A DNA stretch of 64,000 nt from assembly GCA_003281405.1 (NCBI GenBank), contig QCCD01000001.1, positions 68,866-132,865 of the forward strand. Reading direction: 5' to 3'. The position numbers were made by a program, and so were the translations under genes. Of this stretch, positions 1-64,000 are shown piece after piece (the stretch's first letter is position 1; each line of letters begins with the position of its first letter). The notes below the pieces were generated by a model that was not told where the DNA came from, searched no databases, and saw only the letters and a program-made list of their open reading frames with translations. The DNA is from Prochlorococcus sp. AG-347-K16. GTDB taxonomy: Bacteria; Cyanobacteriota; Cyanobacteriia; PCC-6307; Cyanobiaceae.

Positions 1-1
1 T

Positions 2-55
2 GTAATTGGCAATATGGGTAAAGCGTTTTTAAGAAATGCTGGAATTATGGGTTAG
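2..55 (+). CDS. Possible 3' end of a gene entering the window (...VIGNMGKAFLRNAGIMG*)
   Basis: Open frame from base 2 to TAG at 53-55; too short to identify. Confidence 0.3.
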   Translation, partial: VIGNMGKAFLRNAGIMG

Positions 56-151
56 AAATTATTTATTTCTTTTTGGATAATCATCTTTACAATTTTGATT
101 CTTCAAATGAAACTATGATATTTTCTTGTCAAATTAATATTTAAATAAAAT

Positions 152-313
152 TTGGATAATAAAGAGCCAGAAAATCCAGTCGTTTATCTTTCTAATTTAG
201 TCAAGAAATTAGATGTAAAAAACAGAAATGGTGTAGTAGCCTTAGCAATAGTAAACCTTTTAGTAATTCTTTTATTTAAATTTTATTTGAAAGGATCTGG
301 ATTATTATCTTGA
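152..313 (+). CDS. Small membrane protein, 53 aa
   Basis: Read by hand: TTG start, MDNKEPENPVVYLSNLVKKLDVKNRNGVVALAIVNLLVILLFKFYLKGSGLLS*; one hydrophobic helix. Confidence 0.6.
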   Translation: MDNKEPENPVVYLSNLVKKLDVKNRNGVVALAIVNLLVILLFKFYLKGSGLLS

Positions 314-331
314 ATTTGCTTGCGGTTATTA

Positions 332-645
332 TTATTCAGCATTCTCAAATTGCTTTGCTAATCTAAATGCCTTCTTAATTATTAGAAAGCCACCGTATGC
401 TCCTGCCAGTAAAGGTAATACCATTAAAGGGTTAGAGGAATAATCTGAATAATTTTTCACACCCCAACATATTCATAACCTGAACATTTAAGAAAAACAA
501 AGCTAAAAAATGTGATACTCCAACCAATGATTGATAAAAAGCCACCTTTTTTATCTCCTTCGTAGAATCTGTCTAGACCTAAGCCCCAGCCTCCTATTAG
601 GAATATTCCTATAACAACTGAATTTTTTTCTTGATTTCTAAGCAT
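332..645 (-). pseudogene. TM2-domain membrane protein gene split by a 1-bp frameshift
   Basis: The 62-aa ORF carries the TM2 motif GLGLDRFYEG and stops at 457. A second frame continues from the GGGG run as GVKNYSDYSSNPLMVLPLLAGAYGGFLIIKKAFRLAKQFENAE* to 332. Total span is 314 nt, one short of a multiple of 3. Confidence 0.7.
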
Positions 646-653
646 AATAAAAA

Positions 654-670
654 ATGTTCATTATGAACAT
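654..670. promoter_or_regulatory. Perfect 17-bp palindrome ATGTTCAT-T-ATGAACAT, putative operator
   Basis: Inverted repeat seen directly, 8 nt upstream of the TM2 gene start. Confidence 0.35.
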
Positions 671-800
671 AACCTATTTGTATTTAAGATGTGAGATGTT
701 TTTATTAATTAATCTTTAAAATAAATTTTTAATGGTTTTTTCTATAAATTACAAAAATATTATTCAGTGTTTTAATTAATCATTAAAGAAAGATTGCCTT

Positions 801-1550
801 TTAATTTAACAAGGAAATTGAAGGCCTTATATAAATAAAAATAGACCCATACATATCCTGCATGATTCTCATTTCTTCGTCTAAATAAACAATTGAAACC
901 TGGCAATTTGGCGATTCTTTATTCCAAGGTAACTTATTCCATACCTCTTTAACTGGATACCATCTATCCATAAGTAATTCACTAAATAATGGAATCTTAT
1001 TAAGTCCATCAACTTTGGATACCTTTGTCTTTTGTAAGTTCATATCAAGTAATTTGTTTCTTAAAACTAAATCACTTCCTAGGGTGATTACTCTGCCACC
1101 AAAAGTAGGTAATAGTTTGAACCAACCCAAGATAGGAATTGTTGTGAGGCCAAATATTGTAGTGTCAAAAGTAGATATAAATTCTTTTTTGTCAAAATCA
1201 ATCTTTTGAGCAATTCTTCCAATAGTTGATATACCAAAGGATCCTACTTGCAATTGATGTAATTTAAAAAAAAGATTACTTTTAAATTCATCATTTAATG
1301 CCTTTTCAATAGCAAGGAAAAAAGGAGAACTTCGAAATAATTCAACATTAGAAAAAATCAATTCCCACTCTCCAGACAATAATTTTTCTGATATTTCAAA
1401 ACTAAAGTCTTTAAGAGCATCAATTAATTCATCCATTTCATTAGCTTTTTCCTCATACATAGGAGAAATTAATTTATTTAATCTTTGCCCTCTATCTGTA
1501 ACAGCAGCTATTTTATATATATTTGACTTTATCTCTCCAATTTCTTTCAT
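801..1550 (-). CDS. PAP/fibrillin family protein
   Basis: 249 aa; TDRG motif, LLSGEWELIFS, C-terminal YLDEEMRIMQDMYGSIFIY typical of fibrillin lipocalin fold. Confidence 0.85.
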   Translation of the reverse strand: MKEIGEIKSNIYKIAAVTDRGQRLNKLISPMYEEKANEMDELIDALKDFSFEISEKLLSGEWELIFSNVELFRSSPFFLAIEKALNDEFKSNLFFKLHQLQVGSFGISTIGRIAQKIDFDKKEFISTFDTTIFGLTTIPILGWFKLLPTFGGRVITLGSDLVLRNKLLDMNLQKTKVSKVDGLNKIPLFSELLMDRWYPVKEVWNKLPWNKESPNCQVSIVYLDEEMRIMQDMYGSIFIYIRPSISLLN

Positions 1551-1635
1551 AACTCCAATACGAGAAATACTAATTAATCTTAGGAAGTTAATTTGAATTT
1601 GATGGCAATTACAATAATACTGGTAATAAAATCAA

Positions 1636-1818
1636 TTAATATTCTCCCCACCTTTTACCAATATCAAAACCCCATTCAGTGGTTAATCTAATTACTTCAT
1701 CATGATTCTTGCATTTTGAAAGGGATAACTTTTTACTAGGATTATTTTTTATTAGCTCAGCAATTTGATTAAGTTGCTCTATTTTTTTTAGAAAATTACT
1801 TAGATCTTTATCTGACAT
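1636..1818 (-). CDS. Nif11-like domain protein, stand-alone
   Basis: 60 aa; MSDKDLSNFLKK...DEVIRLTTEWGFDIGKRWGE resembles the N-terminus of picocyanobacterial Nif11/cupin proteins. Confidence 0.7.
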   Translation of the reverse strand: MSDKDLSNFLKKIEQLNQIAELIKNNPSKKLSLSKCKNHDEVIRLTTEWGFDIGKRWGEY

Positions 1819-1822
1819 TTAT

Positions 1823-1930
1823 CTAGGAAGTAAATTTTTGATCATAAGTAAATATGTAATAAAGAACCCAGGCAACACCAATAATGAGAATTGCAATCAT
1901 TATATTTACTGACCAAACTACTTCTATCAT
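1823..1930 (-). CDS. Small membrane protein, 35 aa
   Basis: Read by hand: MIEVVWSVNIMIAILIIGVAWVLYYIFTYDQKFTS*; co-oriented directly upstream of the Nif11-like gene. Confidence 0.65.
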   Translation of the reverse strand: MIEVVWSVNIMIAILIIGVAWVLYYIFTYDQKFTS

Positions 1931-2056
1931 GTAATTTTTTTGTATATTTTTAATATATCCAAAATTTAAACTAAATTAATCGTTAATAATTTAAATCAAG
2001 AACAATACACTACTTTTTCTAAGTGTATAAAATAGTCTTAAATAGTTTAAAAAATT

Positions 2057-2236
2057 ATGGGAGAAGCTAAGAGAAGGGAAGAGTTAGGCTTACCACCTAG
2101 AGAAAAGAAAAAGGAAAAACAAACATCGAAAAATCAACTAAACAAAATTTTAAATAAATATCCTTATTTACCTTTCATTTTAGGTTTTTCATTACTAGCA
2201 ATATTAATTATCGATTTAGTTAATTACTACAAATAG
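2057..2236 (+). CDS. DUF2839 family protein, 59 aa
   Basis: Read by hand: MGEAKRREELGLPPR... N-terminus characteristic of DUF2839, followed by a TM helix. Confidence 0.85.
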   Translation: MGEAKRREELGLPPREKKKEKQTSKNQLNKILNKYPYLPFILGFSLLAILIIDLVNYYK

Positions 2237-2321
2237 ATATATAAAAAGGGGATACTTTTAGCAGAAGAGAAGATTATCTTCGCAATTGAGAAATTATTTT
2301 TCCATAATAAAAATAAAACTC

Positions 2322-2507
2322 ATGAAATCGATTAACACCTCATGCGCCTTAATTTTAGGGGCACTAACTTTCTTTTCAATGTCTAATGCAAATGCAGGTG
2401 GTTGCAGTTCTCATACTGAGAAGAAGGCAGAAATTGAATGCTTTTCTGATGATAAAAAATGTATAGAAGCGAAAGAAAAAGAATCACTATACAAAGTTGA
2501 GGCCTAA
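2322..2507 (+). CDS. Small secreted Cys-containing protein
   Basis: ATG at 2322 within track ORF 2286..2507; signal peptide ending ANA-GGCSSH; three Cys in the mature part. Confidence 0.7.
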   Translation: MKSINTSCALILGALTFFSMSNANAGGCSSHTEKKAEIECFSDDKKCIEAKEKESLYKVEA

Positions 2508-2810
2508 ATGTTTGATAATCTTGGAACTGCTCTAGTACAGGCATTAGGCTTCTTTGCTGTTTTTGGTTTTTTTGTATATCAAACTTTATTCGCAGATAGA
2601 AAACCCAAAAATTCAAAATCAAATCCTAAAAAAACAAAGATTGCCGACACAAAAGAATCAATTAAAAAAGAACCTAAAAAAGGCTTATTTAACAGAAAAT
2701 CTAAACCTGTTGAAGAGAATTTACCAGTCCAAAAAAAGGGATTATTTGGGAGAAAAAAAGAAGTTATTAAAGAAGAGATTAAACCAAAGAAAAAAGGTTG
2801 GTTTAAATAG
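2508..2810 (+). CDS. Hypothetical membrane-anchored Lys-rich protein
   Basis: 100 aa; N-terminal TM then repeated KKGLF/KKGWF motifs; abuts the previous gene. Confidence 0.75.
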   Translation: MFDNLGTALVQALGFFAVFGFFVYQTLFADRKPKNSKSNPKKTKIADTKESIKKEPKKGLFNRKSKPVEENLPVQKKGLFGRKKEVIKEEIKPKKKGWFK

Positions 2811-2896
2811 GTAAAGGTACTTAAACTCTATTTTGATATCTTTTATACAAAAAATAATTATAGTAACTTTATAATCCATAGAAGATAACATTTAAA

Positions 2897-3031
2897 ATGA
2901 ATCATAGAGAAATCACAAAAAAATATAGCGATTTACTTAATAAGGCTGAGTTTGCTACTGGCCGTAAGGAAGTTGTAGGTCTTTTAAAAAAAGCTGCCAA
3001 ATTGAAATCTCAGATTGAAATCAATTATTAG
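2897..3031 (+). CDS. Small hypothetical protein, 44 aa
   Basis: Read by hand: MNHREITKKYSDLLNKAEFATGRKEVVGLLKKAAKLKSQIEINY*. Confidence 0.65.
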   Translation: MNHREITKKYSDLLNKAEFATGRKEVVGLLKKAAKLKSQIEINY

Positions 3032-3116
3032 ACCTTAAAATTAGTTTAATTCTAAATGTAAAAATTTTTTTTAAATAAGTTTTTACATGAGATAATCTGC
3101 TTAAATTATTTTTCTT

Positions 3117-3296
3117 ATGAATAAAAAAGGTTATACAACCGAAAGCGGTGGTAGACAAAATGGTTTTGCAATTGAACCAGAAATTAACCCCATGTCAGAA
3201 GGTGAATCAAAGAAATCCATATTTTTATTTATTGGAATATTATTACCTTTTCTAATAGGCGGTTTTTATTATTTAAGGACTCTGAATATATTCTGA
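3117..3296 (+). CDS. psb34: Ssl1498/Psb34-family (HLIP-like) single-helix protein, 59 aa
   Basis: Read by hand: MNKKGYTTESGGRQNGFAIEPE... matches the family motif YTTxxGGRxNxFAxEP, plus a C-terminal TM helix. Confidence 0.75.
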   Translation: MNKKGYTTESGGRQNGFAIEPEINPMSEGESKKSIFLFIGILLPFLIGGFYYLRTLNIF

Positions 3297-3300
3297 TATT

Positions 3301-3480
3301 TTACAAGCCATTTTTAGCAATATATTCTTCTGAACTAACTATATCTTGCATTAAGCTCTCTGATGAAGGATTAAATCCATTTTGCTCTAAAAAAGATTTA
3401 ACCTTTTCAAATTTTTGCTGAATTTTTTTTGTATACGGAGTTGTCATCAAATAATCGTCCTTTTCTGTTGAATAGTTCAT
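3301..3480 (-). CDS. Small hypothetical protein, 59 aa
   Basis: Read by hand: MNYSTEKDDYLMTTPYTKKIQQKFEKVKSFLEQNGFNPSSESLMQDIVSSEEYIAKNGL*. Confidence 0.6.
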   Translation of the reverse strand: MNYSTEKDDYLMTTPYTKKIQQKFEKVKSFLEQNGFNPSSESLMQDIVSSEEYIAKNGL

Positions 3481-3615
3481 TTGATTAACGGATTACTTTT
3501 ACAATTAAATTTTGCAAAATATGCTATTGCTAGTGAAGTTATAAATATTACATAAATAATCTAATAGTAATAAATACTTATAAATTGTTTGTGTGAGATT
3601 GCTATTGGTTGATTT

Positions 3616-3903
3616 TTAAAGAGTACTTATAGTAACTAGTTCCATTAAATCTCTGGACTTCAGATATTTTTGAAATACTTCAGAATAAAATGCTTTTTTA
3701 GCAGCAAATTTTGATTCGAATTCTATTACTAATCCAAGCTGCCCTCCGTCCCATTCATTTGAGGTTGATTCTTGTATCAAATCTCTTTTTACTATTACTC
3801 CTCCCACAGATTTAATCCAAGGTAATACTGTCCTTATATATTCCAGAAATAAATCAGCATTTGGAATTGAAATTTTCTTTAGCCAATAGCTCTTTGTCAT
3901 CAA
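3616..3903 (-). CDS. DUF1330 family protein
   Basis: 95 aa; YIRTVLPWIKSVGG and VIEFESKFAAKKAFYSEVFQ match the DUF1330 pattern. Confidence 0.8.
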   Translation of the reverse strand: MMTKSYWLKKISIPNADLFLEYIRTVLPWIKSVGGVIVKRDLIQESTSNEWDGGQLGLVIEFESKFAAKKAFYSEVFQKYLKSRDLMELVTISTL

Positions 3904-3978
3904 ATCAACATATTCTGGGTAGAATATAGCACATGGAGGTAAGTATTTATCCTTATCTATTTATTCAGTGGTTATAAA

Positions 3979-4521
3979 ATGGAATGCGAAGATGATTTAT
4001 TAAATTTACTTCTTGAATCTCCAAATTCAGATAGTATACAGACTATTGCCGAACAACTTGAAATTGATCATAATTTTTCGTTTAGCAAAGATAGAAATGA
4101 TTTACAGGGTGTTTGGGAGCTTAGGTGGAGTAGTTCTAATAGTCCTTTTTTAAAATATTCTCCTTTTATTGATAATCTTCAAATTCTTGATCCCTTCAAT
4201 TTAAATGGTCTTAATTTACTTAAACCTAGAGGAATAAAATCAATTATTGGTACTGGTATTTTAATAAGACTTAATTACATAAATGAAAAAAAAATTGGGG
4301 TCAAATTTACACATGCTGGTGTTATAGGTCCTAAATTTGGAAGAAAAAATATAAATGCTATGAAAGAAATAAAAAATGAACAATTAGGGTGGTTAGAGAT
4401 AACTTATTTAAGTAATAAGCTTAGAATCTGCAGAGGTGATAAAGGAACTTTATTTGTTTTAAGAAAAATAAATTCACAGACTTTATTTAAGAATTTTAAG
4501 GAATTTATTAAAATCTATTAA
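3979..4521 (+). CDS. PAP/fibrillin family protein (second copy)
   Basis: 180 aa; LQGVWELRWSSS and WLEITYLSNKLRICRGDKGTLFVL. Confidence 0.85.
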   Translation: MECEDDLLNLLLESPNSDSIQTIAEQLEIDHNFSFSKDRNDLQGVWELRWSSSNSPFLKYSPFIDNLQILDPFNLNGLNLLKPRGIKSIIGTGILIRLNYINEKKIGVKFTHAGVIGPKFGRKNINAMKEIKNEQLGWLEITYLSNKLRICRGDKGTLFVLRKINSQTLFKNFKEFIKIY

Positions 4522-4530
4522 AAATATAAA

Positions 4531-4824
4531 TTAATTCTTTATCCAAATAGACTTTAATACGAAATAAATTGGTAAATATTTAAAAGATTCTTTAGGTATT
4601 TCATAACTTAAGAATTTTAGCGCTTCTTCTAACCAGTAACCAATATCAAATCCTAAAAAAATTTTTTCTACAACAAACCAAAATTCTTTATCAAATATAA
4701 TTCTGAAGTTTAAGTAAATATATTCCCAATGAAAGGTATTCCAATATTGGGTTAAAAATGAGGATAAAATAAGCCAAAGTGATATAAATATAAAACTTTT
4801 AAGAAATTTATAAAATTTTTTCAT
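4531..4824 (-). CDS. Hypothetical membrane protein
   Basis: 97-aa ORF, aromatic- and hydrophobic-rich. Confidence 0.6.
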   Translation of the reverse strand: MKKFYKFLKSFIFISLWLILSSFLTQYWNTFHWEYIYLNFRIIFDKEFWFVVEKIFLGFDIGYWLEEALKFLSYEIPKESFKYLPIYFVLKSIWIKN

Positions 4825-4955
4825 ATACCAGCAACTTTCTTATTGGATTTCAAATATCCCTTATTATTATTGGGATCAAATTTTATTTCCATGAAATGTA
4901 TCCAAAAAGATATAAAAACATTAAGAAAATAGTAAGTTTTCGTGGAATTAATAAT

Positions 4956-5081
4956 CTATTCTTCTTTTTTTAGATTCTGAGCCTTTAGATTTTTATCTTT
5001 TAGAAAAAATCCTAAAAACAGAAAAGCAAAATATATTAGTAAACTTATGGCAAAAATTAAAACTATCTTTGAAATATCCAT
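4956..5081 (-). CDS. Small membrane protein, 41 aa
   Basis: Read by hand: MDISKIVLIFAISLLIYFAFLFLGFFLKDKNLKAQNLKKEE*. Confidence 0.55.
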   Translation of the reverse strand: MDISKIVLIFAISLLIYFAFLFLGFFLKDKNLKAQNLKKEE

Positions 5082-5199
5082 AAAAGATTTTTATACATAA
5101 ATTACAGCATTTTTTGCAAAGTTTTATCTAAGGTAATGATTTTTCATTTATCACGATAACGAGCTTCAATTATTAAGCTAATAATATTATTTAAATCAT

Positions 5200-5604
5200 A
5201 TGCAAGTAGCTTTTGCCTGGAGTCTTTGTCTATCAGTTGGTGTTGTTTTATTATCAATTATTCCATTAACTATAGGCCGAGTTAAAGCGGGATATTCTGT
5301 TGAAAATATGTCTGCTCCAAGAGCTTTATTCGATGAATTACCTTCTTTTGGAAAAAGAGCAGTTTGGTGTCATCAAAATTGTTGGGAAAGTATTTCCCTA
5401 CATGCACCCGCATGTCTTCTTTGTTTGATTACTTTAACTGACTCTAATATTGCAATAATTGCAGCATTGATTCATCCTATTTTTCGTTTTTTATATATTG
5501 GTGCATATGTATTTAATATCCCAACAGCTAGAGGTTTAATGTGGGCCTCAGGAATTTTTACAACACTTTTGCTTTACAAAGAAGGCTTAACACAATTGAT
5601 ATAA
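5200..5604 (+). CDS. MAPEG family membrane protein
   Basis: 134 aa; APRA...RAVWCHQNCWES...RFLYIGAY typical of bacterial MAPEG. Confidence 0.85.
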   Translation: MQVAFAWSLCLSVGVVLLSIIPLTIGRVKAGYSVENMSAPRALFDELPSFGKRAVWCHQNCWESISLHAPACLLCLITLTDSNIAIIAALIHPIFRFLYIGAYVFNIPTARGLMWASGIFTTLLLYKEGLTQLI

Positions 5605-5609
5605 ACTAT

Positions 5610-6479
5610 TTAAACAATAAACTTTTCTAAATCTTTTAATTGATATTCATTGATTAATTCCACTTTATTTGATTTTGCTAGTTGATGAGCAGACTTCGTA
5701 AAGCCTGATTTTGAGACTATTATTGCATGTGTGCCTTTCCAAAATAATTTACCAGCTGAAATTTCCTGAACTGCTTTATTTCCAATAGCTTTTTCATGAT
5801 CTTTGCATTGTATACATATTCTCAAATCATTTATTGACGCAATTAAGTCAACCCCTTGATCTCCTGTATTAGGGGTTTCTTTTACTTCCCAGCCATTTTG
5901 TTTGAGAATTTCCATACAATGATTTTCAAATCTAATACCTTTTTTGTAGTTTTCATTGTTTTTACTTGAGTAGTTTTTTTCTATTAGGTTTAAGCATGAT
6001 TTCTCTATTTGACTTGCTATAAAAACAAACCAATCATCAGTCTCGAGCTTTCTAATAGATCCAACTATTTCATCATCAATAGTAGGATTTTCATTACAAT
6101 ACGATCTCCACTTTTCGAAAAATAATTCCATACTTCCAAATTGTTTTAAAATTACTTTTTCCCAGAAGTATGGTATACCTTCTTTAAATCTTTTAGATCC
6201 ATTAAATATATTTTTCTCAATGGCTTTTTCATCAAGAGGTGGATTGCCAATCCATTTTTTATAATCCTCGTTACCGTAAGCATCTATTTCCCTTAATCTG
6301 ATCCTCTCCTCTAACAAATTGTATTTGTTCTCGTCTATTAAATTATTTATTGTTTGAATAAAGAAATTGGAATTTAAGGCATTATTTAACTTTAACTTTT
6401 TCTTTTTAATTTGATAATTTCTTACAATTATAAAAATTAAAAAAATGATAAAAATAATTAAAATAAAAAAATTTTTCAT
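5610..6479 (-). CDS. Mrr-like (Mrr_cat) restriction endonuclease with N-terminal TM anchor
   Basis: 289 aa; FENHC...GDQGVDLIA...IQCK...AVQEI...SGFT..A PD-(D/E)xK Mrr motif; first 20 aa hydrophobic. Confidence 0.85.
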   Translation of the reverse strand: MKNFFILIIFIIFLIFIIVRNYQIKKKKLKLNNALNSNFFIQTINNLIDENKYNLLEERIRLREIDAYGNEDYKKWIGNPPLDEKAIEKNIFNGSKRFKEGIPYFWEKVILKQFGSMELFFEKWRSYCNENPTIDDEIVGSIRKLETDDWFVFIASQIEKSCLNLIEKNYSSKNNENYKKGIRFENHCMEILKQNGWEVKETPNTGDQGVDLIASINDLRICIQCKDHEKAIGNKAVQEISAGKLFWKGTHAIIVSKSGFTKSAHQLAKSNKVELINEYQLKDLEKFIV

Positions 6480-6497
6480 TAAAGATTTTTTTTCTAT

Positions 6498-6749
6498 TTA
6501 AAAAGTTTTTGTTTTTCTAATAACAAAATTATTTTTTGTTATTACTGAAGATTCATTTACTTCAAACCCATTAATTGCTGATATTTCTCCTTTTATGCCT
6601 TCTAATGTTAATTGCTCGATAATGCCTTTAATTACTTCATCCTCGACTAATTTTCTATCAATTCTTTCAGGTGTAATATCTGTAAGCCATTTTGAGGTCT
6701 TTTTTTTTACAACCTCTGTAGGGTTAGTTATTTTTAAGTAGATAGCCAT
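6498..6749 (-). CDS. Hypothetical protein
   Basis: 83-aa ORF, co-oriented upstream of the Mrr-like gene. Confidence 0.7.
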   Translation of the reverse strand: MAIYLKITNPTEVVKKKTSKWLTDITPERIDRKLVEDEVIKGIIEQLTLEGIKGEISAINGFEVNESSVITKNNFVIRKTKTF

Positions 6750-6789
6750 TTTTTAAGTCATTCAGTTGAATTATAAGCATTAAATCTTC

Positions 6790-6987
6790 TTAACTTTTAT
6801 CATTGTCATTACTTTCCCACTCAAGAAATTGAAAAACAAAAATTGCAAAGATAGAGAAAAATACTATAAACAACCCTAACCATCCTATAAATTTGTGCTC
6901 TGTAAAAAGATTTGTGAGCATTGATTTTTCTTGATATCTTGATTCCATTTCATATTGATAAGAATCAATAACTTGAAATATATTCAT
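6790..6987 (-). CDS. Hypothetical membrane protein
   Basis: 65-aa ORF with one TM helix. Confidence 0.7.
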   Translation of the reverse strand: MNIFQVIDSYQYEMESRYQEKSMLTNLFTEHKFIGWLGLFIVFFSIFAIFVFQFLEWESNDNDKS

Positions 6988-7029
6988 AATTAATAAATTT
7001 AAAAATCATTCAATTGGCGGATAATAATT

Positions 7030-7449
7030 TCAACCGTTTAATTTACTAAAAGCCTCCGAAAGGAAATCTGGCCTTTTTCTTATTATAGAAAAATTCAGTT
7101 TATTTATTAAGACTAAATTGACTTGAGCAATCGTTAAGATTTCATTATTCTTGTTATAAAATTTTGAAATTACATTAATCCTAGGACTTTTATCAATATT
7201 GAATTCGCTCTCGATTGTTATTTTTTCACCAAGAAATAAAGGAGATTTATATTTTATTGAAGTATTGATTAAAGGTAAATCTAAGCCATTTTTAGTTAGT
7301 TCGAAATAACTTATACCTACTTCTGAAAGTGCATTTATTCGGCTTTCTTCAAGCCAATTAAAATATTTACCGTGCCACATTACGCCTGCATGATCTGCAT
7401 GTTGAGGTAAAACAATTTTTTCTATTTTCCAAACTGGTTTTGAGTTCAT
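7030..7449 (-). CDS. Acyl-CoA thioesterase (YbgC/FadM hotdog family)
   Basis: DHAGVMWHGKYFNWLEESR hotdog motif. Confidence 0.9.
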   Translation of the reverse strand: MNSKPVWKIEKIVLPQHADHAGVMWHGKYFNWLEESRINALSEVGISYFELTKNGLDLPLINTSIKYKSPLFLGEKITIESEFNIDKSPRINVISKFYNKNNEILTIAQVNLVLINKLNFSIIRKRPDFLSEAFSKLNG

Positions 7450-7554
7450 CTTCTATTTAAAAAATATTTTTATTAAATGAAACAACTTATTTTGATATTG
7501 TAGATTAATTTTGTTTATTAACATAAGAATAATCAAAACTATATTTATAAAGTT

Positions 7555-7791
7555 ATGTTTAATCGTAAAAATAGAAGTAGAAAAATGAAGAAGATTTTTC
7601 AATGGGAAGAATATTTAAATTGGAAAAATATGTCGAAGGAACAGAAATTAAATTTTAAGAGGGCGTGCTTATTCCCCTTTCTCGTTTATATAGTTTATGT
7701 TTTTCTTAATAAGTACTCCTTGCCAATTATTCTGTTAATAGGTCTTTATTTTTTAATTAGATTTAAAAATAGAAATAAGTTGGGAAGATAA
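7555..7791 (+). CDS. Hypothetical membrane protein
   Basis: 78-aa ORF with hydrophobic C-terminal half; start uncertain. Confidence 0.6.
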   Translation: MFNRKNRSRKMKKIFQWEEYLNWKNMSKEQKLNFKRACLFPFLVYIVYVFLNKYSLPIILLIGLYFLIRFKNRNKLGR

Positions 7792-7892
7792 ATATTTTTT
7801 GATTTTGATTTATATAGATTTGTTTTAAAATTATCTGGTTTTTCTAAATAACTCTATTGGCATATAACAATAGAATTAGATAAATTTTTTTT

Positions 7893-8129
7893 ATGAAAAG
7901 AATTGTTTTGTTTTTATGTGTATTAGTTTTTTCAATATTTTCTAATACGAATAATTTATTAGCAAAAGAAATTGAAAAAAACATTAAAGATAATATTTCT
8001 AGTGAAATTGAAGAACTTAAGCCTGATAATAAAAAAACTAATATTTCTAATTCTACGGTAGAAGATATATTTGGTGATGAACAAACTTTTCCATTCGTTG
8101 CAGGTTTAGGTAAAAATGCAGCCCATTGA
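7893..8129 (+). CDS. Hypothetical secreted protein
   Basis: Signal peptide; conserved-looking C-terminus DIFGDEQTFPFVAGLGKNAAH. Confidence 0.75.
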   Translation: MKRIVLFLCVLVFSIFSNTNNLLAKEIEKNIKDNISSEIEELKPDNKKTNISNSTVEDIFGDEQTFPFVAGLGKNAAH

Positions 8130-8171
8130 TTTTAAGGTTCTTGATAATGTAGAAAAGATTTTTTAATATTA

Positions 8172-8336
8172 ATGAAAGGTCTTAGGGTACTTGAACTTTC
8201 TGAAGCACTCAATTTTGATAGCGCTGATTTATTAGCTGTTTGTGCAATTCTAAAAATAAAAGCCACATCTAGATTAAGCATGCTTTCATTTGAAGAATGT
8301 AAAAAGATAACTGATTACTATGAAAATAAAAATTAG
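8172..8336 (+). CDS. Stand-alone IF-2 N-terminal-domain protein, 54 aa
   Basis: Read by hand: MKGLRVLELSEALNFDSADLLAVCAILKIKATSRLSML...; matches the IF2_N pattern RVxELAkel...l...c..lgI...S.lS. Confidence 0.8.
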   Translation: MKGLRVLELSEALNFDSADLLAVCAILKIKATSRLSMLSFEECKKITDYYENKN

Positions 8337-8355
8337 AATTTCTTTATAAATTATT

Positions 8356-8613
8356 TTATTTTTTAATGTCTTTTATCATTGATACCAAAGTTGAATGTAT
8401 TTCTTCTTCAGATATTTCATTTTTAAAATTGATAATTGCTGATTGGCCATCGAAATTGATTTTTATATAACTATTATTAATTTCTTCCATATAAGCATTC
8501 TCAAATCTTGATATCTTCCCATAATGAATAAGAAATTGGTGGACTGAATCTATGTGATCATTGTTCATATGATCACAAACTCTTTTACTTGTTTCTTTAC
8601 TAATAATTTTCAT
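8356..8613 (-). CDS. DUF2470 domain protein (heme/GluTR-binding-like)
   Basis: RVCDHMNNDHIDSV motif (HMNxDH). Confidence 0.85.
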   Translation of the reverse strand: MKIISKETSKRVCDHMNNDHIDSVHQFLIHYGKISRFENAYMEEINNSYIKINFDGQSAIINFKNEISEEEIHSTLVSMIKDIKK

Positions 8614-8631
8614 TTAAAAAATAAATTTGTT

Positions 8632-9639
8632 TTAAGCTAATCTATTTTTTTCATTATTCAAAGTTTTAATCATTTTAATTATTAAATTTTTAACTTCATT
8701 TTTATCAACAGCTCTAACCAAGTTATTTCTCAAATTTGATGCTCCTTTAAAGTCTTTGCATGTCCATGAGATATGTTTCCTTGCAATTAGCAATCCGTGA
8801 TCTCCTTTTTCTTTTATTAATTCATCAAGATGCTCAATAATTAAATATAGTTTTTCTTCTGCATTTGGTTCTTTAAAATTTTTATTTTCTCTAAGGGCAT
8901 AATCTATTTCTCCTATTTTCCATGGGGATCCTAAAATTCCTCGTCCAATCATTACACCATCAGCATTTGTTTTTTTTAAACAATTAAGAGCATCTTCTGG
9001 ATTTTTGATATCTCCATTAGCAATTACTGGAATTTCCAACAAATTTTTAAGTCTCCCGATCATTTCCCAATCTGACTTGCCTGAAAAACCCTGTTTTCTA
9101 GTTCTTCCATGAAGTGTGATCATCGTTGCTCCCGCATCTTGAAGTTTAAATAAGAAATCCTCTATATTTTCTTCTTTACTATCCCATCCGAGTCGTGTTT
9201 TTACGGTTACTGGTACCCTAACAGCTTTTACAACATTTTTGACTAATTCTATAGCAAGTTTTCGGTCTTTAATTAAAGCACTGCCTCCACCTTTCTTTGC
9301 AATTTTTTTTACTGGACATCCCATATTTATATCGATTAAGAAAGCTCCATAGTCCTCTGCTTGTTTCGCAGCTTCAGAAACAGCATATGGCCTATTATCA
9401 AATATTTGTACTCCAATTGGACCTTCTTCTAAATCTATTTGATCGATTTTTTGTGTGCCATATCCTTTTTTAAGACTTGTGGCATTTATCATTTCTGTAA
9501 AAAGTAAAGAGTTTGGAGCCCATTTACGTACAATTCGTCTAAAAATGTTATCTGTAACTCCTGCTAATGGTGATAGCATGACCTTACTCGTAATTATCCT
9601 GTTAACTCCCCTTCCTTTTAGCCTTATATTTGAAGACAT
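8632..9639 (-). CDS. dusB: tRNA dihydrouridine synthase B
   Basis: LSPLAGVTD, DINMGCP, TLHGRT, NGDI and GVMIGRG motifs. Confidence 0.95.
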   Translation of the reverse strand: MSSNIRLKGRGVNRIITSKVMLSPLAGVTDNIFRRIVRKWAPNSLLFTEMINATSLKKGYGTQKIDQIDLEEGPIGVQIFDNRPYAVSEAAKQAEDYGAFLIDINMGCPVKKIAKKGGGSALIKDRKLAIELVKNVVKAVRVPVTVKTRLGWDSKEENIEDFLFKLQDAGATMITLHGRTRKQGFSGKSDWEMIGRLKNLLEIPVIANGDIKNPEDALNCLKKTNADGVMIGRGILGSPWKIGEIDYALRENKNFKEPNAEEKLYLIIEHLDELIKEKGDHGLLIARKHISWTCKDFKGASNLRNNLVRAVDKNEVKNLIIKMIKTLNNEKNRLA

Positions 9640-9810
9640 ATAATTTTAAATTTATTTTATCTTTCATTATTATAAATTCAGATATGGAGCTGATTTTATG
9701 TTTTCTATTTATTTCTTAATTTATAATAAGTGCTTTTACTTAAATAGGCCTAATTGATTACTTTTTTTGCTAGTTTATGTTGAGTTGAAATTTAAAAAGG
9801 AAATTTTTTC

Positions 9811-10203
9811 TTGTTTATATTAGTATCTATTTTTCTTCCAATAATTATTTTTATTGCACCTGTAAATGTAAATGCTGTACAAGGTAATTTAGATTTATCA
9901 AGTGCTCAAACTTCTGTAGGCAAAAGATTTGCTAAAGTTTTTTGTGATGCTAAGAGGGAAGGTTTAGATTCTGATTTTGCTAGTGAATATGCTTTGAATA
10001 ATACATATTTGAAATTTGTAGCATTTCCAGATGATGACGAATACTTGGCTGATTTATGGAATTTCACCCATAATAATATATTAGATAACTGTGGTGAATT
10101 TGTAGAGATAAATGACCTAAAAGACCTAGAGATTTTTTTTAAAGAAGAAGGTTTAATTGCATCAAATAGGGAACTCTATTTACCTACTTTTGAGAATAAT
10201 TAG
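9811..10203 (+). CDS. Hypothetical secreted protein with two conserved Cys
   Basis: Signal peptide; FAKVFCDAKREG...NCG. Confidence 0.7.
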   Translation: MFILVSIFLPIIIFIAPVNVNAVQGNLDLSSAQTSVGKRFAKVFCDAKREGLDSDFASEYALNNTYLKFVAFPDDDEYLADLWNFTHNNILDNCGEFVEINDLKDLEIFFKEEGLIASNRELYLPTFENN

Positions 10204-10250
10204 ATTATATTTTTAGCATGTACTAAAATATAAATAGAATATGAAATTTC

Positions 10251-10661
10251 ATGAAACTACTAGGTTTAAATTCACCTGAAATATTCATAATATTAGTAAT
10301 TTTGCTTTCTATTTTAGGTCCAAAAAGAATTGAAAAAGGTTTCTTATTATTCAAGAAACTATTAAAATTCCTTTTAAGTAAAGATGAAGATCAAAGCTTA
10401 GATAATTCAAAATTAAAATCAGAGGAACCAGAAGAAAGTGAAGTTAAAGAAGAAATAGTAGAGGCAGAAGTAAAATCAGAGGAACCAGAAGAAAGTGAAG
10501 TTAAAGAAGAAATAGTAGAGGCAGAAGTAAAATCAGAGGAACCAGAAGAAAGTGAAGTTAAAGAAGAAATAGTAGAGGCAGAAGTAAAATCAATTAAACC
10601 TAAAAAAAGACAGATTAAAGATGAAATAATAGACGTAGAAATTGATTCTGACAATAAATAA
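10251..10661 (+). CDS. TatA/TatB (MttA/Hcf106)-like protein with repetitive acidic tail
   Basis: N-terminus LNSPEIFIILVILLSILGPKRI resembles the TatA TM and hinge. Confidence 0.7.
   Translation: MKLLGLNSPEIFIILVILLSILGPKRIEKGFLLFKKLLKFLLSKDEDQSLDNSKLKSEEPEESEVKEEIVEAEVKSEEPEESEVKEEIVEAEVKSEEPEESEVKEEIVEAEVKSIKPKKRQIKDEIIDVEIDSDNK
10416..10586 (+). repeat. Perfect tandem repeat, 3 x 57 bp (KSEEPEESEVKEEIVEAEV) x3
   Basis: Three identical in-frame units seen directly, followed by a partial fourth (AAATCA). Confidence 0.95.
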
Positions 10662-10747
10662 GGTTTTATAGTAAAAGAATTTTAGACAGGCTTGAATCCT
10701 TAAATTATTATATTTTTAATATTTTAATTTGAATTATAAAAAGGTTT

Positions 10748-11227
10748 TTATGAATCTAAAGCTACTTCGATAGCTGCTATTAAATTTTCATCAAAAGGTT
10801 TTACACCTGGTTTGAATCTTGCAATTACGTTACTATCTTTTCCTATCAAAAACTTCTCGAAATTCCATTCAACATCCCCTTCAGGTTCAACTTTGTTAAG
10901 GGTGGTGTATGGTTCTGTTGTGTTTCCTTTGGCATGAACTTTTTCATAGATTTCAAACTCAACTCCATATTTTGTTGTGCAAAAATCTTTGATTTCTGAT
11001 AGAGAGTCTGGTTCTTGTTTTCCGAAATCGTTACAAGGGAATGCAAGTATTCTTAGGCCTTTGCTTGAATATAAATCATGAAGCTTTTGAAGATCCTCAT
11101 ACTGAGCAGTATTTCCGCAATAACTAGCTACATTAACAATTAAAATTACTTCCCCTGAATATTCACCTAGTTTTATGGATGATCCGTCTGCGGAAATAAC
11201 AGTAGTATTTTGTACGTCAACTTGCAT
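10748..11227 (-). CDS. gpx: Glutathione peroxidase
   Basis: VNVASYCG, FPCNDFGKQE and WNFEKFLI motifs. Confidence 0.95.
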   Translation of the reverse strand: MQVDVQNTTVISADGSSIKLGEYSGEVILIVNVASYCGNTAQYEDLQKLHDLYSSKGLRILAFPCNDFGKQEPDSLSEIKDFCTTKYGVEFEIYEKVHAKGNTTEPYTTLNKVEPEGDVEWNFEKFLIGKDSNVIARFKPGVKPFDENLIAAIEVALDS

Positions 11228-11372
11228 GTCTAAAAAAAATTACCCTTTGAAGATAGCATTGTATAGACTTTATTGTGTTTAATTTATATGGTAATTTTGG
11301 TTATTTCTTTCATAAGTTTTAATTTTTCATCTATTTAACTATTTATAATAGATATTATTAATCAGTTTAAAT

Positions 11373-11615
11373 TTGGACCCTCTAGACCCACTTACCGAAA
11401 TTATTAATTCCGGTCAAGGTTTTTCACCTGCAATTGCTTTAGAAAGAATTATTTGGGCAATGATTGGAATCTTTTTTTTAGGAGCAATTTCAAGATCAAT
11501 AACTAATAGTATGCGAAGTCAAAATTGGTTTGGTAGGAATTTTTTATTTAGTTATTCTAAAGACAAAAAAATTACGGATGATTCATCTTCACAACCTCCT
11601 GGTGATGAGGAATAA
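11373..11615 (+). CDS. Hypothetical membrane protein
   Basis: 80 aa, TTG start, one TM; directly upstream of purT. Confidence 0.7.
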   Translation: MDPLDPLTEIINSGQGFSPAIALERIIWAMIGIFFLGAISRSITNSMRSQNWFGRNFLFSYSKDKKITDDSSSQPPGDEE

Positions 11616-11626
11616 GTTTTATATTT

Positions 11627-12802
11627 ATGAAAGAATCAATTTTTTCTAAAAAGAGAATTTTATTACTTGGTAGTGGCGAGCTTGGAAAAGAATTAGTAAT
11701 AGAATCCAAAAGATTAGGATTAGAAGTTATTGCAATTGATCGATATGAAAGAGCTCCTGCAATGCAAGTTGCTGATTATTCAAGAGTAATTGATATGGGA
11801 GATAAAAATATTTTAAAAAATGTTATAAAAGAATTTAAGCCTGACTATGTTGTCCCAGAAATAGAGGCACTTTCAATTAAAGCCCTAAAAGAACTCGAGG
11901 ATGAAGGATTCAATATTGTTCCCAACGCCAGAACTGTAGAAATTACAATGAATAGAGATAAAATTAGAGACTTAGCTTCTAAAGATTTAAAAATTAAAAC
12001 TGCAAAGTTTGATTATATTTTTGAATTTGATGATTTAGAAAAAAAAGCAGATAAAATTGGATTCCCACTTTTACTTAAGCCTTTAATGAGCTCTTCAGGA
12101 AAAGGGCAGAGTTTGGTTGAAACAAAAAATGATTTACAAAATGCTTGGAAACAGGCACAAGCAAATTCAAGAGGAAAGGTTAAAGGGGTAATTATTGAAG
12201 AATTTATTAATTTTGATTGTGAGTTTACTCTTCTTACTGTGAGAAAAGAAAATGGTGAAAATACTTTTTGTTTACCAATTGGACATCTTCAATCTAATGG
12301 AGACTATCAATGTAGTTGGCAACCTTTAGAGATTAAGGAGTCCTTAATTATTGAAGCTAAGAAAATGACAAGTAAAATATTAAATAACCTTAATGGAGCT
12401 GGATTATACGGAGTAGAGTTTTTCATAAAAGGAAATGAGGTTATATTTTCAGAATTATCTCCAAGACCACACGACACTGGTATGGTTACATTAGTTAGTC
12501 AAAATATTAATGAATTTGAATTACATTTAAGGGCTTTTTTAAATTTACCAATACCGCGTATAGATCTAATAGAACCCTCTGCAACCAGAGTTATACTCTC
12601 TAATCAAGAGTATCTAAATCCTATTTATGAGGGTCTTAATGAAGCATTAGAATTTGAAAAGACTAAAGTGCTCATATTTGGCAAACCAGTTTCCAGAAAA
12701 GGCAGAAGAATGGGTGTTGTTCTCTCATCAAACTCTGACATTAATTTGGCTAGAAAGAATGCAGATGAAGCTGCTCTTAAAATAAAAGTCAGTACTACAT
12801 AA
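11627..12802 (+). CDS. purT: Formate-dependent phosphoribosylglycinamide formyltransferase
   Basis: LLGSGELGKE, KPLMSSSGKGQS, SPRPHDTG, RRMGV; ATP-grasp fold. Confidence 0.97.
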   Translation: MKESIFSKKRILLLGSGELGKELVIESKRLGLEVIAIDRYERAPAMQVADYSRVIDMGDKNILKNVIKEFKPDYVVPEIEALSIKALKELEDEGFNIVPNARTVEITMNRDKIRDLASKDLKIKTAKFDYIFEFDDLEKKADKIGFPLLLKPLMSSSGKGQSLVETKNDLQNAWKQAQANSRGKVKGVIIEEFINFDCEFTLLTVRKENGENTFCLPIGHLQSNGDYQCSWQPLEIKESLIIEAKKMTSKILNNLNGAGLYGVEFFIKGNEVIFSELSPRPHDTGMVTLVSQNINEFELHLRAFLNLPIPRIDLIEPSATRVILSNQEYLNPIYEGLNEALEFEKTKVLIFGKPVSRKGRRMGVVLSSNSDINLARKNADEAALKIKVSTT

Positions 12803-12892
12803 ATATTAAATAAAAATAACGAAAAAAATACTTATTTCCTTTGTTTTTGTTCTATGTCTCTATGGGTATTATTTGAGTAAGTTCTTTATTTT

Positions 12893-13096
12893 ATGATGAT
12901 AGAAAATTATAAAGGTTGGGATATAACTTTAAATTGGGAAAATAAAGATTATCTTGAGAGGGATACAACTAAAAGTAATTTTATTAATCAAAAGGAAAAA
13001 TGGATTGGTGTGCACTTAAATGGTAAAAAAATCTATGGTTCTTCTCTAAAAGAAATTAGGCATATTATTGATTATCCTAGTTTGCATGCAAACTAG
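12893..13096 (+). CDS. Hypothetical protein
   Basis: 67-aa ORF in an otherwise empty gap. Confidence 0.55.
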   Translation: MMIENYKGWDITLNWENKDYLERDTTKSNFINQKEKWIGVHLNGKKIYGSSLKEIRHIIDYPSLHAN

Positions 13097-13110
13097 GTTA
13101 AAAGATATTT

Positions 13111-13272
13111 TTAATTATTCTGATTATTTTCATTATCTTCAATAAGTTCTTTAGCAAGTTTTCTTAAATCTCCTTTAATCGAGACCCATGTAAAGGCGAT
13201 TATAAAAATTGAAGCAGATATTGCAACAGTAATTTTTTCGATAGGTGACATTCCAAGTGCAATAGCAAACAT
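13111..13272 (-). CDS. Small membrane protein, 53 aa
   Basis: Read by hand: MFAIALGMSPIEKITVAISASIFIIAFTWVSIKGDLRKLAKELIEDNENNQNN*. Confidence 0.6.
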   Translation of the reverse strand: MFAIALGMSPIEKITVAISASIFIIAFTWVSIKGDLRKLAKELIEDNENNQNN

Positions 13273-13436
13273 TTCAAACTAAAACTAATTTTTCATTATA
13301 TAGAATTTTTTTAAATAGTTAGAATCAATTTTTTTTTTGCAATGATATTTAATTAATCAAAATATAATAAATAAAATTTAAATTACTTATTTTATTTATT
13401 GTTTCTGATTTCAATTTTATTCAGTAGGATTAAATT

Positions 13437-13658
13437 ATGGAAAAAAAAAAGTGCCCTCAATGTAAAAATTTAATTTTAAAAACTTCCCCAACTTGTTTAT
13501 ATTGTGGTAGACCTAATAAATTTATAACTAAGGAATACGTTAATAAAAAGTGGAATAAAGATAATAATAAAAATTTATATGATTATAATTTTATTAATAA
13601 ATATTTTGTATTTATTTCATTATTAATTTTTACAATCGTTATTATTATATTTAGTTAA
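13437..13658 (+). CDS. Zinc-ribbon protein with C-terminal TM
   Basis: CPQC...CLYC; hydrophobic C-terminus. Confidence 0.7.
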   Translation: MEKKKCPQCKNLILKTSPTCLYCGRPNKFITKEYVNKKWNKDNNKNLYDYNFINKYFVFISLLIFTIVIIIFS

Positions 13659-13672
13659 ATATCATCAAAAAA

Positions 13673-16279
13673 TCACTCTATTATTGCATCTAAAACTTCT
13701 TTAGTATTTTTTGATAGTTTATTTTTTTTAATCTGCTTTATTGTTTTTATCATATTTCTTTTGTAAGGTTCTGAATAATAATTATATCTACTAAATACTT
13801 TTACAAAACGGGAAATTACTATCGGATTTAATTTATCAAATTCAATTATCTTATTTGCAATATATTTATAACCAGAACCATTAATTGCATGAAAGGTACT
13901 ATTTCTTGTTACAAAAGTATTTAATATAGCTCTTAAAGTGTTTGGTGATTTTGAATCAAAAAACTTATTTTCAAATAATTTTTCAATGTTGCTTGTTCCT
14001 TCATCAATTTCTATAGATGCATTAAATGAGAACCAACTATCCATAACGACACTATTATTTTTCCATTTATTGAAGAATATATTTGAAATAATTTTTCTTT
14101 CAGGACAATTAATTCTACTGAAAGAATTCATTGCAGCTTTTGCTAGCGTCATCGAATTACTATCGACATAATTAATTATTTTGCCTTTAATTTCCCTATC
14201 ATCACTACTTAAGAGTAGTTTCCAAATAGTTTCGATTAGTTTTCTTTCATTTTTACCTTCAGGCCAAACTTTATCTAGATTTTTCTCTATTTCTTGGAGC
14301 TTAAAATGTAATTCGTCTTTTAATTTGGTACCGAATAAATGATTTAATTCGTCAATAGTTTTATATATCTTTAAAGGGTCTATATTTTCTATCTCCGATT
14401 CAATTTCAGAAAATGTCGGAATACTTAGTAATTCTGATAAAATGGATAAATTAATATCTTTATTTTTTATAAATGATATTAAGGTGCTTATTAATTTATT
14501 TTCAATTTTATGATCTGGTTTTTCATCTAATCTGCATAAAATAATTTTTTTATAAAATACTTTTACAGTATTAGATAGTGTAAAAAAATCTTTTTCATAT
14601 TTTAAGATTAAAAATTTTTCATCCAAGGTAGTGTCTGATTCCCACTCAACAGGTGAAGAGAATTCGCGAAAATAAGTTACTAAAGGAATTTGGAGGTGAG
14701 ATCTTATATTCTTAAAAATAAATTCTTGTTTTTTTGTTTTTAAAATAACTGTTTTTTCTATCGTTTTATTCTCACTGCAAAATATAGCCAGATTTATAGG
14801 AATTATTAGAGGCAAATCATTATACGGGTTCTTCTTTATTGGATTACTTTGTGAGGCTTTAATTGTAAGTTTTCCGAATGTTTGATCCCAGATTCTCTTG
14901 AATTTAATTTTTGGGGTCCCATTTTGCTTGTACCAGATTTTAAACTTTTCAGGATCAATTTCCTTATTGTACTCTAAAATTTTATCTACGAATTGGTCTA
15001 TTGTTGCTGCCTTCCCATCATATGTTGAGATGTAATTACTAAATCCTTTATAGAAATTTTCATCTTTTACAAGCTTATTAAGCATTCTAATTATTTCTGC
15101 TCCTTTCTCGTAAATCGTGGTCGTATAGAAATTGTCTATTTCTTGGTATTTTTCAGGCAGTACAGGATGTGATGTTGGACCAGAATCCTCTCTAAATTGA
15201 CTCCTTCTGAGAAATTTCGCATCATCAAGTCTCTTTATTTCACGATTATGAACGTCTGCAGTGAATTGTTGATCTCTAAATACTGTTAAACCCTCCTTTA
15301 GAGATAGTTGAAACCAATCCCTACAAGTCACTCTATTCCCCGTCCAATTATGGAAGTATTCATGGGCGATTACACCCTCTATTCTTTCTAATTCTTCATC
15401 AGTTGTTGTTTCAGAATTAGCGAGTATTAGTTTTGAGTTGAAAATATTGAGACTTTTATTTTCCATTGCTCCCATATTAAAGTGCCTGACAGCAACAATA
15501 TTAAACAATGACAAATCGTATTCAAGATTATATTTATCCTCGTCCCACTTCATAGATTTCTGTAAGGAAGTTATTGCATGTTGAACATATTTTTCATCTC
15601 CATACTCAACATAAATATTTATTTTTACTTTTTTATTAGATTTTGTTATGAAATTGTCTTTTACACAATTAAGTTTCCCTGCTACCAATGCAAATAGATA
15701 TGAGGGTTTCGGATATGGGTCTTCCCAAATTATTTCATGTCGATTATTTGCAAGATTATTTTCTTTTACGACGTTACCATTTGAGAGTAAGACAGGGTAA
15801 TCATTCTTGTCTGCCTCAATTCTCACGGTGTATTTGCTTAGTATATCAGGCCTATCAGAGTGAAAACTTATTCTTCTAAATCCCTCCGCCTCACATTGCG
15901 TAGTTATAATTCCATTGCTCTCATACATTCCTAAAAGGGATGTATTTTCCTTAGGTTTAATTATTCCTTCTATTTTTAATAAAAAATTATCTTTGTTTAT
16001 ATTTTCAATTTTTAAGTTATTTTTTTTCTGTTTGTAGTAATCCTTTCCCAGTAGTGAGTCATCTATAAATATTTTTTTTATTAATATATCTGTACCATCA
16101 AGAATTAGATTTCTGGTATTCTTATTTTTTTTTATTAATTTTAGTTTGGTAGTAACTTTTACAGCATTTTTCTTAATTACGAAGTCCAAAAAGATTTCTG
16201 GAATTTCATAATCAAATACTTTGTAATCTTCAAGTTTTACATATCTTGAAATATTATTTTGTTTTTTTGGATTGTTCAT
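13673..16279 (-). CDS. pepN: Aminopeptidase N
   Basis: 868 aa; GAMENK and HEYFH...E M1 peptidase motifs. Confidence 0.97.
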   Translation of the reverse strand: MNNPKKQNNISRYVKLEDYKVFDYEIPEIFLDFVIKKNAVKVTTKLKLIKKNKNTRNLILDGTDILIKKIFIDDSLLGKDYYKQKKNNLKIENINKDNFLLKIEGIIKPKENTSLLGMYESNGIITTQCEAEGFRRISFHSDRPDILSKYTVRIEADKNDYPVLLSNGNVVKENNLANNRHEIIWEDPYPKPSYLFALVAGKLNCVKDNFITKSNKKVKINIYVEYGDEKYVQHAITSLQKSMKWDEDKYNLEYDLSLFNIVAVRHFNMGAMENKSLNIFNSKLILANSETTTDEELERIEGVIAHEYFHNWTGNRVTCRDWFQLSLKEGLTVFRDQQFTADVHNREIKRLDDAKFLRRSQFREDSGPTSHPVLPEKYQEIDNFYTTTIYEKGAEIIRMLNKLVKDENFYKGFSNYISTYDGKAATIDQFVDKILEYNKEIDPEKFKIWYKQNGTPKIKFKRIWDQTFGKLTIKASQSNPIKKNPYNDLPLIIPINLAIFCSENKTIEKTVILKTKKQEFIFKNIRSHLQIPLVTYFREFSSPVEWESDTTLDEKFLILKYEKDFFTLSNTVKVFYKKIILCRLDEKPDHKIENKLISTLISFIKNKDINLSILSELLSIPTFSEIESEIENIDPLKIYKTIDELNHLFGTKLKDELHFKLQEIEKNLDKVWPEGKNERKLIETIWKLLLSSDDREIKGKIINYVDSNSMTLAKAAMNSFSRINCPERKIISNIFFNKWKNNSVVMDSWFSFNASIEIDEGTSNIEKLFENKFFDSKSPNTLRAILNTFVTRNSTFHAINGSGYKYIANKIIEFDKLNPIVISRFVKVFSRYNYYSEPYKRNMIKTIKQIKKNKLSKNTKEVLDAIIE

Positions 16280-16329
16280 CTTTACAAAGAAGTTCAGAAG
16301 TTAAAAAATCTAGAATACTTATTTTGAAA

Positions 16330-16614
16330 TTATAAGTTTGGCTTATTATCTTCTGTTTTACAAAAATGTGTTTTAATCTCCCCAGAAGGTAGTAGTTCGT
16401 ATAAAGAAGGATTATTAATATCAGGCGATCCGTCCTTATTAAATTGATACCTCCAGTCCCATTTTTTATCTGTAAAGGAAATATAATCTTTTCTTAGAGA
16501 ATATGGAAGCATAAGCTTTTTTTTATTCCAATTAATATTTATAAATGCTCCTGGCTTTAACTCAGATATCTTTTCTACTATGGAAAAGTCACCATTAATA
16601 TTATTTCTCATCAC
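16330..16614 (-). CDS. Conserved hypothetical protein
   Basis: 94-aa ORF (FTDKKWDWRY...LYELLPSG). Confidence 0.7.
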   Translation of the reverse strand: MMRNNINGDFSIVEKISELKPGAFININWNKKKLMLPYSLRKDYISFTDKKWDWRYQFNKDGSPDINNPSLYELLPSGEIKTHFCKTEDNKPNL

Positions 16615-16766
16615 AAGATTAAGCTTTGAATTTTCACATAGATAGCTACTATTTAAAGCTAATAAAAGTATTGAGGTAATAAAAAATGAATGAATTTTTT
16701 GAGCTCCTTTTAAATTAGATTTACTTTCAAGCTAAATGACTTAATTAAAGATCTTTTTGAATCGAT

Positions 16767-17483
16767 TTAAATCATAATAGATTGCATACTCTTTAGATCT
16801 ACAAGATTACAATCTAATTCCTCTTCATAATCCTTAACTGAAATAAAATTATTTAAAAAACCTGAATATTTTGCATCTCCGCCTATGGTGCTTGAAAGTA
16901 TAAATTTTGGATTGAATTTGTTAATCAATTTAGGGATTATATCAGCACCTTTTACAAAAGAACCTACTAGGGGTAATTCCAGATTTTTTGTAGGAGTAAT
17001 GACTGCATCAAGACTTTGCTTCTTTAAATTTTCATCAAGATATCCATGGGGTTCTATATAAAACCCATTATCTTGATCGTCTTTAACAATATATCCGTTC
17101 TCTATTTGTGGCACTGGAGCCCCAGCAGTGGCTTCAAAACTTAAATTAAAAAGATTTATCTTTTCAGTTGGCTTAAGCACTTTAATTGAACTAAAACCAA
17201 TTTTATTTAATGTTTCAAAAGCACTTTTAGAGCAAATTATAGGAATATCCTTTCTGAACATTTCTAATGTTGGAACATGACAGTGGTCAGGTAATCCTTG
17301 GGTTAACAAAATAATATCTATATTTTTGTCCATTGATATTTCTTCTTCTAATGATCCTTTAAAAAACCACTCACCTGGAGGAAATATTAAATCTCCTTTG
17401 AGCCAAGGATCGATTATTAAATTGGTTTTTTTAAATTTTATAACCCAACCATTTGAACCAAGGTAGGTAGCTTCAAAAGTCAT
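16767..17483 (-). CDS. MBL-fold metallo-hydrolase
   Basis: TYLGSNGW, IDPWL, TQGLPDHCH (variant of the HxHxDH motif). Confidence 0.85.
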   Translation of the reverse strand: MTFEATYLGSNGWVIKFKKTNLIIDPWLKGDLIFPPGEWFFKGSLEEEISMDKNIDIILLTQGLPDHCHVPTLEMFRKDIPIICSKSAFETLNKIGFSSIKVLKPTEKINLFNLSFEATAGAPVPQIENGYIVKDDQDNGFYIEPHGYLDENLKKQSLDAVITPTKNLELPLVGSFVKGADIIPKLINKFNPKFILSSTIGGDAKYSGFLNNFISVKDYEEELDCNLVDLKSMQSIMI

Positions 17484-17549
17484 TATAAATTAATTGTTAT
17501 ATTAGACTATAAGGTACTTTTGGCTTTATCGAGAAATTACTAATTTAGA

Positions 17550-17852
17550 TTAGTTTGCTTCATTTAAAATTTGAAATGACTTTCTTTTTAGGTTAAATAT
17601 TAAAACTTGATTATCTTTATAACTAATCTCTAATTTTTCTTTTTCTAGCATTTGTATTGGTATTAGAGCTAATCCTCCTGTTCCTGAAAAAATGATTGGC
17701 ATAGTGCTATTTTTAGTCCCATTCATTTTTTGTAAGTCAATAGCTTGAGAAACTATTTTTCTGGCTTTATCAAATCCGTAGTCTTCTATTAATTCAGGCC
17801 ATAAAAAGTTAACTAATTCATATTTCGAAAACTCAATTTGTACTGTTTTCAT
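17550..17852 (-). CDS. Hypothetical protein
   Basis: 100-aa ORF. Confidence 0.7.
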   Translation of the reverse strand: MKTVQIEFSKYELVNFLWPELIEDYGFDKARKIVSQAIDLQKMNGTKNSTMPIIFSGTGGLALIPIQMLEKEKLEISYKDNQVLIFNLKRKSFQILNEAN

Positions 17853-17893
17853 TAAAAAATAATAGATATATAGTGATTAATTATGATATTTAC

Positions 17894-18079
17894 TTAATTA
17901 CTATTTTTAAACCTATCCATGACTAGTTGCAACATATCCACTACATCGCCATCAGTTAAATTTAAATCCTTCTTTAAATCATTGCAAGTTAAATTCATTT
18001 CAAGTGCCGCTTCAGCCATATGATTAACTTTTTGGTTATCACCGCCCAATGAAATAAAGGGATTGAAGTTTTCTATCAT
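17894..18079 (-). CDS. Hypothetical protein
   Basis: 61-aa ORF. Confidence 0.55.
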   Translation of the reverse strand: MIENFNPFISLGGDNQKVNHMAEAALEMNLTCNDLKKDLNLTDGDVVDMLQLVMDRFKNSN

Positions 18080-18187
18080 TTAATACCTGTTGTTACCACC
18101 TAGTTCTAGCTAAGAAATAATTAATTATCATTTATTGATACAGAAGCTTATAAATATGTTATTTAATATTTAGAAAGTTTTTATTTT

Positions 18188-18568
18188 TTAAACTAGGGAT
18201 GTTGATATCCCTTTTGATATCAATGCGAATCTTCTCGCTCTGACTAGTAAAGGAAATATCAAATTTGTTCGTTTATTTGATTTAAACACTCTAGAAAGTA
18301 ACAAAAGTAAACTACTTGAGGGATTATTTATCTGTTTGCAAATAGTATTAATTGCATCTGCCCCATGAAAGATACCCTCATCTTTTAGTAAAATAGCTCC
18401 TTCATCTAAGTCATAACCTTTATCTAGGAGGGATTTAATTAGAGTTAAATTTTTACGGCCATCAATAATTTTGATATTATTTATCTTACTTTTGATCTCA
18501 AGGAGTTCAGCAAAATGATTGCAGAATGGGCATTCCCCATCATAAATAAAGTTATAGTTGGAAGTCAT
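18188..18568 (-). CDS. DCC1/DUF393 thiol-disulfide oxidoreductase family
   Basis: FIYDGECPFC (DxxCxxC) motif. Confidence 0.9.
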   Translation of the reverse strand: MTSNYNFIYDGECPFCNHFAELLEIKSKINNIKIIDGRKNLTLIKSLLDKGYDLDEGAILLKDEGIFHGADAINTICKQINNPSSSLLLLLSRVFKSNKRTNLIFPLLVRARRFALISKGISTSLV

Positions 18569-18769
18569 TAGAAAAAGACAGTTTTGATGGTCTTTAAGTG
18601 CGCCAACAAAAAAGTAACCCTACGATAATAAAGCAAATAATAAAAATTTTGTGGATTTTTTATAAAGGGATAGTTAAACGATTCTAATAATTACGAAGAA
18701 ATGTCTCAATATAGGTATATTTTTCATAAAAATCTGTATGCTTACTCGGAGATATTATGTTTTAAAATC

Positions 18770-18907
18770 ATGAATTTATTAGCTTCTTTTGCTTTAGGTG
18801 GTTTCAATCCATGGGCAGCAGGCTTTGGAATTGGTTCTTTAGTGCTTTTTGGTCTTGTTGGTCTTGTAGCTGGTCCGAATCTAAAGAATTTTGACCCTGA
18901 TGCATAA
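18770..18907 (+). CDS. Small Gly-rich membrane protein, 45 aa
   Basis: ATG at 18770 inside track ORF 18701..18907: MNLLASFALGGFNPWAAGFGIGSLVLFGLVGLVAGPNLKNFDPDA*; followed by a terminator. Confidence 0.65.
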   Translation: MNLLASFALGGFNPWAAGFGIGSLVLFGLVGLVAGPNLKNFDPDA

Positions 18908-18931
18908 ATCATCATATTTAAAATTGATTTT

Positions 18932-18956
18932 AAAAGACTCATTTGAGTCTTTTTTT
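18932..18956 (+). terminator. Intrinsic terminator
   Basis: AAAAGACTC-ATTT-GAGTCTTTTTTT hairpin with U-tract. Confidence 0.75.
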
Positions 18957-19012
18957 ATGCGGTTTTTAAAATTTATTTTTAAAATGGATTTAAATTATAT
19001 TCCGCCAAAGAA

Positions 19013-19282
19013 ATGTTGTTAAATCCTTTTTATCCACTTAATTTTTTGAAAATCTCATCTCTTAAAGCTACTATTGTTTTTTTATCAATACTTTTAATTA
19101 AATCAAATTTGCTTAGATTAAAAGGGGGACTAATAGGAGGTCTTTTTGCCTTGATACTCATATTGGGGATTTTTGCTTCTAGTACCATAGCCTTAGGATC
19201 TTTAGTTTATGCCTATCGGTTAAAGAAGGAATCTAATTCTGATGATAATCAAATGCAGGATTTAGAAACTGTTAATGTTTAA
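19013..19282 (+). CDS. Hypothetical membrane protein
   Basis: 89-aa hydrophobic ORF; start uncertain. Confidence 0.5.
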   Translation: MLLNPFYPLNFLKISSLKATIVFLSILLIKSNLLRLKGGLIGGLFALILILGIFASSTIALGSLVYAYRLKKESNSDDNQMQDLETVNV

Positions 19283-19314
19283 GATAATTTGTGAATCAAA
19301 TTCAGTTGAATAAC

Positions 19315-19431
19315 CTAAAATGGTGTTCCAGGTACAAAATGTAAGACTAAAAATCCAAAACCGGCAGCAAAAACTATTGATACTGCGATGATTAGGAGGC
19401 CAGATGCCATACCCCCTTCGTTAAACGCCAT
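19315..19431 (-). CDS. Small membrane protein, 38 aa
   Basis: Read by hand: MAFNEGGMASGLLIIAVSIVFAAGFGFLVLHFVPGTPF*; higher GC than its flanks. Confidence 0.65.
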   Translation of the reverse strand: MAFNEGGMASGLLIIAVSIVFAAGFGFLVLHFVPGTPF

Positions 19432-19453
19432 TTAATTAATTATTTTTAAATTA

Positions 19454-19494
19454 ATAATAGAACATATTTGTTCCCAGTTAGTAGTTTTAATTAC
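19454..19494 (-). promoter_or_regulatory. Putative NtcA-activated promoter (GTA-N8-TAC, 21 nt, TAttaT)
   Basis: GTAGTTTTAATTAC at 19481-19494; on the minus strand a -10 TATTAT lies 21 nt downstream, ahead of the 38-aa ORF. Confidence 0.45.
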
Positions 19495-19501
19495 TCATAT
19501 T

Positions 19502-19681
19502 TCATCCAAATCTATTATTAATGGTGAATAAAAGTAAAAAGATGGAAGTTAATGAGATAATAAAACCAAAAATTATTAATGGTTTAGATTTGACGTTTTC
19601 TTCTTTATTAAGCTTATTTTTTGAAGAAGGAAAATTTCTATCTTTTTTTTTATAAATAAGATTGGGAAAAGGTTTAATCAC
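19502..19681 (-). CDS. Small membrane protein, 59 aa
   Basis: Read by hand: GTG start, MIKPFPNLIYKKKIEIFLLQKNKLNKEENVKSKPLIIFGFIISLTSIFLLLFTINNRFG*. Confidence 0.5.
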   Translation of the reverse strand: MIKPFPNLIYKKKDRNFPSSKNKLNKEENVKSKPLIIFGFIISLTSIFLLLFTINNRFG

Positions 19682-19704
19682 GATAAATTTTAGATTTAAG
19701 CTAA

Positions 19705-20022
19705 TTATCCTAAAGTTTTGAACAAATCTTTATGGTAATCAACAATATTTTGACAACTTATTACAGGTGTAAATTCCATATGAATGCCAAATTTGGCTCT
19801 CCATGGAGCAAAATGCTCGAAAATCTCTTTATCACTCTCTGCCTTACATAAACATACTACTCTACCTTCCCCTGGAGCATGAACTCTAAATAACATCTCA
19901 AATTTATCTGTTTTATCTGATTTCGCAATTTCACCGTTTTCCCAAGCTTCTACAAATAATTGATAAGCTTTCACTTGATTCTCGATATCTGGGAATTGGC
20001 AGTCAGCAAGAAATAATTGCAT
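19705..20022 (-). CDS. DUF3303 family protein
   Basis: FEMLFRVHAPGEGRVVCLCKAESDKEIFEHFAPWRAKFG...TPV. Confidence 0.85.
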   Translation of the reverse strand: MQLFLADCQFPDIENQVKAYQLFVEAWENGEIAKSDKTDKFEMLFRVHAPGEGRVVCLCKAESDKEIFEHFAPWRAKFGIHMEFTPVISCQNIVDYHKDLFKTLG

Positions 20023-20113
20023 TGGAGTATTTTAATGTTTTACACATTATCCCTCAAATACTTATTTATTATTGGGACTGTTTGAATTTGAAGATCAGAA
20101 AAAGAATATTTTC

Positions 20114-20263
20114 CTAAATAAAGTGAGAAGAGAGAGTCTCGAGGAATTTCCCAATATCTTTTTTATATAAACTATCTGTGATTTTTAAAGAGAATAATTC
20201 ATAATCATTTATATCTTGTTTTTTATTAAAGTTAATATTTCCCTTTAACGAAATATTTTTCAT
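20114..20263 (-). CDS. Small hypothetical protein, 49 aa
   Basis: Read by hand: MKNISLKGNINFNKKQDINDYELFSLKITDSLYKKDIGKFLETLSSHFI*. Confidence 0.5.
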   Translation of the reverse strand: MKNISLKGNINFNKKQDINDYELFSLKITDSLYKKDIGKFLETLSSHFI

Positions 20264-20373
20264 TATTTTATTGATCACTATTTAAAAGTTAATCAAATAT
20301 AAGTAAAAGACAAATTTCTTTACATTATGTTTTTTATGAGATTAATTTACATGACTAATAATAATCGATTTAT

Positions 20374-20697
20374 TTAAAAGTTAATTAATTTTCTTAGGAT
20401 ATACAAGAAAGAATTAGTTAAAGAAAAAATTACAGTTAATAGAGATGCAATAACGGGTAATAAATTGAACCACAATTGCGAAGTTGTCATTTTTGAATCA
20501 ATAGGCAGAAAATTGGTTCTTTTTTTAATTCTTATTTGCAACCAAAAAATAGATAATGGATAAATAATTCTTGAGAAAGTAATTATAAATGAAGGTAAAA
20601 TACCTTGATTTGAATAAAGTATAAATCCTGAAAAAAAGTATAACGCCCAAATTAGAACCCTTTGAATCAGAATTAATCCCTTGCTTTTACCGAACAT
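20374..20697 (-). CDS. Hypothetical membrane protein
   Basis: 107 aa, three hydrophobic segments. Confidence 0.7.
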   Translation of the reverse strand: MFGKSKGLILIQRVLIWALYFFSGFILYSNQGILPSFIITFSRIIYPLSIFWLQIRIKKRTNFLPIDSKMTTSQLWFNLLPVIASLLTVIFSLTNSFLYILRKLINF

Positions 20698-20699
20698 TA

Positions 20700-21176
20700 T
20701 TAATTAATTTTTATAATTTTTGTCATTTTATATCTTTCAAAAAAAATATTATTTATCATGACTTTTTCTTTACGTATAATTTTCCATCCATTTTTAAGAA
20801 ATAATTTATAACTTATTAAGCTCGCTTCAGTATAAAGAGAGTCTGAACCTTCTTTTTTTGCTTCATCTTCTAATTTATAAAGTAACTTAGAGCCGTAGCC
20901 TTTTCTTTGGAATTTACCTTTACAATAAAATAGCGCAATTCTATCGGTGGGATATCTTGTGGCAAATGCAATAATAATTCCTTGTTTACTTATAAGCCAT
21001 CCTTTTCCTTTAATTATTGACTTATCAAAATTTGGGTTATTCCAAGCTTGGCTTGACCAAGCTCTTTTTTGTTCTTGACAATAAATTTTTTCATCTAAAG
21101 ATTGAATTGAATCAAAATAAACCTTCTTTAATTCCAGTTGATCTTTAATAGTAATTTGTCTTAAATTCATATACAA
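20700..21176 (-). CDS. GNAT family N-acetyltransferase
   Basis: FQRKGYGSKLL acetyl-CoA motif; TEASLIS..LFLKNGW. Confidence 0.9.
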   Translation of the reverse strand: MYMNLRQITIKDQLELKKVYFDSIQSLDEKIYCQEQKRAWSSQAWNNPNFDKSIIKGKGWLISKQGIIIAFATRYPTDRIALFYCKGKFQRKGYGSKLLYKLEDEAKKEGSDSLYTEASLISYKLFLKNGWKIIRKEKVMINNIFFERYKMTKIIKIN

Positions 21177-21190
21177 ATCTATTATTTAAT

Positions 21191-21871
21191 ATGTTTAGTA
21201 AAAATATAGTCGCAATTGGAGGAGGAGGGTTTGGACGTTCATTAGGCTCTCTTGAAATTGAAAAATATATAGTTTCTTTAAGTAATAAAAAAAGACCTAA
21301 AATTTGCTTTATTCCAACAGCATCTGGCGATAGTAGTTTGTACAAACTAAATTTTTATAGAGCATTTTCTAAACTTGATTGCATAACAAGCCATATTGAT
21401 TTATTCTCTAGAACAGAAAACTTAGAAGAGAAAGTTTTAACTCAAGACATCATTTATGTTGGAGGAGGAAATACAAAAAGTATGTTAGCTGTTTGGAAAG
21501 AATGGTATTTAGATAAAATTTTGCGAGATGCTTATGAAAAAGGAATTGTAATGAGTGGTGTAAGTGCTGGAGCTATTTGTTGGTTTGATAAAGGTATAAC
21601 TGATTCTTATGCTGAAGAATTAGCCATTATTGATTGCTTAGGTTTAGTTGAAGGTATCGCCTGCCCGCATTTCGATGAAGAGAAAGAAAGGGAACCTTAC
21701 GTTAATAATGTTATTCAGAGAAAAATTATTGAATCTTGTATATGTATTGAGGGCAATTGTGCCTTGCATATTAAAAATGATTTTGACTATTCCTCAATTG
21801 ATTTTGGTAATGGTCGAAACTGCTTTAGAGTTACAAGGGAAAATAATATTGTAAAGAAAGAAATTCTTTGA
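21191..21871 (+). CDS. Peptidase E (S51 family)
   Basis: FIPTASGD, IYVGGGNT, GVSAGAICWF and PHF motifs. Confidence 0.92.
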   Translation: MFSKNIVAIGGGGFGRSLGSLEIEKYIVSLSNKKRPKICFIPTASGDSSLYKLNFYRAFSKLDCITSHIDLFSRTENLEEKVLTQDIIYVGGGNTKSMLAVWKEWYLDKILRDAYEKGIVMSGVSAGAICWFDKGITDSYAEELAIIDCLGLVEGIACPHFDEEKEREPYVNNVIQRKIIESCICIEGNCALHIKNDFDYSSIDFGNGRNCFRVTRENNIVKKEIL

Positions 21872-21894
21872 AAAGAAAATATTTTTAATATAAT

Positions 21895-22299
21895 TTAGAT
21901 CTCATCATTCTTGGAGATAGAAGTAAATTCAATCCCTTTGTATTTTACGAAAGAGGCAGTCCATACTTCTTTTGAGAGATTACCAAGGTATTTTAGAAAC
22001 TGTGGTGTATCTCCATCTCTTATCCATTCAGATTTAATGAATGGAAGCTCTTTCTGCATTCTTTTAGGATGCATATGAACAAGGAGCAAACCTTTTTCTT
22101 CAGAACTCCTCTTTAAAGCCCCTTCATCACTTCTTTGAAACACTCTCATTAGAAGATTTAAAATTATCTCTTCTCCAAGTTTCTTGAAATTTTCTGATTC
22201 CTCTAAATTATTTTTAATTTCTTTACCTCCAAGAGGCATTGCCCTAACTAAGTTTTGTTCTATTAAAGCTATTGCAATTAGATAATTTTGGCTAGCCAT
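21895..22299 (-). CDS. Conserved hypothetical protein
   Basis: 134-aa ORF (RAMPLGGKE...RVFQRSDEG). Confidence 0.8.
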   Translation of the reverse strand: MASQNYLIAIALIEQNLVRAMPLGGKEIKNNLEESENFKKLGEEIILNLLMRVFQRSDEGALKRSSEEKGLLLVHMHPKRMQKELPFIKSEWIRDGDTPQFLKYLGNLSKEVWTASFVKYKGIEFTSISKNDEI

Positions 22300-22409
22300 A
22301 TTCTAAAATAATACTTTTTTGTTATTCTAACCCCTCGAGTTCATCAAAATCTTTCATGGATTAAATATCTGAGATAAGAAGAAAGGAAATAATTTATTAA
22401 TTATTTTCC

Positions 22410-22423
22410 AGTACAATTGAACT
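22410..22423. promoter_or_regulatory. Candidate cyanobacterial LexA box AGTACA-AT-TGAACT
   Basis: One mismatch from the AGTACA-N2-TGTACT palindrome; lies in a divergent intergenic region. Confidence 0.45.
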
Positions 22424-22468
22424 ATTGTTTTTTTATTTTTAATATTAAAATCAAAAATTTTATTTGTT

Positions 22469-22702
22469 ATGAGGTTTTTCTTCTTTTTATTTTTCGGGAT
22501 TTTTGTAGGTCTTTATTTATCATGGCCCGGTTTAGTAATACCAGAAAATTGGAGATGTTTTAATCAAATTATTGCAAAATCTGCAGAAGATAAAATTTCT
22601 TTAAAAGCTGCATTGGAGATTTCACCCAGTTATTTTCTAAAGGCTAAGAATAAAAAGACGACTTCCAAAATAAGAATCGTAGCAGATGCCTGTTTTCGTT
22701 AA
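22469..22702 (+). CDS. Hypothetical membrane-anchored protein with two Cys
   Basis: 77 aa; N-terminal TM, WRCF...ADACFR. Confidence 0.7.
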   Translation: MRFFFFLFFGIFVGLYLSWPGLVIPENWRCFNQIIAKSAEDKISLKAALEISPSYFLKAKNKKTTSKIRIVADACFR

Positions 22703-22734
22703 TATGTTGAGTGATTAAGTATGACTACTAAATA

Positions 22735-23538
22735 ATGAATAATAACATAAGATTTGAATTATCATTTAAAAATATTTCTCAGTTACACAATAAACTTAAT
22801 TTCTGCAGATTAAATAATATAAAAAATATCAATATTCCATGTAAAGGACTTATAAAGAAGGATTTATTTAATTCAACTATTAAATATATATCTAAAAACT
22901 ATAATGAATTTAATGTGACCTATCACTATAGTCTTTATCATCAATATTCAAAAAATAAAGAAAAATCGTATAAGGATTTTTTAGATTTTGTTAAAAGATC
23001 TCAGACTAATAAAAATTATGAAATTCTTCTTGTGTCTGGATCAAATAAGAGAAAAAACTTTAACTCAGTTGATGTATTAGCTTATTTAAAAAATGAAAAA
23101 AATATAAAAGTTAAATTAGGTATAGCTTACAATCCATATTTGAAAAAATATTATAATATTTCTTCAGAAAGAGAAAGGTTCGAAAGAAAAATTTCGACTG
23201 GATTAATAAATTCAATTTGGTTTCAGTATGGTACAGATATTAAAGTTCTTCACAATGAGGTGACTTATCTTAAAAACGTAGCAAAAGAAGAAAAATTTAA
23301 TTTATTTGGAAGTTTATTTATTCCTTCTAAACAATTTATAGCACGGTTTAAATTTCGTCCTTGGAAAGAGGTCTATATATCTGAAAAGTGTTTATACGCG
23401 TTAGATAATTTTTTTGATTTCACAAACGATTTAGTTAGTTTTTACAAAAAAAATAATATTACACCTGTAATTGAATCTGATTTTTCATCAACAGAGAAAC
23501 TTGATTCTGTTTATGGTTTTTTAGAAAATGAAAGATAA
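22735..23538 (+). CDS. Divergent MTHFR-like (FAD-linked oxidoreductase fold) protein
   Basis: LLVSG, LGIAYNPY, ERERFERKISTG..SIWFQYGTD and GSLFIP recall MetF segments (AxNP, E...L.kK..aGA.f..TQ..fD). Confidence 0.55.
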   Translation: MNNNIRFELSFKNISQLHNKLNFCRLNNIKNINIPCKGLIKKDLFNSTIKYISKNYNEFNVTYHYSLYHQYSKNKEKSYKDFLDFVKRSQTNKNYEILLVSGSNKRKNFNSVDVLAYLKNEKNIKVKLGIAYNPYLKKYYNISSERERFERKISTGLINSIWFQYGTDIKVLHNEVTYLKNVAKEEKFNLFGSLFIPSKQFIARFKFRPWKEVYISEKCLYALDNFFDFTNDLVSFYKKNNITPVIESDFSSTEKLDSVYGFLENER

Positions 23539-23557
23539 TTTTATTCAATAGGTAATT

Positions 23558-24724
23558 ATGAAAGGTGATTGTAAATATGACTTAATAATAGTAGGTGGAG
23601 GAATATCTGCTTGTGTCTTCGCTTCGAAGTATCTTAAAAAAAATATTACAACAAAAATTGCATTAGTTGAAATTGGCCGTGGACTTGGAGGGAGATCAAG
23701 TACAAGAATAAGCAAAAGATTTAAAGGATGGAAACTAAACCATGGGGCTCCAAACTTTAATATATCTAACAGTAAAAATAATCTTCTATTAAAAAGTTAT
23801 ATTGATGAATTATTGGAAAATAAATTTATTAAAATTGACGACTCTGATAAATTTTTTCTAAATCAAGATTTAAATTTTGAGAAACAAAAAATATCACAAT
23901 TTTCTTGCGGGGTTAATTATCTATCATTAGATTCTATGAGTGAATTATCGCAAAAAATAATTGAGTCTAATAATTTAAAGGGGAAAATTGATTTTTACTT
24001 TGAAACTTTAATAGTTGATTTGAAGTTTAATTATGATGAGTGGATACTTACATCAAAAAATGGAGATAAATTTACATCTAAATATCTTATTTGTTCAACT
24101 AATTTATTGTTACATAAAAGGTCAATGAATATATTAAACATAAATCAAATTCCATTAAGAAAAGCTATTCCTTTAAATTATGATAAAAAAATAGATTTAC
24201 TATTAAATTTCTTAGAAGAACAAACATTTATTCCTAGGTTAACTTTTTTAATATATACAAATGAAAATTATAGTTATAAAGATTTTTATTCTAAAAAACA
24301 AAGGTATTTTTATTTAGAAAAAAATTTAGAAAAAAAATTTAGATTTGAAAGAATTATTTTTCAGCATCAAGATAATAATAGATTAGGTATTGTAATACAT
24401 TCAAAAAATATAGAGTTCATTAATTCTTTTTTAAATTCAAAAGATGAAGAAGTTTTTAAGCAAAAAATAATTGCGAATTTCAATAAACTCTTTGAAGGTA
24501 ATTCTGTAGTAAATAAATTAACTTTTGATGAAAAAATTTCTATCATGAAATGGAGAGCTTCTCAACCTTCTGGCATTGCCGTTCCATTATCTTTACAAGT
24601 TAGTAGAAAATATAGAATTGGATTTTGCGGAGACTGGTTTGAAGGTGACGGATTTGGCAGAATTGAAGGCTCAATATTAAGTGCTTTAATATTAGAAAAA
24701 AAAATTAATGATTTAATTAAATAA
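23558..24724 (+). CDS. NAD(P)/FAD-dependent oxidoreductase, renalase-like
   Basis: IVGGGISAC, E.GRGLGGRSSTR, NHGAPNF, KWRASQP, FCGDWFEG.G..RIEGSILSA. Confidence 0.85.
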   Translation: MKGDCKYDLIIVGGGISACVFASKYLKKNITTKIALVEIGRGLGGRSSTRISKRFKGWKLNHGAPNFNISNSKNNLLLKSYIDELLENKFIKIDDSDKFFLNQDLNFEKQKISQFSCGVNYLSLDSMSELSQKIIESNNLKGKIDFYFETLIVDLKFNYDEWILTSKNGDKFTSKYLICSTNLLLHKRSMNILNINQIPLRKAIPLNYDKKIDLLLNFLEEQTFIPRLTFLIYTNENYSYKDFYSKKQRYFYLEKNLEKKFRFERIIFQHQDNNRLGIVIHSKNIEFINSFLNSKDEEVFKQKIIANFNKLFEGNSVVNKLTFDEKISIMKWRASQPSGIAVPLSLQVSRKYRIGFCGDWFEGDGFGRIEGSILSALILEKKINDLIK

Positions 24725-25309
24725 TTTTTTCATAATGTTATCTATATCAGATTTTTTTTCAATAATTAATCTATTTGTATTATTTTTTATGCAATTGGGT
24801 TCCCATTTTTCGTAATAAATGTCCCAGGATTTTAAGAAATCATTTTCAGCTTGTTTTTTATCCTTTCCCCTTTCTTTCATATCCCTTTGAACAACTCTTT
24901 TCATGCACTCATTTTTTTTTGTTTTTATTTCTAAAAAATAATAATCTTTAATATTTATAGTGCTGCAGAATTCTTTGGCAAAAATACCTTCAACAATTAA
25001 AAAACTAATATTATTTGTTTTATTTAAGATATTTTGAACTATTTTCTTTTCGAAATTATAAAAACGATCGCGGACTGAAATTCCATTCTCATAAATAAAT
25101 TCAAAATCTTTTTTGAATAGTTTGTTATTAAAACTCATACTTTTATCAAAAAAACCTTCCACAAATTTTGATAGTAATTTACTTATTAACCCAGTCTTAT
25201 AATAGTTGTCGGTACTTAAAACAATACCATTTTTATTTTTTTTAATTATTTGATTTGATAAAGTTGTTTTACCACTTCCAGAAGGTCCACTTATAAAGAT
25301 AAGCTTCAT
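24713..25309 (-). CDS. Uridine-kinase-like P-loop kinase
   Basis: ISGPSGSGKTT, STDNYY, LIVEGIFA, RVVQRDMKERG. Confidence 0.8.
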   Translation of the reverse strand: MKLIFISGPSGSGKTTLSNQIIKKNKNGIVLSTDNYYKTGLISKLLSKFVEGFFDKSMSFNNKLFKKDFEFIYENGISVRDRFYNFEKKIVQNILNKTNNISFLIVEGIFAKEFCSTINIKDYYFLEIKTKKNECMKRVVQRDMKERGKDKKQAENDFLKSWDIYYEKWEPNCIKNNTNRLIIEKKSDIDNIMKKLFN

Positions 25310-25575
25310 TTTTATGATTTGCTCTTTATTAAGATTGTAACTTTACTAATAATAAATTTTTTAATTTTTGGAAGTATTTTTTTTTTTTATTATTAGACTA
25401 ATTTTAAACACCCTACAATGGCTCATAAGCTTGCATAAATTTTAAATCTGTGTCTTTATATAATTGTAAATAAATTATTTCTATTCAATTGACTTTTTTT
25501 ATTTTTAATTCCTCCTGGAATTTGATAATATATTAAAACGAATAGCTAATTTTATTACTTATATATTATATTGCA

Positions 25576-25926
25576 ATGATTTCTAAATTTCTAAGCAAAC
25601 TAAAATCAATTCTATTTAAAAGTGCAGCATCTACTGAAATTCCTTTGAAGAAAGAAAAAAAAGCACCTAAGTCTGCAAAAACTTCAAAAACCAAAACCAA
25701 AAGCAAAACCAAAACCAAAACCAAAACCAAAACCAAAGCTGTTGGTTCGAAGGAAAATATTGAAACTTTAAAGACACTTCCAGGCGTTGGAGCAAAAAGC
25801 GCAAAAGCTTTGTATGAGGCTGGATTTAAAACAACAAAGGCAGTCATTGCTGCTGATGAAAAAGATCTTCTTGCTGTATCAGGAGTTGGAATAAATCTTG
25901 TTAAGAAGCTTAAAAAGCTTAAATAG
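25576..25926 (+). CDS. Helix-hairpin-helix domain protein with (KT)n linker
   Basis: TLPGVGAKSA and VSGVGINL twin HhH motifs. Confidence 0.85.
   Translation: MISKFLSKLKSILFKSAASTEIPLKKEKKAPKSAKTSKTKTKSKTKTKTKTKTKAVGSKENIETLKTLPGVGAKSAKALYEAGFKTTKAVIAADEKDLLAVSGVGINLVKKLKKLK
25687..25737 (+). repeat. Hexamer microsatellite (AAAACC)n, 8 units with one AAAAGC variant
   Basis: Seen directly; encodes KTKTKSKTKTKTKTKTK in frame. Confidence 0.95.
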
Positions 25927-26002
25927 TTATATTTTTTTATTTGTAACTTTTTAAAAAGTAATAATATAAATGATTTGCTAAAACTTTATAAGTTTTAGCA
26001 AA

Positions 26003-26179
26003 TTACCTTCTTCTTGCTTTTCTTCTCTGTTGCAACTTTCTTTTGTATTTTTCAATAGGTGTTTCATGATGCCTAAGTCTTTTTAAATCTGCAAAAATTC
26101 CAGATTTAGATACTTGTCTCTTAAATCTTCTAAGGGCAGATTCAATTCCCTCGTTTTCTCCTACAGTAACTTGTGTCAA
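26003..26179 (-). CDS. rpsU: 30S ribosomal protein bS21
   Basis: Read by hand: TTG start, [58 protein letters not shown]. Confidence 0.97.
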
Positions 26180-26264
26180 AATTTTCTAAATAAAATTTAT
26201 TCTAGCATTTTAACAGATATATTTAAACTTAAAACTTGTACTTATAGGTTGATGGTTTATTTGG

Positions 26265-26723
26265 CTAATTTTCTGCCCACTCCACAAATCTTTTTTTATT
26301 ACTTTTTATATCTTGTAATGATTCAAAATAATATTTTTCCCAATTATCTTTAGGCAGTCCAAGAAATAACATTAGATTTAATGGGTATTGATTGCTATCA
26401 GAACAATTTCTAAAATCATCCCTGAATAAAAAGATTTCCTTTTTTAAAGCAATCGCGATACCTAATTCAACCATTACCCCTTCATCTGGTGGATTTCCAT
26501 TAACAATCGCAAAAATACAATCACATTCCTTTAAATCATGGAAATTACTCCTTGCAACGTCATATGCCCACTCACTTTCTTTTTCTATTAATGGTTTTAC
26601 TCTCTCAAAAGGTTCAAATACTTCTACATTTAAATCATTGAAGATTTTAATAAATTCATTTAAGAGGGTTTTAGTTTGCTTTGAAAATCCATATGGATTA
26701 GCCAAATATAATTTCTTTCTCAA
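26265..26723 (-). CDS. Nucleoside 2-deoxyribosyltransferase family
   Basis: LYLANPYGF, D...CDCIFA, DEGVMVELGIAIAL, NLML. Confidence 0.9.
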   Translation of the reverse strand: MRKKLYLANPYGFSKQTKTLLNEFIKIFNDLNVEVFEPFERVKPLIEKESEWAYDVARSNFHDLKECDCIFAIVNGNPPDEGVMVELGIAIALKKEIFLFRDDFRNCSDSNQYPLNLMLFLGLPKDNWEKYYFESLQDIKSNKKRFVEWAEN

Positions 26724-27115
26724 CTCAAACCTCTTTTTTTGATGTACTCTTCGCGGTCACTTTTTGAAGTTAAAGTATTTTCCCAAGGGAAAACTATCCA
26801 TTGGTTTTTTTTTGATATATGTACTGTATTCCACCATGTAGGTTTCATTTTACTAAATAATACAAAAAACATTGCTCCTTCAATATTCTTGAAAGTCTTC
26901 AATGTAATGCCTGTTTCATAAACATCATCTACTATTAGAGAATTCTTTATTGGTTTAGAAATTAATTTAATTTTTAATTTATGGCTCAGTGCTACAGCAA
27001 GACATAATCCACCTCGAGGAACTCCATATATACCAGAGAACTCCTTAAACTTACATTTATTAGCGATTTGTTCTACACTCCTATCGAATTCCCTCCAAGT
27101 AAAATAACTTATCAT
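26720..27115 (-). CDS. Small type I phosphoribosyltransferase (purine PRT-like)
   Basis: ATG at 27115; GVPRGGL and LIVDDVYETGITL PRPP loop, WIVFPWE; overlaps the NDT start by 4 nt. Confidence 0.9.
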   Translation of the reverse strand: MISYFTWREFDRSVEQIANKCKFKEFSGIYGVPRGGLCLAVALSHKLKIKLISKPIKNSLIVDDVYETGITLKTFKNIEGAMFFVLFSKMKPTWWNTVHISKKNQWIVFPWENTLTSKSDREEYIKKRGLS

Positions 27116-27116
27116 C

Positions 27117-27302
27117 TTAATTTTCGTTTTTTTCAGTTGTAGTAGCGTAATTTGAAGCAATTACACTTAAAAGTGCTACTACTTGCTCATTTGGACAATT
27201 AGTATTTTTTTTTAAATTTTCACATTCATTTATTATATTGGCATATGTATTCTCGACAATTCCGTTCATTTGATCGATGCTAAAAGAATATGGTTTATTC
27301 AT
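27117..27302 (-). CDS. Conserved hypothetical protein
   Basis: 61 aa; stop lies 1 nt from the PRT start. Confidence 0.75.
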   Translation of the reverse strand: MNKPYSFSIDQMNGIVENTYANIINECENLKKNTNCPNEQVVALLSVIASNYATTTEKNEN

Positions 27303-27375
27303 TTTTTAATTATTAGTTAATTTATTTTTACTTAAATATCTAACGAAGTAAATATTTATTTATCTTAAGATAAAA

Positions 27376-27879
27376 TTATTCCCACATTGGGTCATTTAAT
27401 TTTTTATTTCTAAGTGAAGAAGGAACATAATTATGCAAAGTTTCAATTTTTATAGCCCATTTTTTAGAGTTACCCTTTAAACTTTCACTTTCAATTAGGT
27501 TTGTTAGTGGGATCCTTTTTCTTACTTTAAGAAGTCCTAAACAAGCTTCCCACGCTTCATGATTTTTATAAATATCTAACCAAAAATCAAAAATATTTTC
27601 CAAGATTTCTAAAGGAATATCAAATGGAATCCCTATTGAAGGCATTGCTATTAAATAATTTTTGTTTCTTAGTTCATTTAATATATTATTTACGTTTAAA
27701 TTAATAGCTAAAAGAATATCTTTTGCTGATTTATTCCCTATTAATTCCATTCTATGGCAATCTAAAAGATTTTCATCCTCAAGGATAATTTCATCGCAAT
27801 TTTTTATTCCCACAATCCAAAAACCTTCTCCATTATTTACTCCACTAGCAAGAAATAGATATTGAGGTGAATTCTCCAA
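27376..27879 (-). CDS. Hypothetical protein
   Basis: 167 aa, TTG start. Confidence 0.75.
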   Translation of the reverse strand: MENSPQYLFLASGVNNGEGFWIVGIKNCDEIILEDENLLDCHRMELIGNKSAKDILLAINLNVNNILNELRNKNYLIAMPSIGIPFDIPLEILENIFDFWLDIYKNHEAWEACLGLLKVRKRIPLTNLIESESLKGNSKKWAIKIETLHNYVPSSLRNKKLNDPMWE

Positions 27880-28102
27880 GATTTCAAATCATTTTTCCCA
27901 TTTTTAACATTTTTTGATTGATATGAAAATAATTTAGTTGTGCAATTAACAATATGAACTCCTCGTAAAAAAAATCTAGTTGTTATGATGAAGTTTTGAA
28001 AAATGTTTGATTTAAGAGAACTTAAACTTATGTTTTTAGATCCTACTGATTTAATAATTAATAATATAAATAAATACCTTTCTAGTTATAAAGCTATTAA
28101 AT

Positions 28103-28330
28103 TTATTTTTTCTTAGGAAATAACTTTTCTATCTTTACCTTTTGCAAGTACTCCTTGTTAGTTCTTATTTTTTTATCTTCTAACGATTCTTTATTAGTAC
28201 TTACAGCATAAATAATATAGAAAATCATCCCAGTAAATACTAATCCTATAAAAATTATGAATATTCCTAAGGGTTCACTGGGACTGAAAATTTTAAGATC
28301 TATAGATGTATTTAGGGAAATTATCATCAA
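28103..28330 (-). CDS. Hypothetical membrane protein
   Basis: 75 aa, one TM. Confidence 0.6.
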   Translation of the reverse strand: MMIISLNTSIDLKIFSPSEPLGIFIIFIGLVFTGMIFYIIYAVSTNKESLEDKKIRTNKEYLQKVKIEKLFPKKK

Positions 28331-28362
28331 TAAACTAATTCCTTAAGAAATTATATGTAAAT

Positions 28363-28596
28363 CTAATTGATTTCTTCGTATCCAAAAAATGTCGCATTGT
28401 CTGAATTTCTATACCCATTAGCGGCTTCCTGTGGGTTTTGACTGTCCATTTTTCTTGCTTTAGCATGAATCATGTTAAATGGAAATATCACAGCTCCCAC
28501 AAAAAAATGAAGAATTAAAAAATCTGAAGGTAATCCATTTGTCCAATCAGGAAAAAATAGCAATGTCATCAATGATTCGTACATATTTGTAGTCAA
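28363..28596 (-). CDS. Hypothetical membrane protein
   Basis: 77 aa, one TM; start uncertain. Confidence 0.6.
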   Translation of the reverse strand: MTTNMYESLMTLLFFPDWTNGLPSDFLILHFFVGAVIFPFNMIHAKARKMDSQNPQEAANGYRNSDNATFFGYEEIN

Positions 28597-28749
28597 ATAA
28601 ACCTTTGGTATATTATTACTGAACTTATCGCAATACTTTTAATTTTTAATAAATTGAAATTTAATTTGCTTTTAATAATTATCAGATTTAATTGAAAAGA
28701 CAATTTTAAAATACTATTATATTATTTATAAACTATTGATTTATAGCTG

Positions 28750-29151
28750 TTGTTAAAATTCTTTTTTGGTTTTCTTTTATTTATAATTTTACAGTTAAAA
28801 CCTGCAATATGTTTAGCTTTTGATACGTCTGATCCAAGTGTAAGTTTACTTCAAAATAGGATCTCTAATAACTTCTCTAAGAAATATTGCAATGCTATCC
28901 AAAATGGTTTTTCTAAAGATGAAGCAATGAAATCAGCTATTGTAAAAACTGAAAACATTATATCTTTCTCTTACAATCCTCAGAAAAAATGGATTGAGAA
29001 AAGTGACTTAGCAAAACAAATTTCACTGCAAGTAGTAAATGATTGTGGATGGTCATTTGGATTAATTGGAAAAGAGGGAGTTGATTATTTTAAATCATAT
29101 TTTCTAGAAATTTACGAAAAAACTACTCCTGAAAAAAATTTTTCGAGATAG
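28750..29151 (+). CDS. Hypothetical secreted protein with two conserved Cys
   Basis: Signal peptide; FSKKYCNAIQNG...NDCG. Confidence 0.75.
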   Translation: MLKFFFGFLLFIILQLKPAICLAFDTSDPSVSLLQNRISNNFSKKYCNAIQNGFSKDEAMKSAIVKTENIISFSYNPQKKWIEKSDLAKQISLQVVNDCGWSFGLIGKEGVDYFKSYFLEIYEKTTPEKNFSR

Positions 29152-29160
29152 ATTAAGTTA

Positions 29161-29355
29161 ATGAATAATATTTCAGACAAATTAGTATTGACTATAATTT
29201 TGATTACTATTCTTTTTGTATTTGGACTAATTTTTTCAGTGAAATCTCCAGAGAGAAAGGTTATAGATTCGCCAATAATGTGGAAAGATGATTATTCTAG
29301 TATCCCGATTTTCAGGAGCAATAAAATAAATTCAGAAAGAATGAGAATAACTTAA
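29161..29355 (+). CDS. Hypothetical membrane protein
   Basis: 64 aa, N-terminal TM. Confidence 0.6.
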   Translation: MNNISDKLVLTIILITILFVFGLIFSVKSPERKVIDSPIMWKDDYSSIPIFRSNKINSERMRIT

Positions 29356-29437
29356 AAAAACATTACTTACTAAAAGGTAAGTATCATGTTTAATCATATA
29401 AAAATATTTTTCGAACTCAATCCTTTTATTTCATTGT

Positions 29438-29779
29438 CTAATTTAAGTAGTTCAAAAGAACTGACGCTAGTTTTAAATCATCATTAAACCATGCTCGTAT
29501 TGCCATTGCTCTTCGAGGATCATAAAAATTTTGTTTTCTGTACCAACTAAGAACTTCTGAATCTGATTTCTTCCCATTGCATGATAAACAACATGGCACA
29601 CAATTACTTGTACTGCTAATCCCCCCTTTTGACATTGGGTGAAGGTGGTCGAGTGATTCTGAGGGGTTTCCGCAATAAATACATTTGTAATTAGTAACTT
29701 TATTAAGTGACTCTCTCCAATTTTTATTACTTATCTTGGGACAAAACTGATCAAGGTAGATTGCATCTTGTCTATGCAT
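29438..29779 (-). CDS. HNH endonuclease
   Basis: Likely ATG at 29779; CIYCG...LDHLHPMSKGG...NCVPCCLSCNGKK. Confidence 0.9.
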   Translation of the reverse strand: MHRQDAIYLDQFCPKISNKNWRESLNKVTNYKCIYCGNPSESLDHLHPMSKGGISSTSNCVPCCLSCNGKKSDSEVLSWYRKQNFYDPRRAMAIRAWFNDDLKLASVLLNYLN

Positions 29780-29918
29780 AAAATTCTTGATAATTTTTTT
29801 GATAATAACAGTTTTTTTTAAAGTATGATTGAAAAAGATAAGATAAGACTTCTTAAAGCAAATGTTTCTTATGAAAAGAATAATTTTCACTTATTAATAC
29901 AAAGGCAATTTATAGTTA

Positions 29919-30731
29919 ATGCTTTATTTATTCACAATATTATTAGGAAATTTTGATCATTCTTTATTTAAAAGTATTTATATCTTTTTGATATCGTTTT
30001 TTTCCAATACGTTCTCAGCGATTTCTGGAGGAGGAGCAGGATTATTACAACTGCCTGCATTGATCATATCTGGCGTTCCTTATTATCAGGCTCTGGCTAG
30101 TCATAAATTAGCAACAGTAGCACTAGGAATAGGGGGTTCTTTAAGAAATTACAAATCTTTAGGTAATGATATACGTGTTGCTGGGCAAATTTTGATTTTT
30201 GGATTACCTGGAGTAATTTTAGGAGCTTATGTAGTTGAATATATATCTGAAAAGTATTTGTACTTAATTTTAGGAATAATATCCATATTATTAGCTTTTT
30301 ACTCATTACTTAAACCAGATTTAGGCTTATCATCTGTTAATAAAAAGCTTAATTTTGTTCATAAAATTAGATTTTTAATTTTTATTTTTCTAATAGGTAT
30401 ATTAAATGGTTCTATTTCTTCAGGAACTGGATTGCTTGTAACAATACTCTTAATAAAAACTTTTGAAATGGATTTCCTTCGAGCCATAAGTATGACATTT
30501 TTTACTGTTGGGATTTTTTGGAATTTTGTGGGTGCAGTATTTTTGGCAAGAATTGGATCGGTGCCATTAAATTTATTGATAGTTTTAATAATTGGTTCCT
30601 TTACAGGAGGATTTTTCGGGGCTCACCTTTCAAAATTAAATGGGAATATACTTATTAAGAAAACTTTTATAACAGTTTGTATTTTTGTTGGTATTAGCTT
30701 ATTGTTTAAATCCATAAAAAGCTTTTTATAA
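29919..30731 (+). CDS. Sulfite exporter TauE/SafE family membrane protein
   Basis: SAISGGGAGLLQLPAL...ALASHK...GILNGSISSGTG. Confidence 0.85.
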   Translation: MLYLFTILLGNFDHSLFKSIYIFLISFFSNTFSAISGGGAGLLQLPALIISGVPYYQALASHKLATVALGIGGSLRNYKSLGNDIRVAGQILIFGLPGVILGAYVVEYISEKYLYLILGIISILLAFYSLLKPDLGLSSVNKKLNFVHKIRFLIFIFLIGILNGSISSGTGLLVTILLIKTFEMDFLRAISMTFFTVGIFWNFVGAVFLARIGSVPLNLLIVLIIGSFTGGFFGAHLSKLNGNILIKKTFITVCIFVGISLLFKSIKSFL

Positions 30732-30872
30732 AATTATTAGAGGATAGCAGTACATTTTTATAAAATCTAAAGCAGGATTATTAATTACAAAATAAATTAA
30801 TTATTATCTTTATTCGTTTTAAAAGGGGTTAATAGAATTACTTAATAATACTTTGAGATCTTATTTAAATAC

Positions 30873-30899
30873 AAAAAAAGGCCTCACATATGTGGGGCC
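30873..30899 (-). terminator. Intrinsic terminator
   Basis: GGCCCCAC-ATAT-GTGAGGCC-TTTTTTT on the minus strand (one C-A mismatch). Confidence 0.7.
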
Positions 30900-31003
30900 G
30901 GGTGATGGGGAACCTTATATTTAAACCAATTCCTTAAAAAATGCAACCCCCTATCTGTAGCGCAATAATAGTCTTTTCCACACACTACAGATAGTGCTTT
31001 AAT
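30873..31003 (-). ncRNA. Candidate ~130-nt small RNA
   Basis: -10-like CATAAT at 31015-31010; 10-bp perfect stem (30994-30985/30960-30951) extended by G-U pairs on the minus strand; ends in a GC hairpin plus U7. Confidence 0.5.
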
Positions 31004-31165
31004 GCTTTTATTATGAGTAAATTTAAAATTTTAAAAAATTTTTATAATTTTAAAGTTGATGAGCAAAATCCTATTTTATGATTTCAAATGTTTTTGGGTA
31101 ATTTTACTTGTTAAAAATGTCCTGCACAGTATCATTCGTAAGAACTTTGCTAGTAAAAAGCTTTA

Positions 31166-31393
31166 ATGATTGAATTAACTTTACTAACTCTTTTAAATTA
31201 TGTTGGGGATAATTTCTGTGAGTATAGAAATCTAGGTCACGATAACTATAAATCATTACTTCTTTCCTATAGTGATGCAAGTAATAAATTTGGACCATTA
31301 GAGGTTAAAAAGGTTATTGAGAAGTCAGAAAATTTTAAAGTTACGGCTGTTGCTATTGCTGCAATTAAGTGTCCTCAGCATATAGTTAAGTAA
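31166..31393 (+). CDS. Small hypothetical protein with two Cys
   Basis: DNFCEYRNLG...AIAAIKCP. Confidence 0.75.
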   Translation: MIELTLLTLLNYVGDNFCEYRNLGHDNYKSLLLSYSDASNKFGPLEVKKVIEKSENFKVTAVAIAAIKCPQHIVK

Positions 31394-31662
31394 TGAAGTT
31401 TGAATTAAAAACTGAAACTGAAAATTATTCAAAATCAATTTCACAATTTTTCGGTATAGTTTTTTGTATCTCTTTAATAATAATCCTTTGTGATGTTGCA
31501 CTCGAATTAGGAATCATATCTAGAAATCATAAAATCGAATACAACTGTAGGCTTTTATCTGTTGAAAAATCTAAAATTCATTTTAAGAAATTATCTAGGC
31601 TTTCTAATCTGAAAAGTAAACAACAAATTTGGGAATTTTGTAGAGAGTTTCTTAAATATTAG
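31393..31662 (+). CDS. Hypothetical membrane protein
   Basis: 89 aa; TM, then YNC...WEFC; coupled (TAATG) to the previous ORF. Confidence 0.75.
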   Translation: MKFELKTETENYSKSISQFFGIVFCISLIIILCDVALELGIISRNHKIEYNCRLLSVEKSKIHFKKLSRLSNLKSKQQIWEFCREFLKY

Positions 31663-32457
31663 TTAGCTAGATGCTGATGAATAGAACTTTAAAGCAAATA
31701 ACCAGAACTTTCTTGAAGTTATAAGAAATACTGAAGCAACAATAACTTCAAGCAATATTTTCCAAGATTGAGAAAGTCCTAGAAAAACTTCAGAAGGAAT
31801 TGTAGTTATAAAAGCAAGAGGAATGAAAATACTAAAAATAATTCTTAAAGAAAATGAAAATGAATTTAGAGGGAATCTTCCAATATAAAGGAATGATCTT
31901 AATACCTCTATTGCATTCCAAGTCTTAACAAACCAAATAGTAGTAGTAGATATAAAAAACCATAGGCTATATAAAATACAAATTGAGCAGCTTATCGTAA
32001 TCAAGGATAGGGTCAGAAAACTTAAACTTAAATTTATTTGATTTATTCTTATGCAGAAGAACAACAAGAAAAACCCAAGCATTATTTCTAAAAATCCAGA
32101 TGGATTTATTTTCTTTAATGAAATAAAAAATTGACTATCAATAGGTTTTAAAAGTACGAAGTCTAATGTTCCTTCTCTTATATGTTTAACTATTTCTGTA
32201 AGATTTGGATTAAACCATGTGTTTGTTATTCCATTCAAAATTGTATAAATGCCTTGAATTATTAATGCCTGTTCAAATTTCCACCCACCAATATATCCAT
32301 TATTTTGAAAGAAAATAGATAATAGAAATATACTCCCAATTAAACTTAAAATTGCAGTAATTAAATCAACTAACATATTTGTCTTATACTCCAATTCAGA
32401 AGCTAAAGAAGTGTGTAAGAATTTTTTATAAACTTTTAGATATTTTCTTAAATTCAT
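31663..32457 (-). CDS. ABC-2 family (DUF990-type) permease
   Basis: IREGTLDFVLLKPIDSQF motif. Confidence 0.92.
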   Translation of the reverse strand: MNLRKYLKVYKKFLHTSLASELEYKTNMLVDLITAILSLIGSIFLLSIFFQNNGYIGGWKFEQALIIQGIYTILNGITNTWFNPNLTEIVKHIREGTLDFVLLKPIDSQFFISLKKINPSGFLEIMLGFFLLFFCIRINQINLSLSFLTLSLITISCSICILYSLWFFISTTTIWFVKTWNAIEVLRSFLYIGRFPLNSFSFSLRIIFSIFIPLAFITTIPSEVFLGLSQSWKILLEVIVASVFLITSRKFWLFALKFYSSASS

Positions 32458-33248
32458 GAACCCATTGCGGTATATTTTTTCGTTCCTTCAGACCAGATTT
32501 TCTTAAATAATGGGAAAAGTAAAAAAATCCATAGAATTTGCATACCTAAGCCTCCGCTAATATTTGTTTCATTACCTGACAGTAAGTTCGCAGGGAAATC
32601 AATTAGATACGGAAAAGGAGTCAAATAAATCCATGATTTAACATATGCAGGAAATGAAACTACTGGTGCTAAAAGACCTGAGAGAAATAAAGTTGGGATA
32701 AATAACAATCTTTCTATTGATGATGCTTTCTCTGTCCAAAAACATAGACATGCAATTATTGACTGGATTAAAAATTGAATCAAGAAGGATAAGAAAGTAG
32801 ATACTATCGATAAGAGTAAAATATCTAAATTTGGTATCCATATACTTTCTGGATTAAAAATAAAAAAGAAGAATGCGATTATTAGTGCGAAAGGGAATCT
32901 TGTTATTTGTTCAGCAAGATGTTGTGCAAAATATCTGAAAAATGGATTTAAAGGTTGGATTAAATACGGAGATACTTTCCCCATAAGAGAATCCTCTTCA
33001 AAACTAAATACAACCCAAACTACAGAAAACTGTCTTACAAAAAAAGCACATAAGAAATACCTAGAAAGCATTACTTCACTAAAGTTTATGGATTCATATA
33101 GATTATTATTCGTCCAAATGTTTAACATAAAAAAAGGAATAATCCCTGAAATTGCCCATAATGCAATTTCTACCCTATATTCCAACATGTTTGAATATTG
33201 GACTTTTAATAATGTGAATATTTTACGGTTAATCAAATTAAATATCAT
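32454..33248 (-). CDS. ABC-2 family permease
   Basis: LEYRVEIALW...G.VSPYLIQP...LSGLLAP. Confidence 0.92.
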   Translation of the reverse strand: MIFNLINRKIFTLLKVQYSNMLEYRVEIALWAISGIIPFFMLNIWTNNNLYESINFSEVMLSRYFLCAFFVRQFSVVWVVFSFEEDSLMGKVSPYLIQPLNPFFRYFAQHLAEQITRFPFALIIAFFFFIFNPESIWIPNLDILLLSIVSTFLSFLIQFLIQSIIACLCFWTEKASSIERLLFIPTLFLSGLLAPVVSFPAYVKSWIYLTPFPYLIDFPANLLSGNETNISGGLGMQILWIFLLFPLFKKIWSEGTKKYTAMGS

Positions 33249-34233
33249 ATTCTTTTTTTGTTAATATCTTCCCAATAACTTCATCTATGGGTGGTTCATT
33301 TATAAAAAGGTCCTCAATATCAAAATTATTTAGAATAGTTTTTAGTGAAGAGGTAATAGAGTTGTTTTTAATTTTTATAGTGATTTCATTCTTTATTTTA
33401 TTTTCAACAGTAAAACCGGAATTTTCTAATTTATTTGCATCCTCTTCTGAGCGACAAACTATTAATATTTCTTTAACAGGAGAAAGTTTTTTTAATAATA
33501 GGTCAAGTTTTCCATCATACGATATCTCACCTTCGTGTACACATATAACTCTCTTGCATAGCGATGTAATATCTTTCATGTAATGACTGGTTAGGCATAT
33601 TGTTGCATTAGTTTCATTATTATATTTTTGGAGGAATTTTCTTAAATTTCTCTGTGCATTTATATCTAATCCAAGTGTTGGCTCGTCTAAAAATAAAATA
33701 TTTGGTTCATGTATCAAAGCTGCTAGTAATTCTGATTTCATTCGCTGACCTAGTGAAAGTTTCCTAACAGGTATGAATAGCTCTTTATCAATTTCAAGCA
33801 TTTCCGATAGTTTTTTTATTCTTTTTTTAGCTTCGAACTTATCTAAGTCATATATTGATGCATTCAAATAAAATGATTCAATTGGCGGAAGATCCCAAAT
33901 AAGCTGCTGCTTTTGTCCCATTATTAAGGTGATATTCTTTAGGAAATTTTCTTTTCTCCTGAAAGGTAAGTAGCCTGAAACCAAAATCGAACCTTCACTT
34001 GGATAAATTAAGCCACAAAGCATTTTTAATATTGTTGTTTTCCCAGCTCCATTAGCACCTAGAAAACCTACTATTTCTCCTTCTTTAATTTCAAAACTTA
34101 TATCTTTTATAACTTTTAAACTTTTTGTTTGTCTTCTAAAAAAATGTTTAATTGTTCCTTTTAATCCTGGTTCTTTGGAAGAGATATCAAATGACTTAGA
34201 TAAATTTCTTACATCGATAATATTTTGTACCAT
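33238..34233 (-). CDS. ABC exporter ATP-binding subunit
   Basis: GANGAGKTT, LSLGQRMK, FLDEPT. Confidence 0.95.
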   Translation of the reverse strand: MVQNIIDVRNLSKSFDISSKEPGLKGTIKHFFRRQTKSLKVIKDISFEIKEGEIVGFLGANGAGKTTILKMLCGLIYPSEGSILVSGYLPFRRKENFLKNITLIMGQKQQLIWDLPPIESFYLNASIYDLDKFEAKKRIKKLSEMLEIDKELFIPVRKLSLGQRMKSELLAALIHEPNILFLDEPTLGLDINAQRNLRKFLQKYNNETNATICLTSHYMKDITSLCKRVICVHEGEISYDGKLDLLLKKLSPVKEILIVCRSEEDANKLENSGFTVENKIKNEITIKIKNNSITSSLKTILNNFDIEDLFINEPPIDEVIGKILTKKEYDI

Positions 34234-34310
34234 TTAAATTTTTAATAATTGAAATTTTATATTTAAATAAATTTTTAAATTATTTTTTATTTTAGAAATT
34301 TTTTAACCTA

Positions 34311-34700
34311 TTAAAAAATATCATTAAACGATACAACCAGCCAGATAAAAAAGTTAATTGGATTAAGTAACTCGCTAACCTTATTTTTATTTTCATAATT
34401 TAATCCTCTTTTAAAATCAAATATAAAATTATTATTCTCTTTTTTATCCTTATTATTTTTAATTACATTACCATTTTCGTCTAGAAAATCAATTTCATCC
34501 TCAAAAAACCATTGCTCTTTTCCATTAGATAATTGCAAGACAACTCCAATACCTTTACCATCAGTTATTCTAAAATCACTTATCTTACCCAATGAAGAAA
34601 CATTTATCGCCTCAATAGTTTCTTTGGTAAGTCTATCCTTAGATAGTTTTAGGTTAACTTGAACAGAATTTCCTATCTTAACCTTATCTAAAATTGACAT
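34311..34700 (-). CDS. petP: Cytochrome b6f subunit PetP (DUF2862) family with C-terminal extension
   Basis: KDRL...FRITDGKGIGVVLQLSNGKEQWFFEDEI. Confidence 0.75.
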   Translation of the reverse strand: MSILDKVKIGNSVQVNLKLSKDRLTKETIEAINVSSLGKISDFRITDGKGIGVVLQLSNGKEQWFFEDEIDFLDENGNVIKNNKDKKENNNFIFDFKRGLNYENKNKVSELLNPINFFIWLVVSFNDIF

Positions 34701-34771
34701 TTTTTAAGTTATTATACCTAGTGACTAAGGATTTATGCGATTAATTCAGAATTATTGATTTATTTCAATAT

Positions 34772-34918
34772 TTACGATTTTTTGAAAACAGCTTCAAGGA
34801 TTTTCTTTATTAAAATTGTTAATACTCTCAAAAATATAAAAAACAGACCAAACCAACCTAATAGGACAGCTATTGATAACATGCTTGAACCTAAATCACG
34901 CTGTAGGAAATTCTGCAT
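34772..34918 (-). CDS. Small membrane protein, 48 aa
   Basis: Read by hand: MQNFLQRDLGSSMLSIAVLLGWFGLFFIFLRVLTILIKKILEAVFKKS*. Confidence 0.6.
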   Translation of the reverse strand: MQNFLQRDLGSSMLSIAVLLGWFGLFFIFLRVLTILIKKILEAVFKKS

Positions 34919-35076
34919 ATTATTTTTCTAAATTATACAATTTTACTCTACTTTATTAAATTATTTATTAAAGATATAAATGTTCAAAATTGATATTTTT
35001 AAAATTCATTGTTACTAATATATTCAATAGAAATGATTCGTGAGTTAAAATTTAGTTAGAAAATTAATTTAATATT

Positions 35077-35178
35077 TTGGACCTATCTTTGAATTCATAC
35101 ATTGGAATACTTTTTATCATTACTGGTCTAATAGTTAGAGTTGACCTTAAATTCTCTATTCAAAAAGATTTCAAATAA
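35077..35178 (+). CDS. Possible 33-aa membrane peptide
   Basis: TTG start, MDLSLNSYIGILFIITGLIVRVDLKFSIQKDFK*; could be a chance ORF. Confidence 0.25.
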   Translation: MDLSLNSYIGILFIITGLIVRVDLKFSIQKDFK

Positions 35179-35250
35179 TTATTAATAAAGTCTTGTTATT
35201 TAAGACGTTTAATTTTTATTTTTATAATTGCTATAACTACTGCAAATACT

Positions 35251-35277
35251 AAAAAAAGCAGCTTTGAAGCTGCTTCT
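35251..35277 (-). terminator. Intrinsic terminator after tRNA-fMet
   Basis: AAGCAGC-TTCAAA-GCTGCTT followed by a U-run on the minus strand. Confidence 0.85.
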
Positions 35278-35280
35278 AAA

Positions 35281-35357
<77 letters not shown>

Positions 35358-35402
35358 ACATATAAATAGCATACATCTGAAAGGGTTATTTTTCCTGATT
35401 TT

Positions 35403-36368
35403 TTAGGATTCTTGGAATTTTACTTTACCTTTAACTTCGAGTCGCACTCCTTCAGTAAAATTAAATATCTTTTCTTCAATGTCTTGAATTCTTAAGTCAG
35501 ATATCCACTCTAACTGTTTTAGTAAGTGAAGACTAACAGCATGCTTTGCTCTTTTTGAACCGTCTTCTACTTTTAAAGCTAAACCTATTCCTTCATTTAC
35601 TTTACATAGACACTGTATCCCCTCTGCTCCACCTTTACCTATAACGTTCCCATGAGAAGCTTTAATTATTTCTGTATCAAATTTATTGTTATCACTTATC
35701 ATTATTGGGTTTATTGTCATGGCTCTAATGATTTGTTCTAATTCAGCATTTTCGGAACTGCTCAGAAGTGAATATAACCTCGACATTTGTAATAGTTTTA
35801 AATAAAGAGTTGGAGCACCACAATCATCACGTTCTGCTTTTATTTCAGATGACGGGATTTCAAGTAATTCAGAAACAATTCTGAATATTTCTATTTGAAG
35901 AGGATGATCCCCTTTTAAGTAACTATCTAATGGCCAGTTCATTTTTTTACATGTAGCTAAAAAAGCAGCATGTTTCCCCGAACAATTATGTTCTAATGGA
36001 CTTGTCTTTGATTTTGGACACTTAAGATTATTAATGTCAATGTCATATTCCCATAAAATTTTGAATGCTTCCCTTGAATGAAGTTTTGATCCACTATGTG
36101 ACCCGCATGCTAAAGCAATTGATTTTGATTCATTATTGAATTTTGATGAAGCTCCACTACTTACGAAAGGTATTGCTTGAAAAGGTTTTAGTGCTGACCT
36201 TATGAAACTTTTATATTCTGGATTTCCTGCGCACATTAAAACTCTCCCTTTTTTATCAGTAATAACAGCATGAATCTTGTGGATCGACTCAATATTTGAT
36301 CCTCTCATTAAGGTTGCTTGTAAGGGAGGATTGTTAGAAGTGTAGAGGTTTTTGAAATTAGAACTCAT
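35403..36368 (-). CDS. L-asparaginase II family protein
   Basis: RSALKPFQA, CGSHSG, HNCSGKHAAFL, DDCGAP, KGGAEG. Confidence 0.92.
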   Translation of the reverse strand: MSSNFKNLYTSNNPPLQATLMRGSNIESIHKIHAVITDKKGRVLMCAGNPEYKSFIRSALKPFQAIPFVSSGASSKFNNESKSIALACGSHSGSKLHSREAFKILWEYDIDINNLKCPKSKTSPLEHNCSGKHAAFLATCKKMNWPLDSYLKGDHPLQIEIFRIVSELLEIPSSEIKAERDDCGAPTLYLKLLQMSRLYSLLSSSENAELEQIIRAMTINPIMISDNNKFDTEIIKASHGNVIGKGGAEGIQCLCKVNEGIGLALKVEDGSKRAKHAVSLHLLKQLEWISDLRIQDIEEKIFNFTEGVRLEVKGKVKFQES

Positions 36369-36863
36369 TTAGAAATTGTTATATTGAAAAATCAAAATAC
36401 CAGACAAAGCTAAGACTGAAATAATAGAAAAAATTTGAATTAAATTTTTTAAAATAGGTTTTACCTCGATTGAGGCAATAAGTGATTCTTTTTCTTTCAA
36501 AACTAATGGTTTTTCCCATACTTGACCGTCATACCAACCGGACTCCTCATATTCGACTTTTTCAGATATTAATCTATTAAATATATGCTTCCAACCTAGA
36601 TATAACCTTATTGAAATCAAGAGAGGTATTGATAAGCTACTAAAAAAACTTAATAGAATATATTTTAAAAGCGACGTTTCGAAATATACACTACCTGAAG
36701 AAATAACAAGAAATAGAAAAAAGGTTCCTACCCAGAACTTTATCAATATAAGAAATAGTGACTTTTTTGTTTTTGGCCAAGAAAAAATTTTAGATTTTGA
36801 TAATTCTATGAATTCATTTGTAGGTTGCTGCGCTCTAGGGACAGGACATTTAGATTGATTCAT
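36369..36863 (-). CDS. CGLD27 (DUF1230) family protein
   Basis: CPVP..QQPTNEF...LYLGW...YEESGWYDGQVWEKP. Confidence 0.93.
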   Translation of the reverse strand: MNQSKCPVPRAQQPTNEFIELSKSKIFSWPKTKKSLFLILIKFWVGTFFLFLVISSGSVYFETSLLKYILLSFFSSLSIPLLISIRLYLGWKHIFNRLISEKVEYEESGWYDGQVWEKPLVLKEKESLIASIEVKPILKNLIQIFSIISVLALSGILIFQYNNF

Positions 36864-36872
36864 AAAATAAAA

Positions 36873-37217
36873 TTATGGAAATAAAAGATTATCTCCATTA
36901 CTCCAGAATGATTCAAGGTCATAATATTTTCTTATTTCTGGTTGAAAAATATTTACTATCAAATCACCATAATCGAGTAAAGCCCATTTCGCTTCGTTAA
37001 TCCCTTCTTTTCGTATAGGTTCAACTTTAGCCTTTTCTCTAAGCTCTCCTTCTACAGAGTTAGTTATAGATCTAACCTGTACATCAGATAATCCTTCTGC
37101 AATCAAAATCCATTCACTTATAAATGATACTTTGTCAATTTTTATAAGTTTGATATCTCTTGCCTTTTTTTCGTCACATGCTTTGGCTGCTATTAAAACC
37201 AAACTTTTATTGTCCAT
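36873..37217 (-). CDS. rsfS: Ribosome silencing factor
   Basis: ATG at 37217; DEKKARDI...WALLDYGDLIVNIF...YYDLESFW. Confidence 0.95.
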   Translation of the reverse strand: MDNKSLVLIAAKACDEKKARDIKLIKIDKVSFISEWILIAEGLSDVQVRSITNSVEGELREKAKVEPIRKEGINEAKWALLDYGDLIVNIFQPEIRKYYDLESFWSNGDNLLFP

Positions 37218-37845
37218 AAACATTTTCACTTGAAACTGATTTTTCTGAGCCTTCTTGCTGAGATAGTTGTGATCTTGCTTTTTCTGCACTTTTTCTTAAA
37301 GCATCTAATCTATCTTCAAAGAAACTTCTTTTTTTCTTTTTTCGTGTCTTTTCTATTAACTCCTTTAATGCCCCTCCAAGACTTTTATAAGCATTTGGAA
37401 TGCTGTAGCCAAATCTACAAGCAAGATCTATAGCCCTTTCATCTGCGTAAATAGCATCTTGAAGCTTTTTTTCAGAATTATTTTTTAAATATAATCTATA
37501 TCCTGCAAAACTTGATAAACCAAGAGCAAGTAATAAAAGTAGACCATCTTGAACCCAAAGCTCTCCTATCGCGCCTCCAAGTCCTATCGCAAGAGCTGCC
37601 ATTTCCCATCCGTCTCTTGGGATTGTGTCATTTTGAATTTTCCCTACTTCGTGCCAGAACAGTAAGTTTCTGTGGTCAATTGCGTAGTTATCCCATTCAT
37701 CTAAATCTATTTGGATTTCTACTTCGTCACGACCAATTTCCTCAAGTGTTATTAAAGGTGGGTCAATAGCAGCAGCAGCTTCAACAAATACCCAACTTTC
37801 ATTTTCTGGGGGCAACAAACTTTTAAGTCGCTGAAGTTCGCTCAT
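37207..37845 (-). CDS. DUF3318 family protein
   Basis: MSELQRLKSLLPP...RNLLFWHEVG.IQ...WEMAALAIG. Confidence 0.85.
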   Translation of the reverse strand: MSELQRLKSLLPPENESWVFVEAAAAIDPPLITLEEIGRDEVEIQIDLDEWDNYAIDHRNLLFWHEVGKIQNDTIPRDGWEMAALAIGLGGAIGELWVQDGLLLLLALGLSSFAGYRLYLKNNSEKKLQDAIYADERAIDLACRFGYSIPNAYKSLGGALKELIEKTRKKKKRSFFEDRLDALRKSAEKARSQLSQQEGSEKSVSSENVYGQ

Positions 37846-37952
37846 AAAAAATTAATTCCTACCAATACTATAGAAACAAATGTTGCTTTTCAAGTAACTT
37901 GATTAACATCTGATGATTTATAAGTAGCATGAGATAAATGAAGGTTTAAATT

Positions 37953-40900
37953 ATGCCTCAAAGAGGTGATCTTAAAAAAATTCTTATTCTTGGTTCTGGA
38001 CCAATTGTTATAGGACAAGCATGCGAATTTGATTACTCTGGGACCCAAGCGTGTAAAGCTTTAAGAAATGCTGGTTATGAAATTATCTTGATAAATTCTA
38101 ATCCAGCATCAATAATGACTGATCCTGATATTGCTAATAAAACTTATGTTGAACCTTTGACTCCTGATATTGTTTCTCAGATCATTTTAAAGGAAAAACC
38201 TGATGCGATTCTTCCCACTATGGGGGGTCAAACCGCTTTGAATCTTGCAGTTAAATTATCAGAATCAGATTTTTTAAAACAAAATAATATTGAATTAATT
38301 GGTGCTGATTTAGAAGCTATAAAAAAAGCTGAAGATAGAAAATTGTTTAAAGAATCGATGGAGAAAATAAATGTAAATGTATGCCCATCTGGGATTGCAT
38401 CTAACCTTGATGAAGCTATAAATGTATCAAAAGAGATCAGTTCCTATCCTCTTATTATAAGGCCTGCATTTACATTAGGTGGTGTAGGAGGTGGTATTGC
38501 TTTTAACCTTGAAGAATTTGTCGAGTTGTGTAAATCAGGTTTAGAGGAAAGTCCAAGTAATCAAATATTGATTGAAAAATCACTTATAGGATGGAAGGAG
38601 TATGAACTAGAGGTCATGAGAGATACTGCTGACAATGTAGTAATAGTTTGCAGTATTGAAAATTTAGACCCAATGGGTGTCCACACTGGAGATTCGATTA
38701 CTGTAGCTCCCTCACAGACTTTAACAGATAAGGAGTATCAGAGATTGAGGGATTTGTCACTGAAAATCATTAGAGAGGTAGGAGTTGAAACAGGAGGGAG
38801 TAATATCCAATTTGCAATAAATCCATCTAATGGAGATGTGATTGTCATTGAAATGAATCCTCGTGTGAGCAGATCATCTGCTTTGGCTAGTAAAGCAACT
38901 GGATTCCCCATAGCTAAGATTGCTGCTTTATTATCTGTTGGTTTTACTCTTGATGAGATTATTAATGACATTACAAAAAAAACACCCGCATGTTTTGAGC
39001 CATCAATTGACTATGTAGTTACTAAGATCCCTAGATTTGCTTTTGAAAAATTTAAAGGCTCATCTAATACTTTAAGTACTGCTATGAAATCTGTTGGTGA
39101 GTCAATGGCAATAGGTCGTTCTTTTGAAGAATCATTTCAGAAAGCATTAAGGTCATTAGAAGTTGGTGTTTTTGGATGGGAATGTGATTTACAAGATGAA
39201 TTTAAAAATGAGAGTCAAATTAAAAATAGTTTAAGAAACCCTACATCTGAAAGAATTCTCCTAATTAAAAAAGCTATGCAGCATGGAAAAACTAACGATT
39301 ATATTCATGAAGTTACAAATATAGATTTATGGTTTATCGAAAAATTACGTAATATCTTTAATTTTGAAAATGATTTTTTGAAAGATAAGGAACTTTATAC
39401 TCTTGATCGGGACTTGATGTTACATGCTAAACAATTAGGCTTTTCAGATCAACAGATATCAAAGTTAACTAATTCTGAGTTTTTTGAAGTAAGAAGATAT
39501 AGAAAAAAACTTAACATAATTCCAATCTATAAAACTGTTGATACCTGTTCAGCAGAATTCTCATCCTCAACTCCCTATCATTATTCAACTTACGAAGAAT
39601 CTTTCTTTAATTTTAATTCTCAAATTATTGATAATGAGGTTTCAGAAAATAGTAAATCAAAAAAAATTATGATTTTAGGAGGAGGTCCAAACAGAATCGG
39701 TCAAGGAATAGAATTTGATTACTGTTGTTGTCATGCATCATATCAAGCTTCTACAAATGGTTATAAAACAATAATGGTCAATAGTAATCCTGAAACTGTA
39801 TCAACAGATTATGATACTAGCGATATTTTATATTTTGAGCCTTTAACTTTGGAGGATGTGCTTAATATAGTAGAAGCTGAAAATCCTTATGGTTTGATTG
39901 TTCAATTTGGAGGTCAAACTCCACTGAAATTATCATTACCTTTATTTGAATGGCTTAAATCTAATGATGGGATCAAAACTGGATCAAAAATTCTTGGAAC
40001 TTCTCCAATATCAATTGATTTAGCAGAAGATAGAGAGGAATTTACAAAAATTCTTGAAGAATTAAAAATTAGACAACCTTTAAACGGTATTGCACGTAAT
40101 CAAAATGAAGCAGAAATAGTAGCAAAAAATATAGGGTTTCCCTTGGTTGTAAGACCTTCTTATGTTTTAGGTGGAAGGGCAATGGAAATTGTTAAAGATG
40201 AGAATGAATTATCGAGATACATTTCTGAAGCTGTTAAGGTATCACCCGATCATCCAATCCTTCTTGATCAATATTTGAATAATGCAATTGAGATAGATGT
40301 TGATGCATTATGCGATTCAGAGGGTTCGGTTGTAATTGCTGGCCTAATGGAACATGTGGAACCTGCAGGAATACATTCAGGAGATTCAGCTTGTTGCTTA
40401 CCATCTATTTCTCTTTCAACATCCACAATAGAAAATGTAAGAAACTGGACTAAATTAATTGCAAAAAGATTAAATGTTGTTGGTTTAATTAATTTGCAAT
40501 TTGCAGTAATAAATACAATTAATAATGAAAATAAATTATTTATTCTCGAAGCAAATCCAAGAGCATCCAGGACTGTTCCATTTGTTTCAAAAGCCATAGG
40601 TAAACCAGTTGCAAAATTAGCTACTCAGTTAATGCAAGGTTTTACATTAGAAGATCTTAATTTCACAGAAGAATTTACTCCAAAATATCAAGCAGTAAAA
40701 GAGGCCGTTTTACCTTTTAAAAGATTTCCTGGATCTGATACATTACTTGGCCCTGAAATGAGATCTACTGGAGAAGTAATGGGTTTAGCAAAAGATTTTG
40801 GAATTGCTTATGCCAAGTCGGAATTGGCAGCAGGTAATGGAGTTCCCTCAGAAGGAGTTGCTTTTTTATCTACAAATGATCTAGATAAAAAAAATCTTGA

Positions 40901-41249
40901 GGAAGTTGCTAGAGAACTTTTGATTTTAGGATTTAAATTAATTGCAACAAAGGGTACAGCTGCATATTTGATGAATTTAGGAATTCAAGTTGAAGAAGTG
41001 CTAAAAGTTCATGAAGGAAGACCAAATATTGAGGACCTAATTCGTTCGGGACTTGTTCAATTAATAATTAATACTCCAATTGGCTCACAGGCTTTTCATG
41101 ATGATGCTTATTTAAGACGTGCCGCTTTAGAATATAATATTCCAACTTTTACAACTATTCCTGGAGCAAAGGCAGCTATTAAAGCGATCAAAGCTTTGCA
41201 ATGCAATAAAATTAATACTTACTCTCTACAAGAAATCCATAAATATTAA
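37953..41249 (+). CDS. carB: Carbamoyl-phosphate synthase large subunit
   Basis: 1098 aa; [17 protein letters not shown], duplicated ATP-grasp domains, MGS domain. Confidence 0.99.
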
Positions 41250-41253
41250 AATT

Positions 41254-41472
41254 TTATTCTAAGTTTTTTAGCTTTTCTCTTAATTGATTAACTAAAGAGT
41301 TTCGACTAATTGAGAGTAATTTGAGAGTATCTTGATGCATCTTAAGTTGTGTCTCCGCTATTTGTAGTATTTTTATAGATTCTTTTATTTCATTAGGAAG
41401 TTCATTTATTAAATATTTTTTGCCTTCAAAGGTTAAAACTGGATTTGCAGAATCATTTGTGTTTTCGCTCAT
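41254..41472 (-). CDS. Conserved hypothetical protein (DUF6447-like)
   Basis: PVLTFEGKKYLINELP followed by a coiled coil. Confidence 0.75.
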   Translation of the reverse strand: MSENTNDSANPVLTFEGKKYLINELPNEIKESIKILQIAETQLKMHQDTLKLLSISRNSLVNQLREKLKNLE

Positions 41473-41501
41473 GGGTTTACTTTTTAATAAACAAAATAGA
41501 A

Positions 41502-43208
41502 CTATAATTTTTTAATAAATTGTTTTTCACATAATTCTTTATAAATTCCAGGTTTATTTATTAAATCAATGTGTTTCCCAACTTCAATAATTTCACCTTT
41601 ATCGAAAACAACTATTTTATTTGCCTCTTGAGTAGTGGCTAATCTATGAGCAATTACAATAACTGTTCTATCTTTCATCGCTCTATTAAGTCCTTTTTGC
41701 ACTTCAGATTCTGATTCTGCATCTAACGCACTTGTTGCCTCATCTAAAAGAAGAATTGATGGATTACCAAGTATTGCTCTTGCAATTGCTATCCTCTGGA
41801 TCTGACCACCTGAGAAATTTGATCCTCTTTCAGTTATCTCAGTTTCGTATTTCATTGGAAGCTTTTGAATGAAGTTGTGAGCGTTAGCCTTTCTTGCTGA
41901 TTCTATAACTTCTTCTTTGGTGAAATTTCTGCCCATTCTTATTACATCAATAATTGTTCCTGAAAACAAAAAAGGCTGTTGTTGTACTAACGCAATTTTG
42001 TTTCTAATATCTTTTGTATTTAATATTTTGAGATTTTTATCATCAATAAAAATGTCTCCATTATTTGGATTTATAAACTTTAATATCAAAGCCAACATTG
42101 TACTTTTACCAGCTCCAGAAGCTCCAACAAATGCTGTAACTTCCCCTCTTTTAATTTCTAAATTGATATTTTTAAGTACTTGGTTATCTTTTTGGTAAGC
42201 AAAATTAACTTTCTTGAAATTTATTTTCCCTTCAAGATTGGATATCCTTCGTAAATTTTCTTTATCATCTTCGACAGGTTCTTGATTTATGTTTTTCAAT
42301 CTTTTTATTGAAGCTTCTGTCTGTTTATAGTCATTGAAATTTATACTTATATGGCTTATTGGATCAATAAGCATTAATATTGCTGCAAAAAAACTACTAA
42401 ATTCTTCGCTTGTTAGAAGACCTAGATTGATTCTTACTGCTCCTAAACCTAATATTGCTAATATTCCAAATGCTTCAACAAATCCAACAACTGGATGTTG
42501 AAATGCAAGTAGTTTTAATGTTTTATATTTTGCTTTTTTATTTGTACTCAATCTTTTATAAAATCTTTTCTCAATCCAATTTTCTGCAGCAAAAGATCTT
42601 ATTGTAGACATTCCATTTATAGATTCACCTATTAAACTAGCTAAATTACTTGTTGATTCCTGACTTTTTTCGGAAGCTATTAAAACTTTTCTTCCAAAAC
42701 TGTTAACTGAAAGAATAATCAATGGTGCTAAAACAAAAGTTGATACTGTTAGTGACCAGTCTAAATAAAACATATAGATTATTACCGCTAACAACTGTAA
42801 AGTGCATGGAATAGTATCTTGAGCTGTTTTATAAATAACTTCGCTTACCCTATCAGCATCTTCTGTAAGTCTATATGTGATATCCCCGGCTGAAATATTT
42901 TCAAAAGAATTCATCTTTATTTTTTGAATTCTGCTAAATAAATTTCCTCTCATCACTTCACTAATTTCTAAAGCTGGCTTTGCTATTAATACATCCTGTC
43001 CAAATTGAGCAGTTTTTTGAACTAAAAATACAAATAAAGACTTAATTATTATGCTAGAAACTTTTGAGAGATCACCTGACCCAATTGCTGGGATTAAGTT
43101 TCCAGCTAAATAAGCTAATAAAGGCCAACAAGCTACGTAAATAAGCATGCATATAAAACCCTTGATAAACCTTTTTGAATATGGTCTGACTGGCGGTATT
43201 AGTCTCAA
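41502..43208 (-). CDS. ABC transporter, fused permease/ATPase (MsbA-like)
   Basis: GASGAGKST, FSGGQIQRIAIARA, LLDEATSALD. Confidence 0.95.
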   Translation of the reverse strand: MRLIPPVRPYSKRFIKGFICMLIYVACWPLLAYLAGNLIPAIGSGDLSKVSSIIIKSLFVFLVQKTAQFGQDVLIAKPALEISEVMRGNLFSRIQKIKMNSFENISAGDITYRLTEDADRVSEVIYKTAQDTIPCTLQLLAVIIYMFYLDWSLTVSTFVLAPLIILSVNSFGRKVLIASEKSQESTSNLASLIGESINGMSTIRSFAAENWIEKRFYKRLSTNKKAKYKTLKLLAFQHPVVGFVEAFGILAILGLGAVRINLGLLTSEEFSSFFAAILMLIDPISHISINFNDYKQTEASIKRLKNINQEPVEDDKENLRRISNLEGKINFKKVNFAYQKDNQVLKNINLEIKRGEVTAFVGASGAGKSTMLALILKFINPNNGDIFIDDKNLKILNTKDIRNKIALVQQQPFLFSGTIIDVIRMGRNFTKEEVIESARKANAHNFIQKLPMKYETEITERGSNFSGGQIQRIAIARAILGNPSILLLDEATSALDAESESEVQKGLNRAMKDRTVIVIAHRLATTQEANKIVVFDKGEIIEVGKHIDLINKPGIYKELCEKQFIKKL

Positions 43209-43265
43209 GATATTATATATTTAATGTTTATCCTACTTTATCAATATCTTTGGGTATAAAAAACA

Positions 43266-43442
43266 ATGAAATTGGATCAATTCTTAAAATGGAAAAATTT
43301 GGTATCTTCTGGTGGCGAAGCAAAAATTTTTATTAAATCTGGTTCGGTCATAGTTAATGGTGTAATTGAGACTAGGAGAGGAAGGAAGTTAAACAAAGGG
43401 GATAAAGTAATATTTCTAAAAAATGAATTAATTTTTGAATAG
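43266..43442 (+). CDS. S4-domain RNA-binding protein (YaaA/YbcJ-like), 58 aa
   Basis: Read by hand: [42 protein letters not shown]. Confidence 0.93.
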
Positions 43443-43477
43443 TTAGCTTATTCAACTCAATTTGTATTATATTTTTC

Positions 43478-44221
43478 TTGGAGATGATTGGTATTTTGAG
43501 AAAATCTGTAATTGCTGGTAATTGGAAAATGCACATGACTTGTGCTGAAGCTAAATCCTATTTAGAAGAGTTTATTCCTTTAATAAAAAACATAAAAGAC
43601 GATCGTAAAGTTGTTATTGCACCTCCTTTTACGGCTATTTCAACCTTTTCTTATCATTCTGATTTTGATTATTTAGATATTTCTAGTCAAAATATTCATT
43701 GGGAAGATCAAGGAGCATTTACTGCAGAAATATCTCCAAAAATGCTTCTTGAACATGGTGTCTCATATGCAATCGTTGGACATAGTGAACCAAGGAAATA
43801 TTTTAGTGAAAGTGATGAACAAATTAATAAAAGAGCAGTTTTTGCTCAATCTAGTGGACTTACTCCAATAGTTTGTGTTGGAGAAACATTAGAACAAAGA
43901 GAGAGAGGAGAAGCTAATAGAGTTATTACTAGACAGGTTGAACAAGGATTAGAAAATACAGATCCAAAAAATTTAATAGTTGCATATGAACCAATATGGG
44001 CTATAGGGACAGGTAAAACATGTGAGGCTAAAGAAGCTAATAAGATATGTTCTTTGATTCGGAAATTAATAGGCTTTGATGATGTAATTATTCAATATGG
44101 AGGATCTGTTAAACCTAATAATATTGACGAAATCATGTCAATGACTGATATAGATGGGGTGTTAGTTGGAGGGGCTTCATTAGATCCGAATAGCTTTGCA
44201 AGAATTGCCAATTATCAATAA
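43478..44221 (+). CDS. tpiA: Triosephosphate isomerase
   Basis: [29 protein letters not shown]; true start may be TTG at 43496. Confidence 0.98.
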
Positions 44222-45050
44222 GAAAGATCCATGGCCAAAAGGCTGGGGACAAAAAACTTCAATTATGGGGGTTATTAATTTAACTCCAGATTCATTTAGT
44301 GATGGTGGAGAATTAAACTCTTCAAAAAAGGTTTTGGATCAAGTAAATCATTTTTTGAGTAATGGAGTGGATGTTATAGATCTTGGTGCTCAAAGTACAA
44401 GGCCTGGTGCTGAAGAAGTTGGATCTAGTATAGAAATAGAAAGATTGATCCCATATTTGAAATTAATAAAATCTGAATATCCCGATGTTTTAATCTCAAT
44501 TGATACCTTTAATTCTGAGGTTGCTTATGAAGCTCTTTTAAATGGCGCTAATTGGATAAATGATGTCACTGGAGGAAGAAGAGATAAAAATATTTTGGAT
44601 GTTGTATCAAAATTCAACTGTCCATTCGTCATAACTCATAGTCGTGGTAATAGTCAAAACATGAATCAACTCTCTAATTACCAAAATTTATTGAGTGATG
44701 TTAAGTGCTCGCTTGATAATTTAATAAAAAAAGCTTTAGAAAAAAATATATCTGAAAGAAATATAATAGTGGATCCCGGAATTGGTTTTTCAAAGGATAT
44801 TATTCATAATTTGGAAATCTTGAGAAATTTAGATGTATTTAAAAAATGGAAGTTGCCAATTTTGATAGGTGCATCTAGGAAGAGATTTATCGGAGAAATT
44901 TTGAATGAAAAAAATGTAAAAGAAAGGGATATAGGAACACTAGCAATAAGTTGTCTATGCTCTCAATTTAATATTGATATTGTGAGAGTTCATAACGTTA
45001 AACTAAATTATCAAATTCTTAAAGTAGCTGATAGGATTTACAGAAAATAA
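44196..45050 (+). CDS. folP: Dihydropteroate synthase
   Basis: [32 protein letters not shown]. Confidence 0.97.
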
Positions 45051-45058
45051 TAAATTTA

Positions 45059-48000
45059 TTATTCTTTAACTCCCTCGATTTTATCCTCTACCTCTTGGTA
45101 TAGTTCTTTCAACTGTTCTATATTTTCATCTGATGTTTCCCAATATCCCCTACCATTAACTTCTAGCAATGTTCCCACAATTCTTCTGAAACTATTAGGA
45201 TTAAGATCCATTAATCTTTTCCTCATCTCTTCGTCATTTATAAATGTTTCGTTAGTTTCTTCATATACAAAATTATCTACTTGACCACTTGTCGCACTCC
45301 AACCAAGAGTGTAATTAAGTCTGTTAGAAAGTTCTCTAACTCCTTCATAGCCAGATTTGAGCATGCCTTCATACCACTTAGGATTTAAAAGTTTTGTTCT
45401 GGAGTCTAATCTAATAGTTTCTCCAAGTGTTCTAACTTGAGCATTAGAAGTGGTTGTATCCGCTATGTAGCTACTTGGTTCTTTTCCGTCATCTCTTAAC
45501 GTCTTGATCAATTTTGTTGGATCCGAATCAAAATAATGACTTACATCTGTTAATGAAATCTCTGAAGAATCAAGGTTTTGAAATGTAACATCTGCTGTTT
45601 TCATTACTGACTCAAATACCTCTCTTTTTTGATTCATCTCACCTGGATTATCGGCATTAAAAGCATATGTTTTGCGAGATAAATACATTTCTTGTAATTC
45701 ATTTTCTTCCTCCCATGTTGAATTTTCTACGGCTAAATTAACATTTGAACTGTAACTTCCACTTGCATTAGAGAATACTCTCGCTGAAGCTTCTCTGATA
45801 GAAGTGCCTTCTTTTTCTGCTTGTTCTAGTGAATGTTTCCTTACGAAATTAGATTCCAATGGTTCATCAGCTTCAGCTGCTAATTTGACTGCTTGATCTA
45901 TTAATGCCATTTGATTGATAAATAGATCTCTAAATACTCCAGAACAGTTAACTACTACATCTATTCTTGGCCTCCCTAATTCTTCTAAAGGGATTAATTC
46001 TAGTTTGTTTATTCTTCCAACAGAATCTGGTTTTGGTTTTACTCCAACAAACCATAAGATTTGTGCCAGTGATTCTCCATAAGTTTTGATGTTATCAGTG
46101 CCCCATAAAACACAAGCTATTGTTTCAGGCCAAGTTCCTTGCTCTTCTTTTTGTCTTTCAATTAATTTGTCAACAACAGACTTAGCTGCAGCTACTGCTG
46201 CTGTAGTTGGGATTGATTGAGGATCAAGTGCATGGATATTTTTACCACTGGGCAAAACACCTGGATTTCTTATGGGATCTCCACCTGGTCCAGGTAAAAC
46301 ATAATTTCCATCTAATGCTTTAATTAGGCTATCCATTTCTTTGTCTGCGCAGACCTGTTCCAAACAGAAAAGTAAGTAATCAAATAATTTGTTTAATTCC
46401 TTCTGATTAACCTCATTAAATCCATTTAATCTACATACTCTTAGCCAAGGGGTAGGTAGATTTAGACCAAAAACTTTAAGTAGATCGAAAAGTTTGGAAA
46501 GAAGTGATTTTTCTAAATAAACTCTGCCATCAACAATTTTTAAAGAGTTGACCATCGCAAAAATCGACTCTCTTGCTGTCTTTATGATTTTTTCATTTAA
46601 CTCTACAAATTTAAGTTCACCTTTATTATTACCATCATAAACTTGTTCAATAGTTAGACCGATGGATTCTGCAAGTAATCCAGGAAGAGATCTTAATCCT
46701 TCTTGTTCTCTCTCTAGAGATGCAATATTTACAAGTGTTGCAACAGCTTCTTCTGCTGTTGGAGCTTCTCCAATAGTATGAAGACCGCAAGGTAACAATC
46801 TACTTTCAATTTCCATCAACTGTTTGTAGACATTACCAACAAATAAATCTCTTTCATCTATTGAAAGTTCTTCTACGTCTTTTGAAGGAAGTTCTACATC
46901 TTTGTCAAGGTTACATTGTTTAGAAGTCTCAACTATTGCATTAACAATTTGAATACCCCTACTATTTTCTCTTAATTGTTGATAAGAACCAACGAGTTCA
47001 CTTAGTTCTTTAAGTCCTTTGTAGAGTCCTGCATTTTCTGCTGGAGGAGTCAGATAACTAATAGTTGAAGCATATCCTCTTCTCTTCGCAATTGTTGCTT
47101 CAGATGGGTTATTAGCGGCATAGTAATACAAATTAGGCAATGATCCAATGAGTGAATCTGGATAGCAAGTTTCACTCATGCCCATCTGCTTCCCAGGCAT
47201 AAACTCAAGTGAGCCGTGAGTTCCAAAATGAAGAACAGCATCAGCCCCCCAGATTTTTTCAACATACGTGTAATAAGCAGCAAAACCATGATGAGGACTT
47301 GCACTTCTTGAATAGAGCAATCTCATGGGATCACCTTCATAACCGAATGTAGGTTGAACTCCTATAAAAACATTTCCAAAATGTTTTCCATAGATAAGGA
47401 GATTTTGTCCGTCACTATTAAGGTTCCCAGGAGGTTTACCCCAATTTTCTTCAAGTCTTTGTGAAAATGGTGTGAACTTTTCGTATTCTTTTACTGACAT
47501 CTTATGAGCAATATTTAATTCTGGAGAGCCATCCATCGCTTCAGGATTGTTAATTACTTTTTCCATTAATTCTTTTGAATTACTTGGAAGTTCATCTATT
47601 TGATATCCTTTCGATTTCATTTCAAGAAGTACTCGATAAATTGAACCAAAAACATTCAAGTATGCTGCAGTACCAACATTTCCTTTGTCTGGTGGAAAAC
47701 TAAATACTGTGATGGCTAATTTTTTATCCTTTCTTTGTTTAACTCTTAAAGTTGACCATTTTATTGCTCTTTCAGCTATTACATTCACTCGATCTTGGAG
47801 CGTATGCGCCTTACCTGTAGCATCATCACGACCTGAGAGAATAATAGGTTCAATAGCGCCATCAAGCTCTGGAATTGCAATTTGAAGTGCAACCTGAACA
47901 GGGTGTAAACCTAGATCACTATCTTCCCATTCTTGTGTGGTTTGGAAGACTAATGGAAGTGCAACCATATAGGGTCTGTTTAACCTTTTTAGGGCTTCAA

Positions 48001-49069
48001 TAGCTTTAGGATGATCTTGTCTCGCTGGCCCACCTACTAGTGCAAATCCTGTTAGAGATACAACTCCATCTACTATAGGTTGATCGTTATTTATGGAATC
48101 ATAATAAAATTCATTAACTGGCTTAGAAAAATCTAGACCTCCACAGAATATAGGTAATACTCTCGCCCCTCTGTATTCCAATTCTTGAATAACAGCAACG
48201 TAATGCGCATCATCTCCAGTAACTATATGACTCCTTTGAAGAACTAAGCCTATTGTTGGAGTTTTGTCATCTTTAGGATTTATATCTTTCCTATTATTTT
48301 CCCAATTTTGATATTCTTTAAGACTTTCAAACATGCAAGGAGCAAGAGGATGCCAAATCCCTAAATCTGGAAATGTTTCAGGGTCTTGAATTTTGAATTC
48401 TTCTATTTGATCTTTTATGATCTTTGAAACAGCGTACTTTTCAGAAATCATTAACAAGAAGTTTTTTAAGTTCTCAGTAGTACCACCTAACCAGTACTGA
48501 AAACTCAGAATAAATGTTCTAGCATCTTGAGCTTTTTCTACTGGGAGATATTTAAGTATTGAAGGTAGTGTATTTAATAACTTCAACATTGAATCTTGGA
48601 AACTTGCTCCATCAGATTCTTTTTTCTTTTTTATTAAATCTCCAATAATACTTTTGGATTGACCAAGTTGGGCCATACTAAATGAACCCAGCTTATTTAA
48701 TCTCATTACCTCTGGCATGGAGGGGAAAATAATTGATGCTTTAAGTTTGTCTTTAAATGGAGATACTGCATCAACCACTTTTTGAGCAAGGTCCTCAATG
48801 AAGATTAGAGAAGCAACAAATATATCTGCATTAGCTATATCTTCTTTAAAATCTTCAAAATTATTATCATTCCTAAGTTCTTCGATAAGGTAGCCACTAA
48901 GGTCTATACCTATTGGCCCATTCATCTTATTTATAGACTTTGCAGCTTCCGTTAAGGAATTTTGGTATTGTGGCTCAAGGACAACATAAACTGCTTTTAT
49001 TACAACTTTGTGTTTGTTATCCTCAACAGGAGATACTCTGCGGTTTGCTGAGCGGACCTGCGTAAACAT
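45059..49069 (-). CDS. chlH: Magnesium chelatase subunit H
   Basis: 1336 aa; [32 protein letters not shown]. Confidence 0.98.
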
Positions 49070-49171
49070 TGATTTTCTTTAAGTATTTCTACCAGCCTAC
49101 GAATGAAAAGACGTTATTGTGTGCAATATAAATAGCGTGTAACAACCTTTAAAAAAAAATTTTTTAAAAAA

Positions 49172-50020
49172 ATGATTGAAAATTCTAAAAAACCCATACC
49201 AGTACTAGTATCCGGAGCGTTAGGCAGAATGGGTAGCGAAGTTGTTAATGCTGTATTAAATTCTACAGATTGTGAACTTGTTGCAGCAATTGACATAAAT
49301 GAAAAGAACAATGGCTCAAATATTTCTGAATTATTGAAGGTGAAAAATTGTGATGTTTTTGTTTCAAACGATTTTGAAGGGACTTTATGTTCTGTTAGTC
49401 AAAACTATAGAATTGAAAATATCAAACCTGTGCTGGTTGATTTTACTCATCCTGATTCTGTATATGAAAATGCCAGATCAGCAATTGCATATGGTGTATC
49501 ACCAGTAGTAGGAACTACAGGTCTAAACCCTTCGCAAATACAAGATTTGTCTGTTTTTGCTCAGAAAGCATCCGTTGGTTGTGCAATAATTCCTAATTTC
49601 TCAGTTGGTATGGTGCTTCTTCAGCAGGCGGCATCGGTAGCTGCAAGGTTTTATGACAATATTGAATTAATAGAGATGCATCATAATCAAAAAGCTGATT
49701 CTCCTAGTGGGACATGTATAAAAACTGCAGAAATGATTGAAGAATATCCAAAGAAATTTAATCAGAATTTAGTAAAAGAGTCTGAGTCATTGAAAGGTGT
49801 ACGCGGTGGGCTCAGAGATTCAGGAATTAATATTCATTCTGTACGATTACCTGGATTACTCGCTCATCAGTTAGTAATTATGGGATCTCCAGGTGAAACT
49901 TACACAATTAAGCATGACACTATTGATAGAAAGGCTTATATGCCAGGAGTTTTACAAGCTATTAAAAAAATTGGTAATTATGAAACTTTAGTTTACGGAC
50001 TTGAAAAATTGATTTTTTAA
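49172..50020 (+). CDS. dapB: 4-hydroxy-tetrahydrodipicolinate reductase
   Basis: [31 protein letters not shown]. Confidence 0.97.
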
Positions 50021-50021
50021 C

Positions 50022-50663
50022 ATGTTAATTCCAATTAATTCAAGTCAAATTTCAAAACTTATTCCTGCAGTTGGTACAGGAAGTCAATTTAAGTACGCGT
50101 TGGGGAATCCGAGAAAAATTCTTCAAAGAGTAATAGTTTCATCAATTGGTGGATTTATCTCATTAATTATTAGTTCGACTGGAGATCAAACTAATAATTT
50201 CTGGTTATTCCTATGTGTAGGTTTCTTTTTGTATATCATTTGGGGGCCAATTCTTGAATCAAGTAGAAAAAATTTGCGATTAAGAAAATATAAATTTTTT
50301 TCTATATTTGATGGCTATATATCAGATATCTATAAAACAGAAAAGATTGAAAGTTCAAGAGAACAATCTAATAGGCAAGGACGATTAGAAGTTATTGAAA
50401 ACAAAAGGACTTGGTTAGTACTTGAATTAGAAGATGAAGATGGTTATTTGGAAAAATTAAGTTTTCCTATGGAAAATAAGCACAGTCAAATTAGGGTGGG
50501 TTCGAGTATTAGATGTTTAATAACATCTGATAACCGTAATTATGACAGAGATTTTTATTTGACCGATGCTTGGCTTCCTGAAATTAACTTATGGGTTGGT
50601 GAGTACCCCTATTTATTAAGACCAGCATTTGAGGAAATTTGCTATATTTATTTGAATGAATAG
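50022..50663 (+). CDS. Conserved cyanobacterial membrane protein
   Basis: 213 aa; WGPILESSR, VGEYPYLLRP. Confidence 0.85.
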   Translation: MLIPINSSQISKLIPAVGTGSQFKYALGNPRKILQRVIVSSIGGFISLIISSTGDQTNNFWLFLCVGFFLYIIWGPILESSRKNLRLRKYKFFSIFDGYISDIYKTEKIESSREQSNRQGRLEVIENKRTWLVLELEDEDGYLEKLSFPMENKHSQIRVGSSIRCLITSDNRNYDRDFYLTDAWLPEINLWVGEYPYLLRPAFEEICYIYLNE

Positions 50664-50679
50664 TTGATGCTTATAAAAT

Positions 50680-51837
50680 TTGATGAAAAATAAATTCAAT
50701 TTTAAAATTGTTGGATCAGGTCCCACAGGCTTATTACTTTCAATCGCACTTTCAAAATTTGATTGCAATATTTTTTTAACTGATTTATTAACAAAAGATA
50801 GATTAATTGATAAAGATAAAACTTATGCAATTACTCACTCAACAAGAAAAATCTTATCTAAATTCAGACTTTGGGAAAAATTAGAACCATTTTTGTTTGG
50901 CTTTGATACCCTTTCAATTTTAGATAGCGTAACTTCTGCTTTCACCAATTTATCAACTTCTGACTTAGATGATGATATAAGTTCGGCCAAAAATATTGGC
51001 TGGGTTGTTAAACATTCGGATCTCATGAACGTTTTTTTTCAAGAGATTGACAATTATGAAAATATTTTTTTTATGACTCCACAGAGATTGTTACGTAAAA
51101 AAATATTATTTGATTATCAATTCTTTTCAACAGGAGCAAACTCACTTGATAAAAAATTCATAGATTTTTTTGAAATAAAAAAATCTTATAGTCAGTCTTG
51201 TTTAACTTTTAAAGTTTCTCTTAGAGGTCATTGTGAAAAACAAGCTTATGAAATTTTTAGAAAAGAAGGCCCACTTGCATTATTACCTTTAGAAAAAAAT
51301 TTATATCAAGTAATTTGGACTTCCAGTACATTAAAGGCAATTGAAAGGTTGAATTCTGACAAGAATTTTTTAATGGATAATTTATCAACAATCTTGCCTA
51401 ATGAATTTAAGTTGGACCAAATAATTGGCGAATTTAATATTTTTCCTGTTTCATTATCCTTAAATTTACCAGTTTTAAATTTTAAAAAATTAGTTTTTGT
51501 AGGAGATGCATTTCACACATTTCATCCTGTTGGAGGTCAGGGTCTAAATACTTGCTGGAGAGATGTTAATACTATTTATGATCTTTTTAATAAAAATACT
51601 TCTATTAGTAAATTGCAATTGATATTATTTAAATTTAAGTATTTTTCAAGCAGAATTTTAGATATTATTGTCACTATTTTTATAACTGACTCGTTGATAT
51701 CAATTTTTGCTAATCGAAATGTTTTTTTATTTCCAATAAGGAAATTTTCATTTTTACTTTTAAATAAATTTTTTTTTATAAGAAAATTAGTCCTTAATCA
51801 AATGACTAAATCTCTCATTTACTCTAGTATTAAATAG
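50680..51837 (+). CDS. FAD-dependent monooxygenase, UbiH/COQ6 family
   Basis: IVGSGPTG, GPLALLP, GDAFHTFHPVGGQGLN. Confidence 0.9.
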   Translation: MMKNKFNFKIVGSGPTGLLLSIALSKFDCNIFLTDLLTKDRLIDKDKTYAITHSTRKILSKFRLWEKLEPFLFGFDTLSILDSVTSAFTNLSTSDLDDDISSAKNIGWVVKHSDLMNVFFQEIDNYENIFFMTPQRLLRKKILFDYQFFSTGANSLDKKFIDFFEIKKSYSQSCLTFKVSLRGHCEKQAYEIFRKEGPLALLPLEKNLYQVIWTSSTLKAIERLNSDKNFLMDNLSTILPNEFKLDQIIGEFNIFPVSLSLNLPVLNFKKLVFVGDAFHTFHPVGGQGLNTCWRDVNTIYDLFNKNTSISKLQLILFKFKYFSSRILDIIVTIFITDSLISIFANRNVFLFPIRKFSFLLLNKFFFIRKLVLNQMTKSLIYSSIK

Positions 51838-51842
51838 AATTC

Positions 51843-52040
51843 ATGAATAATTATTTTTCTAAAGAAATGATAATTTATTTATTTAATGTTTTGGGTTTAG
51901 ATGAATCTACTATTGAACTTGGTATAAAATTATCTATAGAAAATAACACTCCATTACCAATATTATTATGGAGTTATGGAATGCTAACTATTGAAGAACT
52001 AGATAAGTTATATTCATTTTTATTTCAAAGAATGGATTAA
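51843..52040 (+). CDS. DUF2949 family protein
   Basis: PLPILLWSYGMLTIEELDKL. Confidence 0.85.
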   Translation: MNNYFSKEMIIYLFNVLGLDESTIELGIKLSIENNTPLPILLWSYGMLTIEELDKLYSFLFQRMD

Positions 52041-52070
52041 TAATTCTGTTATAATTACTTTATATCTTAA

Positions 52071-52604
52071 TCGAGAACAATTACAGTTTTAACTAAGGGA
52101 AATCAGATATCAAGACAATCTGTAGAGAAGCTTGATTTATTATTATTAATCTTAGAAACTATTGATTTAAATGGTATTCAATCCCTTTACGCTTTATCAA
52201 ATAGACTTGATTTAAATGATGTTCTGCCAAATAAAATTACTATTTGGAAATTAAGAAATAATAATCCATTGAGAAAATCTTATGTTAATAACAATATTAA
52301 AGTAAAAGAATTCGATGCCTTAATTAAAATCACCGTTGAAATGTCTAAATATTTATATCCTTATATCAGAGAAATACTGAAATCTAAAGAAGATATTAAT
52401 GAGAATTCAGTTATTTGGAATGATTTTAATAAGAGATTTATTGAGTTGATTAAAGAGAGATTTAATGTAGAAAGTATGAGAGTGAAAAAGCTTTTAAATC
52501 AAGCTGAAAATGGTGAAATTATAATAAAATCTTTGCTTATTTTATCTTTTTGTATTTCAAATCAGGGTTTCCAAAAGTTGAAGAATTTTTTATACGATTT
52601 TTAA
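52071..52604 (+). CDS. DUF3038 family protein (open frame from 52071; first canonical start only at 52269)
   Basis: Stop-free upstream frame encodes EKLDLLLLILETIDLNG...NKITIWKLRNNNPLRKS. Confidence 0.7.
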   Translation, partial: SRTITVLTKGNQISRQSVEKLDLLLLILETIDLNGIQSLYALSNRLDLNDVLPNKITIWKLRNNNPLRKSYVNNNIKVKEFDALIKITVEMSKYLYPYIREILKSKEDINENSVIWNDFNKRFIELIKERFNVESMRVKKLLNQAENGEIIIKSLLILSFCISNQGFQKLKNFLYDF

Positions 52605-52605
52605 T

Positions 52606-53196
52606 ATGATGCAAAATAAATTGTCATTTCATCAATCTTCAGTAAGTCTCGAAATAATCGGATTGCCAGATTATTCCAATAATGAAAATAAAGATCAAAT
52701 ATCTATAATTTCTCAATGGAAATTAACCATAGTTGATAAACCACTTATTGAAGGCAAAATTGAACATTTAGGGCCTATTATGGATGCTTTTTATATTTAT
52801 TCAAATCTTTTAGTCAAAAACGAAATTCCAATATATGAGTCTAAATTAATCGATATAAAAGCCGATAATCTCCACATACATAATATAGTTCTCAAGAGCT
52901 CTAAAGCAAATGTAAAGCCTTTAGTTCTAAAGATTGGTAACTCATTACTTTCAGATACCATAAATTGTTTTGATCAGTTAAATGAATCTCCAAAAGTAAG
53001 AATTAAAAAAACTTATATATCTACTAACATTTCTAAAAAATTAAGATTTGGGTTAAATAAAAAAGAAAAATTTTTTAATTACTTTATTACACCTTTTATT
53101 GCAATTTGTTCTTTAATTCTATTCTCTTATTCTTTTACTTATTTTTATAGCCCTTTTGAAAATAGGGAACAAAAAGAACTAATAAACCCTGAATAA
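52606..53196 (+). CDS. DUF4335-like protein
   Basis: HQSSVSLEIIGLPDYS...SQWKL...SDTINCFDQ. Confidence 0.75.
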   Translation: MMQNKLSFHQSSVSLEIIGLPDYSNNENKDQISIISQWKLTIVDKPLIEGKIEHLGPIMDAFYIYSNLLVKNEIPIYESKLIDIKADNLHIHNIVLKSSKANVKPLVLKIGNSLLSDTINCFDQLNESPKVRIKKTYISTNISKKLRFGLNKKEKFFNYFITPFIAICSLILFSYSFTYFYSPFENREQKELINPE

Positions 53197-53284
53197 AGAG
53201 CAATTAGCATCTTAAATACAAACACGATACTATAGGTTAATTTCTTTTAATAGTAATTCAAATTTATTCTTCGAGCTTTGAAGT

Positions 53285-53653
53285 ATGGCAGATTTAAACA
53301 TCCCAAATTTGAATATTAAAACTGATAAATATATTTTTAAAAAAAACTTAAATTTAAGAAGAAAATCTAAAAGAAGACTATTTACTGAATCTTTCTTTTT
53401 GTTTATTTTTAGTGCTTTATTAGTTTATATAAATTATTTAATTCCTAATAAAAATTTACTGTTACTAAATCTTCCCTCGACATTTAATAAAACTTTTTTA
53501 TTATTAATTGAACTCTTTTCATATTTGTATGAGATATTTTTGGTGATTTTTATTTTTGTATCTTATTTTACTGCTCTTATTTTAGTGGTAGGTTCAATTA
53601 ATAGGTTATTCAGAGTCTTTAAGATAAAGTCAAAACAAATTGTTTATAAATAA
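53285..53653 (+). CDS. Hypothetical membrane protein
   Basis: 122 aa, two TM segments. Confidence 0.75.
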   Translation: MADLNIPNLNIKTDKYIFKKNLNLRRKSKRRLFTESFFLFIFSALLVYINYLIPNKNLLLLNLPSTFNKTFLLLIELFSYLYEIFLVIFIFVSYFTALILVVGSINRLFRVFKIKSKQIVYK

Positions 53654-53655
53654 TT

Positions 53656-53817
53656 TCAAATAGGTTGCATTAGGCCACCACTTCCTGAATCAGAGTCATC
53701 ATCATCATTTTCTGTTTCTTCCCCAAATAATGCAAATATGCCTAGTACTATTGATGAAAGAATAATTGATAAGGGTAAAATCGAAGTTTGTATTCCGACG
53801 TCTATATATTCACCCAT
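53656..53817 (-). CDS. Small membrane protein with acidic tail, 53 aa
   Basis: Read by hand: MGEYIDVGIQTSILPLSIILSSIVLGIFALFGEETENDDDDSDSGSGGLMQPI*. Confidence 0.75.
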   Translation of the reverse strand: MGEYIDVGIQTSILPLSIILSSIVLGIFALFGEETENDDDDSDSGSGGLMQPI

Positions 53818-53889
53818 AAAATAAATAAATTTTTATAAACCTAACCGAAATCAAACTGTTTCGCGGATTTTAAATAATTATTTAATAAT

Positions 53890-56800
53890 TTATTCTCTTT
53901 TAATAAGTTCTTTATCAAAATTCTTTATTTCTCTTTCAAAACATCCGAACCACAAAATAAGTTGATCAATTTGATTCTGAATTTCAGTTGCACCTAATCC
54001 CCTTATAGTAATTATTGAAAATTGTTCGCCTTCCTCAAAATTAAATTTATTTTGAACACTACTTGCCAAAGAATTTTTAAGCATTTTAAAAGTAGGATTT
54101 TTTAATTTTGTCTCTATCAAGATGTTTGGCTTTTTGAGCTTGATCTTATTAAAACCACATTTTTTAGCGAGCAATTTTAGTCTCATTATCATAATTAGGG
54201 ACTCAACAGGTTTGGGTAAGTTTCCATATCTATTTACCCAGTCTGTAGCTAATTCAGTTAATTCATCATTATTTGAACATTCAGTAGCAGATTTGTAAGC
54301 TTCAAGCTTCTCTTCTCTGTTTAATATCCATGTTGCAGGTATAAATGCATTTATTGGTAGATCAATTTGAGTATCGTTAACTTCAGGTATTTCTTGCCCG
54401 CTAATTTCTGAAATTGCCTCATGGAGCATTTCTATATATAAATCATATCCAATAGCATTAACCTTTCCACTTTGTTCTTCTCCTAGTAAAGTACCAACAC
54501 CTCTTATTTCCATATCTTTCATTGCAAGTTGGTATCCACTACCTAGTTCTGAAAAGTCTTTTATCGCTTTCAATCTTTGTTTTGCAGCGTCATTAATTTT
54601 ATTTATATTTGGATAAAATAACCAAGCATGTGCTTGTACACCGCTTCTACCAACTCTTCCTCTAAGTTGATAAAGTTGTGAAAGGCCAAATTTGTGAGAA
54701 TCTTCAATAATGATTGTATTTACTTTAGGGATATCTAATCCACTTTCAATTATCGTTGTGCATATCATTAGATCTACTTCTCCATTATTAAAAGCAATCA
54801 TTGCATTTTCAAGCTCTGTTTCGTTCATTTGCCCATGAGCAACAATAAATTTTAAGCTGGGAAACATATTTTTTAATTTGTTTACAGCTTGATCTATATC
54901 AGAAATTCTTGGAAGAACATAAAAAATTTGACCTCCTCTATCAAGTTCTTGATTAATTGCAGTTCTTATAACATCCATATCTATTTCAGATAAATATGTT
55001 TTTATTGATCTTCTTGATGGTGGAGGAGTATTTAGTAAGCTCATTTGTCTTAGTCCAGATAAGCTCATATAAAGAGTTCTTGGAATTGGAGTTGCCGAGA
55101 GAGTTAAAACGTCTACGTTGGTTTTGATTTTTTTTATTTTTTCCTTTTGCCTTACTCCAAATCTTTGTTCTTCATCAATAACTAATAGTCCTAAGTTTTT
55201 GATTTCAATTTCTTTTCCTAAAATTTGGTGAGTTGCTACAACTAAATCAATTTTGTTATTTTTCAAACCTACATAGATTTCCTTTCTTTCATTAACGGTT
55301 TTGAATCTATTGAGTAATGATACTTTTATTGGGTAAGGTGAAAATCTATTACTTATTGTTCTCCAATGTTGTTGAGCTAGGATTGTTGTGGGTGCCAGTA
55401 ATATTACCTGTTTGCCTGATGTAATAGCCTTAAAAATAGCCCGAACAGCTACTTCTGTTTTGCCAAATCCTACATCTCCACAAACTAGCCTGTCCATTGG
55501 CTTATCGCTTTCCATATCTGATTTTATTTCTTCTACAGCAGTAATTTGGTCAGGTGTTGGTTGATAAGGGAACGATTCCTCTAATTCATCTTGCCAAGGA
55601 CCATCTTCTGGGTAAATGTAACCATTTAATTTTTCTCTCTTTGCATAAAGTTTTAAAATATCGACAGCAACTTTTTTGATCTGTTTCTTATTTTTTTCTT
55701 TTACTTTTTCCCATTCTGTCCCTCCTAATTTATTTATTCTCGGCTTTATTTTTCCGCTTGATCTATATCTGTTAACACTACCAAGTTGATCAGCGGCAAC
55801 ACTTATCTTCCCATCTTGATACTGAATGACTAAATAATCTCTTGAATCTCCAGTTATATTTATTTTTTCTATTTTTAAAAATTTTCCTATTCCATGATTT
55901 TTATGAACTATATAATCACCGGGAATAATCTTATTTACATTTATATTTGAATTGACACTTCTTTTTTTTCTTCTTATGAATACATTATTAAAAAGCGATT
56001 GTTGTGAAAATAATTCTTTATCTGTTATTAGGACAACTTTCCATATCGGAAGATAAAACCCCTCGATTTCATAATTGTTCTTATTTTTTAAGATTAAAGG
56101 AGTTGAATTATTAATTGACTTAAGTGCTTCATCAATATCATTAGGATTGTTTAAGAAATTTGTATTACATTCGTGCTCAAAAAGTAAAGTCCTAGTTCTC
56201 AATGGCTGTGCTGATAATATCCATACTTTTTCATTATCTTTTATATTTTTATTTATATCATTGGATAATTTTCCTATATTTTTAGAGTATGAATTTAATC
56301 TTTTATCGTTTAACAAAAACCTATTATCAATATTGACTTTAGATTCAAATTCATAAAATTTTATTAAATTAAAATTTCCTAGTGAATTTAAAATTTCCTC
56401 AAACTTTAAATGCAAATTAGGTTTGGCTTCTAAATTTATGTAATTATTTTTAAGGTTCTCATTTAATACATACGCAAAATTCTCAAAATTACTTTCTGAA
56501 TCTAGATACCAATTATTTGCAAATTTTTTACAATCTTCTAATTCATCAATTACAAGAATTGTATCCCTATTAATAAAATCTATTATATTCGAAGGTTCTT
56601 CTTCAATTATTCCTAAATAACGATCAAGATTATTTTTATTTATATCTTCTGAATTAAAAATACTGTTCTTAGATAAATTATTTAACTTATCTTTTATTAG
56701 AAAATCAAATCCAGCCTGTATTATTTCAATATTATTGATACTTTCTAATGTTTTCTGTGTTTGGGGATCATATTCTCTTATTTTCTCAATTACATTATCA

Positions 56801-57399
56801 AAAAATTCTAATCTTATAGGAAACTCATTATTTACAGGATAAATATCTATTATTTCACCTCTCCTACTCCAGAATCCTTCTGTTGAAGTCACATTTTCCT
56901 TTGTATAACCCAGCAAAGTAAGTTTATTTGCTAAATCTTGAATCTCGATTTGAACCCCTTTTTGCAAATCTAACTTGTTTTCAATAAATAATTTTTTATT
57001 TATTAGATGAGGTTGTAGTGATCTCTCCGTTGATATAACAATATTAAGTTCCTTTTTCTCTTTTTTTATTAATCTGGATAATACAGTAAGCTGACTAAAT
57101 TCAATCTCTTTGGATTTATTAATTGATGAGTATGGTAGATGTTCTGTTGGAGGATAATATAAAACTGCTTTATTATTTATACTTTCAAAATAACCAATCC
57201 ATTTGTAGGCAATTTCTACATTAGGACAAATTAATAATATATTTTTCTCCTCTTTTTTTGCGATGCTATCTAAAATTATTGATTTAGCATATCTACTTGA
57301 ACCAACTATATTTAATTCATTATTTTTTGAAATTCTTTTTATTAATTCAGAAGTAATTTGTGAGTTAGAAATATAATCAACTAAAGTATTTAAACTCAT
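53890..57399 (-). CDS. mfd: Transcription-repair coupling factor
   Basis: 1169 aa; CGDVGFGKTE, DEEQRFG, SATPIPRT, QLRGRVGR. Confidence 0.98.
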   Translation of the reverse strand: MSLNTLVDYISNSQITSELIKRISKNNELNIVGSSRYAKSIILDSIAKKEEKNILLICPNVEIAYKWIGYFESINNKAVLYYPPTEHLPYSSINKSKEIEFSQLTVLSRLIKKEKKELNIVISTERSLQPHLINKKLFIENKLDLQKGVQIEIQDLANKLTLLGYTKENVTSTEGFWSRRGEIIDIYPVNNEFPIRLEFFDNVIEKIREYDPQTQKTLESINNIEIIQAGFDFLIKDKLNNLSKNSIFNSEDINKNNLDRYLGIIEEEPSNIIDFINRDTILVIDELEDCKKFANNWYLDSESNFENFAYVLNENLKNNYINLEAKPNLHLKFEEILNSLGNFNLIKFYEFESKVNIDNRFLLNDKRLNSYSKNIGKLSNDINKNIKDNEKVWILSAQPLRTRTLLFEHECNTNFLNNPNDIDEALKSINNSTPLILKNKNNYEIEGFYLPIWKVVLITDKELFSQQSLFNNVFIRRKKRSVNSNINVNKIIPGDYIVHKNHGIGKFLKIEKINITGDSRDYLVIQYQDGKISVAADQLGSVNRYRSSGKIKPRINKLGGTEWEKVKEKNKKQIKKVAVDILKLYAKREKLNGYIYPEDGPWQDELEESFPYQPTPDQITAVEEIKSDMESDKPMDRLVCGDVGFGKTEVAVRAIFKAITSGKQVILLAPTTILAQQHWRTISNRFSPYPIKVSLLNRFKTVNERKEIYVGLKNNKIDLVVATHQILGKEIEIKNLGLLVIDEEQRFGVRQKEKIKKIKTNVDVLTLSATPIPRTLYMSLSGLRQMSLLNTPPPSRRSIKTYLSEIDMDVIRTAINQELDRGGQIFYVLPRISDIDQAVNKLKNMFPSLKFIVAHGQMNETELENAMIAFNNGEVDLMICTTIIESGLDIPKVNTIIIEDSHKFGLSQLYQLRGRVGRSGVQAHAWLFYPNINKINDAAKQRLKAIKDFSELGSGYQLAMKDMEIRGVGTLLGEEQSGKVNAIGYDLYIEMLHEAISEISGQEIPEVNDTQIDLPINAFIPATWILNREEKLEAYKSATECSNNDELTELATDWVNRYGNLPKPVESLIMIMRLKLLAKKCGFNKIKLKKPNILIETKLKNPTFKMLKNSLASSVQNKFNFEEGEQFSIITIRGLGATEIQNQIDQLILWFGCFEREIKNFDKELIKRE

Positions 57400-57470
57400 T
57401 TATAGTTATCAATCTTGATTACAAATATCCGATACATTATATTAGATTTTATACTTATTGTGAATAATAT

Positions 57471-58184
57471 TTGATGGATTCAGCCGCAATAAATTCTTTT
57501 ATACCCACACTAGATCAGGTAGACAGTTGGTATGAAATCTTTACGCTTTTACCAATATTAATAACTCTAGAATTATTATTATCTGCAGATAATGCTGTCG
57601 CATTAGCTTCTCTTACTAAATCTCTCGAAAGTTCAGAATTAAGGTCAAGAGCCTTAAATATTGGTATAGCAATATCTTTATTATTTAGAATTATTCTCAT
57701 CATATTATCTAATGTTCTTTTAAAGTTTATTCTTATTAGGGTTTTTGCTGGTTTTTATTTAATATACTTATTCTTTTCTAATGTTTTTTTAAATTCAGAT
57801 ATAGAAAACGCTGAAAATGCGACAGATGATAATAAAAATAATTTTAAGTTCTTAAGGGTTGTAGCGCTTCTTTCAATTACTGATTTTGCTTTTTCCATAG
57901 ACAGTATCACTACTGCAGTAGCTATTAGCGATCAATATATATTAATAATATTTGGAGCACTGATTGGAGTATTAGCCTTAAGATTTACATCGGGGATTTT
58001 TCTAAAACTTCTTGATATATTTTCTAGATTAGAAACAGCCGGTTACGTAGCAATTTTAATAGTTGGGATTAAACTTTTATTAAATACGTTAATTAAAGAA
58101 TCCATTCTTCCAGACTATTATTTTTATTTTTTAATTCTTTTTGCCTTCATTTGGGGATTCTCAAAAAAAGAATCTAAAACTTAA
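57471..58184 (+). CDS. TerC family membrane protein
   Basis: LELLLSADNAV, DFAFSIDSITTAVA. Confidence 0.92.
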   Translation: MMDSAAINSFIPTLDQVDSWYEIFTLLPILITLELLLSADNAVALASLTKSLESSELRSRALNIGIAISLLFRIILIILSNVLLKFILIRVFAGFYLIYLFFSNVFLNSDIENAENATDDNKNNFKFLRVVALLSITDFAFSIDSITTAVAISDQYILIIFGALIGVLALRFTSGIFLKLLDIFSRLETAGYVAILIVGIKLLLNTLIKESILPDYYFYFLILFAFIWGFSKKESKT

Positions 58185-59167
58185 TCAGACAGATATTCAC
58201 CTACTGATGGCTTTAACTGTTGTATCAATTGCTTTTTGCTAGAAATGTTTTTCCCTTCAAGTTTTGCCTCTAATAAAATAATCGGATCAGTTTTAGTTGA
58301 AATTATTATTCCTTCATTTTCTATTACAGCAAGAATAATACCTGGTCTTGAATAATTGCTAGCGAAAAGGGTTTTTTTATTTTTAATTTCATTACTACTC
58401 AAAACTTTGATTTTAAGTATTTTTAGGTTCTTACCTCTAAAAGTTGTATTTGCTCGTGGGTATAATCCTTTTATTTTTTGAGAAATTTTAATTGCCTCAT
58501 TACCCCAATCAACTCTAAAGTCAGATTTTTCAATCATTCTTGCGTAAGTAATTTCTCTTCTAAGAGTATTTTGTTTTGTTAATTGAGAATTAGTATTTTT
58601 ATAAATATTTTCTTCGAGAAGTGATGTTGCATTTAAAAATAATTTTGCAGATAAAATACTAAGTTTTTCCGATAGTGTATTTAAATTATCGTCATTACTA
58701 ATTTTAATTTTTTCTTCCAATAATAAGTCGCCAGTATCTAGTCCCTCATTCATTTTCATAATTCCTACACCAGTAAATTCATCGCCTTCTATTAGGGACC
58801 ATTGGATTGGGGCTGCACCACGCCATCTTGGCAGTAATGAAGCATGCGCGTTCCAACAACCAAATTTTGGGATTTCCAATATCTCTTTGGGTAATATTTT
58901 CCCGTAAGCTATAACAATAAATAAATCACAAGATAGTGATTTAAGTTCATTTATAAAATGTATATTGTCCCTGATTTTTGCTGGAGTATAAACTTTTATA
59001 GATTCTTGCTCGGCAAAGCTTTTAACAGGTGAGGATATTAATTTATTTCCCCTAGATCTTTTCTTATCGGGTTGGCTAACTACTCCAATTAACTCGTGCT
59101 TAGATTTAATAAAAATATCAAGGCTCGCAATTGAATATTCAGGTGTTCCCCAGAATATAATTCTCAC
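58181..59167 (-). CDS. fmt: Methionyl-tRNA formyltransferase
   Basis: FWGTPEY, NAHASLLPRWRGAAPIQ, GLDTGD. Confidence 0.97.
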   Translation of the reverse strand: MRIIFWGTPEYSIASLDIFIKSKHELIGVVSQPDKKRSRGNKLISSPVKSFAEQESIKVYTPAKIRDNIHFINELKSLSCDLFIVIAYGKILPKEILEIPKFGCWNAHASLLPRWRGAAPIQWSLIEGDEFTGVGIMKMNEGLDTGDLLLEEKIKISNDDNLNTLSEKLSILSAKLFLNATSLLEENIYKNTNSQLTKQNTLRREITYARMIEKSDFRVDWGNEAIKISQKIKGLYPRANTTFRGKNLKILKIKVLSSNEIKNKKTLFASNYSRPGIILAVIENEGIIISTKTDPIILLEAKLEGKNISSKKQLIQQLKPSVGEYLSD

Positions 59168-60516
59168 GCGTCACCAGTTATTGATAATTCATCTACCCAT
59201 ATATGTGGAGAAATTCCACTTGTTGTTACTTCTTGGTTTGATTCAATATTTACTATATTTTTCAAAAGATATTTGATATCCCCTGCTACAGTTGCAGATT
59301 CTATTGAGATTTTTTTGCCGTTTTTATAGAGCCATCCATCAAATGGAAGAGAGAATGAACCCTGACTTGCTCTAACACCCGCATGGATTGCATTTAATTC
59401 TTCAATATAAACAAATTCTCCATTATAAGTAGAGTGATCCAATGATACTTTTAGATCTGAGAATTCCTCTGATTTCTCAACGACTATCCAATCAGGAGAT
59501 ACTGAGACTTTTGATCCTAGCCCTGCGTGGCCTGTGGGGATTGTTTTAAATATTCTTGCAGTTGATTCAGAATGTATAAAATTTTCAAGTCTCCCTTTGT
59601 TAATTAAACATAGTCTTTTGGTAGGAGTTCCCTCTCCATCAAATGGTGATGAAGAAATATTCTTTTCGTGAAGTCCATCATCATAAATATTAAGTGCTTC
59701 TGTAGATAGCTTCTCTCCAATAGAATTTTTATTAGATAAGCTAATTCCATCTAAAATGCTTCTAGCATTAAACATAGAACTAAAGGCATTAATGATCGTT
59801 AAAAAAGATTCTGGAGAAAAACATATTAAATATTTACCAGTTTTAATAGATGAATAATTTAAATGAGAAATTGTTTTATTAGAAGCGTCTTTAATACACG
59901 ACTCTATATCTATATCATCAACTCCATAGCCAAGTTTTACAGAACCTGAGCTACGAGGTTTCTTATCTCTCTCTTCTGCTCTTGCATATAAATAAAGTGC
60001 AGCCTGACTTTTGGTATAACTCCGAAAGGCACCATCACTATTTGCATAAACTCTCTCATAAAAACTCTCAGATAAACCATTATACGGAACAGATTTTATA
60101 GATTCATGGCTTTCTAATAATTTTACTTCTGCTTCTCTTAAAAGTGTAAGTAATTTTTTTATTCCAACAGGATTTCTTTTTTTTGAGTCCTTAACTTCAA
60201 TAGGATCCTTGGCTAGTGGTGAGAATTCTGTTCTTTCATTCTTGTTACCAAAATCAGATGCAATATTTGCTTGATTTAGAGCTTTTTTAATACCAGATTC
60301 ACTGATGTCACTAGTTGTTGTAATACCAACTAAATTAGATTCGTTCCAAACTCTTATAGTTAAAATTTGCTTTTGTGATGCCTTAAGTTGTTTAGCCTCA
60401 CCTTTATCTACTTGTACAGAATAATCATTAGAAAAGCTTGCACCATAATCCCATTTTTTAAGATTTAGAGAATCTGCTGCCTCACAGATTTGAGTTGTTA
60501 TTTCTCTTGAGTTCAT
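59164..60516 (-). CDS. pmbA: TldE/PmbA family metalloprotease subunit
   Basis: SPFDGEGTPT; lacks HExxH; paired with tldD. Confidence 0.92.
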   Translation of the reverse strand: MNSREITTQICEAADSLNLKKWDYGASFSNDYSVQVDKGEAKQLKASQKQILTIRVWNESNLVGITTTSDISESGIKKALNQANIASDFGNKNERTEFSPLAKDPIEVKDSKKRNPVGIKKLLTLLREAEVKLLESHESIKSVPYNGLSESFYERVYANSDGAFRSYTKSQAALYLYARAEERDKKPRSSGSVKLGYGVDDIDIESCIKDASNKTISHLNYSSIKTGKYLICFSPESFLTIINAFSSMFNARSILDGISLSNKNSIGEKLSTEALNIYDDGLHEKNISSSPFDGEGTPTKRLCLINKGRLENFIHSESTARIFKTIPTGHAGLGSKVSVSPDWIVVEKSEEFSDLKVSLDHSTYNGEFVYIEELNAIHAGVRASQGSFSLPFDGWLYKNGKKISIESATVAGDIKYLLKNIVNIESNQEVTTSGISPHIWVDELSITGDA

Positions 60517-60519
60517 ATT

Positions 60520-61944
60520 CTATCTTCCACCAACAGTTATTGAGTCAACCTTAATATGAGGTTGGCCAACAGTTACGTTGACACTTCCACTGATGGATCC
60601 ACAGAATCCAGGAGCTAATTCGAGGTCATTTCCGCACATTGATATTTTTGGCATAACCTCTTTGGCCTCACCAATCAAAGTTGCTCCTTTTACTGGATTA
60701 GTTAATTTCCCATTTTTAATAAGATATCCTTCTTCTACCGCAAAATTAAATTGTCCTGTAGCACCTACACTGCCTCCACCCATTGATTTGCAGTAAAGTC
60801 CATCACTAATACTATTGATTAAATCCTCTTTCGAGTGCTCACCTTTAGCTATATAAGTATTTCTCATTCGTGAAGCTGCAGCAAAAGAATAATTTTGTCT
60901 TCTTCCACTTCCTGTTCTTTTATGGCCAGTTCTTAATTCACCCGCCCTGTCGGATATAAATTTTTTTAAAATTCCATCTTTTATAAGAACTGATTTTTCA
61001 GGTTCCATACCTTCATCATCTACCGATAATGAACCAAAGGATCCTTCTGAAATCCCTTCATCTATTGCTGTTACAGATTCATGTGCAATTTTTTCATTCA
61101 ATTTATTCTCAAATGGTGTTGTTCCTCTCTCGATTTGAGTAGTTTCAAGTAAATGACCGCAGGCTTCGTGGAATATAACTCCACCAAATTTATTAGCTAA
61201 TACAACAGGCATTTGTCCAGCATCAACATAATCTGCATACAGCATATTCATTGAGCTTTCAAATACATCATTAGCTGCTTTTTCATGATCCCATAATCTT
61301 AATTCATTAGGCATTCCTGAAGATCCAAATCTTCTACTTCCACTAGATCTATATTGTGCATCACTAGCAATTACGTTGAGTCCAACTGTTTGATGCAACC
61401 TAATATCTGAGACATAGGTTCCGTCGCTTGAGGCTATAATTACTTCTTGTAGATTCCTTGAGTAGCTTCCTTTTCTAGTTGTAACTTTATTATTTTTTTT
61501 AAGAGACTTTGTGCTGACTAATAGTTTTTCGCTTATCTCATGAATCGATGGGACTTCATTAATCCAATTTTTCTTGTATAAACTGTAGTCCCTATGTTTA
61601 TCTAGACCATTAAATACTTCTCTTTTTTTATTATCTGTTATGTCTAACATCTCAATAGCCTGAGATACCGATCTCATCAAGCCATTTTTTGTTAAATCAT
61701 TTGTACTTACAAATCCATCCTTATTATCTTTGAAGATTCTAATACCAGCCCCCCTTCCAAATGATGGACTTACACTTGTAATGAAATCTTCTTCAGCTAG
61801 AACGCTTGAGTTGTCTGTATTCTCTATAAATATTTCTACAAAATCAGCCCCAAGTCCAATCCCATAGTAAATAATTTCTTCTAATAAAACTTTATTGCAA
61901 ATACCAAAAATGATTTCATTTGATTTGATTTGTGACGAAAGCAT
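60520..61944 (-). CDS. tldD: TldD family metalloprotease
   Basis: FHEACGHLLE, RMRNTYI, VTVGQPHI. Confidence 0.95.
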   Translation of the reverse strand: MLSSQIKSNEIIFGICNKVLLEEIIYYGIGLGADFVEIFIENTDNSSVLAEEDFITSVSPSFGRGAGIRIFKDNKDGFVSTNDLTKNGLMRSVSQAIEMLDITDNKKREVFNGLDKHRDYSLYKKNWINEVPSIHEISEKLLVSTKSLKKNNKVTTRKGSYSRNLQEVIIASSDGTYVSDIRLHQTVGLNVIASDAQYRSSGSRRFGSSGMPNELRLWDHEKAANDVFESSMNMLYADYVDAGQMPVVLANKFGGVIFHEACGHLLETTQIERGTTPFENKLNEKIAHESVTAIDEGISEGSFGSLSVDDEGMEPEKSVLIKDGILKKFISDRAGELRTGHKRTGSGRRQNYSFAAASRMRNTYIAKGEHSKEDLINSISDGLYCKSMGGGSVGATGQFNFAVEEGYLIKNGKLTNPVKGATLIGEAKEVMPKISMCGNDLELAPGFCGSISGSVNVTVGQPHIKVDSITVGGR

Positions 61945-61976
61945 ATGATTCTATAAAATCTTCTCTGTATAAAAGA

Positions 61977-63146
61977 TTATCTAATCGAAGGTTGGAAATC
62001 TTTGCTATCAAGAGGTTTTAATAAGTATAGTCTTAATAACTGGTAACCGTTTGATAAATATTTAGGTAATTTTTTTAGAATTTTAGATACATTATTTCTA
62101 TCACTGCTTGCTATATCGTAGAGAACCTTATTATTCTCTACTATCTTATCTAATCTTCCATAAAAAGATTTATCATAAACGTCCATTACTACAGGAAAAA
62201 CTCTAGCTGCAGTTTCATTTGTTTTATTAATAACAAACTGGTCATAATCTTTAGCATCTAAACCTAGTGAACTGTAGAAATCTTTTTTAATTCCCAAATC
62301 CCTTGCATACATAGTTGCAAATACAGCTAATAGAAAAAACCTAGACCATAGCTTGGATGTTAATGGAAGATTATTTAAAAAATATCTAAATCTATGAAAG
62401 TAATCAAATAGTGGGTGTGTAAAGGTAGAGCCGCCAATGGTAATTTTTTGACTCAACGATTTAACAGTACGTGGCTGTGCTTTCATCAGTGCATCAAAGA
62501 AATCCCCATGTCTATTTTCATCTTGGCACCAATTTTCAAAATAATTAAATAGTGGAAATATCTTGCTATCTGGATTCTTTTCGAGATGCCTATATATTGC
62601 GATGTATCTCCAATAGCCTATTTTTTCGGATAAATAAGTTGCGTAAAAAATACTTCGTGGCGGGAAATAAGTGTAATCTTTATTAGCTGTTAAAAAACCT
62701 AGATCTAACTGCAGTCCAAAGTCACTCATTGATTTATTCAAAAAACCTGCATGTCTAGCTTCATCTCTGGCCATATGAGCAAAACATTCAGCCAGAAGTG
62801 GGTTTTTAACTTTTATCCTCTTGCTAAGTTCTTTGTAAAGTAAAAAACCTGAAAATTCTGAAGTACAACTTCCCTCGAGAAAATCAACAAAAAGCTCTCT
62901 TGTCTCAGGATCTAATTTTTCTGCAGCGCCTTCAAATTCACTATTTCTTACAAAATGATGCCTATTGTAATCTTTCCTAAATTCCTCACATATAGCTTCC
63001 AATTCCTCCTCGTTTATGGATAAATCCATATTTTCCATTGCCTCAAAGTCTGTGGTATAGAATCTTGGTGACAAAATTGTTTCTTTTGCAGGTATCTTCC
63101 CATTATTAATATCTTTATTTTTTGATTCAACAGTTGATTGAGCCAT
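61977..63146 (-). CDS. acsF: Mg-protoporphyrin IX monomethyl ester oxidative cyclase
   Basis: [33 protein letters not shown] di-iron motifs. Confidence 0.98.
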
Positions 63147-63226
63147 CTTTTAATTAACTTATTAATACTATTATTTACTATGATTTGTATTTTCGAGGAA
63201 AAAGTTAACTTGGTGTTATTGTTTCT

Positions 63227-63817
63227 CTAATTAACTCCTATTAACTTTTGTCCATTCAATCTCTGAAGTACTCTTGAAATAATTAATTTTAGGGTTATTC
63301 TTTTTTCGTCAATAAGAAAAGATTCAATAATGCTGGGTTTTTGATTAGGTTTTGATAAAGAAATACTTTTTAAAGAACCAATGTCATCCTTCTCAAAGGA
63401 TAACCAGAAGCTACATGTATCTTTAATTTCACAATTTATCACCCAACATTTATCTCCAGCAATAGGTCTATTGGTGTTTTTGAGATTAATATTGTTTATT
63501 TCTAATCCTCTTTGATTAATTTCATCTATAAGAGAGGGAATTAAATGGATGTTAACAAATTCTTGGAAGGGCTTTTTCTCTATTGGGAGTTCTTTTTTTG
63601 GTTTTGTGATAGGTTTGACGGGAGTCTCACTTTCATTATTTAGACCTATCTTAGAAGTAGAATTATTACTTTGGGAATTACCATAATCTTTACCCATATT
63701 AATATCTTTTTCTGATTTAGTTTCTTTTATTTCCTCCGATTTTAATTCAGTTGTGTTATCAGATATTTCTTGATTAGCCTCATTATTTATGTCCAAATTT
63801 TCTTTCATATTAAACAT
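63227..63817 (-). CDS. DUF2996 family protein
   Basis: IEKKPF.EF...IESFLIDEKRITLKLIISRVLQRLNGQK. Confidence 0.9.
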   Translation of the reverse strand: MFNMKENLDINNEANQEISDNTTELKSEEIKETKSEKDINMGKDYGNSQSNNSTSKIGLNNESETPVKPITKPKKELPIEKKPFQEFVNIHLIPSLIDEINQRGLEINNINLKNTNRPIAGDKCWVINCEIKDTCSFWLSFEKDDIGSLKSISLSKPNQKPSIIESFLIDEKRITLKLIISRVLQRLNGQKLIGVN

Positions 63818-63871
63818 TAATTTATTTTATTATAAATTAAAAAACAATATTTTTTAAATTAATTTATTTTT

Positions 63872-64000
63872 CTACCAATCATTATCAGTATTATTCCAGT
63901 CATCTTTATCCTCTGGATTTGAATAATTTCGATCTTTTTTAAAATTATTATCATTCATATTTTTTACTACTCTGTAGTTGACAGAAATAGTTGGTTGAGT
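63872..64000 (-). CDS. 3' end of a gene running off the window
   Basis: Open frame ...TQPTISVNYRVVKNMNDNNFKKDRNYSNPEDKDDWNNTDNDW*. Confidence 0.65.
   Translation of the reverse strand, partial: TQPTISVNYRVVKNMNDNNFKKDRNYSNPEDKDDWNNTDNDW

What the first reader, a model, noticed from the sequence alone, without database searches (positions are those of the whole stretch)
22469..25309. Candidate undescribed cofactor/nucleotide repair module: MTHFR-fold protein, renalase-like oxidoreductase, uridine-kinase-like protein
An AT-rich block encodes four things: a 77-aa two-Cys membrane protein; a 267-aa protein with MetF-like FAD-barrel segments but no obvious MetF catalytic context; a renalase-like flavoprotein 19 nt downstream; and a convergent uridine-kinase-like P-loop enzyme overlapping it by 12 nt. 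Renalases oxidise the toxic 2- and 6-dihydro-NAD(P) isomers (established). I know of no pathway linking these three enzyme types. My hypothesis is a metabolite damage-control or salvage system for photo-damaged pyridine, pterin or nucleoside compounds. This is the strongest new-system candidate in the window.
Basis: partly seen in the sequence, partly recalled or inferred. Interest (0 to 1): 0.7.

Follow-up and report, generated by a model that had tools for sequence, protein, structure and literature searches.

The report
Photolyase-linked MTHFR-like barrel beside renalase-like gene
In a high-light Prochlorococcus genome, an unnamed enzyme with the fold of methylenetetrahydrofolate reductase sits next to a renalase-like flavoprotein and a uridine-kinase-like kinase; the three are not a conserved pathway, but in diatoms and haptophytes the first enzyme's family is fused to a DNA photolyase/cryptochrome, which points to an undescribed helper of light-driven DNA repair or light sensing.

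Summary

- **267-aa protein:** a confident (βα)8 barrel. Its 50 best PDB matches are all MTHFR, and profile-profile comparison with MetF gives 95% probability.
- **388-aa protein:** closest to bacterial and human renalases.
- **198-aa protein:** a divergent Udk/PRK-family kinase.

The "module" reading is only partly supported.
- The genes are adjacent only in the high-light genus.
- In the sister low-light-I-like genus all three are dispersed.
- The flavoprotein occurs in 127 of 151 picocyanobacteria, mostly without the other two.
- Within the high-light genus the three genes decay independently.
- The 77-aa ORF belongs to a pan-Prochlorococcus family.
- The kinase is convergent, so it cannot share a transcript with the others.

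The new lead is the barrel. It belongs to a family with no Pfam or NCBIfam model (427 clusters, mostly algal). In diatoms and haptophytes it forms the N-terminal domain of one class-III-like photolyase/cryptochrome subfamily, with every family-defining residue conserved. Among 185,579 prokaryotic species a pattern scan found it only in Prochlorococcus and two CPR bacteria. Every prokaryotic carrier examined also has photolyase.

I read the barrel as a pterin/NAD(P)H-linked redox partner of photolyase. Its function is untested.

The parts
22469..22702 (+). 77-aa small membrane protein with an N-terminal hydrophobic helix and two Cys. It is a neighbour, not a partner of the enzymes.
   Evidence: ORF; no family hit. 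Homologues occur in 49 of 151 genomes, including genera g4, g8 and g16 that lack the barrel, and there are paralogues elsewhere. The copy upstream of the barrel carries stop codons in seven g1 genomes.
22735..23538 (+). 267-aa MTHFR-related (βα)8 barrel, a member of a family with no Pfam or NCBIfam model. In diatoms and haptophytes this family is the N-terminal domain of a photolyase/cryptochrome.
   Evidence: AlphaFold model. Foldseek top 50 are all MTHFR. hhalign against a MetF alignment gives Prob 94.6-95.4%, E 7e-8 to 6e-9, with a control at 0.1%. The representative search finds 427 clusters. Fusions to PF00875/PF03441 are shown. All family residues are conserved in the fused forms.
23558..24724 (+). 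388-aa renalase-like FAD/NAD(P)-binding oxidoreductase (JGI name: predicted NAD/FAD-dependent oxidoreductase).
   Evidence: PF13450 hit. The best PDB hit for the profile is human renalase 3qj4, E 5.9e-10. The top eight Foldseek hits are renalases, TM normalised to target 0.76-0.82. Present in 127 of 151 genomes.
24713..25309 (-). 198-aa divergent Udk/PRK-family P-loop kinase. It is convergent with the flavoprotein gene and overlaps it by 12 nt.
   Evidence: PF00485 E 2.5e-11. NF004018 scores 67 bits against a cut-off of 180, and TIGR00235 57.5 against 220. The best PDB hit is UCK2, E 1.2e-5, with the LSTDNYY/LSQDSFY motif aligned. Found only in g1 and g6.
26265..26723 (-). Nucleoside 2-deoxyribosyltransferase-family gene. 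In the low-light-I-like genus its orthologue lies directly upstream of the barrel gene. Listed as context only.
   Evidence: PF05014 E 7e-29. The orthologue L039:5419-5889 is 56% identical and ends 85 nt before the barrel gene on the same strand.

Best explanation
This is not one dedicated pathway. It is a clade-specific juxtaposition, in high-light Prochlorococcus, of three separately inherited accessory genes that go with life in bright light.

(1) The 267-aa protein is a remote homologue of methylenetetrahydrofolate reductase. It keeps the catalytic Glu on strand 1 and the pterin/NAD(P)H-contacting Gln. It lacks an acidic residue at the position aligned with MTHFR Asp120 (the position is Ser, Gly or Thr in the sequences tabulated). 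It is not the housekeeping MetF, which the genome encodes elsewhere. The same domain, with every signature residue intact, is the N-terminal half of one photolyase/cryptochrome subfamily in diatoms and haptophytes. I therefore infer that it works with a photolyase-family flavoprotein. The most likely role is a pterin- or NAD(P)H-linked redox enzyme that either services the folate (MTHF) antenna or keeps the catalytic flavin reduced.

(2) The 388-aa protein is a renalase-family flavoprotein. Its likely role is oxidising aberrant dihydronicotinamide (or similar) species, and it acts independently of the barrel.

(3) The 198-aa protein is a Udk-family kinase with an altered base-recognition position. 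It is transcribed on its own.

Shown: the folds, remote homology, fusions, distributions and lack of conserved linkage. Inferred: every biochemical activity and the partnership with photolyase.
For: **Fold and homology.**
- AlphaFold and Foldseek results.
- hhalign of the family against MetF: 95% probability. Family E8 aligns with the MetF catalytic Glu, Q164 with the TQ-motif Gln, and K152 with the LKRK Lys.
- PMC11094777 identifies exactly this Glu and Gln as the shared catalytic and pterin-binding residues of MTHFR, Mfr and Mer.
- The genome has a canonical MetF elsewhere, at 145 bits.

**Fusion.**
- 12 of 20 longer homologues scanned carry PF00875, with or without PF03441, after the barrel. 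Two further cluster members do as well.
- Named sources include Odontella aurita, a Bacillariaceae MAG and an Isochrysis transcriptome, so the fusions lie in single transcripts.
- All signature residues are identical in fused and free forms.
- The fused photolyase part is closest to the class III CPD photolyase 4u63 and to plant CRY1/2.

**Distribution.**
- 64 loci among 185,579 species: 62 Prochlorococcus and 2 CPR.
- All 44 barrel-bearing picocyanobacteria have photolyase, and both CPR genomes do.
- All 12 photolyase-less genomes lack the flavoprotein (127/139 against 0/12, raw Fisher p 1e-11).

**No module.**
- The genes are dispersed in g6.
- Independent decay in g1.
- The CPR genomes lack the flavoprotein and the kinase.
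Against: - No activity, cofactor or interaction has been tested.
- The fused algal photolyase parts are 46-52% identical to each other, so the fusion is probably one old event, not repeated independent evidence.
- About 95 photolyase-bearing Synechococcus and Cyanobium genomes lack the barrel, so photolyase does not need it.
- The main Prochlorococcus photolyase is the 8-HDF class I type (1owl/1tez, E 1e-143), not the MTHF-binding type found in the fusions. The second photolyase-family gene is absent from most g6 genomes that keep the barrel.
- The phyletic associations are confounded by ancestry. The barrel and kinase occupy two genera, and the photolyase-less genomes are all reduced low-light lineages.
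- Barrel and flavoprotein are 19 nt apart on one strand, and a metatranscriptome contig spans the junction. They may therefore be co-transcribed and could cooperate in high-light strains.
- The MTHFR fold does not prove FAD binding, because mycobacterial Mfr is flavin-free (PMC11094777).
Confidence: 0.5

Rival explanations
1. One reading: barrel, renalase-like oxidase and kinase together form one damage-control or salvage route for a photodamaged pyridine, pterin or nucleoside compound. High-light Prochlorococcus has brought them together because they act on the same metabolite.
For: The order is kept across the whole high-light genus, down to a lineage with only 41-51% identity in these proteins. 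Barrel and flavoprotein are 19 nt apart, and an RNA-derived contig crosses the junction. Barrel and kinase share exactly the same two-genus distribution. One homologue fuses a P-loop NTPase_1 domain to the barrel. An NDT-family gene neighbours the barrel in g6 and lies 2.7 kb away here. All three genes are missing from the photolyase-less low-light genomes.
Against: The conserved order sits inside a block that is syntenic over 16 kb anyway. The three genes are dispersed in g6. The flavoprotein occurs in 84 genomes without the other two. G127 has a clean deletion of the flavoprotein with barrel and kinase kept, and pseudogenes arise one gene at a time. The kinase is convergent, so it is not in the same transcript. 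The CPR genomes carry the barrel alone.
Confidence: 0.15
2. The barrel is a true folate enzyme of one-carbon metabolism: a second, specialised methylene- or methyl-THF oxidoreductase. It could be flavin-independent like Mfr, or reverse-acting like the Sphingobium type. Under this reading the fusion to photolyase only reflects supply of 5,10-methenyl-THF as antenna pigment, and the flavoprotein and kinase are unrelated neighbours.
For: The catalytic Glu and the pterin-binding Gln shared by MTHFR, Mfr and Mer are nearly invariant and invariant in the family. Divergent MTHFR types with new roles have been described recently (PMC11868366, listed).
Against: No acidic residue sits at the position aligned with Asp120, which binds pterin N3 and the exo-NH2. 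The Prochlorococcus photolyase is the deazaflavin (8-HDF) type. Methenyl-THF is an ordinary FolD product that needs no special enzyme. There is no Pfam MTHFR hit, and identity to MTHFR structures is 10-15%.
Confidence: 0.2
3. The barrel acts on nucleosides, nucleotides or nucleic acid, for example as a flavin-dependent reductase/oxidase of damaged or modified pyrimidines. It would then belong with the nucleoside-salvage genes around it (Udk-like kinase, NDT-like, PRT-like). The fusion to photolyase would reflect a shared DNA or pyrimidine substrate.
For: The barrel is directly downstream of the NDT-family orthologue in g6. The Udk-like kinase and an NDT-PRT operon lie within 4 kb here. In the SR1 genome the barrel follows the tRNA 2-thiouridylase gene mnmA. 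Photolyases bind pyrimidine dimers.
Against: No nucleic-acid-binding domain or motif was found. The conserved Glu/Gln pair is the pterin-reductase signature. The neighbourhoods differ in every lineage, so each adjacency may be chance. The divergent high-light lineage L031 lacks NDT and PRT but keeps the barrel.
Confidence: 0.1

Closest known systems
Methylenetetrahydrofolate reductase MetF/MTHFR (Pfam PF02219; PDB 1b5t, 1zp3, 5ume, 6fcx)
   Same: Same (βα)8 barrel (TM 0.66-0.73). Profile-profile homology at 95% probability. The strand-1 catalytic Glu, the Gln of the TQ motif, the Lys of helix 5 and the overall motif order are conserved.
   Different: Sequence identity is 10-15%. There is no hit to the Pfam model or to PDB sequences. 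The Asp120 equivalent is absent. The genome has a separate canonical MetF. The family has its own invariant FRPW and NPY motifs. It is fused to photolyase in algae, which is unknown for MTHFR.
Flavin-independent methylene-H4F reductase Mfr and F420-dependent Mer (PMC11094777)
   Same: These are divergent barrels that share only the catalytic Glu near the N-terminus (Glu9, Glu6) and the Gln (Gln177, Gln178) with MTHFR. That is the pattern seen here (E8, Q164).
   Different: No direct sequence or structure comparison was run. Both act in C1 metabolism of actinobacteria or methanogens and have no photolyase association.
Renalase (human 3qj4; Pseudomonas 3kkj, 4zcc, 5krq)
   Same: Best structural and best profile match. 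A two-domain FAD/NAD(P)-binding fold, an N-terminal GxGxxG followed by a GGR motif, and a C-terminal GD motif.
   Different: Identity is 14-17%. The protein is about 60 residues longer. There is no curated family hit beyond the Rossmann segment. Substrate-site residues were not checked and activity is unknown.
Uridine-cytidine kinase (Udk, UCK2; TIGR00235, NF004018)
   Same: P-loop, the DxxY catalytic motif, the FD ribose-contact motif, the EGI strand and the RD...RG lid all align with UCK2.
   Different: Scores reach about a third of the NCBIfam cut-offs. The position that aligns with the base-reading His of UCK2 is Lys (residue role recalled from memory). Found only in two Prochlorococcus genera.
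Class III CPD photolyase and plant-like cryptochromes (A. tumefaciens PhrA 4u63; diatom CryP)
   Same: This is the photolyase-family branch to which the algal fusion partners of the barrel are most similar.
   Different: The window encodes no photolyase. The genome's own photolyases are a class I 8-HDF type and a divergent second member, on other contigs. The papers I read do not describe the N-terminal barrel of the algal proteins.

Membership tests
MTHFR (PF02219) | Eight-stranded βα barrel of the FAD-linked oxidoreductase type | tested here: met
   AlphaFold pLDDT 87.9. The Foldseek top 50 are all MTHFR, TM 0.66-0.73.
MTHFR (PF02219) | Matches the curated family model above its gathering score | tested here: not met
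   No PF02219 hit at E<=0.1, while the genome's real MetF scores 145 bits. The family profile finds no PDB sequence.
MTHFR (PF02219) | Catalytic Glu (E. coli Glu28) and pterin/NADH-contacting Gln (Gln183) | tested here: met
   hhalign places E8 on the MetF Glu and Q164 on the TQ-motif Gln. E8 is conserved in at least 90% and Q164 in at least 90% of 48 diverse members, and both in every fused form checked. Roles are taken from PMC11094777.
MTHFR (PF02219) | Asp120 equivalent that binds pterin N3 and the exo-NH2 | tested here: not met
   The aligned triplet is S101-G102-x103. Position 103 is Ser, Gly or Thr, never acidic, in the sequences tabulated.
MTHFR (PF02219) | Bound FAD and NAD(P)H:CH2-THF oxidoreductase activity | not testable with these tools
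   Needs purified protein. Flavin-free relatives (Mfr) exist, so the fold alone is not decisive.
Renalase | Renalase-type two-domain flavoprotein fold with an N-terminal dinucleotide-binding motif | tested here: met
   PF13450 at residues 11-75. The top eight Foldseek hits are renalases, E 1e-19 to 8e-17. The profile's best PDB hit is 3qj4, E 5.9e-10.
Renalase | Oxidation of 2- and 6-dihydro-NAD(P) and conserved substrate-site residues | not tested
   I did not map active-site residues, and activity needs an assay.
Uridine kinase (TIGR00235 / NF004018) | Score above the curated equivalog cut-off | tested here: not met
   57.5 bits against 220.3, and 67.1 against 180.
Uridine kinase (TIGR00235 / NF004018) | P-loop, catalytic Asp motif and lid arginines | tested here: met
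   GPSGSGKTT at residues 8-16. LSTDNYY aligns with LSQDSFY and RDMKERGKD with RDISERGRD of UCK2.
Conserved gene cluster or operon (the proposed module) | Co-localisation and co-inheritance of the members across lineages | tested here: not met
   Adjacent only in genus g1 and dispersed in g6. Distributions are 44, 127 and 45 of 151 genomes. Losses are independent. The kinase is on the opposite strand.

The most novel reading that the evidence does not exclude
The 267-aa barrel family is a dedicated, previously unrecognised accessory enzyme of the photolyase/cryptochrome system. It would be a flavin- or pterin-dependent oxidoreductase that regenerates or loads the folate antenna, or that reduces the catalytic FAD in the dark with NAD(P)H. 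In diatoms and haptophytes it is built into the photoreceptor or repair enzyme. In Prochlorococcus it is free-standing, probably after a gene transfer between algae and the ancestor of the high-light and low-light-I clades.
Probability: 0.3. Interest if true: 0.8.

Novelty: new variant of a known kind. Interest (0 to 1): 0.55.

Why it matters
Photolyases and cryptochromes are among the best-studied flavoproteins. How cells keep their catalytic FAD reduced and their antenna pigment loaded is still largely unknown. A conserved enzyme domain welded to a photolyase/cryptochrome in diatoms and haptophytes, and present as a free gene in the most abundant phototroph on Earth, gives a concrete and cheap test: express, purify, assay. 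It would also explain part of the gene set that separates surface-dwelling from deep Prochlorococcus. For annotation, it gives a first fold and family assignment to roughly 1,600 to 1,700 "hypothetical protein" clusters (at 90% identity) that have no Pfam or NCBIfam model. It also warns against reading the high-light gene order as an operon-encoded pathway.

Tried and rejected
**Searches that gave nothing**
- Pfam and NCBIfam on the barrel: no hit.
- phmmer and a family profile against PDB sequences: no hit.
- hhalign of the family against the single own MetF sequence: no signal. A 23-sequence MetF alignment was needed.
- Viral contigs: no relative of the barrel.
- Promoter and terminator scan: no more sites than in shuffled sequence, and no terminator.
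- Literature searches on photolyase with renalase, on MTHFR-photolyase fusions, and on CryP or diatom N-terminal extensions: no description of this domain.
- Earlier findings of this scan, by sequence and by words: nothing relevant.

**Leads that failed**
- Flavoprotein fused to something in Cyanobium-like genomes: the 600-870-aa open frames are a high-GC artefact, with only a Rossmann hit starting at residue 148.
- The 134-aa upstream gene as a conserved partner of the flavoprotein: not homologous to the gene upstream of the flavoprotein in g6.
- The SR1 photolyase hit seemed to share coordinates with the barrel locus: blastn found no overlap with the barrel locus, so it is a different contig.

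- Both profile searches of the 5.8-billion-protein set returned almost only Prochlorococcus in the 120 rows listed. They could not show fusions or the distribution of the flavoprotein outside picocyanobacteria.
Full report
**1. What is there.**
The window is from a high-light Prochlorococcus (1.57 Mb assembly, GC 0.24-0.36).
- 22469-22702(+), 77 aa.
- 22735-23538(+), 267 aa.
- 23558-24724(+), 388 aa, starting 19 nt after the previous stop.
- 24713-25309(-), 198 aa, convergent and overlapping the flavoprotein gene by 12 nt.

Contigs from four marine metatranscriptomes cover the whole stretch. One contig crosses the junction between the 267-aa and 388-aa genes. Contig data cannot exclude DNA carry-over, and the reads come from related strains.

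**2. The 267-aa protein.**
It has no Pfam, NCBIfam or PDB sequence match. A 16-sequence alignment gave a confident AlphaFold model (pLDDT 87.9, pTM 0.88) with eight β-α units. Its 50 best Foldseek matches in the PDB are all methylenetetrahydrofolate reductases from E. coli, Haemophilus, Neisseria, Thermus, yeast, Chaetomium and human (E down to 1.7e-8, TM 0.66-0.73, 10-15% identity).

Homology is also detectable at profile level. The comparison used 48 diverse family members against 23 cyanobacterial-phylum MetF sequences.
- hhalign gives 94.6% (local, 195 columns, E 7e-8) and 95.4% (global, 240 columns).
- The control against the flavoprotein alignment gives 0.1%.

The alignment places family residues on MetF as follows:

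| Family residue | MetF position |
|---|---|
| E8 | catalytic Glu |
| H64 | His of the HLTC-type motif |
| K152 | Lys of LKRK |
| Q164 | Gln of the TQ motif |
| S101-G102-x103 | R-G-D |

The Asp120 equivalent is therefore missing. PMC11094777 shows that this Glu and this Gln are the residues common to MTHFR, flavin-free Mfr and F420-dependent Mer. It also shows that Asp120 binds the pterin N3 and exo-NH2. The protein is thus a remote MTHFR relative with the core catalytic pair kept and one pterin contact changed. It is not the housekeeping enzyme, because a canonical MetF (145 bits) lies on another contig. Whether it binds FAD cannot be decided from sequence.

**3. The family and its fusion.**
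An exhaustive search of 1.84 billion representatives found 427 clusters (268 at E<=1e-10). Close relatives are all Prochlorococcus. The distant ones come from several sources:
- contigs with eukaryotic neighbours (ICAT, Translin);
- algal transcriptomes (Neomeris, Odontella, Isochrysis);
- a Patescibacteria MAG.

Of 20 longer homologues scanned, 12 carry a DNA-photolyase α/β domain after the barrel, with the FAD-binding domain too where the sequence is complete. Two further cluster members do the same. One homologue instead has an N-terminal NTPase_1 domain.

The fused proteins are single ORFs on transcripts, so they are not gene-calling artefacts. Thirty-two of the 37 signature positions tabulated, including R6, E8, H64, S66, A131, N133, P134, E145, R148, K152, Q164, G166, G192, S193, P197, F207, R208, P209, W210, Y237 and E247, are the same in all twelve photolyase-fused forms as in the Prochlorococcus protein. 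The other five differ in only one or two of them.

The photolyase halves are 46-52% identical to each other. They are nearest to the class III CPD photolyase 4u63 and to plant CRY1/2. This looks like one old fusion kept in at least two algal phyla. It is a Rosetta-stone link, but a single one. I found no description of this N-terminal domain in the papers I could search.

**4. Distribution in prokaryotes.**
A pattern scan of 185,579 species genomes returned 64 loci: 62 Prochlorococcus, one Patescibacteria and one SR1. The scan is limited to two peptide patterns.

Counts in 151 picocyanobacterial genomes:

| Gene | Genomes with a match | Where |
|---|---|---|
| Barrel | 44 | genera g1 and g6 only |
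| Kinase | 45 | same two genera, plus one marginal hit |
| Flavoprotein | 127 | 14 of 25 genera |
| 77-aa family | 49 | includes genera lacking the others |
| Photolyase domain | 139 | 17 of 25 genera |

The 12 genomes without photolyase are all small low-light-type genomes. They lack the barrel, the flavoprotein and the kinase. Raw Fisher tests give p 1e-11 for flavoprotein against photolyase and 0.02 for barrel against photolyase. These ignore shared ancestry and are indicative only.

Both CPR genomes with the barrel have two photolyase-family genes each, but no detectable flavoprotein or kinase. A quick tree, without support values shown, makes the Prochlorococcus sequences one clade next to sequences from eukaryote-type contigs. 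That fits a single acquisition, direction unproven.

**5. The 388-aa protein.**
It has a Rossmann-type NAD_binding_8 segment only. A five-sequence profile hits human renalase best in the PDB (3qj4, E 5.9e-10; bacterial renalases 3kkj and 4zcc more weakly). The AlphaFold model (pLDDT 83.3) matches bacterial and human renalases first (E 1e-19 to 8e-17, TM to target 0.76-0.82), ahead of nicotine, polyamine and monoamine oxidases. Public names are "NAD(P)-binding protein" and "predicted NAD/FAD-dependent oxidoreductase". "Renalase-like" is therefore right for fold and family. The activity is inferred.

**6. The 198-aa protein.**
It is a PRK/Udk-family P-loop kinase, but at a third of the uridine-kinase cut-offs. 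Against UCK2 the catalytic DxxY motif, the FD motif and the lid align. The position aligned with the base-contacting His is Lys (residue roles recalled from memory). It is not an ordinary Udk, and its substrate is open.

**7. Is it a module?**
Within g1 the order 77-aa, barrel, flavoprotein, then the convergent kinase is universal, even in a lineage with only 41-51% identity in these proteins. That lineage is syntenic with the window over 16 kb, so order alone says little. Notably, these four genes are the least conserved of the block (neighbours 58-88%).

In g6 the genes are scattered:
- The barrel lies at 0.72 Mb, just downstream of the orthologue of the window's NDT-family gene.
- The flavoprotein lies at 0.10 Mb.
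- The kinase lies at 0.97 Mb.

Decay is gene by gene:
- In G127 the flavoprotein is cleanly missing between barrel and kinase.
- G084 and G042 have flavoprotein pseudogenes.
- G054 has a kinase pseudogene.
- G003 has one stop codon in the barrel.

The 77-aa copy next to the barrel carries stops in seven genomes. The kinase cannot be co-transcribed with the other genes. Flavoprotein neighbourhoods in Synechococcus are unrelated. I conclude that the juxtaposition is specific to the high-light clade and not evidence of a shared pathway. Barrel and flavoprotein may still be co-transcribed there.

**8. Reading.**
The best-supported account has three parts:
- The barrel is a member of a new photolyase-associated branch of the MTHFR superfamily.
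- The neighbour is a renalase-family flavoprotein, common to light-exposed picocyanobacteria.
- The kinase is a clade-restricted Udk-like enzyme.

For the barrel I favour a redox role tied to the photolyase cofactors, either handling of the folate antenna or NAD(P)H-driven flavin reduction. The reasons are the kept Glu/Gln pair and the fusion partner. The main objections are:
- The Prochlorococcus photolyase is of the 8-HDF type.
- Most photolyase-bearing Synechococcus lack the barrel.
- There is probably only one fusion event.

**9. Verdict.**
The interesting residue is the barrel family and its photolyase fusion, which is a new variant of a known enzyme superfamily with a directly testable function.

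Noticed in passing
window 26265-27160 (-) and L039:5419-6819: The NDT-family gene of the window's PRT-NDT pair has a 56%-identical orthologue in the low-light-I-like genus. That orthologue lies directly upstream (85 nt, same strand) of the barrel gene. A divergent high-light lineage (L031) lacks NDT and PRT altogether.
   Followed up: partly
window 22469-22702 (+): The 77-aa membrane-protein family is present in Prochlorococcus genera that lack barrel, flavoprotein, kinase and photolyase. It has paralogues elsewhere in many genomes. The copy upstream of the barrel is interrupted by stops in seven high-light genomes.
   Followed up: partly
P0261 (512 aa, metagenomic): One homologue fuses an N-terminal THEP1-type NTPase_1 domain (PF03266, E 3e-36) to the barrel. 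This is a second, different fusion partner.
   Followed up: no
L049:4851-6771 (SR1 MAG, code 25) and L043:4728-6228 (Patescibacteria MAG): In the SR1 genome the barrel gene follows mnmA (tRNA 2-thiouridylase) on the same strand. In the Patescibacteria genome a 248-aa ORF with no family hit overlaps its end. Both of these roughly 1-Mb genomes carry two photolyase-family genes.
   Followed up: partly
window 22469-25309 compared with L031:7734-10570: In the 16-kb block syntenic with a divergent Prochlorococcus lineage, these four genes are the least conserved (41-51% identity against 58-88% for neighbours). This suggests relaxed or diversifying selection.
   Followed up: no
L031:5789-7135: The divergent lineage has a sodium:neurotransmitter-symporter (SNF) gene inserted between the S51 peptidase gene and the 134-aa gene. 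The window has no such gene there.
   Followed up: no
window 25576-25926 (+): A 116-aa protein has a Lys/Thr/Ser-rich low-complexity stretch (KTKTKSKTKTKTKTKTK) followed by a tandem helix-hairpin-helix domain (HHH_5, E 1e-11). It is divergent from the kinase gene. The 93-aa ORF on the opposite strand is probably an artefact of the repeat.
   Followed up: no
G000:C6:45762-46127 (L047:1486-2982): The genome's second photolyase-family gene is divergent (best PDB hit Synechocystis CRY-DASH, E 2e-38). It is missing from several high-light genomes and from most low-light-I-like genomes, which have only one PF00875 match.
   Followed up: partly
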